Assembly: GCA_038087875.1 (NCBI GenBank)
Contig: CM075988.1
Span: 27,778,001-27,842,000, forward strand
Source: Malacoraja senta
Lineage: Eukaryota
Length of the DNA stretch: 64,000 bases
Direction: 5' to 3'
The notes under the pieces are model-generated. The model was not told the origin of the DNA and ran no database searches. It was given only the letters and a program-made list of their open reading frames with translations. This document shows, one piece after another, positions 1 to 64,000 of this stretch. The translations under genes and the position numbers were made by a program. How positions within the stretch are numbered: position 1 is the stretch's first letter; each line of letters begins with the position of its first letter.

Positions 1-305
1 AGAGTTAATAATTCAAGTAATCAGAATGCACTGGAGCCCACATTATCAGAATGATTTGACCATCTGTTACGGATGTGAGGAGTAATTCCTTTGCTCAGGG
101 TGATGAATCTTTGGCATACTCTATACTTGAGATTTGTGGCAGCATAAACATTGAGTTCATTCCCTACTACATTCGATAGATTTCTGATTAAGAGAAATGG
201 GGATGGTGCTGGAAAATAGTTGAAAATTGGCCACAATCTTGATTAAAAGCCGAGCAGGTTTGAAGGCAGAGGGCCTACTCTGTTTCTATTTTGTGCTTTC
301 TTATG
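1..305 (+). mobile_element. Degenerate CR1/HER1-like LINE 3' end
   Basis: Eroded CR1 ORF2 end and 3' tail (gtgatgaatctttgg ... gaaggcagagggcctactctgtttctatt). Confidence 0.6.
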
Positions 306-1164
306 TCCTGGGCTCCATGGCCAAATTAACTCTAAAGGATAGTGAGGTAAATATTGATGGGAAATTCATCTGTCTGGTTTTAACAATGTAGTCAAGTTCC
401 TGCATTGTTTTCAGGCTACAAACGTATTCCATTTATTTCAAAAGCATTTATTTGGTCAGCTATATCATCAACAGATGATATGGCTGACCAAATGCTACAT
501 ATCAATGATTTGGATGAAAATATCGAAGGCTTGATTAGTAAGTTTGCCGATGACACAAAAGTGGGTGATATTGTAGATAACAAAGATGGTTGTCAAAAAT
601 TACAGTAGGATCATAAACAGTTAGGCAATTGGGCTGAGGGAATTGTTAATGGAGTTTAATGTAGTTACAGTGTCCTCCATAATGTTTGGCACAAAGACCC
701 ATCATTTATTTATTTATCTCTGTACTCTGCAATTTGAGATTTGTAATAGAAAAAAAACATGTTGTTACAGTGCACATTGTCAGATTTTAATAAAGGCAAT
801 TTGCATGCAATGACTGCTTGAAGTTTGCAATTCATGGACATCACCAGTTCCTGGGTGTCTTCTCTGGTGATGCTCTGCCTGGCCTGTATTGCAGCCATCA
901 TTAGCTTATGCTTGTTTTGGGGGCTAGTCCCCTTCAGTTTTCTCTTCAGCATATAAAAGGCATGCTCATTTGGGTTCTGATCGGGTGATTGACTTGGCCA
1001 CTCAAGAATTGACCACTTTTTAGCTTTGAAAAACTCCTTTGTTGCTTTAGCAGTATGTTTGGGATCATTGTCTTGTTGTAGAATGAACCACCGGCCAATG
1101 AGTTTTGAGGCATTTGTTTGAACTTGAGCTAATAGGATGTGTCCATACACTTCAGAATTCCTAA

Positions 1165-1580
1165 AGGGGCTGTCCCACTGCGGCGACCTAATCTGCGAGT
1201 TTAGAAGAGTTTGTCCTCGACTCAAACTCGCAGCATGGTCGACACGTGGTCCTAGGAGGTCCTATGAGGTCACTGGAACTCTCCTTCATGCTCGAGGGAA
1301 GTTCCTGTATACTCACGGCCTCAGCTAGGTTGCGGAAAATTTGTCAGCATGTTGAAAAATTTTCAGCGAGTAAAAACTGGTCGACATGGTTCTTTAACTC
1401 GTAGTGCAGTGGAGTGAGGTCGCTATGTAGTTACAGGCAGTCGAGGGCAGCCGTAGGCAATCTCCTTCGCTGACCAGGCATTTTAATTGGCTCATTGGAG
1501 TTTTCAGGACCAAGGAAAACCGACCGGTAGGTTAAATACCCGCTAAACTTTATTAAACGTTGTCTGACTTCTTAAAAGTG
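1165..1580. mobile_element. PIF/Harbinger-type MITE, right end missing
   Basis: TAA|aggggctgtcccactg start interrupts the Tc1 transposase; no matching right TIR. Confidence 0.75.
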
Positions 1581-2447
1581 TCTCCCCCCCTTCACCCCCC
1601 TTCTCTCCCCCCTTCTCTCCTCCCCTTCTCTCTCCCCCTTCTCTCCCCCCCTTCTCTCCCCCCCTTCTCTCTCCCCCTTCTCTCTCCCCCTCTCTCTCCC
1701 CCTTCTCTCTCCCCCCTTCTCTCTCCCCCTTCTCTCTCCCCCCTTCTCTCTCCCCCCTCTCTCTCCCCCCTTCTCTCTCCCCCCTTCTCTCTCCCCCCTT
1801 CTCTCTCCCCCTTCTCTCTCCCCCCTTCTCTCTCCCCCTTTTTCTCCCCCCCTTTCTCTCCCCCCCTTTCTCTCCCCCCCTCTCTCCCCCTCTCTCCCCC
1901 CCCTTCTCTCCCCCCCTTCTCTCCCCCCCCTTCTCTCCCCCCCCTTCTCTCCCCCCCCTTCTCTCCCCCCCCTTCTCTCCCCCCCCTTCTCTCCCCCCCC
2001 TTCTCTCCCCCCCCTTCTCTCCCCCCCCTTCTCTCCCCCCCCTTCTCTCCCCCCCCTTCTCTCCCCCCCCTTCTCTCCCCCCCTTTCTCCCCCCCTTCTC
2101 TCCCCCCCCCTTCTCCCCCCCCCCTTCTCTCCCCCCCCTTCTCTCCCCCCCCTTCTCTCCCCCCCTTCTCTCTCCCCCCTTCTCTCTCCCCCCTTCTCTC
2201 TCCCCCCCTTCTCTCTCCCCCCCTTCTCTCTCCCCCCCTTCTCTCTCCCCCCCTTCTCTCTCCCCCCCTTCTCTCTCCCCCCCTTCTCTCTCCCCCCCTT
2301 CTCTCTCCCCCCCTTCTCTCTCCCCCCCTTCTCTCTCCCCCCCCTTCTCTCTCCCCCCCCTTCTCTCTCCCCCCCCTTCTCTCTCCCCCCCCCTTCTCTC
2401 TCCCCCACCCTTCTCTCTCCCCCACCCTTCTCTCCCCCTCCCCCCTT
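1581..2447. repeat. ~870-bp polypyrimidine/polypurine (C,T) low-complexity tandem repeat
   Basis: Almost only C/T on the + strand; units such as cccccccttctct(ct). Confidence 0.97.
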
Positions 2448-2499
2448 GTACAGCAATAAAAGTTTCCAAAGGTGATGGAAAGACTGGAGGAAAGACTAA

Positions 2500-2696
2500 A
2501 GGGCCTGTCCCACTTGGGCGTTATTTGCGCGTCATGTACGCGACATCATTTACGCGACACGATGCACGACGCGCGTGTAACACGCGCATGGTGCATGGTG
2601 AGACGTGGTGGCATAAGCAGTGACGCACAGCGCGCGGTGCCCCAAGATTTTGGGATTCTCCTGACGCACAAATGACGCCCAAGTGGGACAGGCCCT
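2500..2696. mobile_element. PIF/Harbinger-type MITE (197 bp), TAA TSD
   Basis: TAA|agggcctgtcccacttgggcg ... cgcccaagtgggacaggccct|TAA. Confidence 0.93.
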
Positions 2697-4582
2697 TAAG
2701 TGCTGAGAGCTCTCTTATACCTGCATTAACGAGGCAATTAAACACACCTGTGCAATTACAAACTCCTGTGAAGCCATGTGTCCCAAACATTATGGTGCCC
2801 TGAAATGGGTGGACTATGTATAAGCAAAGCTGTAATTTCTACATGGTGAGACCAAAATGTATAAAAATGGCCTTTATTGAAATCTGACATGTGCACTTTA
2901 ACCACACATGATTTTTTTCTATTACAAATCTCAAATTGTCGAGTACAGAGGCAAATAAAGAAATGATGGGTCTTTGTCTTATGGAGGGCACTGTAAGTGT
3001 AAGGTGTTACATTTTGGGAATGGCAGTGAATGGCAGGATTCTATGGAGTTGTTGTAAAGCAGAGGGATCTAGGAGTGCAGATAGATAATTCTTTGAATGG
3101 CATCACAGGTAGGGTGGTCAAGAAGAGATATCGGCACATTACTCTTCATCAGTCAGGGTATGAGTATAGAAGTATAGGGGGTGGGTAGTTGAGGCAGGTA
3201 CTTTTACAACACTTAAAAGACATTTGGACAGGTACATGGGGAGGAAAGTTTTAGAGGGATATGGGGCAAACACGGGGACTAGTGTCGATTGGTTAATGGG
3301 TCGGCATGGGCAAGTTGGGCTGAATGGCCTGCTTCCATGCTGTGTGACTTTTTGTTCAAAAAGACATTTGCTCCTAATTTCCTGGTTTATTGCAGCCAGA
3401 GTGCGTGCCACTTGGTGTTCATTTTTGCGCCTGATAAGTGAGCTTGACACACTAATCTTGTGCCGATCTCTGACACTTAACAAATTAGATCTAACACCTG
3501 TATTCTTTTGTAACTATAGATGCGAATAACATTTTGCCTGGGTTTATTGTGATTCGATTAGTTTTTTAAAACTCGAGACTAAAACAACTTAAAATTATTC
3601 AACACCGCTGACAAAATGCATGCACTCCCAAGAGTTAATGGTGAAGGGGAAATCTTTGTAACTTATGCTTTTAAATAGAAAAAAAAACCTTTTTCCTTTT
3701 TGTACTTTTAGATGCTTCTTCAAGTGCATCTAATTTTATTTAATATTTTGGCATGTTTTAATGAATTCTCACACTGTGAGGAGATACTAAAGAATAATAT
3801 GAGAGGGCAATGTCAGTATCGGGTTCCGAATGCCCTTGTGGAATTTGGGTGCTTTCCTGATGCAGTCCTGCTGTTGACATGAGCATTGACTCTGGATGTT
3901 CCCATAAGCACTGGTTACTGAAGCATGTCAGTTAGTGAAATACTACTTAACCATACTTGTACTTCTGTTGCAAAAAAATTTGCTGGTGTCATTACAAAAA
4001 TATATTCACACATTCATTTGCGTGCAATATATGGAAACATTTCCAATTGACCATGCCTATCATATGGTTGTGGTTTTCTTTTATTTTATCAATTACCAGT
4101 GTTACAAACAGGCTGTGTCATGCCTATATTTTAACAATTATGAATGGACAATTTTAAAATTACTTGTATATCCTTGTTGGTTTGGAAGACTCTTGGTGTT
4201 CTTATGTAGCTTTTAATATTTCAGTGAAAATACTAAATTTTTATGCAGAAACATGAAACTGAAATAATGTTCTAGATTTATTAGTGATTTAATTCCATGT
4301 TTGGATTTCTAAGGGCAACAAAGTGGTTTGTGAAGGATGCTGTTCAGAGATTAAATTATTTAGCCCTCAAAGCATTCAGTTTCAATGTTTTTCTATTTAA
4401 AAAAAAAAGAAAATTACAGATTGCCAGCCATTGTTTTGGGAGATGAGCTATTTTTTATTTTCTCAGAGGAAATTATTGCTGTGTTTGTTTATCATAAGGC
4501 TAAGTTTAGAAACCACAATTTGCACTCCTTTCAACTTCTGACTTGCCAACGTGAATCAACAAAGTCATACTTTTGGAAACTA

Positions 4583-7500
4583 TCTGCCAAACCTATAAGA
4601 CTTTTCCAAATTACAAAATAAGAGCACTTTGAATTTGGGGATAAACCGCATAAACTTTTGGCTCGCCAGCTAAAAAAAAAAGAAAAGGAACATACTATAC
4701 CAAAGATCAAATCAGATAAAGGAGAATTATTAACAACACCGAAGGATATTAATAAAAGATTTGCGCAATTTTATGAGAATTTGCATACATCTAAAACGAC
4801 AATTGATTCCAATAATATCACAACGTTTTTGGATACCTGTAATCTTCCAAAGTTAGAGCTGAAGGAACAAGAGGAACTGGGTGCACAAATCTCAATTAAG
4901 GAATTAGAAGATACAATAAACTCACTAAAGAATGGAAAAACACCAGGCCCTGACGGATTTACTAATGAATTTTATAAAAGCTTTTATGATAAAATAATAC
5001 CAAGATTATAAAAAATGTACCAATATGCTTTTAAAAAACGAATACTACCTGATACATTAGCGGAATCAACGATTACACTAATACCTAAGAAAAACAAAGA
5101 TTTAGAAGAACCTGGTTCATATAGAGCTATAGCATTGTTAAACACAGATCAAAAAATATTAGCGAAAACATTAGCTAGAAGATTAAGTAAATACATTAGT
5201 AAATTAATAAACCCAGATCAGACGGGGTTTATCCCTAAGAGATACTCATCTAACAATATGAGACGTCTACTCAACATAATGCACTCACACAAATCTGAAG
5301 ATCAAGAATTATCAATTATTTTGCTGGATGCTGAAAAAGCATTTGATCAAGTAGAATGGAATTATATGGACAAAGTATTACAAAAATTTCAACTGGGGGA
5401 GAATTTTATTCTATGGATCAAGTTACTATATAACAAACCTACAGCTAGAATACTAACTAATAACATATCCTCGAAATTCCAACTATCAAGGGGAAATAGA
5501 CAAGGATGCTCATCACCACAGCTGTTTGCTCTCATTATTGAACCGCTAGCAGAAAAAAATTAGAATACACCCTGATATCCATGGATATAATACTAAAGAC
5601 TCATATAATAAAATATCTTTATACGCGGATGATATATTACTGTACATTACAAAACCTCAAATCACTATACCAAATATATTAAATTTAATTGAAGACTTTG
5701 GATCTTTTTCTGGATATAGAATAAATTGGAATAAAAGTGAAATTATGTCAATAAAACCGAAAGATTCAACACATCTTTTAAAATTCCCTTTTAAAATAGC
5801 TACAGAAAAATTTAAATACTTGGGACTCGAAATTACCAGAACATATCAAGGTATGTTTAGGGCAAATTTTGACCCCCTACTTAATAAATTAAACACACTA
5901 ATTAAATTCTGGAAAACGCTCCCGATGTCTTTAATAGGCCGAATAAATGCAATAAAAATGATCTTTCTACCACAAATTTTATACCTATTTCAATCAATTC
6001 CTATATACTTACCAAAGAAGTTTAAAAAAAAACTCGACTCAGATATCACTCATTTTATATGGGACTATAAATCACATAGAATACAAAAAACTCATCTGAA
6101 TAAACCTAAAGTATTAGGGGGTTTAGCACTACCTCATTTTATGTATTATTATTGGTCAGTAAATATTAAAAATATGATTCAACTGATGGATAACTCCGCC
6201 CAGCAAGTGGACTGGATTGTAATGGAGAAAGAGGATTGCTCCTCTGGAAACATTGGAGCGATCCTCCTTTCTCCAATGAAATTGAATAACATAAATTATA
6301 ATAAGAACCCAATTATTCATAGTACAATCCGAATTTGGAAACAAATAAAACAAAATTTAAAATTAAGAAATGTATCACTTTTATTACCTATAGTTAATAA
6401 CCCTTCGTTTAATCCTATTATAGATAAAGCTTTTACACATTGGGATAGACTAGGAATTAAAACGCTTGGTGACTTGTATGAACATGAAAAATTACTTTCA
6501 TTTCAACAATTACAAATAAAATATAAACTCGGAAATAATCAATGTTTTAAATATTTTCAAATATGCGACTATTTGAAAAAATATACAAAAGATCATTATA
6601 ATAACCCAGTAGATGTATTGGACGAGGCAATGCAGATAAAAGCGGAATCAGCAAACTTAATATCATATTTGTATAATATTATCTTAAATGTACAAATACC
6701 ATCTACGGAGGGTATCAGAAGAGACGGAACAAGAGTTAGCTATTAAAATTTCAAAGGAAAGTTGGAATGAATACTTATTAAACGTGCATAAATGCTCGAT
6801 TAATGTAAGACACACTTTAATACAATTTAAAATTTTACATAGATTATATTATTCGAAAACTAAAATTCATAACATTTTCCCAAAGGTATCATCTATTTGT
6901 GATAAATGTCAATCCCAAGAAGCTACTATAGCGCACTCATTTGTTTTCTGTACAAAAATTCAAAAATTTTGGAATGAAATTTTTGAAATCTTTACAGTTA
7001 TTTAAAACAAGACTGATACCCAAAGCAGAATTGATTATCTTCGGAATAACGGAAGATGGTCCAGAACTAAATGTGTTTCAAAAGAAACTAATGGACTATG
7101 GGTTAATAACTGGAAAAAAGCTAATTCTAAAATTTTGGAAGAAGGCTCCAATACCAACTATAAATATGTGGATTTCAAATATGTTTGAAACATTACACCT
7201 AGAAGAGATAAGACTCCTCCTAGCAGGTAAACCAGATCACTTCCACCTGACGTGGTCTGCATTTATAGAATTATTACAAATATAGGGTGCAAAAGTACTT
7301 AAAAAAAAAAAAAAGTGAGGTCAGGTAAGGGGGGATGATAGTTGAAGAGTTGGTATGTCCCATTTACGTAATGCTCATAAAAATATTTGTTTCTCTCTTT
7401 TTCCTCTTTCTCTTTCTCTTTCTTTTCCAGGGCCTATTTCTTAACTCTTTTTCTTTTGTTTTTAATTTTGCTCTTATAGGGTCTTTGTCCTTTTTTGTTG

Positions 7501-7682
7501 TCACATTTTCTACACTTTCACTTTTTCCTTCACTTTCTTCTTTCTTTCAATCTTTTCCTTTTCTAGTGTAAAAAATAAATGGAGTACATTAATTGTAAGA
7601 AGATATAAATGACGAGTACTAATGTATGCGGTTGTAATGTAATGTACTTCTAATAAATAAAAATTAAAACAAAAACAAAAAA
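4583..7682 (+). mobile_element. 5'-truncated L1-clade LINE (ORF2 RT + CCHC, disrupted), 16-bp TSD
   Basis: GKTPGPDGF, SYRAIALLNTDQKILAK, LDAEKAFD, RGNRQG, YADD, CDKC..H....C motifs. T-rich 3'UTR, AATAAA and A-tail. TSD atacttttggaaacta at 4567-4582 and 7683-7698. Several frameshifts and stops. Confidence 0.96.
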
Positions 7683-8366
7683 ATACTTTTGGAAACTACA
7701 AGATTCCCATTTTTGATTCGTAGTCGTAATGGGTTGAGATTTAAAAGTGTAAAGTAAAATAAAATGTTTGGTGCTGTAGAAATGATAAATAACACTTTAC
7801 CTGTGTGAAGTGTTACAGGTTTACAGTACATCATCCTGGTATATTCTGCAAAGCTGATTATTTTGCTGAGCAAGTAATGGACGATGTGATGATCAAAGCA
7901 TTCTATAGATAACTATTGTATCTTGTTTGAATTATATGCTGAACCAGTAATTTAGAGGCATTGTCAAAGACTGCAATTTTTTCCATGAGGTAGAGATAAA
8001 ACATTCCACCCACTTCTGAGCACAGCTGGAATAAACGAGTTTGGTATTCCGAAAAACGCAAGGAATCATGGGATTTGTCAAATGTCATTCGAGAACAAAG
8101 AAGCGATCGGGGATGCCTGGTAGCGGGGGAGAGTGGGGTGTAACAGCGGGAGAGAGGGGGCAGATGTGTGTGGGAGACGGAGGGAGAGACTGGACCGGCG
8201 GTGAGAGAAGGGGGGTGAAAGACGTGCGTGGGGAGACAGAGAGAGGTTTCAGTTAGACAGACAGCCACTGGTAAAGCCATGGCTCGTTGCTTCTAGGAGA
8301 GTCGCGAAAATGTCCTTAATCGAGAAAATGCAACTTCAGAACCCCGAGATTTCCGCGGGCGCAAGA

Positions 8367-8740
8367 AACAAATGACCTAAATTTGCGTTGAGTGAACTGA
8401 GTGTTCTTACTGTCCTCATCCTCGCCGTAAACAGCCGTTTTGTCAGAGTGGTTGGATCCCATCTTCATCTCGGCCAACGTTGGTCACATTATCCGGACAG
8501 ACGGCGGGGGATCAGGAGCTGATGTGAGGCATCAGCGATGCTCTGGAATCCTAGCCGGCCACCGCCGAGCAGCGGGGTCGAGAAGGCAACGCCCGACAGG
8601 TGAGCAGTCCGCAGTAGCTAATGCCTCTCCACACACCGCTGGAAGAACTGACACCTCTACTCCCGGGTCCGGCGCTAAGAACACTTTCCAGGACAGTGAG
8701 AACACTCAGTTCACTCAACGCAAACTTTAGGTCATTTGTT
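8367..8740. mobile_element. Unclassified MITE with ~50-bp TIRs
   Basis: aacaaatgacctaaatttgcgttgagtgaactgagtgttcttactgtcc ... ggacagtgagaacactcagttcactcaacgcaaactttaggtcatttgtt; no clear TSD. Confidence 0.75.
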
Positions 8741-9423
8741 CCCCGCTCCCATCCATCCCAACCACGGCACAAGTCTAATGTGTAATGTAAACATGTTAAG
8801 AACATGTAAAGAACTGTACGGACACAGTCTGGTGTCAAAGTCAGCTTTAATCATCAATCCTGGTGGTGCAGTACAATACGTTGTTAGTTCATCTCTACCA
8901 CCGGTGTAACTACGTAATATGGGAAGTGAGTGTTAATATAAAGTGTACAGTAAGGTGGAGTTAATGTTAATACATTACTCTGATTGGTTCACATGCAATA
9001 ACCAATCTTCATGTAGGAAGTCTGAAGGAGGGTCTTCTATCCAGAGGTGCTGCCTGTCCTGCTCAGTTACTCCTGCGTTTTGTGTCTATCTTTGGTACAA
9101 AAGTGCAAGGTGCCTTAAACCATCTGAAATGGAATCCACCATATACTCTTCAACAATAAGGTACTGTGAGGTTGTGGCTGAGCGTTTGGGAGGAATTGTA
9201 AGCAGCAAGGGGGAAGGTGAAAAACAAAGTGCTGGAGGATATCAGCGGGTCAGGCGACTCATCTCTGTAGGGAGGACAGACTATGTTTCAGATCGCGACC
9301 TTTCTTCAGATCAGGAAGAAGGTAACTTCAGCAGAGCGATGCCTTTGCAATTCCCCAAATAAACAGAACAGTAAAAACATTTTTGTAGGAAGGAACTGCA
9401 GATGCTGGTTTACACCGAAGTTA

Positions 9424-9962
9424 AAGGCCTGTCTCACGAGTCTGCGGTCATTGGCGGCGAAAGGAAGAATCTACCGCTCCTGGGCCGCCATAGACCGCGC
9501 ACTCGGTCAAACGCCCACCGCCGGGGCCGTGCGGCGTTGTTCCCAACACTGCACGGTGCTAAAATAAAACCATCACTGTTAAAAAATATGTTCCTACCGC
9601 ACAGCCGCCGCCAGTGCGGCACGAGCGCCGTGCGTCGAACTTGCACCGCCACAGCCTCCGCCAGTGAGGCACGTGTGCGGCACGGCCGCCGCCACAGCCG
9701 CCGCTAGTGAGGCGCGTGTGCGGCACGGCCACCGCCACAGCCACCGCCAGTGAGGCACGACCGCCGCCAGTGAGGCACGTGTGCGGCACGGGCACAGCCA
9801 CAGCCCCGCGATCTGAATGCCGAAACGGCAAGCTCGTGGAACCGGCCGTACTTGGCCCCCCGCGCAGCATCCGTGCGGCGCTCTCGTGGTTGCCGTGCGG
9901 TCCTCTCTTCCAGCGACGCCGCGCTTCACCGCCAACAACCGCAAACCCGTGGGACAGAGCCT
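9424..9962. mobile_element. PIF/Harbinger-type GC-rich MITE, TTA TSD
   Basis: TTA|aaggcctgtctcacg ... cgtgggacagagcct|TTA. Internal gccgccagtgaggcacgtgtgcggcacg repeats. Splits a Penelope-derived short element. Confidence 0.9.
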
Positions 9963-10696
9963 TTAGACACAAAATGTTAGAGTAATTCAGCCGCTGAGAA
10001 TGTTTATCTCCAGTGACCTATGACCTGGGCATGCACATTTGAAATACCGAAATCGCTTATATTGCACATTAGATTTTCAGCCATATTATTGTAGCTCGTC
10101 TTCACTGTATGTGATATGTTTAAATTTTGGACTTTCTGATTTAAATCTCAAGCATTTTTCTTGCGGTAAGGGAATACCTACTCAAAGGAAGATAAATATA
10201 ATAAGTGAGACATTATATAACATATTTGTAAAAAAATAGAGATTTGAATCACTTTCTTTCTTCTATGCATTTATATCAGAACTGGATTTTTCTCTACCTA
10301 TTTATAATAGAACTGGATTTTAGTTCTAACTGTGGAATTTAATTCCTAGTTATGAATTCAACCCCTAATTGTCTTGTGTGATGACTAGTTGTGGTGGGTG
10401 ATTCATATATAATATAAACACAGTGGTTTCATATCATTAGAAGGTCATTGCTTGAATCGAGGGTCTGACGTGAGTGACATATTCAGAACGTCCCTCAAAA
10501 TGTTTCTTTCTTTTTATTGCTCCCTACCACTATTAAGTGCAGTGGAATCACTATTAACTATCAGCATTAGGAATAAGCTATTGACAATACGAGTACATCA
10601 ATTGTTAAAGTAAAATAGTGTAACTGCAAAATTCCTTTAAATGGAACCATTTCTAACTCTACAAATTACATTTTGAGCACTGAACTAATCTTGGTA

Positions 10697-11017
10697 CTTA
10701 GTTTAGTTTAGAGATACAGCACGGAAACGGGCCATTCGGCCCACCGGTTCAGCGCCGACCAGCGATCCCCGCACATTAACACTATCCTACACCCACTAGG
10801 GACAATTTTTACATTTACCAAGCCAATTAACCTACAAACCTGTACATCTTTGGAATGTGGGAGGAAACCGAAGATCTCGGAGCAAACCCACGCATGTCAC
10901 GGGGAGAACGTACAAACTCCGTACAGACAGCACCCGTGATCGGGATCGAACCCGGGTCTCCGGTGCTGCATTCGCTGTAAGGCAGCAACTCTGCCACTGC
11001 GCCACCGTGACTGTCCC
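10697..11017 (-). mobile_element. tRNA-derived SINE (HE1/V-SINE type), near full length
   Basis: Minus strand: A box TGGCGCAGTGG, B box GGTTCGATCCC, central tgtacgttctccccgtg domain, CR1-like tail, (CTAAA)n end. Confidence 0.9.
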
Positions 11018-11629
11018 AGATTTGAGAAAATAGAGGTACTGTGTAAATACACATACACATTGCCCAAACACACTCAAATTAGTATTTTAATAGACAACAA
11101 TCAAAGTACCGTGCAATATATTTGGTGCATTTTATTGTCCATTGCATATCTGAGTCTCTCCATTCTTTGTTATCCTGCATAATTTAGAGTCAGTAATAAA
11201 TAGACCTTTGCCTCTTCAGTGTGAGAGAGATTTCCCTTGAGAAATGCTGCATAAATATTTTTATTTCCTCTCCCAACTTCACGATGTAAACTGGAGTTCA
11301 CCCGTGAGTTCTCATGGTCTTGGGTCAACTTTCTCAGATTTCCCTTACTGTCCAGTACACACAATATCCTCTCCCTCACACTCTCCTGTTCTTTCTCTCT
11401 CTTGCCCTTTCTGCCCTCAGCCTTTGGGCCCTATCCTCGGCCAGCCCCCTCCACTTGCCGAACCTTCCCCCCTCGACGAACCCTTGCTGACCTATCCCGC
11501 TGCACTCTCCCCATATCCCTTGATGCTTTTTGCATCCTATCCAAAACTACTTATTTTACGAATACTCATCACTCTTCATGATAACGAATTTCACACTTCC
11601 GCCAAGCCCTGAGTGAATCTTGTCCTGTA

Positions 11630-12050
11630 CCCTGAGACAGTGACTCATTGTTTTAGACATCCCACTTGTGGGAAACAACCTCACCATGTCCAGTTAGTCT
11701 GGCTTGCCAAAATGTGGTCATCTTCAATTTGAACCTCCCATTTTTCTCAATACCAGTGAACACAAACCTAATGGACAGAATCTCCTAATCAACCTAATCT
11801 CCTCGTATGGTAGTTCCTCAATCATGGTAATCAGTCTGGCGAACCTTTCCATTCCATTTTTAATAAATATACAGCGTTGAGTAATGAGATAAAAAACTGT
11901 ATACAGTACTACAAATGTGGCCTCACAGATGACCTGTGTCATTGTTGCAAGATATACCTGTTCCTGATGCACATAAATTAACTTGCTACGAAGACTGGTG
12001 TATCATTGATACATTTACTGCTTGCCTCACCTGCATATTTCCTTTAGATA
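11630..12050 (-). mobile_element. Highly degenerate CR1 remnant
   Basis: GLCSLVLRKMGG-like CR1 C-terminal remnant; gtatacagtactacaaatgtggcctcac. Confidence 0.55.
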
Positions 12051-13719
12051 GATAGATAGGTTTTTATAGTGTATCTGTTTCTGTGATTAATTTCATCATA
12101 CAGTGGACAGAAGAATAAAATGTCACTTCTTGCCCATCAAATGCCAACTATTTCTAATAATTTGAGGCTGTTTTTCAACTGAAATAAATTAACCAAATCT
12201 TTGTGATGTTGATTAGATTATTGGATGCATATTCCTAAGGCCTGATTTGTGATCAGGGATGCAAGCACAAGCCTCACTTGATAGAGAATTAAATTCTATT
12301 ATATTAACTCAATCTGGAATAAAAACGATAACTTATGTCAGTCATGATGGCATGAAACTGCTGGACTAAACAAAAAGTTTCAATAATGCCCGATACACTC
12401 TTTGCCTTGTCTGCCTTTTCTGTGTTGGCTCTTTACTGCCCTCTGTAAAGGCCTAATAAACTGCTGGGTTGTCAAGAGGGCAATTCACCATTTCATTTCT
12501 AAGGACAACGAAGGTTTAAGGACTAAATACCTGGGATGCTCACAGTGATGCCCTGCAAATAGATTAAAAACAAAATTTGATGAGTATAGGGGAATGTTGT
12601 TGACTTCACGTGCAGTTTATTTTAAGAAATGTGGATGTGTGCAAATCTAAAATCTTGAAAATTTAACATGAAACATTAACCCTGTTATTCCAGCAGATGT
12701 TGCCTGCTCTGCTGAGTATTTATATTTTATGTTTTGACCTAATTTGTCATCTTAGCTGCAAAATATTTTATATATAAAAATGTATTAAATTTTGAGGTTT
12801 CTTTTATGGAGATCATTTGAACTATATGGCATCATTTTCACTTATTCTCAATCTTGCATTGAAGAACAAAGGTGAAGCCACTGTAATTTAAAGTCAGCAG
12901 CAGGTTTGTGTAATGAAATTGCAATAAAGCAGAGTCCTGAAACTTGACTTTGAAGTGGCGCAAGTCTTTCTTCTGTCTGATGTAGTTTTCCATTTAAGTG
13001 AATGTCTGTCAGAGCATCAAATTGCCTGGGGATGCTGCACACTTTATTTTATATTGCAATGTTATTGTCTTGAAATGATGTGCATTGTTCAATTACAAGC
13101 TTTAAGACCACAACAAGATTGATTAAAGGCAGAAAACGAGTGTAAAATTAGATATTTTTTTTTTGCATATCATTATCCTTATTGGTAAAGATTAATGTTT
13201 AGAAGAACTCTATTTCTTCCAAGTTTAAAAATATATAGTTTACAAATTATACAGGATATTTTAAGTGTTCTTCTAGGTATTTCATGAATCCTCTTTCATT
13301 TATCCCTGAAAAGGACCTGGGAAATTTCAGCTGGCAGTTCCCCGATGTTCCAATAAAACCATATTCAAAAATGCCTACAGGGTCTTGTTAGTACAACTTT
13401 ATCCAATGAGTCAAAATGAAAATGTAATTAAAGTCTTTGCTAGCACCATCTAATTATTCAGTGTTGGCAACAGATACATGGTTTACTGGAATGCAAATGT
13501 GATTGGAAAAATAGATTTTTGAAAGGGCAATGTAATAAAATTTCACTAGCTGCACTATAAAGGCTTCCCCATAAACGGCTGACTTTTATCTTTATTTTTG
13601 ATAATGTAGAAGGCTATTATCATCGCACAAACCTTCAATGATCAATTATTCTCTCCTATAGTATAGGCGGTATAATATTTTTTACCTACAGTTACTAAGT
13701 ATTTAAATTGACTCTATGC

Positions 13720-13990
13720 TTCCATGGAAGGTTATGGATTCAATCTCCACTACAAAACCCAAGTACACATGCATAGTCAGAGGTGAAAACATTTGGATGA
13801 AAACATGATCCAAGGTCTTGACTGTTTGATTAAGACAATGTGAAAGAACTCGTGGCATTAATCGATGAATCATATTTTGGAGTTCATGAAATCTTCTGCA
13901 CTATTTGGCTGCAGTGCTTTTTTTTGTAAGAATAGAGACTGCATTTTAAATGTATATCATCAGCTCTAAAGGGCACACAGGAAACCATGT
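13720..13990 (+). mobile_element. Ancient Deu-domain SINE remnant (SacSINE1/AmnSINE1-like)
   Basis: Eroded match to the recalled Deu domain (gtcagaggtg..ttggatga..ccaaggtcttgactg..tgaaagaactcgtggca). Confidence 0.4.
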
Positions 13991-14933
13991 AAACAAGATT
14001 CACACTTGACATGAAAATGCCTAAGCATTTCAAATATTATGGTTTTAATTGGAAATTTGGTACAAAAAAATAAATCTAATTCTGTTTTGCTCTTTCATCC
14101 TTTGTATTAAGTGAATTCAATAACATTAAGTCAAATTTGCCATGATAATATCATTATCCATCCAGTTGTAACCTGAGAATCACAAGCAAATGTATCACTT
14201 GTAATAGCTTCTCTTTGTGCTTCCATGGGGCATCTCGGATGTCCTCATTGGTCCCCTACATTTGTTTCTCATCTACATGGTCTCACTCAGATACCTGACT
14301 ACCATCTAAAATCCATCCACTTTAAATTGTCACACAACATCTCTGAGGATGAGGAATTTCCCCTAAATGTTAAAAAGAATAAAGCCATGTCTTCTGTGCT
14401 GACTCAATATCTAATCCTGGGCCACTATCTCTCAACAGGCTTTTTGTAATCTTGGTGTCATTATTTAACAACAATAGGAGCCTCAGACCACATATTTACA
14501 CAGTCATTAATGTTCCTCTCTCCACTTCCATTCTACTGTTTGGATTCTACCCATGTCTGGACCCTGCTCTTGACAATTATTTCTGCACATTTAAATCTAA
14601 GATCTGCACATCTGCATATCTAAATATGACATTGTTTAAAACTCCGCAACCTGTCACCTGATTCTTTTCAAGTTCTCTCCGGTTGTTCTTGCTCTCCAGT
14701 TGTTCTTGATATTCCAAGGTAATTAATACTTCAACTTCAAAATTCTCATCTTTGTTTTCATATTCTTCCAGGATCTCTTCCCTCCTCGACTTGACAAAGC
14801 CTCTTAAAACTTGCCTCTTAAACAAACTTTTATTGTCATCTACCGTAATATGATCTGCAGAGTTGTTTGCTGTCACTACTTTGCTGCAACATGAGATGTT
14901 CTTTCTATGTTCAAAGCAATACTGTTCTTGTCA

Positions 14934-17900
14934 AATACGATACGACACGATAGAACTTTATTTATCCCAGGAGGGAAATTAATTTGCCAAGTCATAAAAA
15001 ACACAAAAATACATGAAACATTAAATTAAAGTGACGAGTGGTAAGGCTTTGGGGGTGTCAAAGATTGGGGGGGGGGGGGGTCAGTCTCAGTCTACCCCAC
15101 GACAGAAGGGGGAAGAGTTGTAATGTTTGTTAGCCATGGAGAAGAAGGATCTCCTGTGGTGTTCTGTCCTGCATCTTTGTGGAACCAGTCTGTTGCTGAA
15201 GGTACTCCTCAGGTTGACCAGTGTGTCATGGAGGGAGTGCTGTAGTGTCCAGGATGCTCCACAGTTTGAGGAGCATCCTCCCCTCCAAGACCACCTCCGA
15301 AGAATCCAACTCTGCCACCAGGATGGAACCAGCCTTCCTGATGAGTTTGTTGATCCTATTAGCGTCCGCAGCTTTTGCCCTGCTGCACAAGGCAGCGAAG
15401 AAGATGGCACTGGCTACCACCAATTGGTAGAACATCTGCGACATCTCATTGCAGACGTTGAAGGAGCGGAGCCTTCTCAAAAAGTACAGGCGGCTCTGTC
15501 CCTTCTTGTACAGGGCCTCAGCGTTCCTGGACCAGTCCAGTTTACTGCCAGATACACTCCCAGGTATTTGTACTCCCTGGTAAACTGCACATCCACACTA
15601 TTGTTAAAGACAGGGGACAGGGATGTTCCTCTCCTCCTAAAGTCCACCCCAACTCCTTAGTCTTGTCAGTGTTGAGCTGCAGGTGATTGGGCCTACACCA
15701 CTCAACAAAGTCGTTGACTGCACCTCTGTATTCAGCTTCCCTTCCCTCACTGATGTAGCCCACAACTGCAGAGTCATCTGAAAACTTCTGCAGGAGGCGG
15801 AGTTATATCTGAAGTCCGATGGAAAAAAACAAGAAAGGAGAGAGGACCATCCCCTGTGGGGCCCCTGTGTTGCTCACCACCATGTCCGAGACACAGTTCT
15901 GTAGCCTGACATATTGTGGTCATCCTGTCAGGTAGTTGATGATCCAGGACACCAATGGAGCATCCATCCACATTTTCGTCAGTTTGCTCCCAGCAGTGCA
16001 GGCCGGATCATGTTAAAAGCACTGGAGAAGTTTAAAAAAAAACCATCTTCTTGCGTTTGAGGCAGCAGATGTTATGTAACGCCCTCCAGGCGCTGTAGCC
16101 AGTTCAATGCGCTGTTGTTGAGGCCGTGAGGTCTACTCCTCCACCAGGGGGGCGGATGACAGCACAGTCGAAAATGACGTGCTATGCTGCTTGCTGGTCT
16201 GCCCCCCACACGCAGGCTGCTGATAAACGCAGCCCCCAGCGATGCATGTTGGCGTTGAACCGGCCGACCACTGTACGGAGCTGGTACAGGGCGACCCACT
16301 CTTTGCGGGGCAGATTCGAGCCGGGTGGGGCTGTGGAGTTCGGTGCAAATGTGAATTGTGGAGGTCGTGAAGTCTGTTCCCAGCTGGTTCTCCAAGCTCC
16401 TAGTGTGTTGAAACCCGAGCCACAGAGGGTTGCTGCGTGACGGGAGAAGAGGCGACGAGATGACAGGCGTTGAGGTCCCAGTTGCTGTGAGTCCTGGGCG
16501 AGGTGGTGCAAAGGATGTTTGGCATCCAATGGGGCCTTGCACACCAGCCTGTGAGTGAAGTACTCTCTGCGAAGCTTGGCGGGTGCGATACCTGCGAGCA
16601 CCAGCAGAAGATCCTTCGGAGTAGGGCCTAGGCAGCTGGTGATGATTTGCGTGGTGTTGTTGAGGATGGCATCTAGCTTGCAAGTACGACCGCTGCGGCA
16701 CCATGCTGGGGCGGCGTACTCGGCGGCACTGTACACAAGTGCAAGAGCACTGGTTCGGAGAGTAGATGTCCTGGCGCCCCATGACGATCCAGCCAAGCAA
16801 CGCAGCAGGTTCTGTGCACGGTGAGTTTCAAGGTGTTGCTTGTAGGTCAGCTGCCGATCTAGTTTCACCCCAAGGTATGTAGGAAATGGGTTAAAGGGTA
16901 GGGGTGACCCATTGAGGGTGACGGTTAGCTGGCGTTGAGCTTCCTTGTTGTTCAGGTGAAGGCCATTGTAGTGGTTTTTGCCACACTCAGTTTTAGTCTG
17001 CAGGTCTTCAGGTAGCCTGCAACAAGTTCCATATGCGCCGAAAGCACATCCTCCTCATTTGACCAACTCCTGTCCGAGTGCAGTAGTGCCAGATCATCTG
17101 CATATCCATACTGGCACGAGGTTGTGTGTGGCAGATCGCTGATATAGAGAGCATGGTGGCCAGTACCGAGCCTTGGGGGACTCCGTTTCTTGGGTGTCGC
17201 AGTCGGCTAGATGTCCGTCACTGGTCTTAAGCACAAAACTGCAGTTGGCAAAGATGTTGGCAAGGAACCGCACTAAATGGCGGTCAGGAATGGTGTGGAG
17301 GAGTTTCAAGATCATGCCCTGGTGCCACACTATCGTAGGCGGCGTTTTACAAAAAAACATGACTTTCACAATGCTTCCCGGCGTATCCAGATGAGCATGG
17401 GAACCATGGAGCAGGTGGGTGATGGCGTCCTCAGCCCCCATCTTTGTTTGGTAAGTGAACTGCAGGGGGTCCAAGTAGGGTTTAACCAGGAGTTGTAGGT
17501 GAGTGAGCACCACCCTCTCCAGGGACTTCATGATGTGTGAAATCTGCGCCACCGGTCTGTAGTCATTGGAGGAGCTGGGGCCCGTCCTCTTTGGTACAGG
17601 AACCAGGCAGGATGTCTTCCATAACACAGGAACCGTCTCCAGGCTCAGGCTCAGGTTGAAGATATGCTGTAGTACTCCACATAAGCTGGCACACACCTTG
17701 AGTACCCTCCGGCTGACACCATCGTGACCTGTAGCTTTGCCTGAGTGGAGTCTGCTCAGCTCCTTCCTCACCTGGTCAGCAATGGTCAGGCTCGGGAAAG
17801 AAAGGGCAGAGGAAGTGGACCAGGGGGATTGAGGGGGAGAGACTGTCGGGAACATGGGGAGGGTGGGCAGTGGCCCCACCATCAAATCTATTATAAAACA

Positions 17901-18050
17901 GGTTTAGCTCATTGGCCCAGTCCTGATTGCTTTCCCTCCCCAGGCCACTGGTCTTCTTGTAGCCTGTAATGCTCTTCATCCCGCTCCACACATCCCTCCA
18001 TCCCAAATCTTTCATTGACAGTGTCATTGTGGGGTCTGCTCTGGTCTACC
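14934..18050 (-). mobile_element. Rex1/Babar LINE, 5'-truncated, split by Vingi
   Basis: GKATGHDGV, KTSCLVPVPK, NDYRPVA, FSDDSAVVG, RRLRSFNVC motifs; short tandem-repeat tail (tacga)n. Confidence 0.9.
16047..17348 (-). mobile_element. Vingi (Ingi-related) non-LTR retrotransposon, 5'-truncated
   Basis: LAGSSWGARTSTLRTSALALVYSAAEYAAPAW, LNNTTQIITSCLGPTP, WVALYQLRTVVGRF motifs; very short 3'UTR ending caaacgcaagaag. Inserted in Rex1 at VMFF|FSSAFN. Confidence 0.8.
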
Positions 18051-18534
18051 ATTATCAAAGTCAAAATCAAAGTCAAATTTATTCGTCACATGAACCTGAA
18101 GGTGACTAATACTGATGAAAAGAGTAGAATAAAGAAAGCAAAGCAACTAACCCATTTCCCAACTCAAGTAGGTACAATGGTTGTATTAGTTAACAAATGT
18201 TGGCATTTTCTTTAACGGTTATATTTGCTTTCATGTTGCATGGCATCATTTTTGATCTCCCTGTTGCCTATGCTTGGCACCCCCACAATTGGCCAGTTAA
18301 AAAATGTTTTTTGCAGATAACAGCGGAAATGAGAAATGGAAATAGCAGCAGGCCTCTTAGCCCATCATGTCTTCTCCATCATTCAGTAAAATTATGGTTG
18401 ATCTTAAAACTCGACATCAATTTCTTGCACAAACTTATTTGTAAAATCTCCACCATTTTCATATCCAATGCTTTCATCTACCTTTGAAAAACACATCATT
18501 TTGTAACTCTGATCAAAGAAAAATACATAATTTA

Positions 18535-18873
18535 CAGTCAGAAGAAGGGTCTTGAGCTGAAACATCACCTATTCCCTTTCACTAGAGATGCTGCCCGACC
18601 CACTGAGTTACTCCAATGTTTTGTGTTTATCTTTGGTTTAAAGCAGCATCTGCTGTTTCTTTCTACACATTTTTCTGCCCCACTGCAAAATCTCCTTATG
18701 GTATGCCTACTTTGAAGATGTTCTCTTTCCAATGGGAGTTCTGAGTCTGAAGAAATGTCTCAACCCTAGAAGTCACCTATTCCCTTTCACCAGAGATGCC
18801 TGACCCGCTGAGTTACTCCAACATTATCTGTTTATCTTCGGTGTAAACCAGTATCTGCAGTTCCTTCCTACAC
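18535..18873 (+). mobile_element. Two tandem Penelope-derived short terminal repeats with decayed hammerhead motifs
   Basis: Two copies of agtc(t/a)gaagaa...tcacctattccctttc...gagttactcc...atctgcagttccttcctacac. Confidence 0.75.
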
Positions 18874-20364
18874 GTAATTTACCGTATGATTTTCTCCATA
18901 CAAGGCATTATTTTAAGCCCACTGTCTTAATTGTTCCACTCCCTGTTGTTGTCATAATATATTGTCTGTTTAAAGTAGTTGATTAATACTCTTAAAGAGA
19001 TTTCTGGATTGTATTTTAACAGAAGTTTCAGGCACAATGTTCTATGTTTAGCCATCCTCAGCCATTTAATCATTTTATACCTTTCCTTTAATGAACAAAT
19101 GAAAGAGTCACTTTTCACCAGTTCACCTGGTTGTCATGTATTATCTTTGTGGTTCTGGTGAAAAGGGTTTGACTCGTTTCTCTGTGCAATAAGAAATGTA
19201 TTGCTGAGTCTTTGATCAGTGGAGTATTTTTCTGCCTTCAGATATTTAGATTTAGAGTTGTCTTCCATACATTACCATTTCCCCCATGTAACGTAAGCAA
19301 CAAAGTCAATATACCTTATTGTTCTCACATGTCCTGGATTAATTCTTCTCTCTCCACCGTTTGAAGATTTTGTTTATGTGAGTTTTTGAACCAGTTAGAC
19401 AAACTTGAATGTTTATTTGGTTGAAATGTAAGATCACAAACAATACTACAAATATACTTTTTCAGAGATCTTGTGAAGTGAAGCATTACTTCCTTGTTTT
19501 TGTAATCCATCCTTCTGACAGTAAAACCAAGCAGTTTTTTAGTGGCAACTGACTATGGTTGTTTTACTGAATTTATAAATCCTGTTGTGTGTTTGAACTG
19601 TTTAATGGAATGGAAATTGTAATTTACTATGGTCTGAAATATGTTGTGTTGGCATGAATGCAAACCTGTAATTGGAAAAACAAATGTTGAACACTAATTA
19701 ACAACTGTTCTTGCAGTGGTGCTAAAAATAGGGGAATATAGTTCAGTTGTGATAGAGTCTCAAACATCACGCTGCCTGGCTTGCTGTTTGTTTCCAACGT
19801 TGCCTATTTGTGAATACAAATTTTTTGCTAGTCAAGATATGACGTGATTGGTGCTTGCATGAGATGCGAAAAAGAGGCAAGAAAACATGTACGCATGGAC
19901 AGATTGATAGAGAATGTAAGAGAATCATATAGTGAAAAGATAAAATGCAAAAACAATGGAGATCCTTGTAATGAAATAAATTAGTTTGAGACAAATGTTG
20001 GAGGAAGAGAGGATGTGATGCCAGAGTTTCATGTGATGGTGTCAATTTAATCTATAGAGAAGCTGTTTCAAACAATACAGGCTGTTCCCGGGTTATGAAC
20101 CCTCATTTGCATACGCCGTTATGAATGTATGAGTTCCCAAAACATTATTGAATTCAAAGGTTTGACATATGTACATATGCTTGATCCTTGAATGGCTGAA
20201 TGATGTTGCTGAATGATGAAAAACTGGATGGGTTCAGTCAAGCAACTTGAATCTTAACTCACTGTGCATAAAGTGTTATTCTTGGCTCCTTGCTGTGGGT
20301 GGCTGAAAGCATGTGGAGAAGCCTAATAATTATTTAACTTCACAAAATTAATCTGAGTCACAAC

Positions 20365-20400
20365 CAAAGATACTAGAGGAGCTCCGCTATATAATCTTTG
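20365..20400. mobile_element. 36-bp P-element-like remnant or footprint, 8-bp TSD
   Basis: gtcacaac|caaagatactagaggag-ctccgctatataatctttg|gtcacaac; CA..TG inverted termini. Confidence 0.75.
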
Positions 20401-21956
20401 GTCACAACTGTTTTCACAGATTAAAAAACATTAAAACGACCTTGGCCTTGTATGGTTAAATCAATTCTATGAAGTAAATCAGTTCAAGAGCTTGTCAAAT
20501 ATGTAAAATCATAACTCTTAAAAGTGGCAGAACACAGATTAGTGTTTGCATTTCTGTGCAATTTCTCCATAAAAAGATTGTCCAGAGACCCATTTTAGTT
20601 ATATAAATAAACTAAATAAAGATGTAGCAACTGCAGTGGGATGGATGGTATATTTTGAAGTACCAGTGAACGATTGAAAGATGACAGATTAGGTTAATCT
20701 AGCCATTTAAGCCACTGATCTTTTTTTAATCAATACTACAAGTTCTTTAAATACATCTGTAACTTAGGGAGAAACAGTGCAAATTTGCTATGATTGGCTT
20801 TGAAGAAAAAATCCTGGTGAAAACGAGTTGTGCTATTTGAAGTAGAAAGTAGATTTTTGGAATCAATTTTAGGTGGTTAAAGAGGAAGGTATTTTTAGTT
20901 GACCCAAGTTAATTTTTTGCAGCTGAAGATTTTTGTTCTTTTTTATAGCAACAATGGTTAAAGCAATCACACTGTTTACTGCAAATTGTACAGATGTGAT
21001 TTATGTTCCATTAAGACCTTGGAAGATAGCATCTGACCTTAATTATTGACAATGATATGAAATGACGTGTTAAGCAATTATTTCATTTTTTAATTCTTAG
21101 TACACTTGTAACTAAACAGTGACTAAATGATTTCCGTAATTAAAGTTCATGAGTGGCAGTGATGGAGAAATAAACGTGATCCATTTACTCTTGTGTGAAT
21201 CATTATTACAAGGCTCCACCTAACCTATCCAGTTGAAATAATTTGTCCACATAAACACAGCTGATGGCTACATTGTAAATGTCAATCACAGTGCATGCAA
21301 ATATACCATTAAGAAAATAGTGGCATTATTTTTGATACAGCCATTCTATTAGCGGAGAGTTTATGGGCTTCAATAAAGAATATCATGTTGAGAGTTCGAC
21401 CTGTTTTTGACCTTGCAAGAGATGCAACATTAATGATGAGGATGGGATGTTACAGCAAGATAATGATCCATTGTGAGGAAAATAGAGAGTGTAGTGCTAT
21501 AAGTTAAACAGTGATGATCGTAGGCAGTGGGTATGAGTTGATCTTTTTAGTAAGAGGATAGGACCAGTCTACGCCTGGAACAAGGACTATTCGACATAAC
21601 CAACAAAAAGACAGGTATAACTGCGGTTCACGTGAGTGCCCATGGCTACACCTTTAACTTGGAGAAAGAGAAGTTGTTGAGGGTGAGGATAAATTCTGCT
21701 GTGGGGAGGAGAGTGTTAGGAGAGGGAAATTGGTTGGGTCTGTTCAAGGAAGAAACTGAAGGTCTTGATAAGGCCCTGGTGGGGGATGGTGTAGAGGGAC
21801 TGGACATCCATGGTAAAGATGTGTGACTGGCGAGCCTTAAAACTAAAAGTTATTAAAGATTTGAAGTGTGTGTGAGGTGTCTTGCACGTAGGTGGGAAGG
21901 GATTGTACAAGAGGTTGGGGGGGGGGGGGAATAGGATAGAATCAATGTATGTGGAG

Positions 21957-24900
21957 CCGTCAGGGTAGGCAAGGTAGGCACTGCCTACCCTGACTAAAAT
22001 TATTATTATTTTTTTTTTAAATTTTTATTTATTAGAAGTACATTACATTACAACCACATACATTAATACTCGTCATTTATATCTTCTTACAATTAATGTA
22101 CTCCCTTTATTTTTTATTTTTTTACACTAGAAAAAGAAAAGATTGAAAGCAAGAAGAAAGTGAAGGAAAAAGTGCAAGTGTAGAAAAGTGTAGAAAATGT
22201 AACAACAAAAAAGGACGAAGACCCTATAAGAGCGAAATTAAAAACAAAAAGAAAAAGAGTTAAGAAATAGGCCCTAAGAAAAGAAAAGAGAAAGAAAAAA
22301 AGAGAAACAAATGTTTTTTTTTGAGCATCACGTAAATAGGACATACCAACTCTTCAACTATCATCCCCCCTTACCTGACCTCAATTTTTTATTTTTTTTA
22401 AAGTACTTTTGCACCCTATGTAATAATTCTATAAATGCAGACCACGTCAGGTGGAAGTGATCTGGTTTACCTGCTAGGAGGAGTCTTATCTCTTCTAGGT
22501 GTAATGTTTCAAACATATTTGAAATCCACATATTTATAGTTGGTATTGGAGCCTTCTTCCAAAATTTTAGAATTAGATTTTTTCCAGTTATTAACCCATA
22601 TTCCATTAATTTCTTTTGAAATACATTTAGTTCTGGATCATCCGTTATTCCGAAGATAATCCATTCTGCTTTGGGTATCGGTCTTGTTTTAAATAACTTT
22701 GTAAAGATTTCAAAAATTTCATTCCAAAATTTTTGAATTTTTGTACAGAAGACAAATGAGTGCGCTATAGTTGCTTCTTGGGATTGACATTTATCACAAA
22801 TAGATGATACGTTTGGGAAAATTTTATGAATTTTAGTTTTCGAATAATATAATCTATGTAAAATTTTAAATTGTATTAAAGTGTGTCTTACATTAATCGA
22901 GCATTTATGCACGTTTAATAAGTATTCATTCCAACTTTCCTTTGAAATTTTAATAGCTAACTCTTGTTCCCAGTCTCTTCTGATACCCTCCGTAGGTGGT
23001 ATTTGTACATTTAAAATAATATTATACAAATATGATATTAAGTTTGCTGATTCCGCTTTTATCTGCATTGCCTCGTCCAATACATCTACTGGATTATTAT
23101 AATGATCTTTTGTATATTTTTTCAAATAGTCGCATATTTGAAAGTATTTAAAATATTGATTATTTCCGAGTTTATATTTTATTTGTAATTGTTGAAATGA
23201 AAGTAATTTTCCAGTTTCATACAAGTCACCAAGCGTTTTAATTCCTAGTCTATCCCATTGTGTATAAGCTTTATCTATAATAGAAGGACTAAACGAAGGG
23301 TTATTGACTGTAGGTAATAAAAGTGATAAGTTTCTTAATTTTAAATTTTGTTTTATTTGTTTCCAAATACGGATTGTACTATGAATAATTGGGTTCTTAT
23401 TATAGTTTATGTTATTCAGTTTCATTGGAGAGAGGAGGATCGCTCCAATGTTTCTAGAGGAGCAATCCTCTTTCTCCATTACAATCCAGTCTACTTGCTG
23501 GGCGGAGTTATCCATCAGTTGAATCATGTTTTTAATATTTACTGACCAATAATAATACATAAAATTAGGTAGTGCTAGACCCCCCAATACTTTAGGTTTA
23601 TTCAGATGGGTTTTTTGTATTCTATGTGATTTATAGTCCCATATAAAATTAGTGATATCTGAGTCGAGTTTTTTAAAAAACTTCTTAGGTAAGTATATAG
23701 GAATTGATTGAAATAGGTATAAAATTTGTGGTAAAAAGATCATTTTTATTGCGTTTATTCGGCCTATTAAAGACATCGGGAGCGTTTTCCAGAATTTAAT
23801 TAATGTATTCAGTTTATTAAGTAGGGGGTCAAAATTTGCCCTGAACATACCTTGATATGTTCTGGTAATTTCAATTCCCAAATATTTAAATTTTTCTGTA
23901 GCTATTTTAAAAGGGAATTTTAAAAGATGTGTTGAATCTTTCGGTTTTATTGACATAATTTCACTTTTATTCCAATTTATTCTATATCCAGAAAAAGATC
24001 CGAAGTCTTCAATTAAATTTAATATATTTGGTATAGTGATTTGAGGTTTTGTAATATACAATAATATATCATCCGCGTATAAAGATATTTTATTATATGA
24101 GTCTTTAGTATTATATCCATGAATATCAGGGTGTATTCTAATTTTTTCTGCTAGCGGTTCAATAATGAGAGCAAACAGCTGTGGTGATAATGAGCATCCT
24201 TGTCTATTTCCCCTTGATAGTTGAAATTTCGAGGATAATATGTTATTAGTAAGTATTCTAGCTGTAGGTTTGTTATATAGTAACTTAATCCATAAAATAA
24301 AATTCTCTCCCAGTTGAAATTTTTGTAATACTTTATCCATATAATTCCATTCTACTTGATCAAATGACTAAAATTATAACATAGTAATTACTAAATATAA
24401 ATAGTAAAGGCATGGGAGAATTATGCCTACCTAAGAGATCGATCGATCTCTTAGGTAGGCATAATTCTCTGTGCCTTTCATCCGCAGCGCTTGTAACACG
24501 GGAGGCTCTGTGCAGCCCACGTGCCGTCAGCGCTGCCTGAAGCCGTCAATTTCAATCGGGGCTGAAGGCAGATGAAATTCTGCCTTTGCAGCACTGCGCA
24601 TACGCAGCGCTAGTTTCTTGGCGGGGTTTTCAAATATGGATTGGCATTATTTTAAGTGTATCTTAGGAAACAGGGAGAGAAGAATGGAGCTCGTGTACCA
24701 ATGATGTGGTAAGTACATTTCTTGGTGATGTTTTTAAATACCGTATTTCCCGGGGTGTGGGGGTGGGGGGAGAGCTCCGTTCACAGCATTTGGGGAGTCT
24801 GGCCTGGGATAAAGTTGCGGGGAGGGCACGAATGTTGTGAAGGAGGGGATCGGGATAATGCCACTTGCGACGCTCCTTGCACGGAGGCGTGCAATGCCAC

Positions 24901-25707
24901 CGCATTGAGGCCGGGGTGAGAAGTAGCTCGGGTGGCTGTGAGCGGCCGCCGGGCTGGACAGCGGAACCGGCCACCACCTCAGTGCCTCCTGCTGGCCCCC
25001 GCTCACCTCTGGCAGCTCTCCGTCTAAAAACCCCTCTCCTGCCGCTCACTGGCCTCACTCATGTCCTTAAATTCCGACAGCGCGATTGAGGTTACTCGGC
25101 TGTGGGAATTTAAGGATTTGCAGGAAGCGGCTGACATGAGCGAGCGGCAGGTAAGAGGTGTTCAGACGGAGAGCACTGCTGAAGTGGTGGCCAGTTCTGC
25201 TGTCGGGTCCCGGCGGCTGCTCACAGCTCCCCAAGCTGCTTCTATCCCTGGCTACAGTGCGTGGCTTCACGCCCGGAGCCTGGAGCGCTGCGGCAGCGGT
25301 GAGTGAGTGAGTTACTGGCATTATCACCGACCCCCTCCTTCTCAACACTCCTGCTCTCCCCGCAACTTTACCCCTGGCACAGACTCTCCACACGCTGTGA
25401 AAGGAACTCTCCCCCCAATTGGTCCCTTGAACAAGTGTTGTCTTTCAATAAGATGACAACTGATTCAACTTTTCCCTGTACTCCTGTTTTTCCCACCATC
25501 TCTCCACCTGCCATCAATCTTCACCACCCACCCATTCAGTAATTCAGAATAAAGGAGACTAGGAAGCCTTGGGCAAATTGAATTGTTACTGTTTTTATTT
25601 TTATTTTTTATTTTTACGGAGAGAACAATCTGCGCATGCGCGGTAAATTTTTTTTTTTTAAACCGACTGAGTGCCTACCCTGAGTAATTACTCACGGCAC
25701 GTGCCTG
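21957..25707. mobile_element. Non-autonomous hAT-like DNA transposon, 8-bp TSD, hosting an L1
   Basis: TSD atgtggag at 21949-21956 and 25708-25715. Right end acggcacgtgcctg; left end lacks the first ~10 bp of the TIR. Subterminal ggtaggca/tgcctacc repeats at both ends. Confidence 0.78.
22004..24364 (-). mobile_element. Young 5'-truncated L1-clade LINE, same family as 4583-7682, 13-bp TSD
   Basis: Uninterrupted 659-aa ORF2 portion (RGNRQGCSLSP, LYADD, CCHC). TSD tgactaaaattat at 21991-22003 and 24365-24377. Confidence 0.97.
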
Positions 25708-25949
25708 ATGTGGAGATATGTTCAGTGGGGTAGGGGCAGGCAGAAACAATGGGTCTACTAAGGCAGTTCCGTTTGTGGATTTAGGGGAGGAAGTAGAAGT
25801 GGGCATTGCAGGGTGATCAGACCTGGGTGTGTGTCTTGTGCCTTGGCAAAGAACATTGAAGAATTAATAAATAAGAAATAATAAGTAAACGATTTTACGA
25901 AACGGAAATAGTATTGAACAACTATGTTAGAGTACTTTAATGGTTTAGC

Positions 25950-26910
25950 TTATAGCATGGATAAGAAGGAACCTGAAGATGTAGTGTATTCAATTTTATA
26001 GAGCATCTATAAGATGCTATATAAGATCTATATCAAAACTTACTGTACAAGGCGAGCTCATGAAGTTGGAGATAATAAATAACACGGATAGAGGATTCGC
26101 CGACTAACAGAAATCAGAGGTGGGATGAATGGATTAATTTCTGTTTGGCAAACTGTAACATTGTAGCATCCCAGAGAGATATTGTGGCATCACTTATTTA
26201 CAAACTAGATTAATTACATAATGAAGGAATTGAGTGTCTTGAAGTCAAATGTCTTGATGATACAAATGAATGATACAAATGAGAAAGCAAGTTGCTTGGA
26301 GGACAAAATCTGCAAAGGGATATAGATCAATTATAGTCTACCATAATGTTGGAGACTAAGGTTATCCACTGTGGTGGTTTAGAGGGAGCAAAATGATGGA
26401 ATTCTGTTGTGCAGCGGGATCTGGGTATACATTTATACAAAACTTGGATATTTAACATGCAGCTGAAACAGGTAGTTATAAAAATAAATGGGATGTTGGC
26501 TCTTTTGGCAGCAGGGCATTGAATGCAAAAGCATTGCTACAGGGTGTTAGACAGATACTATTTACAGTTTTGGTCTTATTTAGTTTAAAGAGCGAGTTTA
26601 GAGAAGGTTCACTGATTTGATTTGTAGGAAGAGGAGTTTGTATTATGAGGATTTATTGAGCAGATTTGACACTCTTCATAGAAGTTTAGAAGAATAATAT
26701 GCAATCTTACGCACACTTAAGGTTCTGAAGCGGATTGAGATGATGTTTCCCCATTGTAGAATCTAGAAATAGAAGGCCTGTTTCAGACTACGGAATCACC
26801 ATTTTAGATGAAGATAAGGAAGAATTTATTTTCTCAGTGTTATGAATCTGTGGAATGCTCAACCCTAGAGAGTTGTGGAGCTCTAACATCAAGAAGCATT
26901 TAAAGTTAGT
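25950..26910 (+). mobile_element. Old degenerate CR1 LINE
   Basis: Eroded RT and C-terminal sequence (gatgtagtgtatt, gatgatacaaa, cagcgggatctgggt, gttatgaatctgtggaatgctc). Confidence 0.7.
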
Positions 26911-28109
26911 TCACTTGAATATTTCCAAACAAAATATTTAGAATAAAAATGTGTCACTTGATTCGAGTCCTTTCTGTGTTGGACAGGTGCAAAGTGGCAA
27001 TCTGACACTCCTGCCCCTGGATAATCCATACAGGAAGCTTGGAACTGATAGTTCCAGTTTTGAGCAGCTGTTGAATATTTTGGCAGGGGGTAGCTACGTT
27101 GACTGCTGTGGGTACAGCAGATGGTTCAGTAAAGGATGCTCTACAAATATTGGTGTGCAACTTACATCAGGAGCAAAATGTTTATAGCTTAGTTGTTTTA
27201 ATCAGTTACCAAAAATGAGAAGTGCATGACCGCCATGGTTAGCTGAAATATAGATTTTTTTTGGAGATGGATTTAATTTGCATCTGAGTCACATTGTGTA
27301 CGATTGAACCTGTGGCATTGGAAATATCTGAGAAGAGAATGGACTGTAATAGACACAAAGACGATACAGGAATGATTGTCAATTTATCACATAGCAAATA
27401 AAACCACAAGAGATTAAGTAACATGATCTTCACAAATTCTTTTTAAATTGTTTTAGTTATAAGAGAATGCATTTTCTTTGATAGTTTTTTCTCTGACAAA
27501 CTGTAATTGCCATTTGATTATTTACTCAAGTGTCCAAGGGTTTTGCCCATGATAATTTGCTCTAATGGGATACGGGAACAGCATCATTTACATTCTCTTT
27601 TCCACATCCTTGAACCTGGAATCAAGGTATTTAGAAACTAGGTATTTATTTCCATTTGAATAACAGTGAAAATAATTGGGTTGCCAAATTCTTTATTACC
27701 TCCTCCACAGGTATGTATTTTTGATGTATCCAGCTTTAAGCAAAACAGATGATTGTGTGTCTTATGTTTTACCTGAGTTTATCTTGCATTTGGTACTCAC
27801 TGCATATAAATGATTCCTCCAAAGAATGGTCTGGTATATTGATGCTACAAAAATTATCAATAGTTGCAATTTCAATTTGTATAATTTCATGGAGCAGGAA
27901 TGCCAATACATTTATTCAGGGTAAGCCATTGCTATGCAGTGGTTGCCTTCTTCCTCAGTTGCATAGAAACTAGAATGGTTCCTGCAGATTGAAGGGTAAC
28001 AAATGTAAATCCATGCTTAAGAAAAGAGGGCGAAAGAAGCTAGGAAGTGCAGACCATCTGACCAGGTAGCATTAATGGGGAAATTGCAAGAAAATGTTCA
28101 CAGGGCAAT

Positions 28110-28832
28110 AAGTGAGTTTGGTATTCCGACTGCGCATGCCCAGGTCATAGGTCACTCGCCATAAACATTGTTGGTAGCTGAGCAGATGAACCTTTGTTTC
28201 ATCTGTATTTTCCAGCTTTGATTCTTCTAGGTAAGAAAATACTGCTTTTAAACTATGAATTAGTTGTATTTATTGTTCCTTTGTACAAAGCAACGATGAT
28301 TTTGTCATTTTTATTGCTTTATGCTTCGGTGAGTGAGCAAGATCGTGCTGCATGGGGTCGGAATCCGTGGTCGGGGTTGGGCCCGTGCCTCTGGCGCAGC
28401 GGGCGCTGTTGAGTTGTTGCTGGGCCGTCCCCGTCCCCTCTCGGGTGTCCCATCCCTGTCCGGGGGCAGCCGGAGGTGTCTGGGGTGGCCCTGGCCACCT
28501 CGGGGGGAGGGGGGGGGGGGAGGGAGGAGGTCTAATGGCGGTTCGGCAGTGCTTGCTGCACCGGGGACATGGGTTAGACCCTGGCTGTGGATGAGGCACG
28601 GGTCTGTGTCCCACTCTACCCTGTCTCCCACTCGCATCTGCCCCCTCTCGCTGTTACATCCTGCTCTCCTGCTACCTAGCACCCCGTTCCTCAGATTAAA
28701 TATATTTTTACACATAAATTATGAATAAAGAAAAGAATGTACAGCCAGCGCTTCGTTCACTTTTTCTTTATGGCGAATGACCTTTGACAAATCCCATGAT
28801 TTCTTGCGTTTTTCAGAATACCGAACTCGCTT
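28110..28832 (+). mobile_element. Non-autonomous TIR DNA transposon (ISL2EU-like, AT TSD), 723 bp
   Basis: AT|aagtgagtttggtattccga ... tcagaataccgaactcgctt|AT. Confidence 0.78.
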
Positions 28833-28890
28833 ATTAGAAATTACTGTAGGGTCAACACATTTAAGGAGAGGAAATTATGTTTGAATACCT

Positions 28891-28992
28891 GAAGAATGTC
28901 TGAAGAAGGGTTTCGACCCAAAACTTTGCCTATTTCCTTCACTCCATAGATGCTGCCTCACCCGCTGAGTTTTTCCAGCATTTTTGTCGACC
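28891..28992 (+). mobile_element. Penelope-derived short element with hammerhead-like motif, 11-bp TSD
   Basis: TSD tttgaatacct (28880-28890, 28993-29003); ctgaagaagggtttcgacccaaaac. Confidence 0.8.
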
Positions 28993-29949
28993 TTTGAATA
29001 CCTATTTGTGTTTTTGATGTTGTAATTTGCAAAATCTATAAGGGGAAACCAATGGATGTAGTGTATTTAGACTTTCAGAGGACTAGTGATAAGGTGTTAC
29101 ACAGATGGCTATTAATGAAAATTAGGGCATGTTGAGGTTAAGGTAATATATTGATACAGATTGAAGATTGACAAGCAGAAATAGAATAGAGAGTAAGAGT
29201 AAACAGGTTGCTTATAGATTGAAAATTTAGGGGATGCCACAGTGTTGGCTGCTGGCACCTCAGCTTTTCACAATCCATTTCAATTTTTTTTAATGAACAG
29301 GCCAAAAGTAATATATCTGTATTTATTGATGAAACAAAGCTTGAGTTGCAGAGCGAATTGTGTGGAATGTGCAGAGAGGCTTCAGGAGATATAAACAGGC
29401 TACATGAATGTCTGTGAACATAAATTATTGCAAGTTAATATGCACGTATTGCAAGCAGTTAGGAAGGTGAACAGTATCTTGACTTTGATTGCAAGATTGA
29501 GTAAAAATGTAAAGATGTCTAAGTAATCACAATTATATTGGGCTCTGGTGAGTCTGCACATAAAATATTTTGCACACGCTGGCCCCACAAGCTTAGGATA
29601 TATAATAGTTCCGGCAAGGAAGTGCCAACAAAGAATCACTAGACTGATTCTTGGGATTGGTGGGGGGTGGGTTGCTGGTATCATCCTTTGAGGAGTGTTT
29701 AAGCAACTAGACCAATACACTCATTTAGAGGAACGTTAGGTGATTTCATTCAAACATACACAAAATTCTTACAAGGCTTGACTGGGTAGATGCAAATAAT
29801 AATTTCTCTTGATTGGGATGTTCAGAGCCAGGTATTGCTGTCCTGAAATGGGATGTGGCCATTCGGAACAGTTAACAGGAAATTCCTTCATCTCGTTAGT
29901 GAATCTTTGAAATTCTCTACTCGAGAGGGCTGTAGAGGCTGAGTCTGAG

Positions 29950-30205
29950 TTTGAGTTTAGTTTAAAGATACAGCAGGGAAACAGATCCTACGCTGACAGT
30001 CAATCACCTCTCACACGAGTTCTATGTTATTCCATTCTGCTCCCGATAACTTTCCCGATAAGGGGCAATTTACAGAGACCAATAAATCTACACTCATGTC
30101 TTTGGGATGTAGGTGGAAACTGGAGCACCCGGAGGAAAACCAGACAGTCACAGGGATTTAACCCCTGTGTTTGGCGCTGTGAGGCAGGAGCTCTACTAGC
30201 TATTG
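29950..30205 (-). mobile_element. Degenerate HE1/V-type SINE
   Basis: Similar to 10697-11017 (atgtctttgggatgtaggtggaaactggagcacccggag). Confidence 0.75.
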
Positions 30206-30408
30206 TCATAGACTAATCTCCATAGCAGTCAATAGATTTTTGGATGTTGAAAGGATTTGGGGTTTAGACAGGAAAGTGCACAGAAAGGAAAGGGTCAACC
30301 ATGGCTATAGTGAACACGAGACCAAGCGCAGACCCGTTGAGTCCCGATCCCCCACCGCAATATTCCACCAAACTGCGCATGAGCGGCTGACGGGCATATA
30401 TATTTATT

Positions 30409-30415
<7 letters not shown>

Positions 30416-30439
<24 letters not shown>

Positions 30440-30454
30440 ATATACACACACACG

Positions 30455-30507
<53 letters not shown>
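30416..30507. repeat. (TG)n followed by (CA)n microsatellite
   Basis: Direct reading. Confidence 0.95.
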
Positions 30508-30509
<2 letters not shown>

Positions 30510-32074
30510 CCCCCCCACCCCCAAACTGGGATCCCTGTCACACGGGAGGCCCGGTCCCCCAACGAAATATTCCACCACTCATCCATAGCCCCCTCTGGAG
30601 GGCAAGTCCCCCAACGCAACCCATTCCCAAAGCGCAATATTGCACCACTCACCCGTTCCCCCAACGCAACCTGTTCCCCCAACCCAGTGTAATATTCCAT
30701 CACTTACCCGTTCCCCCAATGCAACCCTTTCCCCCCCAACACAATATTCCACCACTCACCCATAGCCCCCATCAGCGCGGAGGCTGCGGCCTACCTTGCT
30801 CTGGGTGCCGCTTCTCTTCCTCCCCGCGCTCTTCCTACTCGTGGGCCTGGTGCCGCTCCTCGGGCAGGGGCTGTGGGGGGGTGGGGCGGGCCGAGTGGTG
30901 CGGAGCCGGTGGAGGGAGAGGACCGCGGGCCCGGAGCAGCAGTGAAAATGGAAGGGAACTTACCTGTGGCGGCGCTTGAAATGAGGAAAAAAGATGACGG
31001 TCTGAAAGGCTGCGCTGAGGACCCGTGGGGTGTCCTTTTGACACCAATCAAGTAAAGATGGGAGGGGCAGGGAAAGTGGGGGCGCTGTTTTATTTTTTTT
31101 GTTAAAAATGTCAATAACTTGTAAAATATTACATAAATCTGAACAAAACTAGATACACCACAGGACAATTGTAAGGTGGTGCAAAAATTGTAGCGCTATT
31201 TTTTCGGGATCACATGGGCACGCAGGCAGACACGCACACATGCATAGAAACAAACATGAATGAGAGTTTTAGTTTTATATATATATATATATACCCGTTC
31301 AAGTGGGCGGCAAGCGGGAGCGCGACTGCGATGTTTTTTTAAAGTTCAAAATGGCAATAACCTGTAAAATTTAAGATCAATGTGAATGCATCACACTCTC
31401 CTTCTTCAGTCCCCTCTCCCCTCCCTAGCCCCCTCCTCTCCCTCTATCTCCCTGCTCCCCCACTCCTCACCTCCCCCTTATCCCACCCCCACAATGAAAA
31501 TCGCCATTAAAAAAAAAAAACCTCTCCCCTATCCCACCCCCCAAAATGAAAATTGCAATGTTTTTTTAAAATGAAACCTCCCCCCATGTCCACCCCCCAC
31601 AATGAAAATCGCGATGTTTTTTAAAATGAAACCTCCCCCCTATCCCACCCGGCACAATGAAAATCGCGATGTTTTTTTAAAATTGAATTCTCAATTAAAA
31701 TCGCGTTTTTTCTTTAAAATAACCTAAACACAGGCTGTTAATGAAAACGGAAGAATTTGATTTAAACTATTTTTTAAGAATAAAATCAATGTCAATGAAA
31801 ATCGCGATTATTTTTAATGTAAATGAAATCGGGATCCCATTGTACCGTCGAACGCAGCTGACGGGCAGGGCAAGTGGAAAAGTGTTTTTTGTTAAGTTTT
31901 AAATGTCAATAACTTGTAAAATATAGCATCAATCTGTACGAAACTTGGTTAATGCACATCTCAGGACAATGGTGAGTAAGGTGGGCCTAAAATTGTTGCG
32001 CTATCGTTTACCGTTTTGCGGAGTTTCGGGAACAAAGATATGTACAAACAAACAAACAAACAAGATGAGAGTTT

Positions 32075-32162
32075 TAGATAGATAGATAGATAGATAGATA
32101 GTTAGGGTTAGATAGATAGATATATAGATAGATATAGATATATCTAGATAGATAGATAGATA
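32075..32162. repeat. (GATA)n microsatellite
   Basis: Direct reading; sits at a Helitron 5' end. Confidence 0.95.
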
Positions 32163-34726
32163 TTACACTAAAAATAGGAGCCGTTGATGAACAGGCATAT
32201 ACAAGTACAGGGAGGTCAAAATTGTGTCTTATCAAAGTGGTAAAACAAATGTTGCTAATAAAAGGAACAAAAAGAACAATTAACTTCAGAAAAAGATTAA
32301 ACACAATTTGATGCAGAGGCTTTAAAAAGATCTCGGCTTTAAAAAATATCTGATTTTCGAACAATTTTAATAAAAAAACTCAAGAAATAATTAATCAAAT
32401 TTTCAGATGAGGCTATTTTTGAAAATGAGGTAAATCTCTCGGAATATGTAAACATTTCACAGTTAGCGCGTCGTGTTTTCGAGGAGATGTGAATCACAGA
32501 CAAACAAGACACACACAAATAAATACATCCACATCCAAGATCAGAGTTTTATAATAATAATAGAGATAAGATAAATATAATTAAAAAGTGTAAAATAGAG
32601 AAATAAGGAATGAGATAGAAGTATATGGTACAACTGAAGAAATAAGGATTCCAATTAATTGCTTTTGGTGTCACTAATAAGGCTATAAAAGACAATTATA
32701 ATTGTGGCAAAGGCCCAAAGAATATTATAACGGTTAAGATATGAATTAAAAAGAAGATATAGAAATGTAATTTGAAGGCCAGTGTGCATTCACATGGACT
32801 GAGTTGTTCAGTTAGGGAACAACTTTAATATTTTTATCAAAAATAACTTTTTTTTAAAGCAATGATGCCGTAGAACTGTTAAATATTTTCATATTTTCAG
32901 GATATGGGATAAATTAATTCATGAACCTTTAAAATAATTTTGTTAATGAGAAGTCTTTTGTAAGAATATGTAAGATGAATTTGGAACTGTTGATGAATAT
33001 TGGCATTTGTCAATGCTCCCTTTTCAAATGTTTACATTGTGTCCACAGACACTTGACACAGAGGTAAGAGGGCAACTATTTGTTACCATAGTGTACACTC
33101 ATTCAGATACTATGGAGGATAGATAAGAAGAAAATCAACAAATGGGACTGAAGAATAAACTAACATCACAACATAGGTGGTGGCCATTTGCCAGGTCCCA
33201 GCTGAGCAATCCTATCGGTTCCATTCCCCCTCACCTTGTTTTCTTTGGGGCTGTGACTTTTTCACATTTTCATCACCTCTCCTTTTTCCAAGACTGCCAG
33301 CAATGTATTTGAGGAGGGAAGGCAACTTCAAACTTCATTCCTTAACGGGCTGAAAGACAGAGTAGATGGTGAAGGCTGTATCTGCTGTGTTTGTGTGGAT
33401 TTCAGAAGATGTTTGTTATAGTTACATAAAACAGGATTTTGGGGCAGAGGTTGGCGACACTCTCAGCAGAGGAGCACACATCCTATCTGTTAACTGAGTT
33501 ACCAGTAGGCTTCAAAAAGGAATAATATAAATTTTAATGAAAAAATGAAAACCACAGAGCCATATGTCTTTGTGTTTGTTTTCCATTGTTCATAACAAGT
33601 CTGTAAGGATGAATTTTATTCTGTGTCTCAAATGTATGGGTAGTGATTTGTGCATTCTAAGGGCACATCAATGGGAATATTCTGCATATTGTCTTGAGGA
33701 AGATCTATAAATCCAAAGAGGTATTTTCTTGAACATACAAGTATCATAATTAAAGCAATTATATATTTTCATTTACTTTGAAATAATCGTTTTTCTGGAA
33801 AACTTAATCTTGTTTAACGAAAGTGAGCTTGTTGAAAAATGTTTCCGTATTCTCCTCTACCCTTCTCTCACCATCCATGGAAACACATATACACACCCAA
33901 ATCAGCAAAAATGCCTTTGATAGTTTTGAATCACAACACTGGTATGCCAGCAAAGAATTGTATTATATTTTCAAAATGTCCAGTTACAGTATGAATATAA
34001 GTTTTGGTAAATTCTATATTTTTCTTGATGACTAATTAGTCACCTAATTCATGTACAGTATATTCAAATGAATGAAGTATATATCTATGCTTCAAGGAAC
34101 ACATTTACCTTGTATGCATTCTGGTTAGAGTCACTAATTTTTTATGTTTCTCTAATTTTGCATGTATTAAAATTACCTTTTGTAAAGCTGTGATAAATTT
34201 AAACCATGATGTGACTGATATTCTAATGCTGACGTGTGACTTGGTGTTTAGTGATTTTTTATCACTTCACTACTGTTCAAATAAAGTGTTATCCCCATTG
34301 TGATTTTGATTGGTTTTTAACTTTTGTTTACAGTAACTGCACTGAAAAGGTATGGGTCAGTAGTCGACCAGCCTGCCAATAACTTGCTGCTGAAAGTTTA
34401 TCCATTCAGCAGGCCTAAAGGACAGCAAAGAAGTACCAGCTATTATTACAATTTCATGAACAACTAGAAAGACTACTTCCTTCAAAATCTTAAATTCAAT
34501 TTATATGAAATGTTTGACTGCCCTATTTAATCTAAAAAGAACATCACAGATAAATAAATTGAAGAGGTTCTGGATCTAACCCCATGATTCATTGATTTCC
34601 TATTGATTTCATGGTGACACTTGCCAGTTTATGGTGTGTGACTTTGGTGCACATTCAATTTTGTATATGACCATTTTTAGAGCTATGTTTAACAGCACAT
34701 AAAGGAATCTTGCTGAAAGCATAGAA

Positions 34727-35067
34727 ATGACAGATATGCTGCATCTTCCTGCTGTACAAATTTCATCTTCAGCCAATGGCAGTGTGGCCTGGTCAAGATC
34801 TTCAACACCAACACTTCGTAGAAAACGTTTCAAAATGAAACGCTGGAAGAATGTTCAGAGTGAGAAAGAACAAATGGTGAACAATATTTACTGTGGCTCC
34901 ATAATCAAAGAGTATCTTCAGCTTCCTTCTATTGAAATTACTCCATCCAGTGATGAGGATACTCCATGGTCAAATTGTTCAACACCAAGTGCTTCTCCAC
35001 GCCGAAAACGTTTCTTATTGAAGAAATGGTTGAAAGTTCGTGAGAAGAGAGACGCAAGTGAAACCAG
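34727..35067 (+). CDS. GRAMD1B: First coding exon of the long isoform of GRAM domain-containing protein 1B (Aster-B), disordered N-terminal extension; phase-2 exon
   Basis: Translation contains SSTPTLRRKRFKM and LQLPSIEITPSSDEDTPWSNCSTPSASPRRKRFLLKKWLKVRE, which I recognise as near-identical to the N-terminus of vertebrate GRAMD1B long isoforms. ATG has a purine at -3 and an in-frame upstream TAA. The ORF ends at donor CAG|GTAGGT (35068) after 113 codons + 2 nt. No downstream exon was recognised in the window. Confidence 0.88.
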
Positions 35068-36522
35068 GTAGGTATTGAACATAGAACTGTGGATTGAACA
35101 AGTGAAGTGCTGTAAAACAGAAGTCTCTTACACATATAAATAGCGACCGTAAACTATCTCTTTTCTAAACCATATTATTCCTGGAATATACAAACTGTTT
35201 GCTAAATATATTTTTATCTATATAAAAATAAATGGTACGACAGAAACTTCATTTCACAGGATCCTGTGATGACGTCTCCAGAGTGAAACTGCGTCTGCCC
35301 TTAAAGTATGACATTCATGTAAGGTTGCCAATCTAGTTTCTGATGGAGTATTGTTAATCATTTCACTGCCACCGTATTTACATATAGTTGTAACTAAAAA
35401 ATACAAATAATGTCTTTGGTTTCTGGCATTGTAATGAATCACAGCTCTCCAGAAATCAATTGATGAGTTTTCTTGATAATCTTGACAATTGTTTCTTATG
35501 ATGTAGAACCCAAAATGTAGGAGTAACTCGGTAGATCAGACAGCATCTCTGGAGGACATGGATAAGTGATGCTCCAAGTCAGGACCCTGTATATGTGGTT
35601 TTGGAATGCTTGTGTCTTTTACAGCTTATTGGGGAGTAAAAATAACAGATCAATAGCAAAACTATATATGTACAGTTGATGCACACCTCCAAATTTACTT
35701 CCATATATCATGATAGATTATCTCGTCCTCACTGCTAAGAGTTACAGTATATATCTGGGACATTTTCAGGGAATGGAAGGAATGGCTGGAAATGTGCAAA
35801 TAGGATCATGTTTAACACAAAAGTAATTACAATGAAAAATCATATTTCATATTTTATTTTCAAGCAGTATATACCCTGTACATTTAGCAGTTATTTAAAT
35901 ATTCTTTCAGATTTGTAATAACCTTTAGAATAGACCCGGATCATCATCTATTCCTTTTCTCCAAAGATGCCGTCTGACCCGCTGAGTTACTCCAACTTTT
36001 TGTGTCTATCTTAGGGAATATTGATTTTATTTTGGAAATCTGATATTTAGAAAGTTAGAATCAGAGCTTGGCATTTGAATGTTAGAATTTTGATTTAAGG
36101 TATCCAGCAAAAACGATTGTTAAGTTGAAAGCATACTCATTAGAGGCTCAACATATTATACGAAGGCTAATGCAGCCATTTGTTTTTACCTTTAGCAAGC
36201 TGGAATATAAAAGAAAGGAGATGTTACTTTATTAGAGCAAGGCCTTAGTCTCACCCCATCTCTAATATATTACAGTAATGTCAAAAGGTGGAGTGGCTTG
36301 GAGCGTGGGTGTCAGGGCTGGGTTTGTAGCTCCAATGCAGATTTACCCTTTTCAGTCTCTCTTTATAACTCAGTCCTCCAGCCTCAGTAATATCCTTATG
36401 ACTCGTTTCTGCACCTCTTTCAGCTTAATAATATTCTTCCTGTAGCTAGGCAAGAGGAAATGCACAAAATATCCCAAGTGTGGTCTCACCAACTATTCCA
36501 AATCAGTACTTGCCTTAAAACA

Positions 36523-36630
36523 AAGATAGACACAAAATGCTGGAGTAACTCAGCGGGGCAGGCAGCATCTCTGGAGAGAAGGAATGGGTGACATTTCGGG
36601 TTGAGACCCTTCTTCGGACCTTGTCCGCTC
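36523..36630 (-). mobile_element. Penelope-derived short element with hammerhead-like motif, 11-bp TSD
   Basis: TSD gccttaaaaca (36512-36522, 36631-36641). Minus strand ggt-ccgaaga-agggtctcaaccc-gaaatgtc-acc. Confidence 0.8.
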
Positions 36631-37424
36631 GCCTTAAAACATGCAGGTATCCTGCATCTTGGAATCCTCCTCTGTAAACTTTCTCACCATAATGTTAAAC
36701 CCACCAGCAAGGAGTTCCTTGCAATCTTTCTTAAATAAAGGGACAAAATTAGCCACCATCCAGTATTCCGTCTGCTACCTCAACCATGGCTGGCAATTAT
36801 GCAAATATCTCTTCTAGGGCCCCAGTAAATATTTCCCTCCCTACTAGGATGTTATAACTGGTCTTTTAACTGGTTACTGAAGTGACACACATTCAACACA
36901 ATGACTCGTTTCTGCACCTCTTTCAGCTTAATAATATTCTTCCTGTAGCTAGGCAAGAAGAAATGCACAAAATATCCCAAGTGTGAAACAAATATCCCAC
37001 AATGAAACAAATGCTGTTCATCATTTATAGGATGGCCATTATTGCCAACATTGTCAAGATGGACCACTTCCTGAGAATAGATATTTAAAAGTATATCCTG
37101 TAGTTCCATATTTGCATTTTCTCATTTAACGCAAAGAAAGATAGGGTTTGTTAACAACTGGCAGGGAATATAACTTGCAGTCTTGATAAAACACATTTTG
37201 TTTTCAAGAGGATTCAAGAATCTGTTCTATTTTGACTAAAATTTTGAAAGTTTTAATTTCATGCATTTTCAAGCATTTCAGAACAGATCAGAATTCTGCC
37301 TTTCATGTAAACAGTAATATTTGCTCAGTTATGGAGCTTTTACATGTGTAAGAAAAGTCGAAGTTGGAGCTGCAGTGGAACTTCATTCAATCCAATAATG
37401 CCCATTATTAATGGGAAGAGTGAA

Positions 37425-38720
37425 TAGTATTGATGTACACAGGGATTTAGGGGTCCAAGTCCATAACTCCTTGAAAGTGGCAATCTGAGTTGATAGAGTG
37501 GTAAAGAATGGTATCCTTGCCTTCAGAGGTCTGGGCATTGAGTATAAGAGTCAGTAAGTCACAATGCAGCTTTGCAGGACTTTGGTTAAACCGCATATGG
37601 AGTATTGCGTGCTGTTCTGGTCGCCCCAATACAGGAAGGATGTGGAGACATTGACAAGGGTGAAGAAGGGATTTACCAGAATGATGCCTGGTTTAGGGGG
37701 TATAGGTTGGATAGACTTGGAATGCTTTCTCTGGAATGCCAGAGATCGAGGGGAGACTTGAGAGAAGTATATTAAATTATGAGAGAAATAGATAGGGTAG
37801 ATGGTCAGAACCTTTTTCCCAGAGTGGAAATGTCAAAGACTAGAGGGAATAGCTCTAAGGTGAAGTTCAAGTCCAAGTGAGTTTATTGTCATGTGTCCAT
37901 GATAGGACAATGAAATTCTTGCTTTGCTTCAGCACAATAGAACATAGTAGGAATTGACTACAAAACAGATCAGTGTGTGCATATACCATTCTATAAATAT
38001 ATACACACATGAATAAATAAACTGATAAAGTGCAAATAACAGTTAATGGGCTATTAAAGTTCAGAGTTTTGTCCGAGCCAGGTTTAATAGCCTGATGGCT
38101 GTGGGGAAGTAGCTATTCCTGAACCTGGTCGTTGCAGTCTTCAGGGTCCTGTACCTTCTACCTGAAGGCAGTAGGGAGATGAGTGTGTGGCCAGGATGGT
38201 GTGGGTCCTTGATGATACTGCCAGCCTTTTTGAGGCAGCGACCGCGATAGATCCCCTCAATGGAGGGGAGGTTACAGCCGATGATGGACTGGGCAGTGTT
38301 TACTACTTTTTGTAGTGTTTTCCTCTCCAGGGCGCTCAAGTTGCCGAACCAAGCCACGATGCAACCGGTCAGCATGCTCTCTACTGTGCACCTGTAGAAG
38401 TTAGAGAGAGTCCTCCTTGACAAACCGACTCACCGTAATCTTCTCAGGAAGTAGAGGCGCTGATGTGGACAAAGTTTAAAGGAGATGTGCGGTGCAAGCT
38501 TTTTACACAGAGGGTGCTGAGTTCCTGGAATATGCTACTGGTGATGGTGGTGGAGGCAGATAGGATAATGGCATTTAAGAGGCTTTTGGATAGGCACATG
38601 GATATACAGGTAATGGAGGGATATAGATTATGTGCAGGCACATAAGTGCTGATCTTGACATCATGTTTGTCTCAGACATTGTGGCCTAAGGGGCTGTTCC
38701 TGTGCTGTACTGGTCTATGT
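37425..38720 (+). mobile_element. CR1 LINE 3' fragment split by Rex1
   Basis: MQLCRTLVKPHMEYCVLFWSPQYRKDV; resumes KFKGDVRCKLFTQRV; CR1 tail. Confidence 0.88.
37864..38463 (-). mobile_element. Rex1/Babar LINE 3' fragment
   Basis: LSNFYRCTVESMLTGCIVAWFGN ... LLPSGRRYR ... RFRNSYFPTAIRLLN; (cttgaa)-like tail. Confidence 0.9.
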
Positions 38721-39329
38721 TCTATTTATAATGTAACCTATTAATAATGACCATATAGATTTCACATATACATTTTCGGTTCCAGAATTTCCTGGTTCTT
38801 GTTCTCTTTTGAACATTTTCAAGACATTTTCACTCGCTTTCAAGAATCTGAAGTCAGTGCAGCTGTGAGCACATACTGGTGCAATACCTGGTTTCTGCAT
38901 TTGGCAAATCAGGTTGCTGACCGTTAAAGGAAACTGACTAAATTTATAATTACAGTTTCAATATGGTTCTAAGAATTACCGTTCTGTTCTCATCACTTTC
39001 CATGAATTACATTGCAGAGTAATCTTAAATCAACTACAATTAATATAGTGAATACATAAATCTTATTCATTACAATGAACAGCTTTATTGATTTGAATTA
39101 TGTTGCAACGTAGGTATTTTATCAGTCTGGACCTCACTTGAAGTTATTTTGCCGTCTGCTGTATTGTTCTGCTCATTTCTACACCTGAAAAAACAGCATT
39201 TTTATTCAATTTACTTGAGCTATTTAATTACAATGTGCTATTTAAAATGTTAATTGCCTGACTGCAAATTAAATTACTAATCTAGATTCCAATCTAAAAT
39301 CAATATTTTTATTGCACCTAAATGCTGAC

Positions 39330-40030
39330 AATTGTTGTTTTTATTTTTGGCATCCACGCTAGCTTAACGTAATAGTTGCCTCACCACAGGTGTTATCCCT
39401 TTTGCACTAAACCCCCCCCCCCCCCTACAGAAAATCCATTCATTATTATGTTCTCAAGCCCTTGATGTTTTGGCCTCCCAATCCATGCCTATCTTTCTCA
39501 CAACTTCAATATTGTATATTACCACGCTGATTTCTGCTCCTGTCGCAGCTTTGGAAATAGCCCATGTTAAAGTACTATTCTCCCTATGCATGATATGCTC
39601 CCCCCCCCTCATTCTTATGAACTTCTCGATAGCTTCTTTCATGATTAACTGCACCACTTTCCTACAAGACCTTTGCTGCTTTGTACTATTGTGTGTGGTT
39701 CTTGTTTTCATTCTTATCTATCCATTCATTGGCAGAGGAACATCTTATCTAGCTTCATTTCCCATTGCGGTACCAAGGTCACTGGAGTCCATCAAGAATC
39801 TCTTGTATTTTTCAAGCAGATGCTTTCCTAACAGCATCATCATGAACTACACCAAATATGTACAATGATAACAACCAACTTCACCTCATCACCCACCATC
39901 TCTTGAACTCTCCATTGCCTCTGATTTGTACTGTTTGTCAGGCATCCAGATCAAAAATATATCCTAGTTAATTATTGAGGAGACTGAAACAATTGTCTTT
40001 GGCTTCTGTCATAAATTACAATTTGTAACT
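39330..40030 (+). mobile_element. Very old L2-like LINE RT remnant
   Basis: Eroded gtaccaaggtcactgg and atatgtacaatgataacaaccaacttcacctc (GVPQGS/YADDTQL-like). Confidence 0.4.
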
Positions 40031-40679
40031 ATCAATTACATCTGATCGAAATTAAAAATAATCAGAAATGCAGGAGACATTGAGGAGGGAAGCAATCATT
40101 TGGAAATGGAGAAACAGAGTGAATATTTCAGGTAAAAGACCCTTTATCATATCTGCCTGACCCACTGAATGTTTCCAGTATTTTCTGCTTTTCTTTCAAA
40201 CTTTTATTGAATTTTAATTTAATCTTTCTGTCTGATCATTGCATGAGAATGAATCCACCTATTTGTAAAAAAATAAGTGCGAATTGACTCTGGCTGAGTT
40301 ACATCACCAAGTTAATCCACTTCTGTCTCTGTAATAATGCCTGTCATTTACTTTCTCTCAAATCATTTGTTGCAGACAAATGCTTTTCTTTCACCACAAC
40401 TGATTTCACCCAGTCTTGCATTCCTTTAATCCTCCCTTTAACGTATATTTACCTGAATCCTGCAACCTGTGTCAAAACCCACACGGCCTCCTTTTCCAAC
40501 ATCCCTTTCTGACTTTCAGTTATTTCGAGTCCACTCATTCCAAGACTTTGGCCTTTTTCCAACTCTGTAACCTATTTCTTCCATGTGATTACTACATTCC
40601 AATTCTGCCTTTGAATAACTTCTACATTCCAATGTTGGTATCCATCCCTTTAGAAGTCTGATTGTCAAGATCTGAAGGA

Positions 40680-41410
40680 AATAAAATGCTCAGCAGGTCG
40701 AGTAGTATTTGTGGCAGCAAAGCGATGGTTGACGTTTCTATTTATAATCCTGTATCAAGACTGAGAGTGTGGACGGAAGATGACCAATTTGAAGAGGTGA
40801 GAGGAAGGGGTGAGACAGGGGTTGACAGGTGATAAGTGGAACTAGATGAGGAGGGGATGATGGGTAGATGGAGCCAGGAGGTGAAGGGGGAGTTTTTGAA
40901 AAGAGACTGATGGTGGTAGGTTGAAACAGATAAGGATTTTTTTTTGTTTTAATGGAAGATGGAGCCGTGGGAGGAAGAGGAAGAAAATAAAAGTAGAGAC
41001 AGAGGCTGGAGGGTGATAAGTGGAACCAGAAAAGGGAAGGTTGATGGGCAGTTGAATCCTTATAGGGGAGGGCATAGGAAAGGTAGGTCATTGAAAAAGA
41101 AACCCAGGTGGTTATATACATAGGCGATCGGACCAGGTCGGGTAGGGTAACGACTCCAGTTAATGGAGGCAGGGAGAGGAAATGGATAAGGTGAACCAAG
41201 GGGATAGTAGACTGTTAAGATTTGGATAGGAACACCAGGGCTTGGGTCACCTGAAACTGGAAAATTCCTTGTTCATACCATTGGGTTGTAGGATACTCAA
41301 GTGAAATATGAAGTGTTGTGCTTGTAGGTTGTATTTGACCTCATCATGGCAGTAGCGCAGGCTGAAGAGAAACAGATTGGTGTGAGAGTGAGAAGGGAAG
41401 TTGAATTGAC
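40680..41410 (-). mobile_element. Penelope-like element 3' end (GIY-YIG endonuclease C-terminus + 3' repeat)
   Basis: FNFPSHSHTNL..LRYC...LQAQHFIFHLSILQPNGMNKEFSSFR*, followed by a pyrimidine-rich UTR and the short terminal repeat. Confidence 0.8.
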
Positions 41411-41685
41411 ATACAACTGAATGATCAGGAAATATCTTCCAAAACCTTTCCACCACAACTACTCCCATTTTCAGATGGCTTTTCAAATCTATCTGTTTGA
41501 TTTTGCTTTCGTCATTAGTTATGTCACTTGGCATTTAATTGTGTGTGCTAATGCTCAATTGAAGGATTTGGGGCTTTTTAATTATGTTTGTGGTGCTGAG
41601 TGAAAGGTTTCAAAGGTCACTAATGAAACAGAAGTATTACATTGTAAGCTACCTTTTGGTAATTATCACCCATAATTATGGCTAA

Positions 41686-42009
41686 TGGCCCTGTCCCACT
41701 GTACAAGTTCATTCAAGTGCTCTCCCGAGTTTAAGAAAAAATCAAACTCGTGGTAAGCACGTAGAATGAACGTAGCGGGTACGTCGGAACTCAGGGACGT
41801 CTCTTAGCGGCTTGTAACGCTAATGGTACGCGGGAAGACTCGCTAATGGCAGGTAAGCTCGGGAAGACTCGTGAAGATTTTTCAACATGTTGAAAAATGT
41901 CCACGAGAGCACCGAGTACTTACGAGCGGCCATTACTGTAAATCTCTGAGTTCGAATCGGCAAACTCGGGGAGAATTCTTGAATGAACTCGTACCATGGG
42001 ACTGGGCTT
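41686..42009. mobile_element. PIF/Harbinger-type MITE, TAA TSD
   Basis: TAA|tggccctgtcccactgtacaagttcattcaag ... cttgaatgaactcgtaccatgggactgggctt|TAA. Confidence 0.88.
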
Positions 42010-42558
42010 TAATTCTCAAGAATCACCAATAATTATTAGCAATAATTTTCCCGCTCTCTCAGGAAGGTGGTAGTGGAATTTCTATTAGATAGATTTGATT
42101 AAGACGGTAATTCAGTATAAGATATATTGGAGTGGGATTTAAATCACATTTAGGGTAGACGACATATGGCTGGAATGTGCTCTTATTCCTGAAGGGACAT
42201 TACCAAATTCGATGGTGTGTTTCATTTTACAATCTTTGATGTATTAAAAGTGCTTTTAAATAATACACTGCTAATTCTCCATTGAAAAGAGATATTGAGT
42301 TTACAAGCATCTTTGTGATTTCTTTGAATGGCTAGTTTTATCAGTTATGTCCAGAAAATGCCATCAAAAATTTAGTTTGTTGAGTCTCTTGAACTGTCTA
42401 CTGGATCTACTAACTCCAGAAATTGAATATTTAGGCTTCTGGGAAATCTATAGGTCTTAAGATGGAGAATATTGGAAAAGACTTCATTAATCATGTTAAG
42501 TAAACTGTACGGGATAAATGTACCTCAGAGATGCTGTGACATATATTTTTAAAACTAA

Positions 42559-43002
42559 AGGGCCTGTCCCACGGGCATGCGACTCCATGCGGCAAGCACG
42601 ACCTAACCGGAAGAGGGGGCCGTGTGGGGGCCGCTCGGAGGTTGCGGGGCCGTATTCGCGGGCCCACTTCGATCGCCGGAGCCGTATGGAGTTGTGCGGA
42701 GCTGGTCCCGACATCGCGCCGGGCTCCGAAAAACTGACACTGTTCAAAAATTCCGCGCGGCAACGGCCTGCCGCCTCGAGGCCGTGCGCGCCGCATCGAC
42801 GGCCGTGCGCACCGCCTCGGCGCCGTACGCACCGTCTTGACGTCACTCGACCTCCGCACGGCCCCCGCTTCTGGTTTGGTAGCGCTTGCCGCATGCAGCC
42901 GCATGCTGGTGAGACCGGCCCTGTACGGGGATCACTCGACCTCCGCGCGGCTCCCGCTTCCGGTTAGGTCGCATGGAGTCGCATGCCTGTGGGACAGGCC
43001 CT
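42559..43002. mobile_element. PIF/Harbinger-type GC-rich MITE
   Basis: TAA|agggcctgtcccacgggcatgcgactccatgcg ... cgcatggagtcgcatgcctgtgggacaggccct|TTA. Confidence 0.9.
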
Positions 43003-43804
43003 TTAGTAATTAAAAGGACACATTTTTAGAAAGACAGTATGCAGTGTGAAGCAGCTATTTTATTCTGTTGGGAATGAGCTATGTTAATGTAGCTGATGGT
43101 AAAGCTCCCTTTTGAGGTATATGTTGAGTTCAATTAGAGGATAATTATTTCTTTGTAGATTAGCCCCAGAAATCCATAGCTGAAATGGAACTGTTACCAC
43201 CAAACCCCCTACAGCTGAATCTTGTGCATATATTTTTATTGTGGCGATATGGTTTGGGGGAAACCTACCTCCACTAGGCTCACCATTAAGTACTTGGTAC
43301 TGTTTTAATAACCCTATCTTGATCTCACTCACAAGCAATTGATTCATACGGTATGCTAATATTAATTATAATTAAAACCCAAGAAATGTATCAAAAATAC
43401 GTTATAATTTAGTGCACTCTAGAAACTTTGTTTCTTTAATCTGTCTTGGTCTGTCTGCATCATCAATCATACAGAGGCTCAATGCATTACTTTCACTAGT
43501 GTCCAGTGTTTCTGCTTAAAATGCTGTGATGTAAAAGTGACAAATCTTCTTATGCATAATTCTTGAGTTGCTTTAGTTTCACAGTGGAAAATTAGTGAAT
43601 GCTGTTAGATTTGGTATTATTACCGCTGCAAAATCTGATCCATCATGTCATCGTTATTATGTTGCTACGCATAAAATTGCAACAGTTACTATACTTCAAA
43701 GTTAGAAATTGAGGTCGCTAATAAGGAAATATAATTGTATCATTTCTGTATATAAACAATTTAGCAGAAACCTTGATGTGACTCATTGACTAAACTAGGA
43801 GTAA

Positions 43805-44387
43805 AAGGCCTGTCTCACGAGTCTGTGGTCATTGGCGGCGAAACGGGAAGAATCTGCCACCATAGACCGCGCACTCGTGAGAACGTACAATTCCGGGGCC
43901 GTGCGGCGGTGTTCCCAACACCGCACGGTGCTAAAATAAAACCGACAATGTTGAAAACTATAATCTTACCGCACAACCTCCACCAGTGATGCACGAGTGC
44001 GGCACGGCCGCCCGCACGGGCCGCCGCCAGTGTGGCTCGAGCGCCGTGCGTCAAACCTCCACTGCCACAGCCTCCGCCAGTGAGGCACGTGTGCGGCACG
44101 GCCGCAGGCACAGCCACCGCTACAGCGCCGCGATCAGGACGGCCGCCGCCACAGCCGCCGCTCGTGAGTCACGTGCGGCGGGCCGACGTCATCGCAGTCG
44201 GCCCTCCCTTTTTTTTACTTACCGCAAGCACGTGGGACCAGCGGTATTTGAATTACTCGGACCCCGCGCAGCATCCGTGCGGTGCTCCAGTGGATAGGCT
44301 CGGCGCTCTCGCCGTTGCCGTGCGGTCCCCGCTACCGGCGACGCCGCGCTTCTCCGCCGATGACCGCAAACAGGTAAGACAGAGCCT
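43805..44387. mobile_element. PIF/Harbinger-type MITE, same family as 9424-9962, TAA TSD
   Basis: TAA|aaggcctgtctcacgagtctg ... taagacagagcct|TAA. Confidence 0.9.
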
Positions 44388-46849
44388 TAATTGGTTGAGC
44401 CAAGTTGGTGAGACCTCTGTCTTTAATGTTCTCTGCATCAAAAATATTGTTGATCATTTAGAGATAAAATAACAAAGGTTTTAATTATTTCCCAAAAGTT
44501 GGCTTCATCATTGTGAAGGAAAACTTAGTGTGCATTCTTAGGCATTTAATTGCATGCACTAATTGGGCATAGTTTATCCAGATTTGTAAAGCAAATGTGT
44601 GAAGGTTATTTGTAATCAGTGTCATATGTTTGAACCTTGTAAAAGCATTTGATGATGAGAAAAAACAAGCTAGCATTCATTTAGTGCCCTTTGTAATTTG
44701 ACAGTGAAATAACTATTATAATTATTATGATTAGTGTAGTTACTTTAACGTGGGAAGCGCAGAATGAATTTGCTCATAGCAACGTTGAACAGATTTGATA
44801 ATGGCCAGATAATTTGCTTAAGTAGCGTGGGCTCCCTATTTTTGAGAGCCTTTGGATAATAGATTAATGAGGGAAGTTAGAGAAAGAAAGGTAAAGGGCA
44901 ATAAAGCTGTGAAATGCATTTCAGAGCTGTTGCTGAAATCTGAACCTTGAAACCAAATGGGGAATACTAGATATCTAGCAGATCTGGTCTGTGGAAAGAG
45001 AAAAACAGAAGTAATATTTTTATGGATATCCTTTGCAAACTGTGCATCCTTAGCCACACAATATCGGACATATTCCCTTTGTCCTGACCGACCTCCACGG
45101 TTGCTCTCTCCAACTTGAAACAAACTTGGAGGCGCAAGAGGCTGCATATGTAGGGTATGTAGATCAGAAAAAGAACCGTAGAGCAAAACATGTAGATGAA
45201 AACATCTATGTAGAGCAAAATGTAGAGCAAATAAAGAACTGGTAGAACTTAGATTGTCCTTGCTTCTCCCGATATTGCAAAATAACTTGGTGTTTCATGT
45301 GACTTTTTGAAGTAGTTTCCAGCAGAATAAACCTGATGTAATTCAGTACAACATGAAAAACAAGGAACTGCAGCTTTTTGTTGAGAAATGACCAGAGGAC
45401 TGAAATGCTAAGCATTTTTTTTTCCCACGACTTGCAGTGTATTTTTAAAATTTTCTGTATTTTGTCATATTTCTAGCATCTGCTGTTTCTTGATTTTTAT
45501 ATTGTACTGAATCGTATCAAATTTAACCTGCTGGAAACTGCTAAAAATAAGTCCCAAGAAACATTTGATTATTTTTGCAATCCAGGAGAAGCAAGGATGC
45601 TTTCAAATACATTTAATTTGCAGCCCAGGTGTTTGAGACTTCATCTGTAGATGGCATTCCTTTGTGATTCTAGATCGGCAATACTTTTGACATTTTCTAT
45701 TGGGCAACAATCAGGCAGGTTGATTTATTTTTGTTACTGTGTTAATGATTGAGCCCAATAGAGTCTACATTTTCGTAAACTGGCTGAGTATTGGATAGAG
45801 AGTCTTTAGTAAAATAGAATGCCCTATTACTCTATGTTCTTCACCAGTTATAAAAAAAATCACAGATACAATGCGCACTTAGCGGTAAAGAGTGAACCGG
45901 CAGGATGTGTGAAAACGCCAGTGCCTCCTCTCGAGACAAGGGTGAACTGCAGGGATAAGCTTTAAATCACCGGCCTCCTCCTTTGGGACCAGGATTGAGC
46001 TCAGCACGAGCACGAGATCACAAATGCCTCTTCACATGTGCCTGACGATGAGGGCAAGCGCCCCGACTCAGACCTGGATTTTTTTGTCACTATAAATAAA
46101 CAACATTATGTGAGTTTACTCAATTGCGAGTGTGGGTGTAGTCATTGGTGGCCTGATGTCATCCCTGAAGGTACATCCCATTGGATGGCTGTTTCATTTT
46201 TTTTTCCTTGGTGCAAATAACTGTCTCCACAAAAACTGTGGAGGGAAATTACATAATTAGATGCCCACCTTTTCAAATGTGGAAGGAAGCCCAAGATGCT
46301 AGAATGTGTAACATCAGTGGTTTCTTGCTAATTAATGATATGAATGTTACAGTTCATATTGATCAAAGAGGCATTAATTTCAATGAATGGGAAATTGCAT
46401 AGGATGTGGACTGAGCAAAGGGTCGTAATGACACTTCTAAATTCTACGTGTAGTTATTTTCATCCATATAAGAGAGGAAATGATTTCTTTTGCACAATTA
46501 AATATATGCTAATTTATATCATGTTCTATTTAGGAACAAAAAAACATAACATTTTCACCTTTATTATTTTGGTCTCTGATCAAATCAACTCTCTTTACCC
46601 AAGAGAGTGAGGTTGGGAATGCAATGAGTGAATGTCATAATATAATTTAACTCGAGGTGAGTGAGGCAGAAAGCTTTCTTTAATATTCTAGTTCATAACA
46701 ACAAAAGAGAAGGCTATTCAGCCCAGGAAGTCAATGTTGGTTGCCAAAAAACTTTTATTAATCCTTTCTCCCAGTTGTTTCCCTCCAACCTTTTCTCCCT
46801 CTCATGCCCATCTCTATTAATTCTCCTACCACCCACCATTCTTATAGTG

Positions 46850-47020
46850 TAGGCAATTTACTGTAGCCAATTAATTTATGAACTAGTACATCTTTGGGAT
46901 TTTGGAGCTACCCCATGTAGTCACAGAAAGGACATGCAGACTCCACCATCTCCTCCACCAGATAGCACCAGGGATTTGGATTGAAACCGAGTCACTGGAG
47001 CTGTGAAGTAGCTGTGCTTC
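46850..47020 (-). mobile_element. Degenerate HE1/V-type SINE fragment
   Basis: ggcaatttactgtagccaattaa ... acatctttgggat ... gtcactggagctgtga. Confidence 0.6.
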
Positions 47021-47366
47021 CATCTGTTTTTGTGCAATTCACCTCAGTGGAAAAAAACTCATTCTTTTATGGTCCCTTCCACCTGATGGCCTAGAATTCA
47101 ATGCGTGGAATGATAGGAAATACAATCATTTTTGTGCAACATTAGTATACCAGTGTATTATTCCAATAATACCTCTCAGCTTGTTCATCTTACTAAAATA
47201 GGTCACTGACCTGTCCAAAAACCCAAGATGATTTAAAGCATGTCTATCAGTGTCGTAACTGGCTCCAATGCCATTTATCCTTGGTTGCTGATCTTTGGTG
47301 GCTACTAATTAAGTCTTAAAACTTTTACGTTGAAGTCCCTGCATGATCTTGTCACATCCTATCTTT

Positions 47367-47731
47367 TTAAAATATTATTACAAATATTTTTATTAGAAGC
47401 AATGTACAGTAGTATAAACCGCGACGTATGACAAAATACATTTAATGTACATCTTCCATTTTAAATTTAACAAAAAAGAAATAGAGAGAAAAAGAGCGAG
47501 AAAGAGAGAGAGTGAAAGTGAAAGAAATAGTGAATGTGTAAACCCCTAGACTACCAGATAATGCAGTCCAGGAGTGAATGAGTAAAAGCCTATAGAAGAA
47601 TAAGAAGACACAAACCAAAAATAAAGAAAAAGAAAAAAGGCACCATTACGTGTTGATATACCTGCTTCGTTTCTCACCACACCCGTCACCCTGTCCGTGA
47701 ATCGGTTTACTTCCAGAGTTGTGTTGCACCA
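47367..47731 (-). mobile_element. Short L1-type 3' end of a second family, 17-bp TSD
   Basis: TSD tgtcacatcctatcttt (47350-47366, 47732-47748). T-rich UTR and cttctaataaa tail like the large L1s. Confidence 0.8.
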
Positions 47732-48129
47732 TGTCACATCCTATCTTTGAAATTCAAGTATCCTGTCGAGTAATGTGATTCTTCCAATTCTGGACCAACT
47801 CTTCATAATCCCTGAATATAATTACTTCACTAATGGCAGCTGTGGTTTCATTTGTCAAACCCTAAGCTCTGGAATTCTCATTAAATCCTGCTGTCTATCT
47901 CTCTTTTTCACTTATCAGTAAAGTGAGTTTGTTATTTTGTTAAGTTCAAGTGATAATATATATAAAGACTTGTTATTAAAATGCACCTGAGAGTACTGGA
48001 GAAAGTCTTTATTGCTGCAAACTTCCAGATTATAGAATAAAAGGTTTCCACTACATATCACAGTTGAAACTTTTTTTACCCACAAGATACCCAGCATAAT
48101 CACATTGCCTCGTTTAAAATAATTTATTT

Positions 48130-49785
48130 TATAGACAATAGGTACAGGAGTAGGCCATTCGGCCCTTCGAGCCAGCACTGTGATCATGGCTGATCATCCA
48201 CAATCAGTACCCCGTTCTGCCTTCTCCCCACATCCCTTGACTCCGCCATCTTTAAGAGCTCTATCTAAATCTCTCTTGAAAGCATCCAGAGAATTGGCCT
48301 CCACTGCCTTCTGAGGCAGAGAATTCCACACATTCACAACTCTCTAGATGAAAAAAGCTTTTCCTTATCTCTGTTCTAAATGGCCTACCCCTTATTCTTA
48401 AACTGTGGGTAAAAATAGTTTCAACTGCGATATGTAATGGAAGCCTGTCATTCTATAATCTGGAAGTTTGCAGCAATTCTCCAACAGGACTCCCCCAACA
48501 ACGGGAACATGTTTCCTGCCTCTAGTGTGTTTAATCCCTTAATAATCTTATATGTTTCAATAAGATTCCCCCTCATCCTTCTAAATTCCAGTGTATACAA
48601 GCCCAGTCGCTCCATTCTTTCAACATATGACAGTCCCGCCATCCCGGGAATTAACCTCGTGAACCTACGTTGCACTCTCTCAATAGCAAGAATGTCCTTC
48701 CTCAAATTTGGAGACCACAACTGCACACAATACTCCAGCTGCGGTCTCTCTAGGGTCCTGTACAACTGTAGAAGGACCTCTTTGCTCCTATACTCAACTC
48801 CTCTTGTAATGAAGGCCAACATGCCATTAGCTTTCTTCACTGCCTGCTGTACCTGCATGCTTACTTTCAGTGACTGATGAACAAGGACACCCAGGTCTCG
48901 TTGCACCTCCCCTTTTCCTAATCTGACACCATTCAGATAATAATTTGCTTCCTGTTCTTGCAACCAAAGTGGATAACCTCCAATTTATCCACACTACACT
49001 GCATCTGCCCACTCACCCAACCTTTCCAAGTCACCCTGCATCCTCATAGCATCCTCCTCACAGTTCACACTGCCACCCAGCTTTGTGTCATCTGCAAATT
49101 TGCTAATGTTACTTTTAATCCCTTCATCTAAATCATTAATGTACATTGTAAATAGCTGCGGTCCCAGCACCGAGCCTTGCGGTACCCCACTAGTCATTGC
49201 CTGCCATTCTGAAAGGGACCCGTTAATCCCTACTCTTTGTTTCCTGTCTGCCAACCAATTTTCTATCCATGTCAGTACCCTACCCCCAATACCATGTGCT
49301 CTAATTTTGCCCACTAATTTCCTATGTGGGACCTTGTCAAAGACTTTCTGAAGGTCCAGGTACACTACATCCACTGGCTCTCCCTTGTCCAGTTTCCTAG
49401 TTACATCATCAAAAAATTCCAGATGATTAGTCGAGCATGATTTCCACTTCGTAAATCCATGTTGACTCGGACCGATCCTGTTACTGCCATCCAAATGTGC
49501 TGCTATTTCATCTTTTATAATTGACTCCAGCATCTTCCCCACTGATGTCAGGCTAACTGTTCTATAATTCCCCGTTTTCTCTCTCCCGCCTTTCTTAAAA
49601 AGTGGGATAACATTAGCTACCCTCCAATCCACAGGAACTAATCCTGAATCTATAGAACATTGGAAAATTATCACCAATGCGTCCACGATTTCTAGAGGCA
49701 CTTCTTTAAGTACACTGGGATGCAGATCACAGGCCCTGGGGATTTATCAGCCTTCAGTCCCATCAGTCTACCCAACACCATTTTG
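48130..49785 (-). mobile_element. CR1/HER1 LINE, 5'-truncated, relatively young
   Basis: VDWRVANVIPLFKKG, VYLDLQKVFDKVPH, SGVPQGSVLGP, SKFADDTKLGG, YRTLERPQLEYCVQLWSP; tail ggccgaatggcctactcctg. Confidence 0.96.
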
Positions 49786-50854
49786 ATTATGTTATTACAT
49801 AGAAAGCATAATAAATATTATAAAAGGGAAGTTCATTGTGCATATATTTTGATAGAATTAGGAAATGTCGTATGTCATCATACGCTAGTTGCAATAAACT
49901 TATTCAATGTGTAATCAAGCTGTTGCTTGGGTTTTTCAAAAATGCATAACTTGAAGAATTTAACAAAAGAATTGGTCCGTAAAGGAAACTAAAGTACTTT
50001 GTAAAGTTCCTAGATTTACAGTCTCACAGAATTTCACGGGATGTGCACGCAACCTGATATTAATAGAACATTATCCTTTCAAACATTAACTTTAACTTAC
50101 CTTTATTCTCATCTTTGATCCCTTACGCACAATAACAGTTATAAAAAGATTTAGCTTGGATAATGTAATTTAAAGTCCTTGTGATTAAGAGGAATGTAGG
50201 ACTCCTGATTGAGTGCAGTTTTTGGACTTGAGTTAATAAGTAGTGCGTTGCAAGTTTAATACTTAAACTACTATGGTTACCCTTTTCCAGTATTATAGTG
50301 CCATTTCATCTTGCTAGAACTCCCATACAGTAGGTGATGCATGCTTCTACTGAATACAGGTAATGCAATTGCTATTTTTCCTTCTACAGAAAGAAATCAT
50401 CTGCAGATGTTTTCATTTTAATCGAATCAAACTGTAGGTTTGCCTTAGTTTTCTTAAATATGCTATTATCCTTTTCATTGTTAGTTTTCACTTTTGGGGG
50501 ATAAATGGGAATGGGATGAATCTAAGTCCAGAAGAAAGTTTTCAGTGAAGCAGGCTTAATGCAGATGTAAGCATGAATAACATATTATAATATTTTAAAT
50601 ATATTATATATATATATATTTCATATTTATATATAATATTTATAATATATATTTATGATATATATAAATATCATTACTTTCAATCTACTGGATCAGATTT
50701 CAAGCTGTGCAAATGTGCTTTGCAAATCTGTTTGAAGGATGAGACAATGTACTTTGTTTTAAAGAGAATGTAGCTGTAGGCATCACAGGTACGGAGGACA
50801 AACTCAGCTTGTGGATTGTCTCGGGGGGTTGGGATATTATAGCTGACAGAATAT

Positions 50855-51250
50855 GTGCAAAAGTACTTTAAAAAGGTACCGATGTCAGGACTTGGTAAAG
50901 GGGGATGAAAGGTGGCGAGTTGGTATATCCCATTTGCTTGATGTTCATAATAGAGTATCTGTTTTTTTCTCTTTTCTCTTTCTCTTTTTTCTTCCCTAAG
51001 GTCTATCTCTTAATCTCTTTTCTCTAATTTCTCTTCTATAGGGTCTTTATTCTTTTCTTTCGACACGCTTTTACACTAACACTATTTTCTTTCACTTTCT
51101 CTTTCTTCTTAATTTCAACCTTTTCTTTTTATTATCTTTAAAAAATGAAGGAGTACATTAATTGTAATAAGATATATGTGATGTGTACTAATGTAATTGT
51201 TTGTAATTTAATGTACTTCTAATAAATAAAATAAAAAATAAAAAAAAATA
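50855..51250 (+). mobile_element. L1-clade 3'UTR fragment (related subfamily)
   Basis: Colinear with 7288-7680 (gtgcaaaagtactt, gagtacattaattgtaa, gtacttctaataaataaaa). Confidence 0.85.
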
Positions 51251-51289
51251 TTCATGTCAGAATATTATATTATATCATATTATATGACA

Positions 51290-51862
51290 GAAACATGGTT
51301 GAAGGGCAGATCAGGCAACTTAGTTTTGTACAGATACTACCAGTGTGATAGAAATGCAGGTGAAAGCTGGGGGTGGGAAGAATACCTTTTGAATCACGTG
51401 GAACACCTTTTTGATTAGGAAGAACATAACTACAGTGAGGATATTCTTGGGGGAGCCCCAGGGGGACTATAGGGAAAGAACCTAGAAATAAAAGGGAATG
51501 ATCACTTTGATGGGACTATATTGTAGTCCTTTGATAGTCAGCATGAAATAGATGAGCATATTGCTGTAAAAATAATAGGGTGATCTGGAATGCAGGTGAA
51601 TGGTCCCCTGAGAGGGGCAAGCTCAGTGGACAAGGCATTTGGCATGCTTGCCTTCAATGGGAAGGATATTGAGTACAAAAGCTATATCTTAATGCAGATG
51701 TACAAATCATTGGTGAGGCACACTTGAAGTACTGTGTGTGTTCTGGTCGCCTAGCTACAAGAAGGATATCATTAAGTTGGAAAGGCAGCAGAAGAGATTC
51801 ATCAGGACGTTACCTGGGTTTGCATGTTTGGGTTGTAGGGAAAGGTTAAATATGCTGGAACA
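51290..51862 (+). mobile_element. Degenerate CR1 fragments
   Basis: attgagtacaaaag, cacttgaagtactgtgtgtgttctggtcgcc, agattcatcaggacgttacctgg. Confidence 0.65.
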
Positions 51863-51864
51863 TT

Positions 51865-52345
51865 AATTTAATTTAGAGATACAGCGTGGAAATAGGTCCT
51901 TCAGCTTATAGAATCCGCATCGTAAGCTAATTCAAAGTTATCCAAGTTTACACACCAGAGGCAATTTAGAGAAGCCAATTAACCTACAAACCTGAGGTAC
52001 ACAAAAATGCTGGAGAAACTCAGCGGGTGCAGCAGCATCTATGGAGCGAAGGAAATAGGTAACGTTTCGGGCCGAAACCCTTCCTCGGCCCGAAACGTTA
52101 CCTATTTCCTTCGCTCCATAGATGCTGCTGCACCCGCTGAGTTTCTCCAGCATTTTTGTGTACCTTCGATTTTCCAGCATCTGCAGTTCCTTCTTTAACA
52201 CAACAACCTACAAACCTGCATGTCTTTGGAATGTGGGAGGGAACCGGAGCACCTGGAGAAAACCACAGGGAAAACGTGCAAACTCCATGCAGATAGCAAC
52301 CACAGTCAGGATCGAACCTGGGTTTCTGGTGAAGCAATGTGAATG
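51865..52345 (-). mobile_element. HE1/V-type SINE split by a Penelope-derived hairpin insertion
   Basis: aagccaattaacctacaaacctg|...|catgtctttggaatgtgggagg, caggatcgaacctgggt. Confidence 0.85.
51995..52204. mobile_element. Inverted pair of Penelope-derived short elements, 14-bp TSD
   Basis: Perfect 81-bp arms (51995-52075, 52085-52165) with a 9-nt spacer. TSD aacctacaaacctg (51981-51994, 52205-52218). Confidence 0.9.
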
Positions 52346-54320
52346 TGCCTGCTGTATGTGTGTATCTGCCTGAGAGATCAAGAGAAAATGACCAAGTCAT
52401 AGCCATACACTCTATTTTACTTATTAATTTCATTTTTTCAAAGAAATCTAATTAGTAAATACAAGAACACCATTGCTGTCACGAAAACCATTTTATGCTA
52501 ATAAATCTTTAAAATATATTGACAGAGCTGTAAATCAAAGTTCAGTTATTATGACTAGCACTAAAGTGGTTGGTGAAAACAAAGCACAACATAAATGATC
52601 GAGTTTCTTGAACCCATTTACTATGAATTGTCTGGAGATTGTTTATGATGTTAGATCTTTAACAAAATGAACATCAGTCAAAAGTGTTGTGAATGCAGGT
52701 GAGCACATAATTAAAAAAAAGTGTGGTGGGGTTATATAGTATAATATTACTGCTGCATTAAATTATGATCTTGTTTATGAGCAGTTTATTTGGGACTGAT
52801 ATGCAAAGGTATGATTTTGCAAAGAAACAAAGAAGATTTGTGAAATGAATTGTATGTCAACATATATTGGAAACATAATGGGAAGAAAGGAAATAATTTG
52901 AAAGGAAACTATTTTAATTAGACAAAAACAATCTAAAAATAGTATATAATTGGGAAAATGAACAATAAAGGTTAATGCATGAATAGAATGTTTTAATGAA
53001 AAAGAACTGAGTAAGCGTATGTGTTTTGTTTGTCGGCATAATCCAGGAGTATTGAGTGCAGTCTAAGTGAACCTGTGGCACAAAGATATGAGAAGAATCA
53101 ATCTGGGAAATAGTAAACCAAGGAGCAGTGGAGAAAACATGTAGAGGCTTCTTGTTTTCTTGTACTTTGCTTACAAATTCGTGAGGCAGAAGCTCAACTT
53201 TCAAATCACTGCCAATGAAGCTGTCTGTATTCCATCCGCCAGCTAGTCAGGATATTTCTGGCCTCTGTCTCATGAAAACTGTTAGGTGATGATTGACATT
53301 GCACCATATTTCTTCTTTCCTTTTCAGGCATATTATTGCACTTAGGCGGACAGGATCGCTATCCCCAACTGCTGGCACTGCTGTTTTATTACAGACTGCT
53401 GATGTGTATGTGGCAAAGAGTGAAGTGAAAATCTAACACAGTATCACTAACAGCAAGCTAGTCTGTTGCAATAAAATATTGTGTATTATCTTATCTAGAG
53501 ATAACTATAAATCTGATGAAAGTATAACCATGTTAACGGTATTTTGGTGAAGTGTGCAATAGAAGGTGCTTTTATACTTCAACATTTCTGTTGCAGAAAA
53601 TAATGCATAATGTCATGCCAGAGCCTGCAGTCTCTGCTAAAACTGTAAATAATGTTTATTTAAACTGTCTTTTTACATTATCTCCTTTTATGAATAATTT
53701 ATCTAGTAAGTGCAGAGTTTAAATTTCCCAGATGGAAGCAAAACTAATACCTAATTCAGAATGTGCAGGAACTGCAGATGCTTGGTTATATCGAAGATAG
53801 ACAAAATGCTGGAGTAACTAATTCCGAATACTGTGTTTGGCTCATTTGATTTCCTGTTGCCAGCATTACTGACAAAATAGTGTTCTCATCTTCGTGTCTG
53901 TCACTAGAGCTTTCTTGCTGTGCATTCGATGGCTCCTGTAATAGATATTACTTACATTGATCTCAGTGGACATATTAAATTCCATTTGAAATAACAATGC
54001 AGATTGAATGTCGCATTGGCCTTAAGATGTAGTGTTTCTGTTACAATGTGGAGCTAATGAGTGTTTTTTTATTCATTGATAGGTTAGAAGAAGTATCCAT
54101 AACACAAGAAATAAGTTAATTAATAGTTAAAAATGTTCAATTAAAGTTGCAGTTGACTCCATCTAATCATTCAGCACCAAAATGTATTTCAATTCAAGGA
54201 TGAGTTCCTATGCTAATGTGCTTTAACATTGAAAACAAATATAAAGTTCATTTTTGCAGTTTAAATTTTAATTTAAAATGCACCTTTAAAGAACATAGTT
54301 CGGGGACATTTTTAGTGTAT

Positions 54321-55732
54321 ACTAAACCAAGTGCGGATCCGTTGGGTCCGTCCCCCACGGCAAAATTCCACCACTGACCCATAGCCCCCAACTACGCAGG
54401 TTCGGCTGACGGGTTCCTGTTGTGACGCAAGTCACGGCAACCCCCCCCAAACTGCGCAGGCGGGGCCAGTAAGTGGGAGCGTGACTGCGACGTTTTAAAA
54501 GTTTAAAATGGCAATAACTTGTAAAATTTAAGATCAATGTGAAATCATCTCACTCTCCCTCTTCAGTCCCCTATTTCCCCCCCTCCATTATCCTCCCTCA
54601 CCCCACCCGCCACCAACCCTCCTCAGCTTCCTCCGTTCGCCCCTCCCCCCCTCCCCCCTCCCCCTCCTCTCTCTTCCGCCTCCCCTCCATTACCAAGCAT
54701 ACTCCCTCCCACTCTTCACCCTCCCTCTTCTTTCCTCTCTCCTCCCCTCCCCACTCCCTCCTTCACCACTCCCTCCTGCTCCTTTCCCCTACCCTCATTC
54801 ACTCCCTCCCTCCATAACCCCTATCCCCTTCTATCCCCCTCCGTCCCCCACTCCTCACCTCCCCCTATCCCACCCCTCCACTCTCCCTCCTCACCTCCCC
54901 CACAGCCCTCCTCTCCCTCTATCCCCCACTCCATACCTCCCGCACTCCTCTTCCTCTATCCCCCCCTCCTCCCCCACTCTCCCTCCTCACCTCCCCCACT
55001 TTCCCTTCCCACTCCCTCCCTACCTCCTCCTCTCCCTCAAACCCCCCATCTCTCCTCACCTCCCCAGGATCTCGATGTAAACCACCGCCAGCCCCATTTT
55101 CTCAACGACGTCGGCGATGAAGTTGTGCTTGAGGAAGGGGCTGTCGGAGAGATGGGCCGAGCGGCTTGGGGGAGGGGGAATTTGAAAATCCGCCAAGAAT
55201 TTGATTGAAATGGAGCTCTTTTTGAAAATCGCGATTTTTTAATGCAAATGAGATTCTGGATCCCATTGTGACATCATTGTGAATGAAAACGGAAGAATTT
55301 GATTAAAACTGTTTTTTTTTTTTTAATCTCGATTTTTTTAATAAATGAGATTTGGGATCCTATTGTGACGTCATTGTGACGCCGTACGCTGCTAACGGGC
55401 AGGGCGTGGAAAAGTGATTTTTGTAAAAGTGGGTTTTGTAAAGTACAATGTGAATAACTTGTAAAATATCAATCCGAACGAAACTTGCCATAGCACACCG
55501 CAGGAAAATGGTGAGTAAGGTGGGCTAAAAATTGTAGCACTATCGTGTACCGTTTTGGCGTACTTTCGGGATCACGCACGCATACAAACAAACAAGATGA
55601 GAGTTATAGTAATATATATACTAGACAGGTCTTGAATTTTTAATTTCACGGGATAAATCTCTAACAGAATATGTAAAAATGTTCGCGTTAGCGCAGTTTC
55701 TTAGAGTAGATGTGATCACACACAAGTAAATT

Positions 55733-55780
<48 letters not shown>

Positions 55781-55802
55781 CACACTCACACTCACACTCA
55801 CA

Positions 55803-55856
<54 letters not shown>

Positions 55857-56590
55857 AACAAGATCAGAGTTTTTCATAGTTATAAGATACTAGACTAAGT
55901 GGGATCCATTGGGTCCCTGTCACATGGGAGGGCTGGTCCCCGAATGCTATATTCCACCACTCACCCATAGCCCCCCAACTGCGCAGGCGCGGCTGATGGG
56001 TTCCCGTTGTGACGTGAGTCATGACAACCCTCCCCAAGTGCGCCTTGCCATCCCTCTTCCATTCCCCCTCATCCCCAGCACTTCCACCCCCTCCTCTTCA
56101 CCCTCTTCTTTCCCGTCTCCTCCTCCCCTCCCCCACTAACTCCATCACCTCTCCCTCGCTCTCCTTTCCCCTACCCTCAGTCACTCCCTCCCTCCCTCTA
56201 TAACCCCTCTCCCCTCCCTACCCCCCTTGATATCATTGTGGGGTGGAACACTGCTGATGGCAGTTTATGTAAATGAGATCCCATTGTGATGTCATACGCT
56301 GCTAACTGCCAGTGCAAGTTCAAGTTCAAGTGATTTTTGTCAAACTGGATTTTGTAAAGTTCAAAATGTGAAAAACTTGTAAAATATATCATCAATCTGA
56401 ATGAAACTTGATTCACCATACCGCAGGACAATGGTGAGTAAGGTGGGCCAAAAATTTTAGTTCCAACTGGTACCGTTTTGGTGCAATTTCAGGATCATCC
56501 AGACAGACAGACAGGCAGACAAACAAGATAAGAGTTTTAGTAATATATAAATATATATATATATATATAATGATGTATAGATATAGAAAG
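54321..56590 (-). mobile_element. Head-to-tail array of three non-autonomous Helitron-like elements
   Basis: 3' ends (minus strand): hairpin gggaccc-aat-ggatccc ~7 nt before CTAG|T at 55889-55917; cggaccc-aac-ggatccg at 54334-54350; ctag at 55621. 5' ends resemble TC(T)TATA..ACTAAAACTCT. Confidence 0.8.
55736..55852. repeat. (CA)n/(CACACT)n microsatellite inside a Helitron
   Basis: Direct reading. Confidence 0.95.
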
Positions 56591-56849
56591 ATAGATTGAG
56601 GCTGATGCAGATGAACCACGATAAAACAAAACTGCCTTCTTTGCAGCCACAAAGTTACATTTACCAGTGAAAGATCTCCATACCATAGAGATGCTTATGG
56701 TTTCAGATTAAAATTCCCAGCATGCAATTCTGCCCTTTGACATTTACGACATTTATTAACATTTTCCGACTAAAGTCTGACTAATTGAAGATCAACTGTG
56801 ATTAGTATCAGGAATTGCAAGGTGAAGGTGTAAATGAGATTCACCTGGA

Positions 56850-57230
56850 TGTTGCTGGGATATAATTGATGAGGAGGTTAAACTGCTGGGTTTCTTTTCC
56901 TTGGAGTGGACTAGGGCATAGTTATGGTTGATAGTGAGAAACCTTTCCCCATAATGGAAACATCTAAAATCAGAGAGCACATGTTTACGTTGAAGAGTAA
57001 GAGGTGTGATTAGTGGGGAGTTGAGGATTTTTTTTTCACTAAGACTTTCTGGAATACACTGCCTGAGGAGATACTGGAGACAGGTACTCTCATACATTGA
57101 ATAAGTATCTGGACAAGCACTTGATTTGCCAAGAAAAACTATAGATCAAGTGCTGGTGAATGGGATTTGTATAGATGATCCACATGGGCGCGGTGGGTAG
57201 AATAATCTATTGCTGAGCTGCATGATTCTT
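56850..57230 (+). mobile_element. Degenerate CR1 3' end
   Basis: Eroded gggtttcttttccttggagtgg, ctggaatacactgcctgagg, tatctggacaagcacttg. Confidence 0.6.
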
Positions 57231-57239
57231 AAAACCATA

Positions 57240-57630
57240 AATTCTTGGAACTACTCAGTAGGTCAGAAACCATCTATGCTGAGAAAAACAGTGTTGACAT
57301 TGCAGCTCAATGAGCTTTCATCAGTACTAATATAAATTAGCAGAGAAGAGGAAGTGGAAAAGGTGAAGTAAACACATTTCCCACAGTGTGATCTCCTTCC
57401 TTTGTACTGTAAAAACCAGGCTCGGATCCCGCAGCTACTTTGCAGAGCATGTCTGCACAGTTTGCAAGATGGCCCTAATCTTGATCCCTTTATTTCGCTA
57501 GCCAATTCCCACTGAGATCTTTTTATTTTTGAAGTCCTACAGTATTCCAGTGTAAGCTTGAGGAACAGCACCTCATTCTCTGACTTGATATTATATAGCT
57601 CTCAAAATTCAGTATTGAAATCAACAGTAG
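57240..57630. mobile_element. Degenerate Penelope-like remnants (terminal repeat on minus, GIY-YIG part on plus)
   Basis: Minus ctgatgaaagctcattgagctgcaatgtc; plus aagcttgaggaacagcacctcatt (KLEEQHLI). Confidence 0.6.
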
Positions 57631-57790
57631 ACTTTCAGGTCGCTGTTAAATCTTGGTAGTTCTCATGAAATGTCACTAACCTGTAATAGAGCCCTCGTCA
57701 TACAGCATAGAAACAGGTACTTTGGCCCAATTTGCCCATGTTGACCAACATGCCCATCAACACTAGCCCCGCCTGTCTGCGTTTAACCCA

Positions 57791-58670
57791 TCTGTACATA
57801 ACTAAATCAGTACATAACTAAAACTCTGAACTAAAACTCTGATCCGGTTTGCGCGGTCTTTCTATTTGTGCAAAAACGGTTTGCGATAGCGCTACAATTT
57901 ATTACCAGTTCACTCACCGTTCTTCTGCGCTGCGAGTGTATGAAGTTTTGTTCCAGTCGGTTGAATGTCGTAAAAGTTAGCGAGGTTTGAAAATCTTAAA
58001 AAACGCGCCTGCGCAGATCAATCTCTTCTGCCAGTCAGCGCCGCGCGGATTAGTCTCTTCCCCTGTCATTCTCCGGGACGGTTCGCCCCTTCCTGCGCGG
58101 TCGCGTCATTACTGGAGCTGAGGATGGCCGGCGGAGGTTTCCAACCGGACACAATTTTCAGCGGGACCCAAAGCGACCCGAAGCAGCCTAAACCCAAGCA
58201 GCCCAGCGTCAGAGACCCGACCCAGCACAGCCCAGCCCAGCGTGGGAGACCCAGCCCAGCCCAGCGTGGGAGACCCAGCCCAGCCCAGAGTTGGAGACCC
58301 AGCCCTGAGTCGGAGATGTCGCCAAACAGAAAGCGGAGACTCTGATACCGGCAGAGGAGAATGACCAGCGACCAGCGCCCGCTGTGAGTCCCCATCGCAC
58401 CGCCAATTCAGCCATTACCCCTCTGGTCCCCCTCGCTGGCTCCTCCCCCGTGATGCCCCCCTCTCCCCATGGCTCTTCACAGTCTATTCTCTGAGCTCAC
58501 TCCCCCCTCCCTCCCCTGCCCACACACCCCTCTCCCCACACACAACCCCCCCAGCCCACACACCCCTCCCCCCACAAGCCCTCCTGCCCCATAACCCTCC
58601 CGCCCCCACAACCTCCCCTGCCCCCACAACCCCCCCTGCCCACACATCTCCCCCCCTTGCAAAAGATGAT
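57791..58670 (+). mobile_element. Non-autonomous Helitron-like element, 3' end missing
   Basis: A|TCtgtacataactaaa...ctaaaactctgatc 5' end inserted in a CR1 tail. Block ctcaccgttcttctgcg..aagttttgttc shared with the other Helitrons. Internal gagacccagcccagcccagcgtgg repeats. Confidence 0.65.
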
Positions 58671-59056
58671 AATATATACTACCAACCTTTTTCTTAATTT
58701 TAATTAACATGGTAGAAGAATTGCTTACCTTGCTTTTAAGCTTTAACTAAATGTAAATGACCTAAAATCTATTATAGATGTAGAAAATAAAATCAGACCC
58801 TGCTAAACCAACTTGCTATTTATCACCATAAAAGGCGATTTTCATATCTTTAGTGTCAACTGTAAAAAATTACTTACATTTTACCTTGTAACAAGGTGAA
58901 CAAAATAATGAGTAGAAAAGATAGTGAGTGGGAAAATGAGTAAAATAGAGAGTAGGAATGTCTATCCAAAATAGTGATTCTGGGAGGCTTATAGATAGAC
59001 ACATGGATATGCAGAAATTGGAGGAATATGGATGACAAGCAGGCAATAACTTAACC

Positions 59057-59370
59057 GGAGTTTGAGCCGGCCCGTCGCAGAGCACGGATTCGGCCGCGGG
59101 ACTGGCTTACCGTCGCCCGGCGGGGTCACAGCATCAGAAGCCTGGATCGCCTCAGCGCAGAGGGAGAACAAAGCGGGAAGAGACAGAGACTTTAAGACTT
59201 TTGCCTCCATCACAGTGAGGAGGTGCCTGGTGAACTCACTGTGGTGGATGTTAATTTGTGTTTATTGTGTGTTTTGTCATTTATTATTATATGTATGACT
59301 GCAGGCAACGAAATTTCGTTCAGACCGAAAGGTCTGAATGACAAATAAAGGAATCTCTAATCTCTAATCA
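59057..59370 (+). mobile_element. Unclassified SINE-like element with Rex1/L2-type 3' tail
   Basis: GC-rich body; tail aaatttcgttcagaccgaaaggtctgaatgacaaataaag(aatctct)n inside a CR1 tail. Confidence 0.55.
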
Positions 59371-59399
59371 TGTTCAGCGCAGTTTAACTTGACATCATG

Positions 59400-59770
59400 T
59401 TCACCGCAGACATTGTCCACCGCCTTGATGTAGTGCTTCCTGGAGATTGCTTTGACAGCGGGCAGATTAATGAGCAATGTCCATCACTTTCTGCAGCCTC
59501 CTTCATTCCTGTGCATTTGAAATACAAATGAAATCAGTCAGTATGCACCACACCCACTGAAATATAACAAGAACATTCAACAACATGCCAAATCACCTCA
59601 AACATCTGAGTAAGTCGAGGCATTGGACAGCTTTCCTTGGAGTTGCATCAATGTGCAGGGCTCAGGACAGATCATCAGAGATGTGTATGGTCTGGAACTT
59701 GAAACTATTGACTCTTTCCACTGTCGTCCTGCTGATGAAGACAGCTGCATGGTCCCTTGACCTTCCCTTC
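59400..59770 (-). mobile_element. Degenerate Rex1 fragment
   Basis: Minus strand aaggaaagctgtccaatgcctcgacttactcagatgtttgaggtgatttggcatg. Confidence 0.65.
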
Positions 59771-60534
59771 CTGCAGTTAATGCAAACTTTTCACTCGCCA
59801 CAGAGCTGCTTGGCCTGGTTGGAATTTCCAGTATAATCCTTTAGTTCAGATTTCTAGTAACTGCATTACTTTGAATTTAGCAGTTGTGGCATTGATTAAT
59901 TTATTTTACTGCATTTACCATTTCCTTGTATCCTTTGCTAGAGAACTTAGATCGACCCATGTCTGAGTATCTGGTAACAGAAGCTCCCCTTATGCTGGTA
60001 AATTTGTACACATCTGTCTGAAAATTCAGTATACCTTCTCAACAGATAGCATATTGTTGAATGTAAATGGTGTCATGAATTTGATCTCTGCAATGTATTT
60101 GCATTTCAACACATTCAGCAAATACAGTATTCACATTTCTGCTTCCTGACTGAAGTTAATACATGTGATCATTTAACATTTGTACCTAGTTGATGTCAAA
60201 TGTCTTCTATTGGCAGCAAAATCTTTCCAGAAAGCAGAAATGTCAAAAATAAAGTTTTCACGTAATGAAATATAATGTAAATGATAATGACTTTTGACTG
60301 GTGGTTAGGTAAAATCATGTTAACTCCCATCCTGTGCTTGCTCTCAAGAGAGAACAAATAATAAACCTAGAGGTCTGGGTTCCTGTGTTTCAGACAACAA
60401 TGAGTAACCTTTAGATATCTCCAGTCAACGGACACACTGCTTACAAATTCTTTAAAGCAGTTTAAAACGGTGAATAGATTTTGGGAATGGCTTTATTTGT
60501 ATCTGAAATTACAATAGTGTATTGCATCAGGAAT

Positions 60535-60553
60535 CGGACACTAGGGGGCGCAT
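60535..60553 (+). promoter_or_regulatory. Candidate CTCF site
   Basis: cggacactagggggcgcat closely matches the CTCF core CCACYAGGGGGCGC; lies in non-repetitive AT-rich intron. Confidence 0.55.
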
Positions 60554-63244
60554 CCTGTATATCAGAGGTTTTTGTAATGACAAGGAGCTGATTTCAGTTT
60601 GTTGCATAATGTCCAATATGTTCTAACATGAATATCAATCCATTTAAATAATTAAATTTCACTGTATGGGAGCTTTGTTAAGTATCAGAATCAGGGTTTT
60701 GTTCAACATTTTAGATGGAATGCGAGAGGCAGAACACCATTTCCTGCATTTAGAAAGTAGCCTTCATGAGTGGGGCATATTTACTCATGCTCACATCTTC
60801 AAATCATGTTAGTTATCTGATTTGGTTATCTACTTGGCTTTTGAAAACAAACGCAGTAGCATTTGGCTGCAAGTGGTGCATAAAGTAGCCAATTAAGGCA
60901 AGATATATTCATATTTACAGCATCCCAGAATAGCTTCTGAATTTCTTGATATTTTTTATATTCTTTGATAAGGAAGCAAATGGTTCATCCCCTTCAGAAT
61001 TTTTTTTTCAGGATTCTTTCCCACATTTTTCATGCTCCACTAGTCTCTCCAGCATTTACAAAATCCAGCCAAGCAAATGATGTGATTGTGCTTTTTATTG
61101 TAATATGAAACAAATGCTAGCTTATTCACAGAGGGTTTCTCGTTATATTCTTCTAATCCCCCCCTCCCCCCAAATTTAGATGAATGTTTGCAGAAACCAG
61201 TGGTGAGGAATGGACAATTTTTTCAGTTTGCATGATCTAAGATCATGAACCAGATATAGTAAAATTTCCACTCGTCTTCCGTGCCAATTCCTTAACGGAT
61301 GCATCAGAAACGTATTCACCTCTCTGTGTAGCTTTTAATATTTCTCATAACAGCCAGGTTTTGACATTACCAATCAAATGAGAATTGGAAAGAAAACCTT
61401 CCGACAAAGAATTTACCCGATAAATGGGAGGGAATATGTTTGATCTAATGTGATGTGCATACTATATTCAATGTTAAATATGTGTCATCCAAATTGTACT
61501 ATAGCTATACATGGGGGGGGGGGGGGGGAGATGCATATATCATTAATTGGAATATTTTTGGATGTGGTTGTAAATTTGGAAAGGTACCTGAATTAAAATG
61601 ATATAAAGACTTTTACAAATTACCTAGAATTTTATAGAATTTGCTGAAAAGAACAATTTCAGCATCAGACTGTGTTAGGGTGAGCCTCCACTTACCTCTG
61701 CACACCGTTGTGATGTGGAATGAATAGAATTAACATTGACCTTAATCATAGATGCATTTTCTCAACTTTTATGTAATTTATTCAAATTAATTGGACTTCA
61801 CTTGGTTGCTCTAAATACTGATTTTGCTTTTGTAAGTTAACTGATGCTTTGAATCAGGCTTGCTGAAAGTATTCCTGAATTATGAAAAAATTGTAATGCA
61901 AGATATCTATATGGCCCATTGTACTTATTGAGGAAGTGCTGCCAGCCTATTTTCACAGCCGAAAGCTTGCATTTGAGTTTAGGACATTGAATAGTTTGGC
62001 ATTGACTGTTGTGTTTTTACTGTTGCAAGATGTGAAGTTTGAATTACAAGTCTGGTTTAGTTTTTTGATGCTTGTTTCCAATGATGAATTCACACACTAA
62101 ATGTGTACTGTTGGTGCAAAGCTAAAGTCCTTAAACTTAATGTATAAACCATGAGTGAAAGTTCAAGCTAAATTTTAGTTGAAATTTGGAGGTTAACACC
62201 TGTACAAAAAGCAATGTTATGTGGAAAAATAGTAATTATTGTTCTGACTATGAATCTATTTACAACGTCTAGACCTTTATGCATAATGCACTGCATGCTA
62301 CTAATGATTAGCTTCTTGATAGGTTAGAAATGTTGATTAATATAAAAATGGCATAAATGCATGTATACATTGGGTATGCAAGCAAATAATTTCACTGTGC
62401 CTTGTCACATGTGACAATAAAGTATTCCATTCCATTTCATTATATTGAAACCATTCCAAGACTGCTCTTTAAATAGATTAATACTCTACCTTATTATTTT
62501 TTTTAAACTATCTGTAAAGTTTTCCTTGCTTTAAATTTTTTTTTAACACTGAACCTTTAACCACTTCCATCAAGACTCTGTGTTGCAATTAATTCACATG
62601 TACTGCTGCATTGCATCAGTAACTTAAAATGTTGGAGTTTCATCAGCGTCTTAGCAGATTTTTTGGCACATACTAATGTATTTCTTTTGAAAAATTGAGT
62701 AATGGGACTTGATAACTGAAATTCCTTTGTGTGCCTGCAACTGCATCCAAAAATGTTCTGTAGTCAGCTCGTAACTTTTTCCTTGACACATGTAAATTAT
62801 TTTTCTAGTTAGAGTTTTAAATCCATCTCTAAGTGCACTCTCTATCAACTAGGGCCACTTCTTAATTTTCTGAGAAAAACATTCTTCTACTTTGATTATC
62901 TGGTAACAAGGATGCTGCATCTTGTTGAAGTTGGGTAAGTGGTGCTTCATATTTAGTGTGGAACGTTAGACTCTGGGTCAGTGCTCTCACTGCAGATATG
63001 AATATTCCAGCTTCAAAAGCAGTGAGTGTGTTTCTAAGTTCAGAAGGTTGGTGTTTTTGACCCCATTGTATCTCACCTTTGAATTAAAGCAAAAATTACA
63101 CATTTGATAGATGCTCGTGTTATATTTTGGAAGCATGGAATCTTTGGGATAGAGATTAAATCACATTTAAATGCATGCCGTTCATTGGTATTATTATCCT
63201 GCCATAAAATTAAATTGACATTTATTTTGTTGGCAGATGTTTTT

Positions 63245-63950
63245 ACGTTTAGACTTATTATAGTTGACTGTACTGAGGTACAGTGAAAAGCTTTGTTTCT
63301 CATGCCATCCAATCAAATTAGATACTATACATACCTTATAATCAAGTCAAACTCAAGTACAGTAGGTAGAGTGAGGGGAAAGACACAGGGGGCAAAATAT
63401 AATTTTCTGCATTATAGTGCAATAGTTCCAGTGACAAAGTCCAATACCTGTAACGAGGTAGAGGAGAATTTACTAATTGGACTGTTCAGAAACCTGATAA
63501 CAGGGAAAGAAGCTGTTCATTAGTTTGATGGCGTGTGCCTTCAGGCTTCTGTATCTTTTGCTCAACAGGTGCAGGGAGAAGACGGGATGACCAGGTTGGG
63601 AAGGGTCTTTGATTATATTGGGTGCTTTCCCAAGCAGCGTGAAGTATAGATAGAGTCAGTGGTGGGAAGTCTGGTCTCTGTAAAGGGCTGGGCTGCATAT
63701 ATAACTCTCTGTATTTTTTGTGGTCTTGGGAAGAGCTGTTCCCAAATGCCTGCTGCAGTGCAACCCAATAGAAAGTTTTCTATGGTGTATCTGTAGAAGT
63801 TTGTCAGAGTCATTGGAAACATGCCAAACTTCCCCACTCTCTTCAGAAGGTAGAGGCATTGGTGTGCCTTGGCTGTTGCATTAATGTGGTTGGTCCACAA
63901 CAGAATGTTGGTATTATTTACGCCAAGCAACATGAAGCTCTCAATGCTGT
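63245..63950 (-). mobile_element. Degenerate Rex1/Babar 3' fragment
   Basis: KAHQCLYLLKRVGKFGMFPMTLTNFYRYTIEN ... SIYTSRCL. Confidence 0.85.
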
Positions 63951-64000
63951 AATGTGAATACATTATGTCAGATTGGATAATTATGTCAGAATAATGTCAC

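What the first reader, a model, noticed from the sequence alone, without database searches (positions are those of the whole stretch)
20357..20408. 36-bp P-element-like excision footprint between perfect 8-bp TSDs
Seen: gtcacaac | caaagatactagaggag (17 nt) + ctccgctatataatctttg (19 nt) | gtcacaac. Two inverted ends starting CAAAGAT are fused at gag/ctc with no body. Established: P-superfamily elements have CA..TG ends and 8-bp TSDs. Drosophila P transposase cuts with a 17-nt stagger, so end-joining repair typically leaves roughly 15-18 bp of each TIR between the TSDs. Inference: this is a scar of P-type (THAP9-related) excision, suggesting the same staggered chemistry operated in a cartilaginous fish germline.
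Basis: partly seen in the sequence, partly recalled or inferred. Interest (0 to 1): 0.72.

Follow-up and report, generated by a model that had tools for sequence, protein, structure and literature searches.

The report
Probable transposon excision scar in skate
This 36-letter insert is a real, recent insertion and one of probably hundreds of near-identical ones in skate-like fish, most likely the scar left when a P-element-like jumping gene cut itself out, although the parent element has not been seen.

Summary
Contigs of three related species (4-5% diverged) lack the insert at this site; two show the clean empty site with one copy of the 8-mer. So it is a lineage-specific insertion with an 8-bp target duplication. 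The 36-mer is a dispersed family in all four species laid, probably hundreds of copies in this genome, with one dominant junction, shorter variants (31-34 bp) and a 41-bp variant. Best reading (0.6): footprints of a P-type transposon whose staggered cut leaves both tips at the donor site, joined at a small palindromic microhomology. Fly P footprints also have a favoured junction (PMC2895639), so a dominant junction does not refute this. But 36 exceeds 17+17, so the stagger would be about 19-20 nt or more on one end, not the fly's 17. No parent element and no transposase could be found or tested, so P/THAP9 membership is unproven. Main rival: a self-mobile 36-bp mini-element (0.17). The scan noted the same kind of scar in another genome (e1-7810740).

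The parts
20357..20364 (.). Left copy of the 8-bp target-site duplication (GTCACAAC)
   Evidence: single copy at the empty site of relatives A and B (table 5)
20365..20381 (+). Left arm, 17 nt (18-21 nt if the junction is a microhomology overlap); presumed tip of the parent element's left end
   Evidence: contigs from other loci diverge at 20357-20365 (table 7)
20382..20400 (-). Right arm, 19 nt (20-23 nt with overlap), inverted copy of the left arm with a 2-nt difference in length; presumed tip of the parent's right end
   Evidence: contigs from other loci diverge at 20400-20404 (table 7)
20378..20385 (.). Central 8-bp palindrome where the arms meet; holds the candidate 2-8-nt self-complementary microhomology
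20381..20388 (+). Two 3-nt direct repeats 5 nt apart; site of the recurrent 5-nt loss and 5-nt gain seen in other copies
   Evidence: table 4
20401..20408 (.). Right copy of the 8-bp target-site duplication

Best explanation
It is an excision footprint of a cut-and-paste transposon that works like the P element. Shown: after the split from relatives A and B something inserted here and duplicated 8 bp; what remains is two short inverted tips; the same unit occurs at many unrelated sites. Inferred: a longer element inserted; its transposase later cut one strand at each element end and the other strand about 19-20 nt or more inside it; the donor site kept both tips as 3' single-stranded tails; end joining annealed them at a small self-complementary motif at 20381-20382 (or the wider palindrome) and filled in. 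Repeating this at many loci gives one favoured 36-bp product and a tail of shorter ones. Inferred and untested: that the enzyme is a P/THAP9 transposase.
For: Empty orthologous site in 2 of 3 relatives laid, and no insert in the third. Family limits are sharp: 23 of 24 loose-end rows shown lie at 20357-20365 or 20400-20404, with mixed flanks (agreement 0.43-0.61 in the own-species run) (93 rows hidden). A second locus shows its own 8-letter word on both sides (relative B, table 5c), and a third is inferred. Of 11 listed contigs from other loci that span the unit, 5 are shorter by 2-5 nt, 6 ungapped, 0 longer (table 8; a selected list, 314 rows hidden). A 5-nt loss at 20381 recurs in 13 contigs (table 4). 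P transposase cuts 17 nt inside the element (PMC7776569 section 7) and leaves 17-nt 3' tails at the donor (PMC2895639). In flies the commonest short-microhomology junction is one 2-bp palindromic join: 14 of 27 such isolates, of 68 junctions in all, giving 30 bp. hAT, MULE and Transib make hairpins on the flank (PMC5499845), which would leave no element tips. A 36-bp unit has no room for P-type internal binding sites, which lie 9 and 21 bp inside 31-bp repeats in the fly.
Against: No longer element with these ends was seen: none in the window, only chance hits in viral, genome and metagenome collections, and the read-laying step could not show 17-19-nt matches. No transposase link. 36 bp exceeds the 34 bp that a 17-nt stagger allows without added bases. 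One length dominates more than in flies: only 5.4% of peak depth shows the 5-nt loss and 5.1% the 5-nt gain in the own-species run, and at most 0.1% in the three relatives. The 41-bp variant needs extra synthesis or later slippage, and slippage between the 3-nt repeats explains both 5-nt variants equally well. The first 11 bases match zebrafish Pdre2 at 5 and fly P at 3 positions (by eye, ends as printed). Zebrafish THAP9 in cell assays gave larger flanking deletions rather than neat footprints (PMC10983969). The target 8-mer fits the P core and the hobo motif equally, 5 of 8 each (motifs).
Confidence: 0.6

Rival explanations
1. The 36-mer is itself a mobile mini-element (two ends, no body) moved in trans by a transposase that makes 8-bp duplications; the length variants are later slippage or subfamilies.
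For: One dominant length in all four runs; copy load differs strongly by lineage (peak/background 3210, 1453, 512, 55); contigs 99% or more alike are 19 of 132 in the own species but 1 of 75, 0 of 104 and 0 of 23 in relatives; no parent seen. An all-TIR MITE of 78-80 bp, MADE1, was amplified and is a preferred substrate (PMC5224488).
Against: 36 bp is under half the size of MADE1. Pairing both ends of so short a duplex in one complex is hard to picture (inference from DNA stiffness, recalled). Under P chemistry two 17-nt staggered cuts would leave about 2 paired bases. All 5 gapped variants among the 11 listed spanning contigs are shorter. Lineage-specific letters are also expected if parent ends evolved.
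Confidence: 0.17
2. Remnant of a hAT, MULE or other 8-bp-TSD element, made by aborted gap repair or internal deletion at the same microhomology rather than by a deep staggered cut.
For: 8-bp duplications and the target motif do not separate P from hAT. hAT is present in all vertebrate lineages surveyed (PMC4350176). Aborted synthesis followed by end joining is a common repair outcome (PMC2895639).
Against: Flank-hairpin cleavage gives no reason for synthesis to stop 17-23 nt in from both ends at many loci; lengths should be broad. Both duplications are intact here.
Confidence: 0.13
3. One old scar was copied passively inside a larger repeat, and the apparent family is mostly that repeat; scattered copies are truncated or templated derivatives.
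For: A shared GC-rich flank recurs in loose ends of all four runs, with what looks like its own 8-bp duplication (table 7; last four upstream letters inferred). It must inflate summed depth. A contig-break model gives only tens to a few hundred exact independent copies.
Against: It cannot explain this locus, which has single-copy flanks, its own duplication and empty orthologs, nor the mixed flanks that start exactly at the unit's ends, nor the separate 8-bp duplication in relative B.
Confidence: 0.07
4. Chance or a one-off templated repair insertion.
For: The strand does not fold unusually well (z -1.36).
Against: 0.01 expected per window; multi-copy in 4 of 4 runs; arms occur nowhere else in the window within 3 mismatches except one chance-level hit.
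Confidence: 0.01

Closest known systems
Drosophila melanogaster P-element excision footprints (P(wa) junctions, PMC2895639 Table 1; mechanism PMC7776569)
   Same: Both 8-bp duplications kept, tips of both ends fused without body, CA..TG termini, a favoured junction at a short palindromic microhomology, shorter variants.
   Different: Modal length 36 bp against 30-32 bp; arms unequal (17/19 or 18/20) and imperfect; exceeds the 17+17 limit; terminal 11 bases match at 3 positions only; found fixed at many natural loci in a vertebrate; transposase unknown.
Zebrafish Pdre2 / THAP9 P-like elements (PMC10983969)
   Same: Vertebrate, 8-bp duplication, short inverted ends starting CA.
   Different: 13-bp perfect TIR matching at 5 of the first 11 bases; described copies are long internally deleted elements; excision in cells gave flanking deletions; no 36-bp footprint family in the passages seen.
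MADE1/MiHsmar1 MITE (PMC5224488)
   Same: A unit made almost only of two inverted ends, one length strongly amplified.
   Different: 78-80 bp, mariner family, perfect 36-37-bp ends, shown to be a transposase substrate; the present unit is 36 bp with 8-bp duplications and has no shown mobility.
hAT and MULE excision footprints (PMC5499845)
   Same: hAT also makes 8-bp duplications.
   Different: Cleavage leaves hairpins on the flank, so footprints consist of target DNA, not of element tips.

Membership tests
P superfamily (P, 1360, Galileo, THAP9-type) | 8-bp (or 7-bp) target-site duplication | tested here: met
   Empty ortholog with one 8-mer in relatives A and B; a second locus with its own 8-mer
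P superfamily (P, 1360, Galileo, THAP9-type) | Inverted ends beginning CA and ending TG | tested here: met
   shared with fly P and Pdre2 as printed; not specific to P (hAT overlap recalled, search gave nothing relevant)
P superfamily (P, 1360, Galileo, THAP9-type) | Repbase rule for non-autonomous elements: first 11 bases align with a known member, 1 mismatch allowed (PMC4455052) | tested here: inconclusive
   Fails against the 2 members whose ends I saw (5 of 11 Pdre2, 3 of 11 fly P); no repeat library was available for the other members
P superfamily (P, 1360, Galileo, THAP9-type) | Autonomous partner encoding a THAP + GTP-binding RNase H transposase | not testable with these tools
   No genome held; none in 120 window ORFs scanned; no query protein available from a tool
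P superfamily (P, 1360, Galileo, THAP9-type) | Internal transposase-binding sites and subterminal repeats | not testable with these tools
   Needs the parent; the 36-mer is too short to hold them
P-type excision footprint | Both element tips retained between two intact duplications | tested here: met
   (that the arms are element tips is inferred from sharp family limits)
P-type excision footprint | Length at most 17+17 = 34 bp without added bases (fly 17-nt stagger) | tested here: not met
   Modal unit is 36 bp and one arm is at least 19 nt
P-type excision footprint | Heterogeneous junctions with microhomology, skewed to shorter products | tested here: inconclusive
   31-34-bp and 41-bp variants exist, but one length dominates and slippage explains the 5-nt variants too
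P-type excision footprint | Longer parent with the same tips; a full allele at some orthologous or polymorphic site | not testable with these tools
   This site is empty, not full, in 3 of 3 relatives laid; 17-19-nt matches cannot be seen by read laying
MITE (self-mobile non-autonomous TIR element) | High copy number, uniform size, TIRs and TSD at each locus | tested here: met
   (copy number rough; duplications seen at 2 loci, inferred at a third)
MITE (self-mobile non-autonomous TIR element) | Copies descend from one another and can be excised and inserted by a transposase | not testable with these tools
   Needs all copies or an assay
hAT excision footprint | Footprint made of target-derived, hairpin-opened DNA with no element sequence | tested here: not met
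   The insert is absent from the empty site and is not an inverted copy of the flanks (mechanism)

The most novel reading that the evidence does not exclude
The 36-bp unit is mobile by itself: a two-ended, 8-bp-duplicating DNA element less than half the size of MADE1, amplified to hundreds of sites in some skate lineages, which would need a transposition route other than ordinary pairing of two duplex ends in cis.
Probability: 0.15. Interest if true: 0.85.

Novelty: new variant of a known kind. Interest (0 to 1): 0.5.

Why it matters
If the footprint reading holds, skate genomes carry a natural record of germline excisions by a P-like transposon in a vertebrate, and the scar lengths read out where the enzyme cuts. 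The 17-nt stagger is documented for the fly enzyme; whether vertebrate P/THAP9-type enzymes cut the same way is not settled in the papers I saw. A modal 36-bp scar with unequal arms ending at the same motif predicts a deeper or sequence-guided cut, which is directly testable. It would also point to a recently active vertebrate P-like family, and the small presence/absence markers could be of use in skate phylogeny. If instead the unit moves by itself, it would be far smaller than the smallest mobile TIR element I found cited. No function for the host is indicated.

Tried and rejected
Own genome: none held. Other copies or parent ends in the window: none. Collection scans for the arms: viral 0 and 6 loci, prokaryote genomes 3, metagenomes 4; 0 of these 13 loci had a partner end with a matching duplication; three read in full were host-like, archaeal-like or phage-like DNA without a transposase frame evident (only L004 was run through an ORF list). 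All treated as chance. Repeats at 9425-9965 and 43805-44385 contain a similar 7-mer but internally, not at an end. The shared GC-rich flank of other copies is not in the window. Pfam scans of 120 ORFs (20, 100; a selection, not every frame) found RT, Tc1-type DDE and LINE tail domains only. Rfam: 0 matches. Folding: not unusual. Target-motif comparison does not separate P from hAT, and the flanking three bases do not clearly follow the fly 14-bp rule (one site). Summed contig depth was not taken as a copy number. Literature: searches listed no paper on genome-wide natural P-type footprints in vertebrates or on this family; (terminal 7-mer as a word) and one search gave only irrelevant listings; PMC2233675 was irrelevant. 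The library lacks most subscription papers and Repbase/Dfam entries, and no supplements were read, so absence from print is not established.

Full report
Observation. The window holds identical 8-mers at 20357-20364 and 20401-20408 around a 36-bp insert. Its first and last 7 bases are perfect inverted repeats. Aligned with a 2-nt gap, the 17-nt and 19-nt arms agree at 15 of 17 positions and end at the same motif, which makes an 8-bp palindrome at 20378-20385; the junction can thus be read as 17+19 blunt or as 18+20, 19+21, 20+22 or 21+23 with overlap. The pattern (exact 8-bp direct repeat, 20-100-bp insert, 7-bp inverted ends) occurs twice in the window, once here and once in a microsatellite, against 0.01 per window in 200 shuffles. 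The surroundings are AT-rich DNA among LINE copies, a Tc1-like remnant and SINE-like repeats. No Rfam family matches. The named relatives of highest identity to a window LINE protein are from the little skate (61% and 68% over 61% and 49% of the query), which fits, weakly, a batoid host.

It is an insertion. No genome is held, so I used public runs. One search listed 21 runs; I laid 4: the own-species run and one each of organisms A, B and C, which differ from the window at 4.1, 4.3 and 5.1% of aligned letters. Single contigs of A and B skip exactly 44 nt, with 8 letters fitting either side: the empty site with one copy of the 8-mer. C skips 57 nt with one letter between: no insert, plus a small deletion of its own. 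So 3 of 3 relatives lack the insert and none holds a full element here. The own-species run may be the window's source and is not independent support for the locus.

It is a family. Depth over the insert rises to 3210, 512, 1453 and 55 times the flank depth in the own species, A, B and C. This is not a copy number: the tool warns against that, the depth comes mostly from overlapping pieces of about 31 letters, and counting 12 overlapping layers apart gives 267, 43, 121 and 5. A rough model of where the locus's own contigs break gives 28-220 exact independent copies as best estimates, with ranges from 3 to 792 depending on flank bias. 'Probably hundreds' is the safe statement. The limits are sharp: 23 of the 24 loose-end rows shown (93 hidden) fall at 20357-20365 or 20400-20404, and in the own species 25 contigs on each side have mixed flanks. 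One GC-rich flank recurs in all four runs, so one copy sits in a larger repeat that has itself multiplied; its flanks suggest its own 8-bp duplication (partly inferred). In B, a 38-letter spacer between two units opens and closes with the same 8-letter word, a second independent duplication (table 5c).

Junctions. One length dominates. In the own-species run a 5-nt loss at 20381 (13 contigs) carries 5.4% of peak depth and a 5-nt gain behind 20380 (2 contigs) 5.1%; in relatives at most 0.1%. Among the 11 listed contigs from other loci that span the unit, 5 are shorter by 2, 3, 4, 5 and 5 nt, 6 are ungapped and none is longer; this list is a selection (32 rows shown, 314 hidden) and favours variants. 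The two 5-nt variants sit on two 3-nt direct repeats 5 nt apart, so they may be alternative joins or later slippage.

Mechanism. P transposase cuts at the element's 3' ends and 17 nt inside on the other strand (PMC7776569, sections 6, 7, 9 read), leaving 17-nt 3' tails at the donor (PMC2895639, passages). Table 1 of that paper (seen in part) shows that end joining keeps both duplications and both tips, and that one 2-bp palindromic microhomology gives 14 of 27 short-microhomology isolates (68 junctions in all). A favoured junction is therefore expected and does not by itself mean a MITE. hAT, MULE and Transib put the hairpin on the flank (PMC5499845, passages), so their footprints hold no element tips. 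The anatomy here matches the P type, and I put this reading at 0.6. It departs from the fly in one testable way: 36 bp is more than 17+17, and one arm is at least 19 nt. Either the inner cut lies 19-20 nt or more from the end and the tails are trimmed to the microhomology, or the cut follows the motif at which both arms end.

What is missing. No parent and no transposase were seen. The window has no other end and no P, THAP or hAT domain in 120 ORFs. Collection scans gave 13 chance loci. Read laying cannot show 17-19-nt matches. The ends match zebrafish Pdre2 at 5 and fly P at 3 of the first 11 bases, short of the Repbase rule (PMC4455052, passages), though only two members could be compared. 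The target 8-mer fits the P core and hobo motif equally (PMC2577343, passages). Zebrafish THAP9 excision in cells gave larger flanking deletions (PMC10983969, passages), which does not favour neat footprints from that enzyme. So 'works like P excision' is likely; 'is a P/THAP9 element' is untested.

Rivals. A self-mobile 36-bp element (0.17) fits the uniform length and lineage-specific load; MADE1 shows that a 78-80-bp all-TIR element can amplify (PMC5224488, passages), but 36 bp is under half of that, and P-type cuts would leave about 2 paired bases. Aborted repair of a hAT-like element (0.13) lacks a reason for a fixed stop. Passive copying in a larger repeat (0.07) explains part of the depth but not this locus. 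Chance is excluded.

Novelty. P footprints are known from fly experiments. My searches (listings only unless cited above) showed no report of a natural genome-wide family of such scars in a vertebrate; the library is incomplete, holds no repeat databases, and I read no supplements. PMC4350176 and PMC3698922 (passages) added only background. Verdict: real, lineage-specific insertion; member of a dispersed 36-bp family in skate-like fish; most likely a P-type excision footprint with a deeper or motif-guided cut; new variant of a known kind; interest 0.5.

Noticed in passing
window 45180-45231: A 22-bp hairpin-like insert with CAT..ATG ends between 10-bp direct repeats, followed by a further partial copy; looks like a templated repair insertion or a scar of another family.
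   Followed up: no
table 7 (all four runs): One copy of the 36-mer lies inside a GC-rich larger repeat shared by all four species, apparently with its own 8-bp duplication; the repeat is unidentified and is not in the window.
   Followed up: partly
table 5c (run X2): Two units 38 letters apart with the same 8-mer at both ends of the spacer: a tandem duplication of a scar-bearing locus.
   Followed up: no
window 20360-20416 in relative C: Relative C lacks 13 more bases than the empty allele of A and B, including most of the target 8-mer; probably an independent deletion.
   Followed up: no
window 5340-7689 and 21996-24366: Two young copies of an L1-like LINE in opposite orientation, mostly 89-99% alike, with reverse transcriptase frames.
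   Followed up: partly
window 691-2977: Tc1-like element with 72-bp inverted repeats and a DDE fragment, interrupted by an 800-bp CT-rich array.
   Followed up: no
window 9425-9965 and 43805-44385: Two copies of a GC-rich repeat with an internal 43-bp tandem array; family not identified.
   Followed up: partly
window 51988-52172: 88-bp inverted duplication, 97% complementary, 9 nt apart, of a SINE-like sequence.
   Followed up: no
window 20110-20190: Degenerate repeat fragment with multi-copy depth in all four runs; resembles a pogo/Tigger-type end (recalled, untested).
   Followed up: no
window 11140-13061: 1.9-kb stretch with 7-bp CA..TG inverted ends between exact 8-bp direct repeats; at this distance chance is plausible.
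   Followed up: partly
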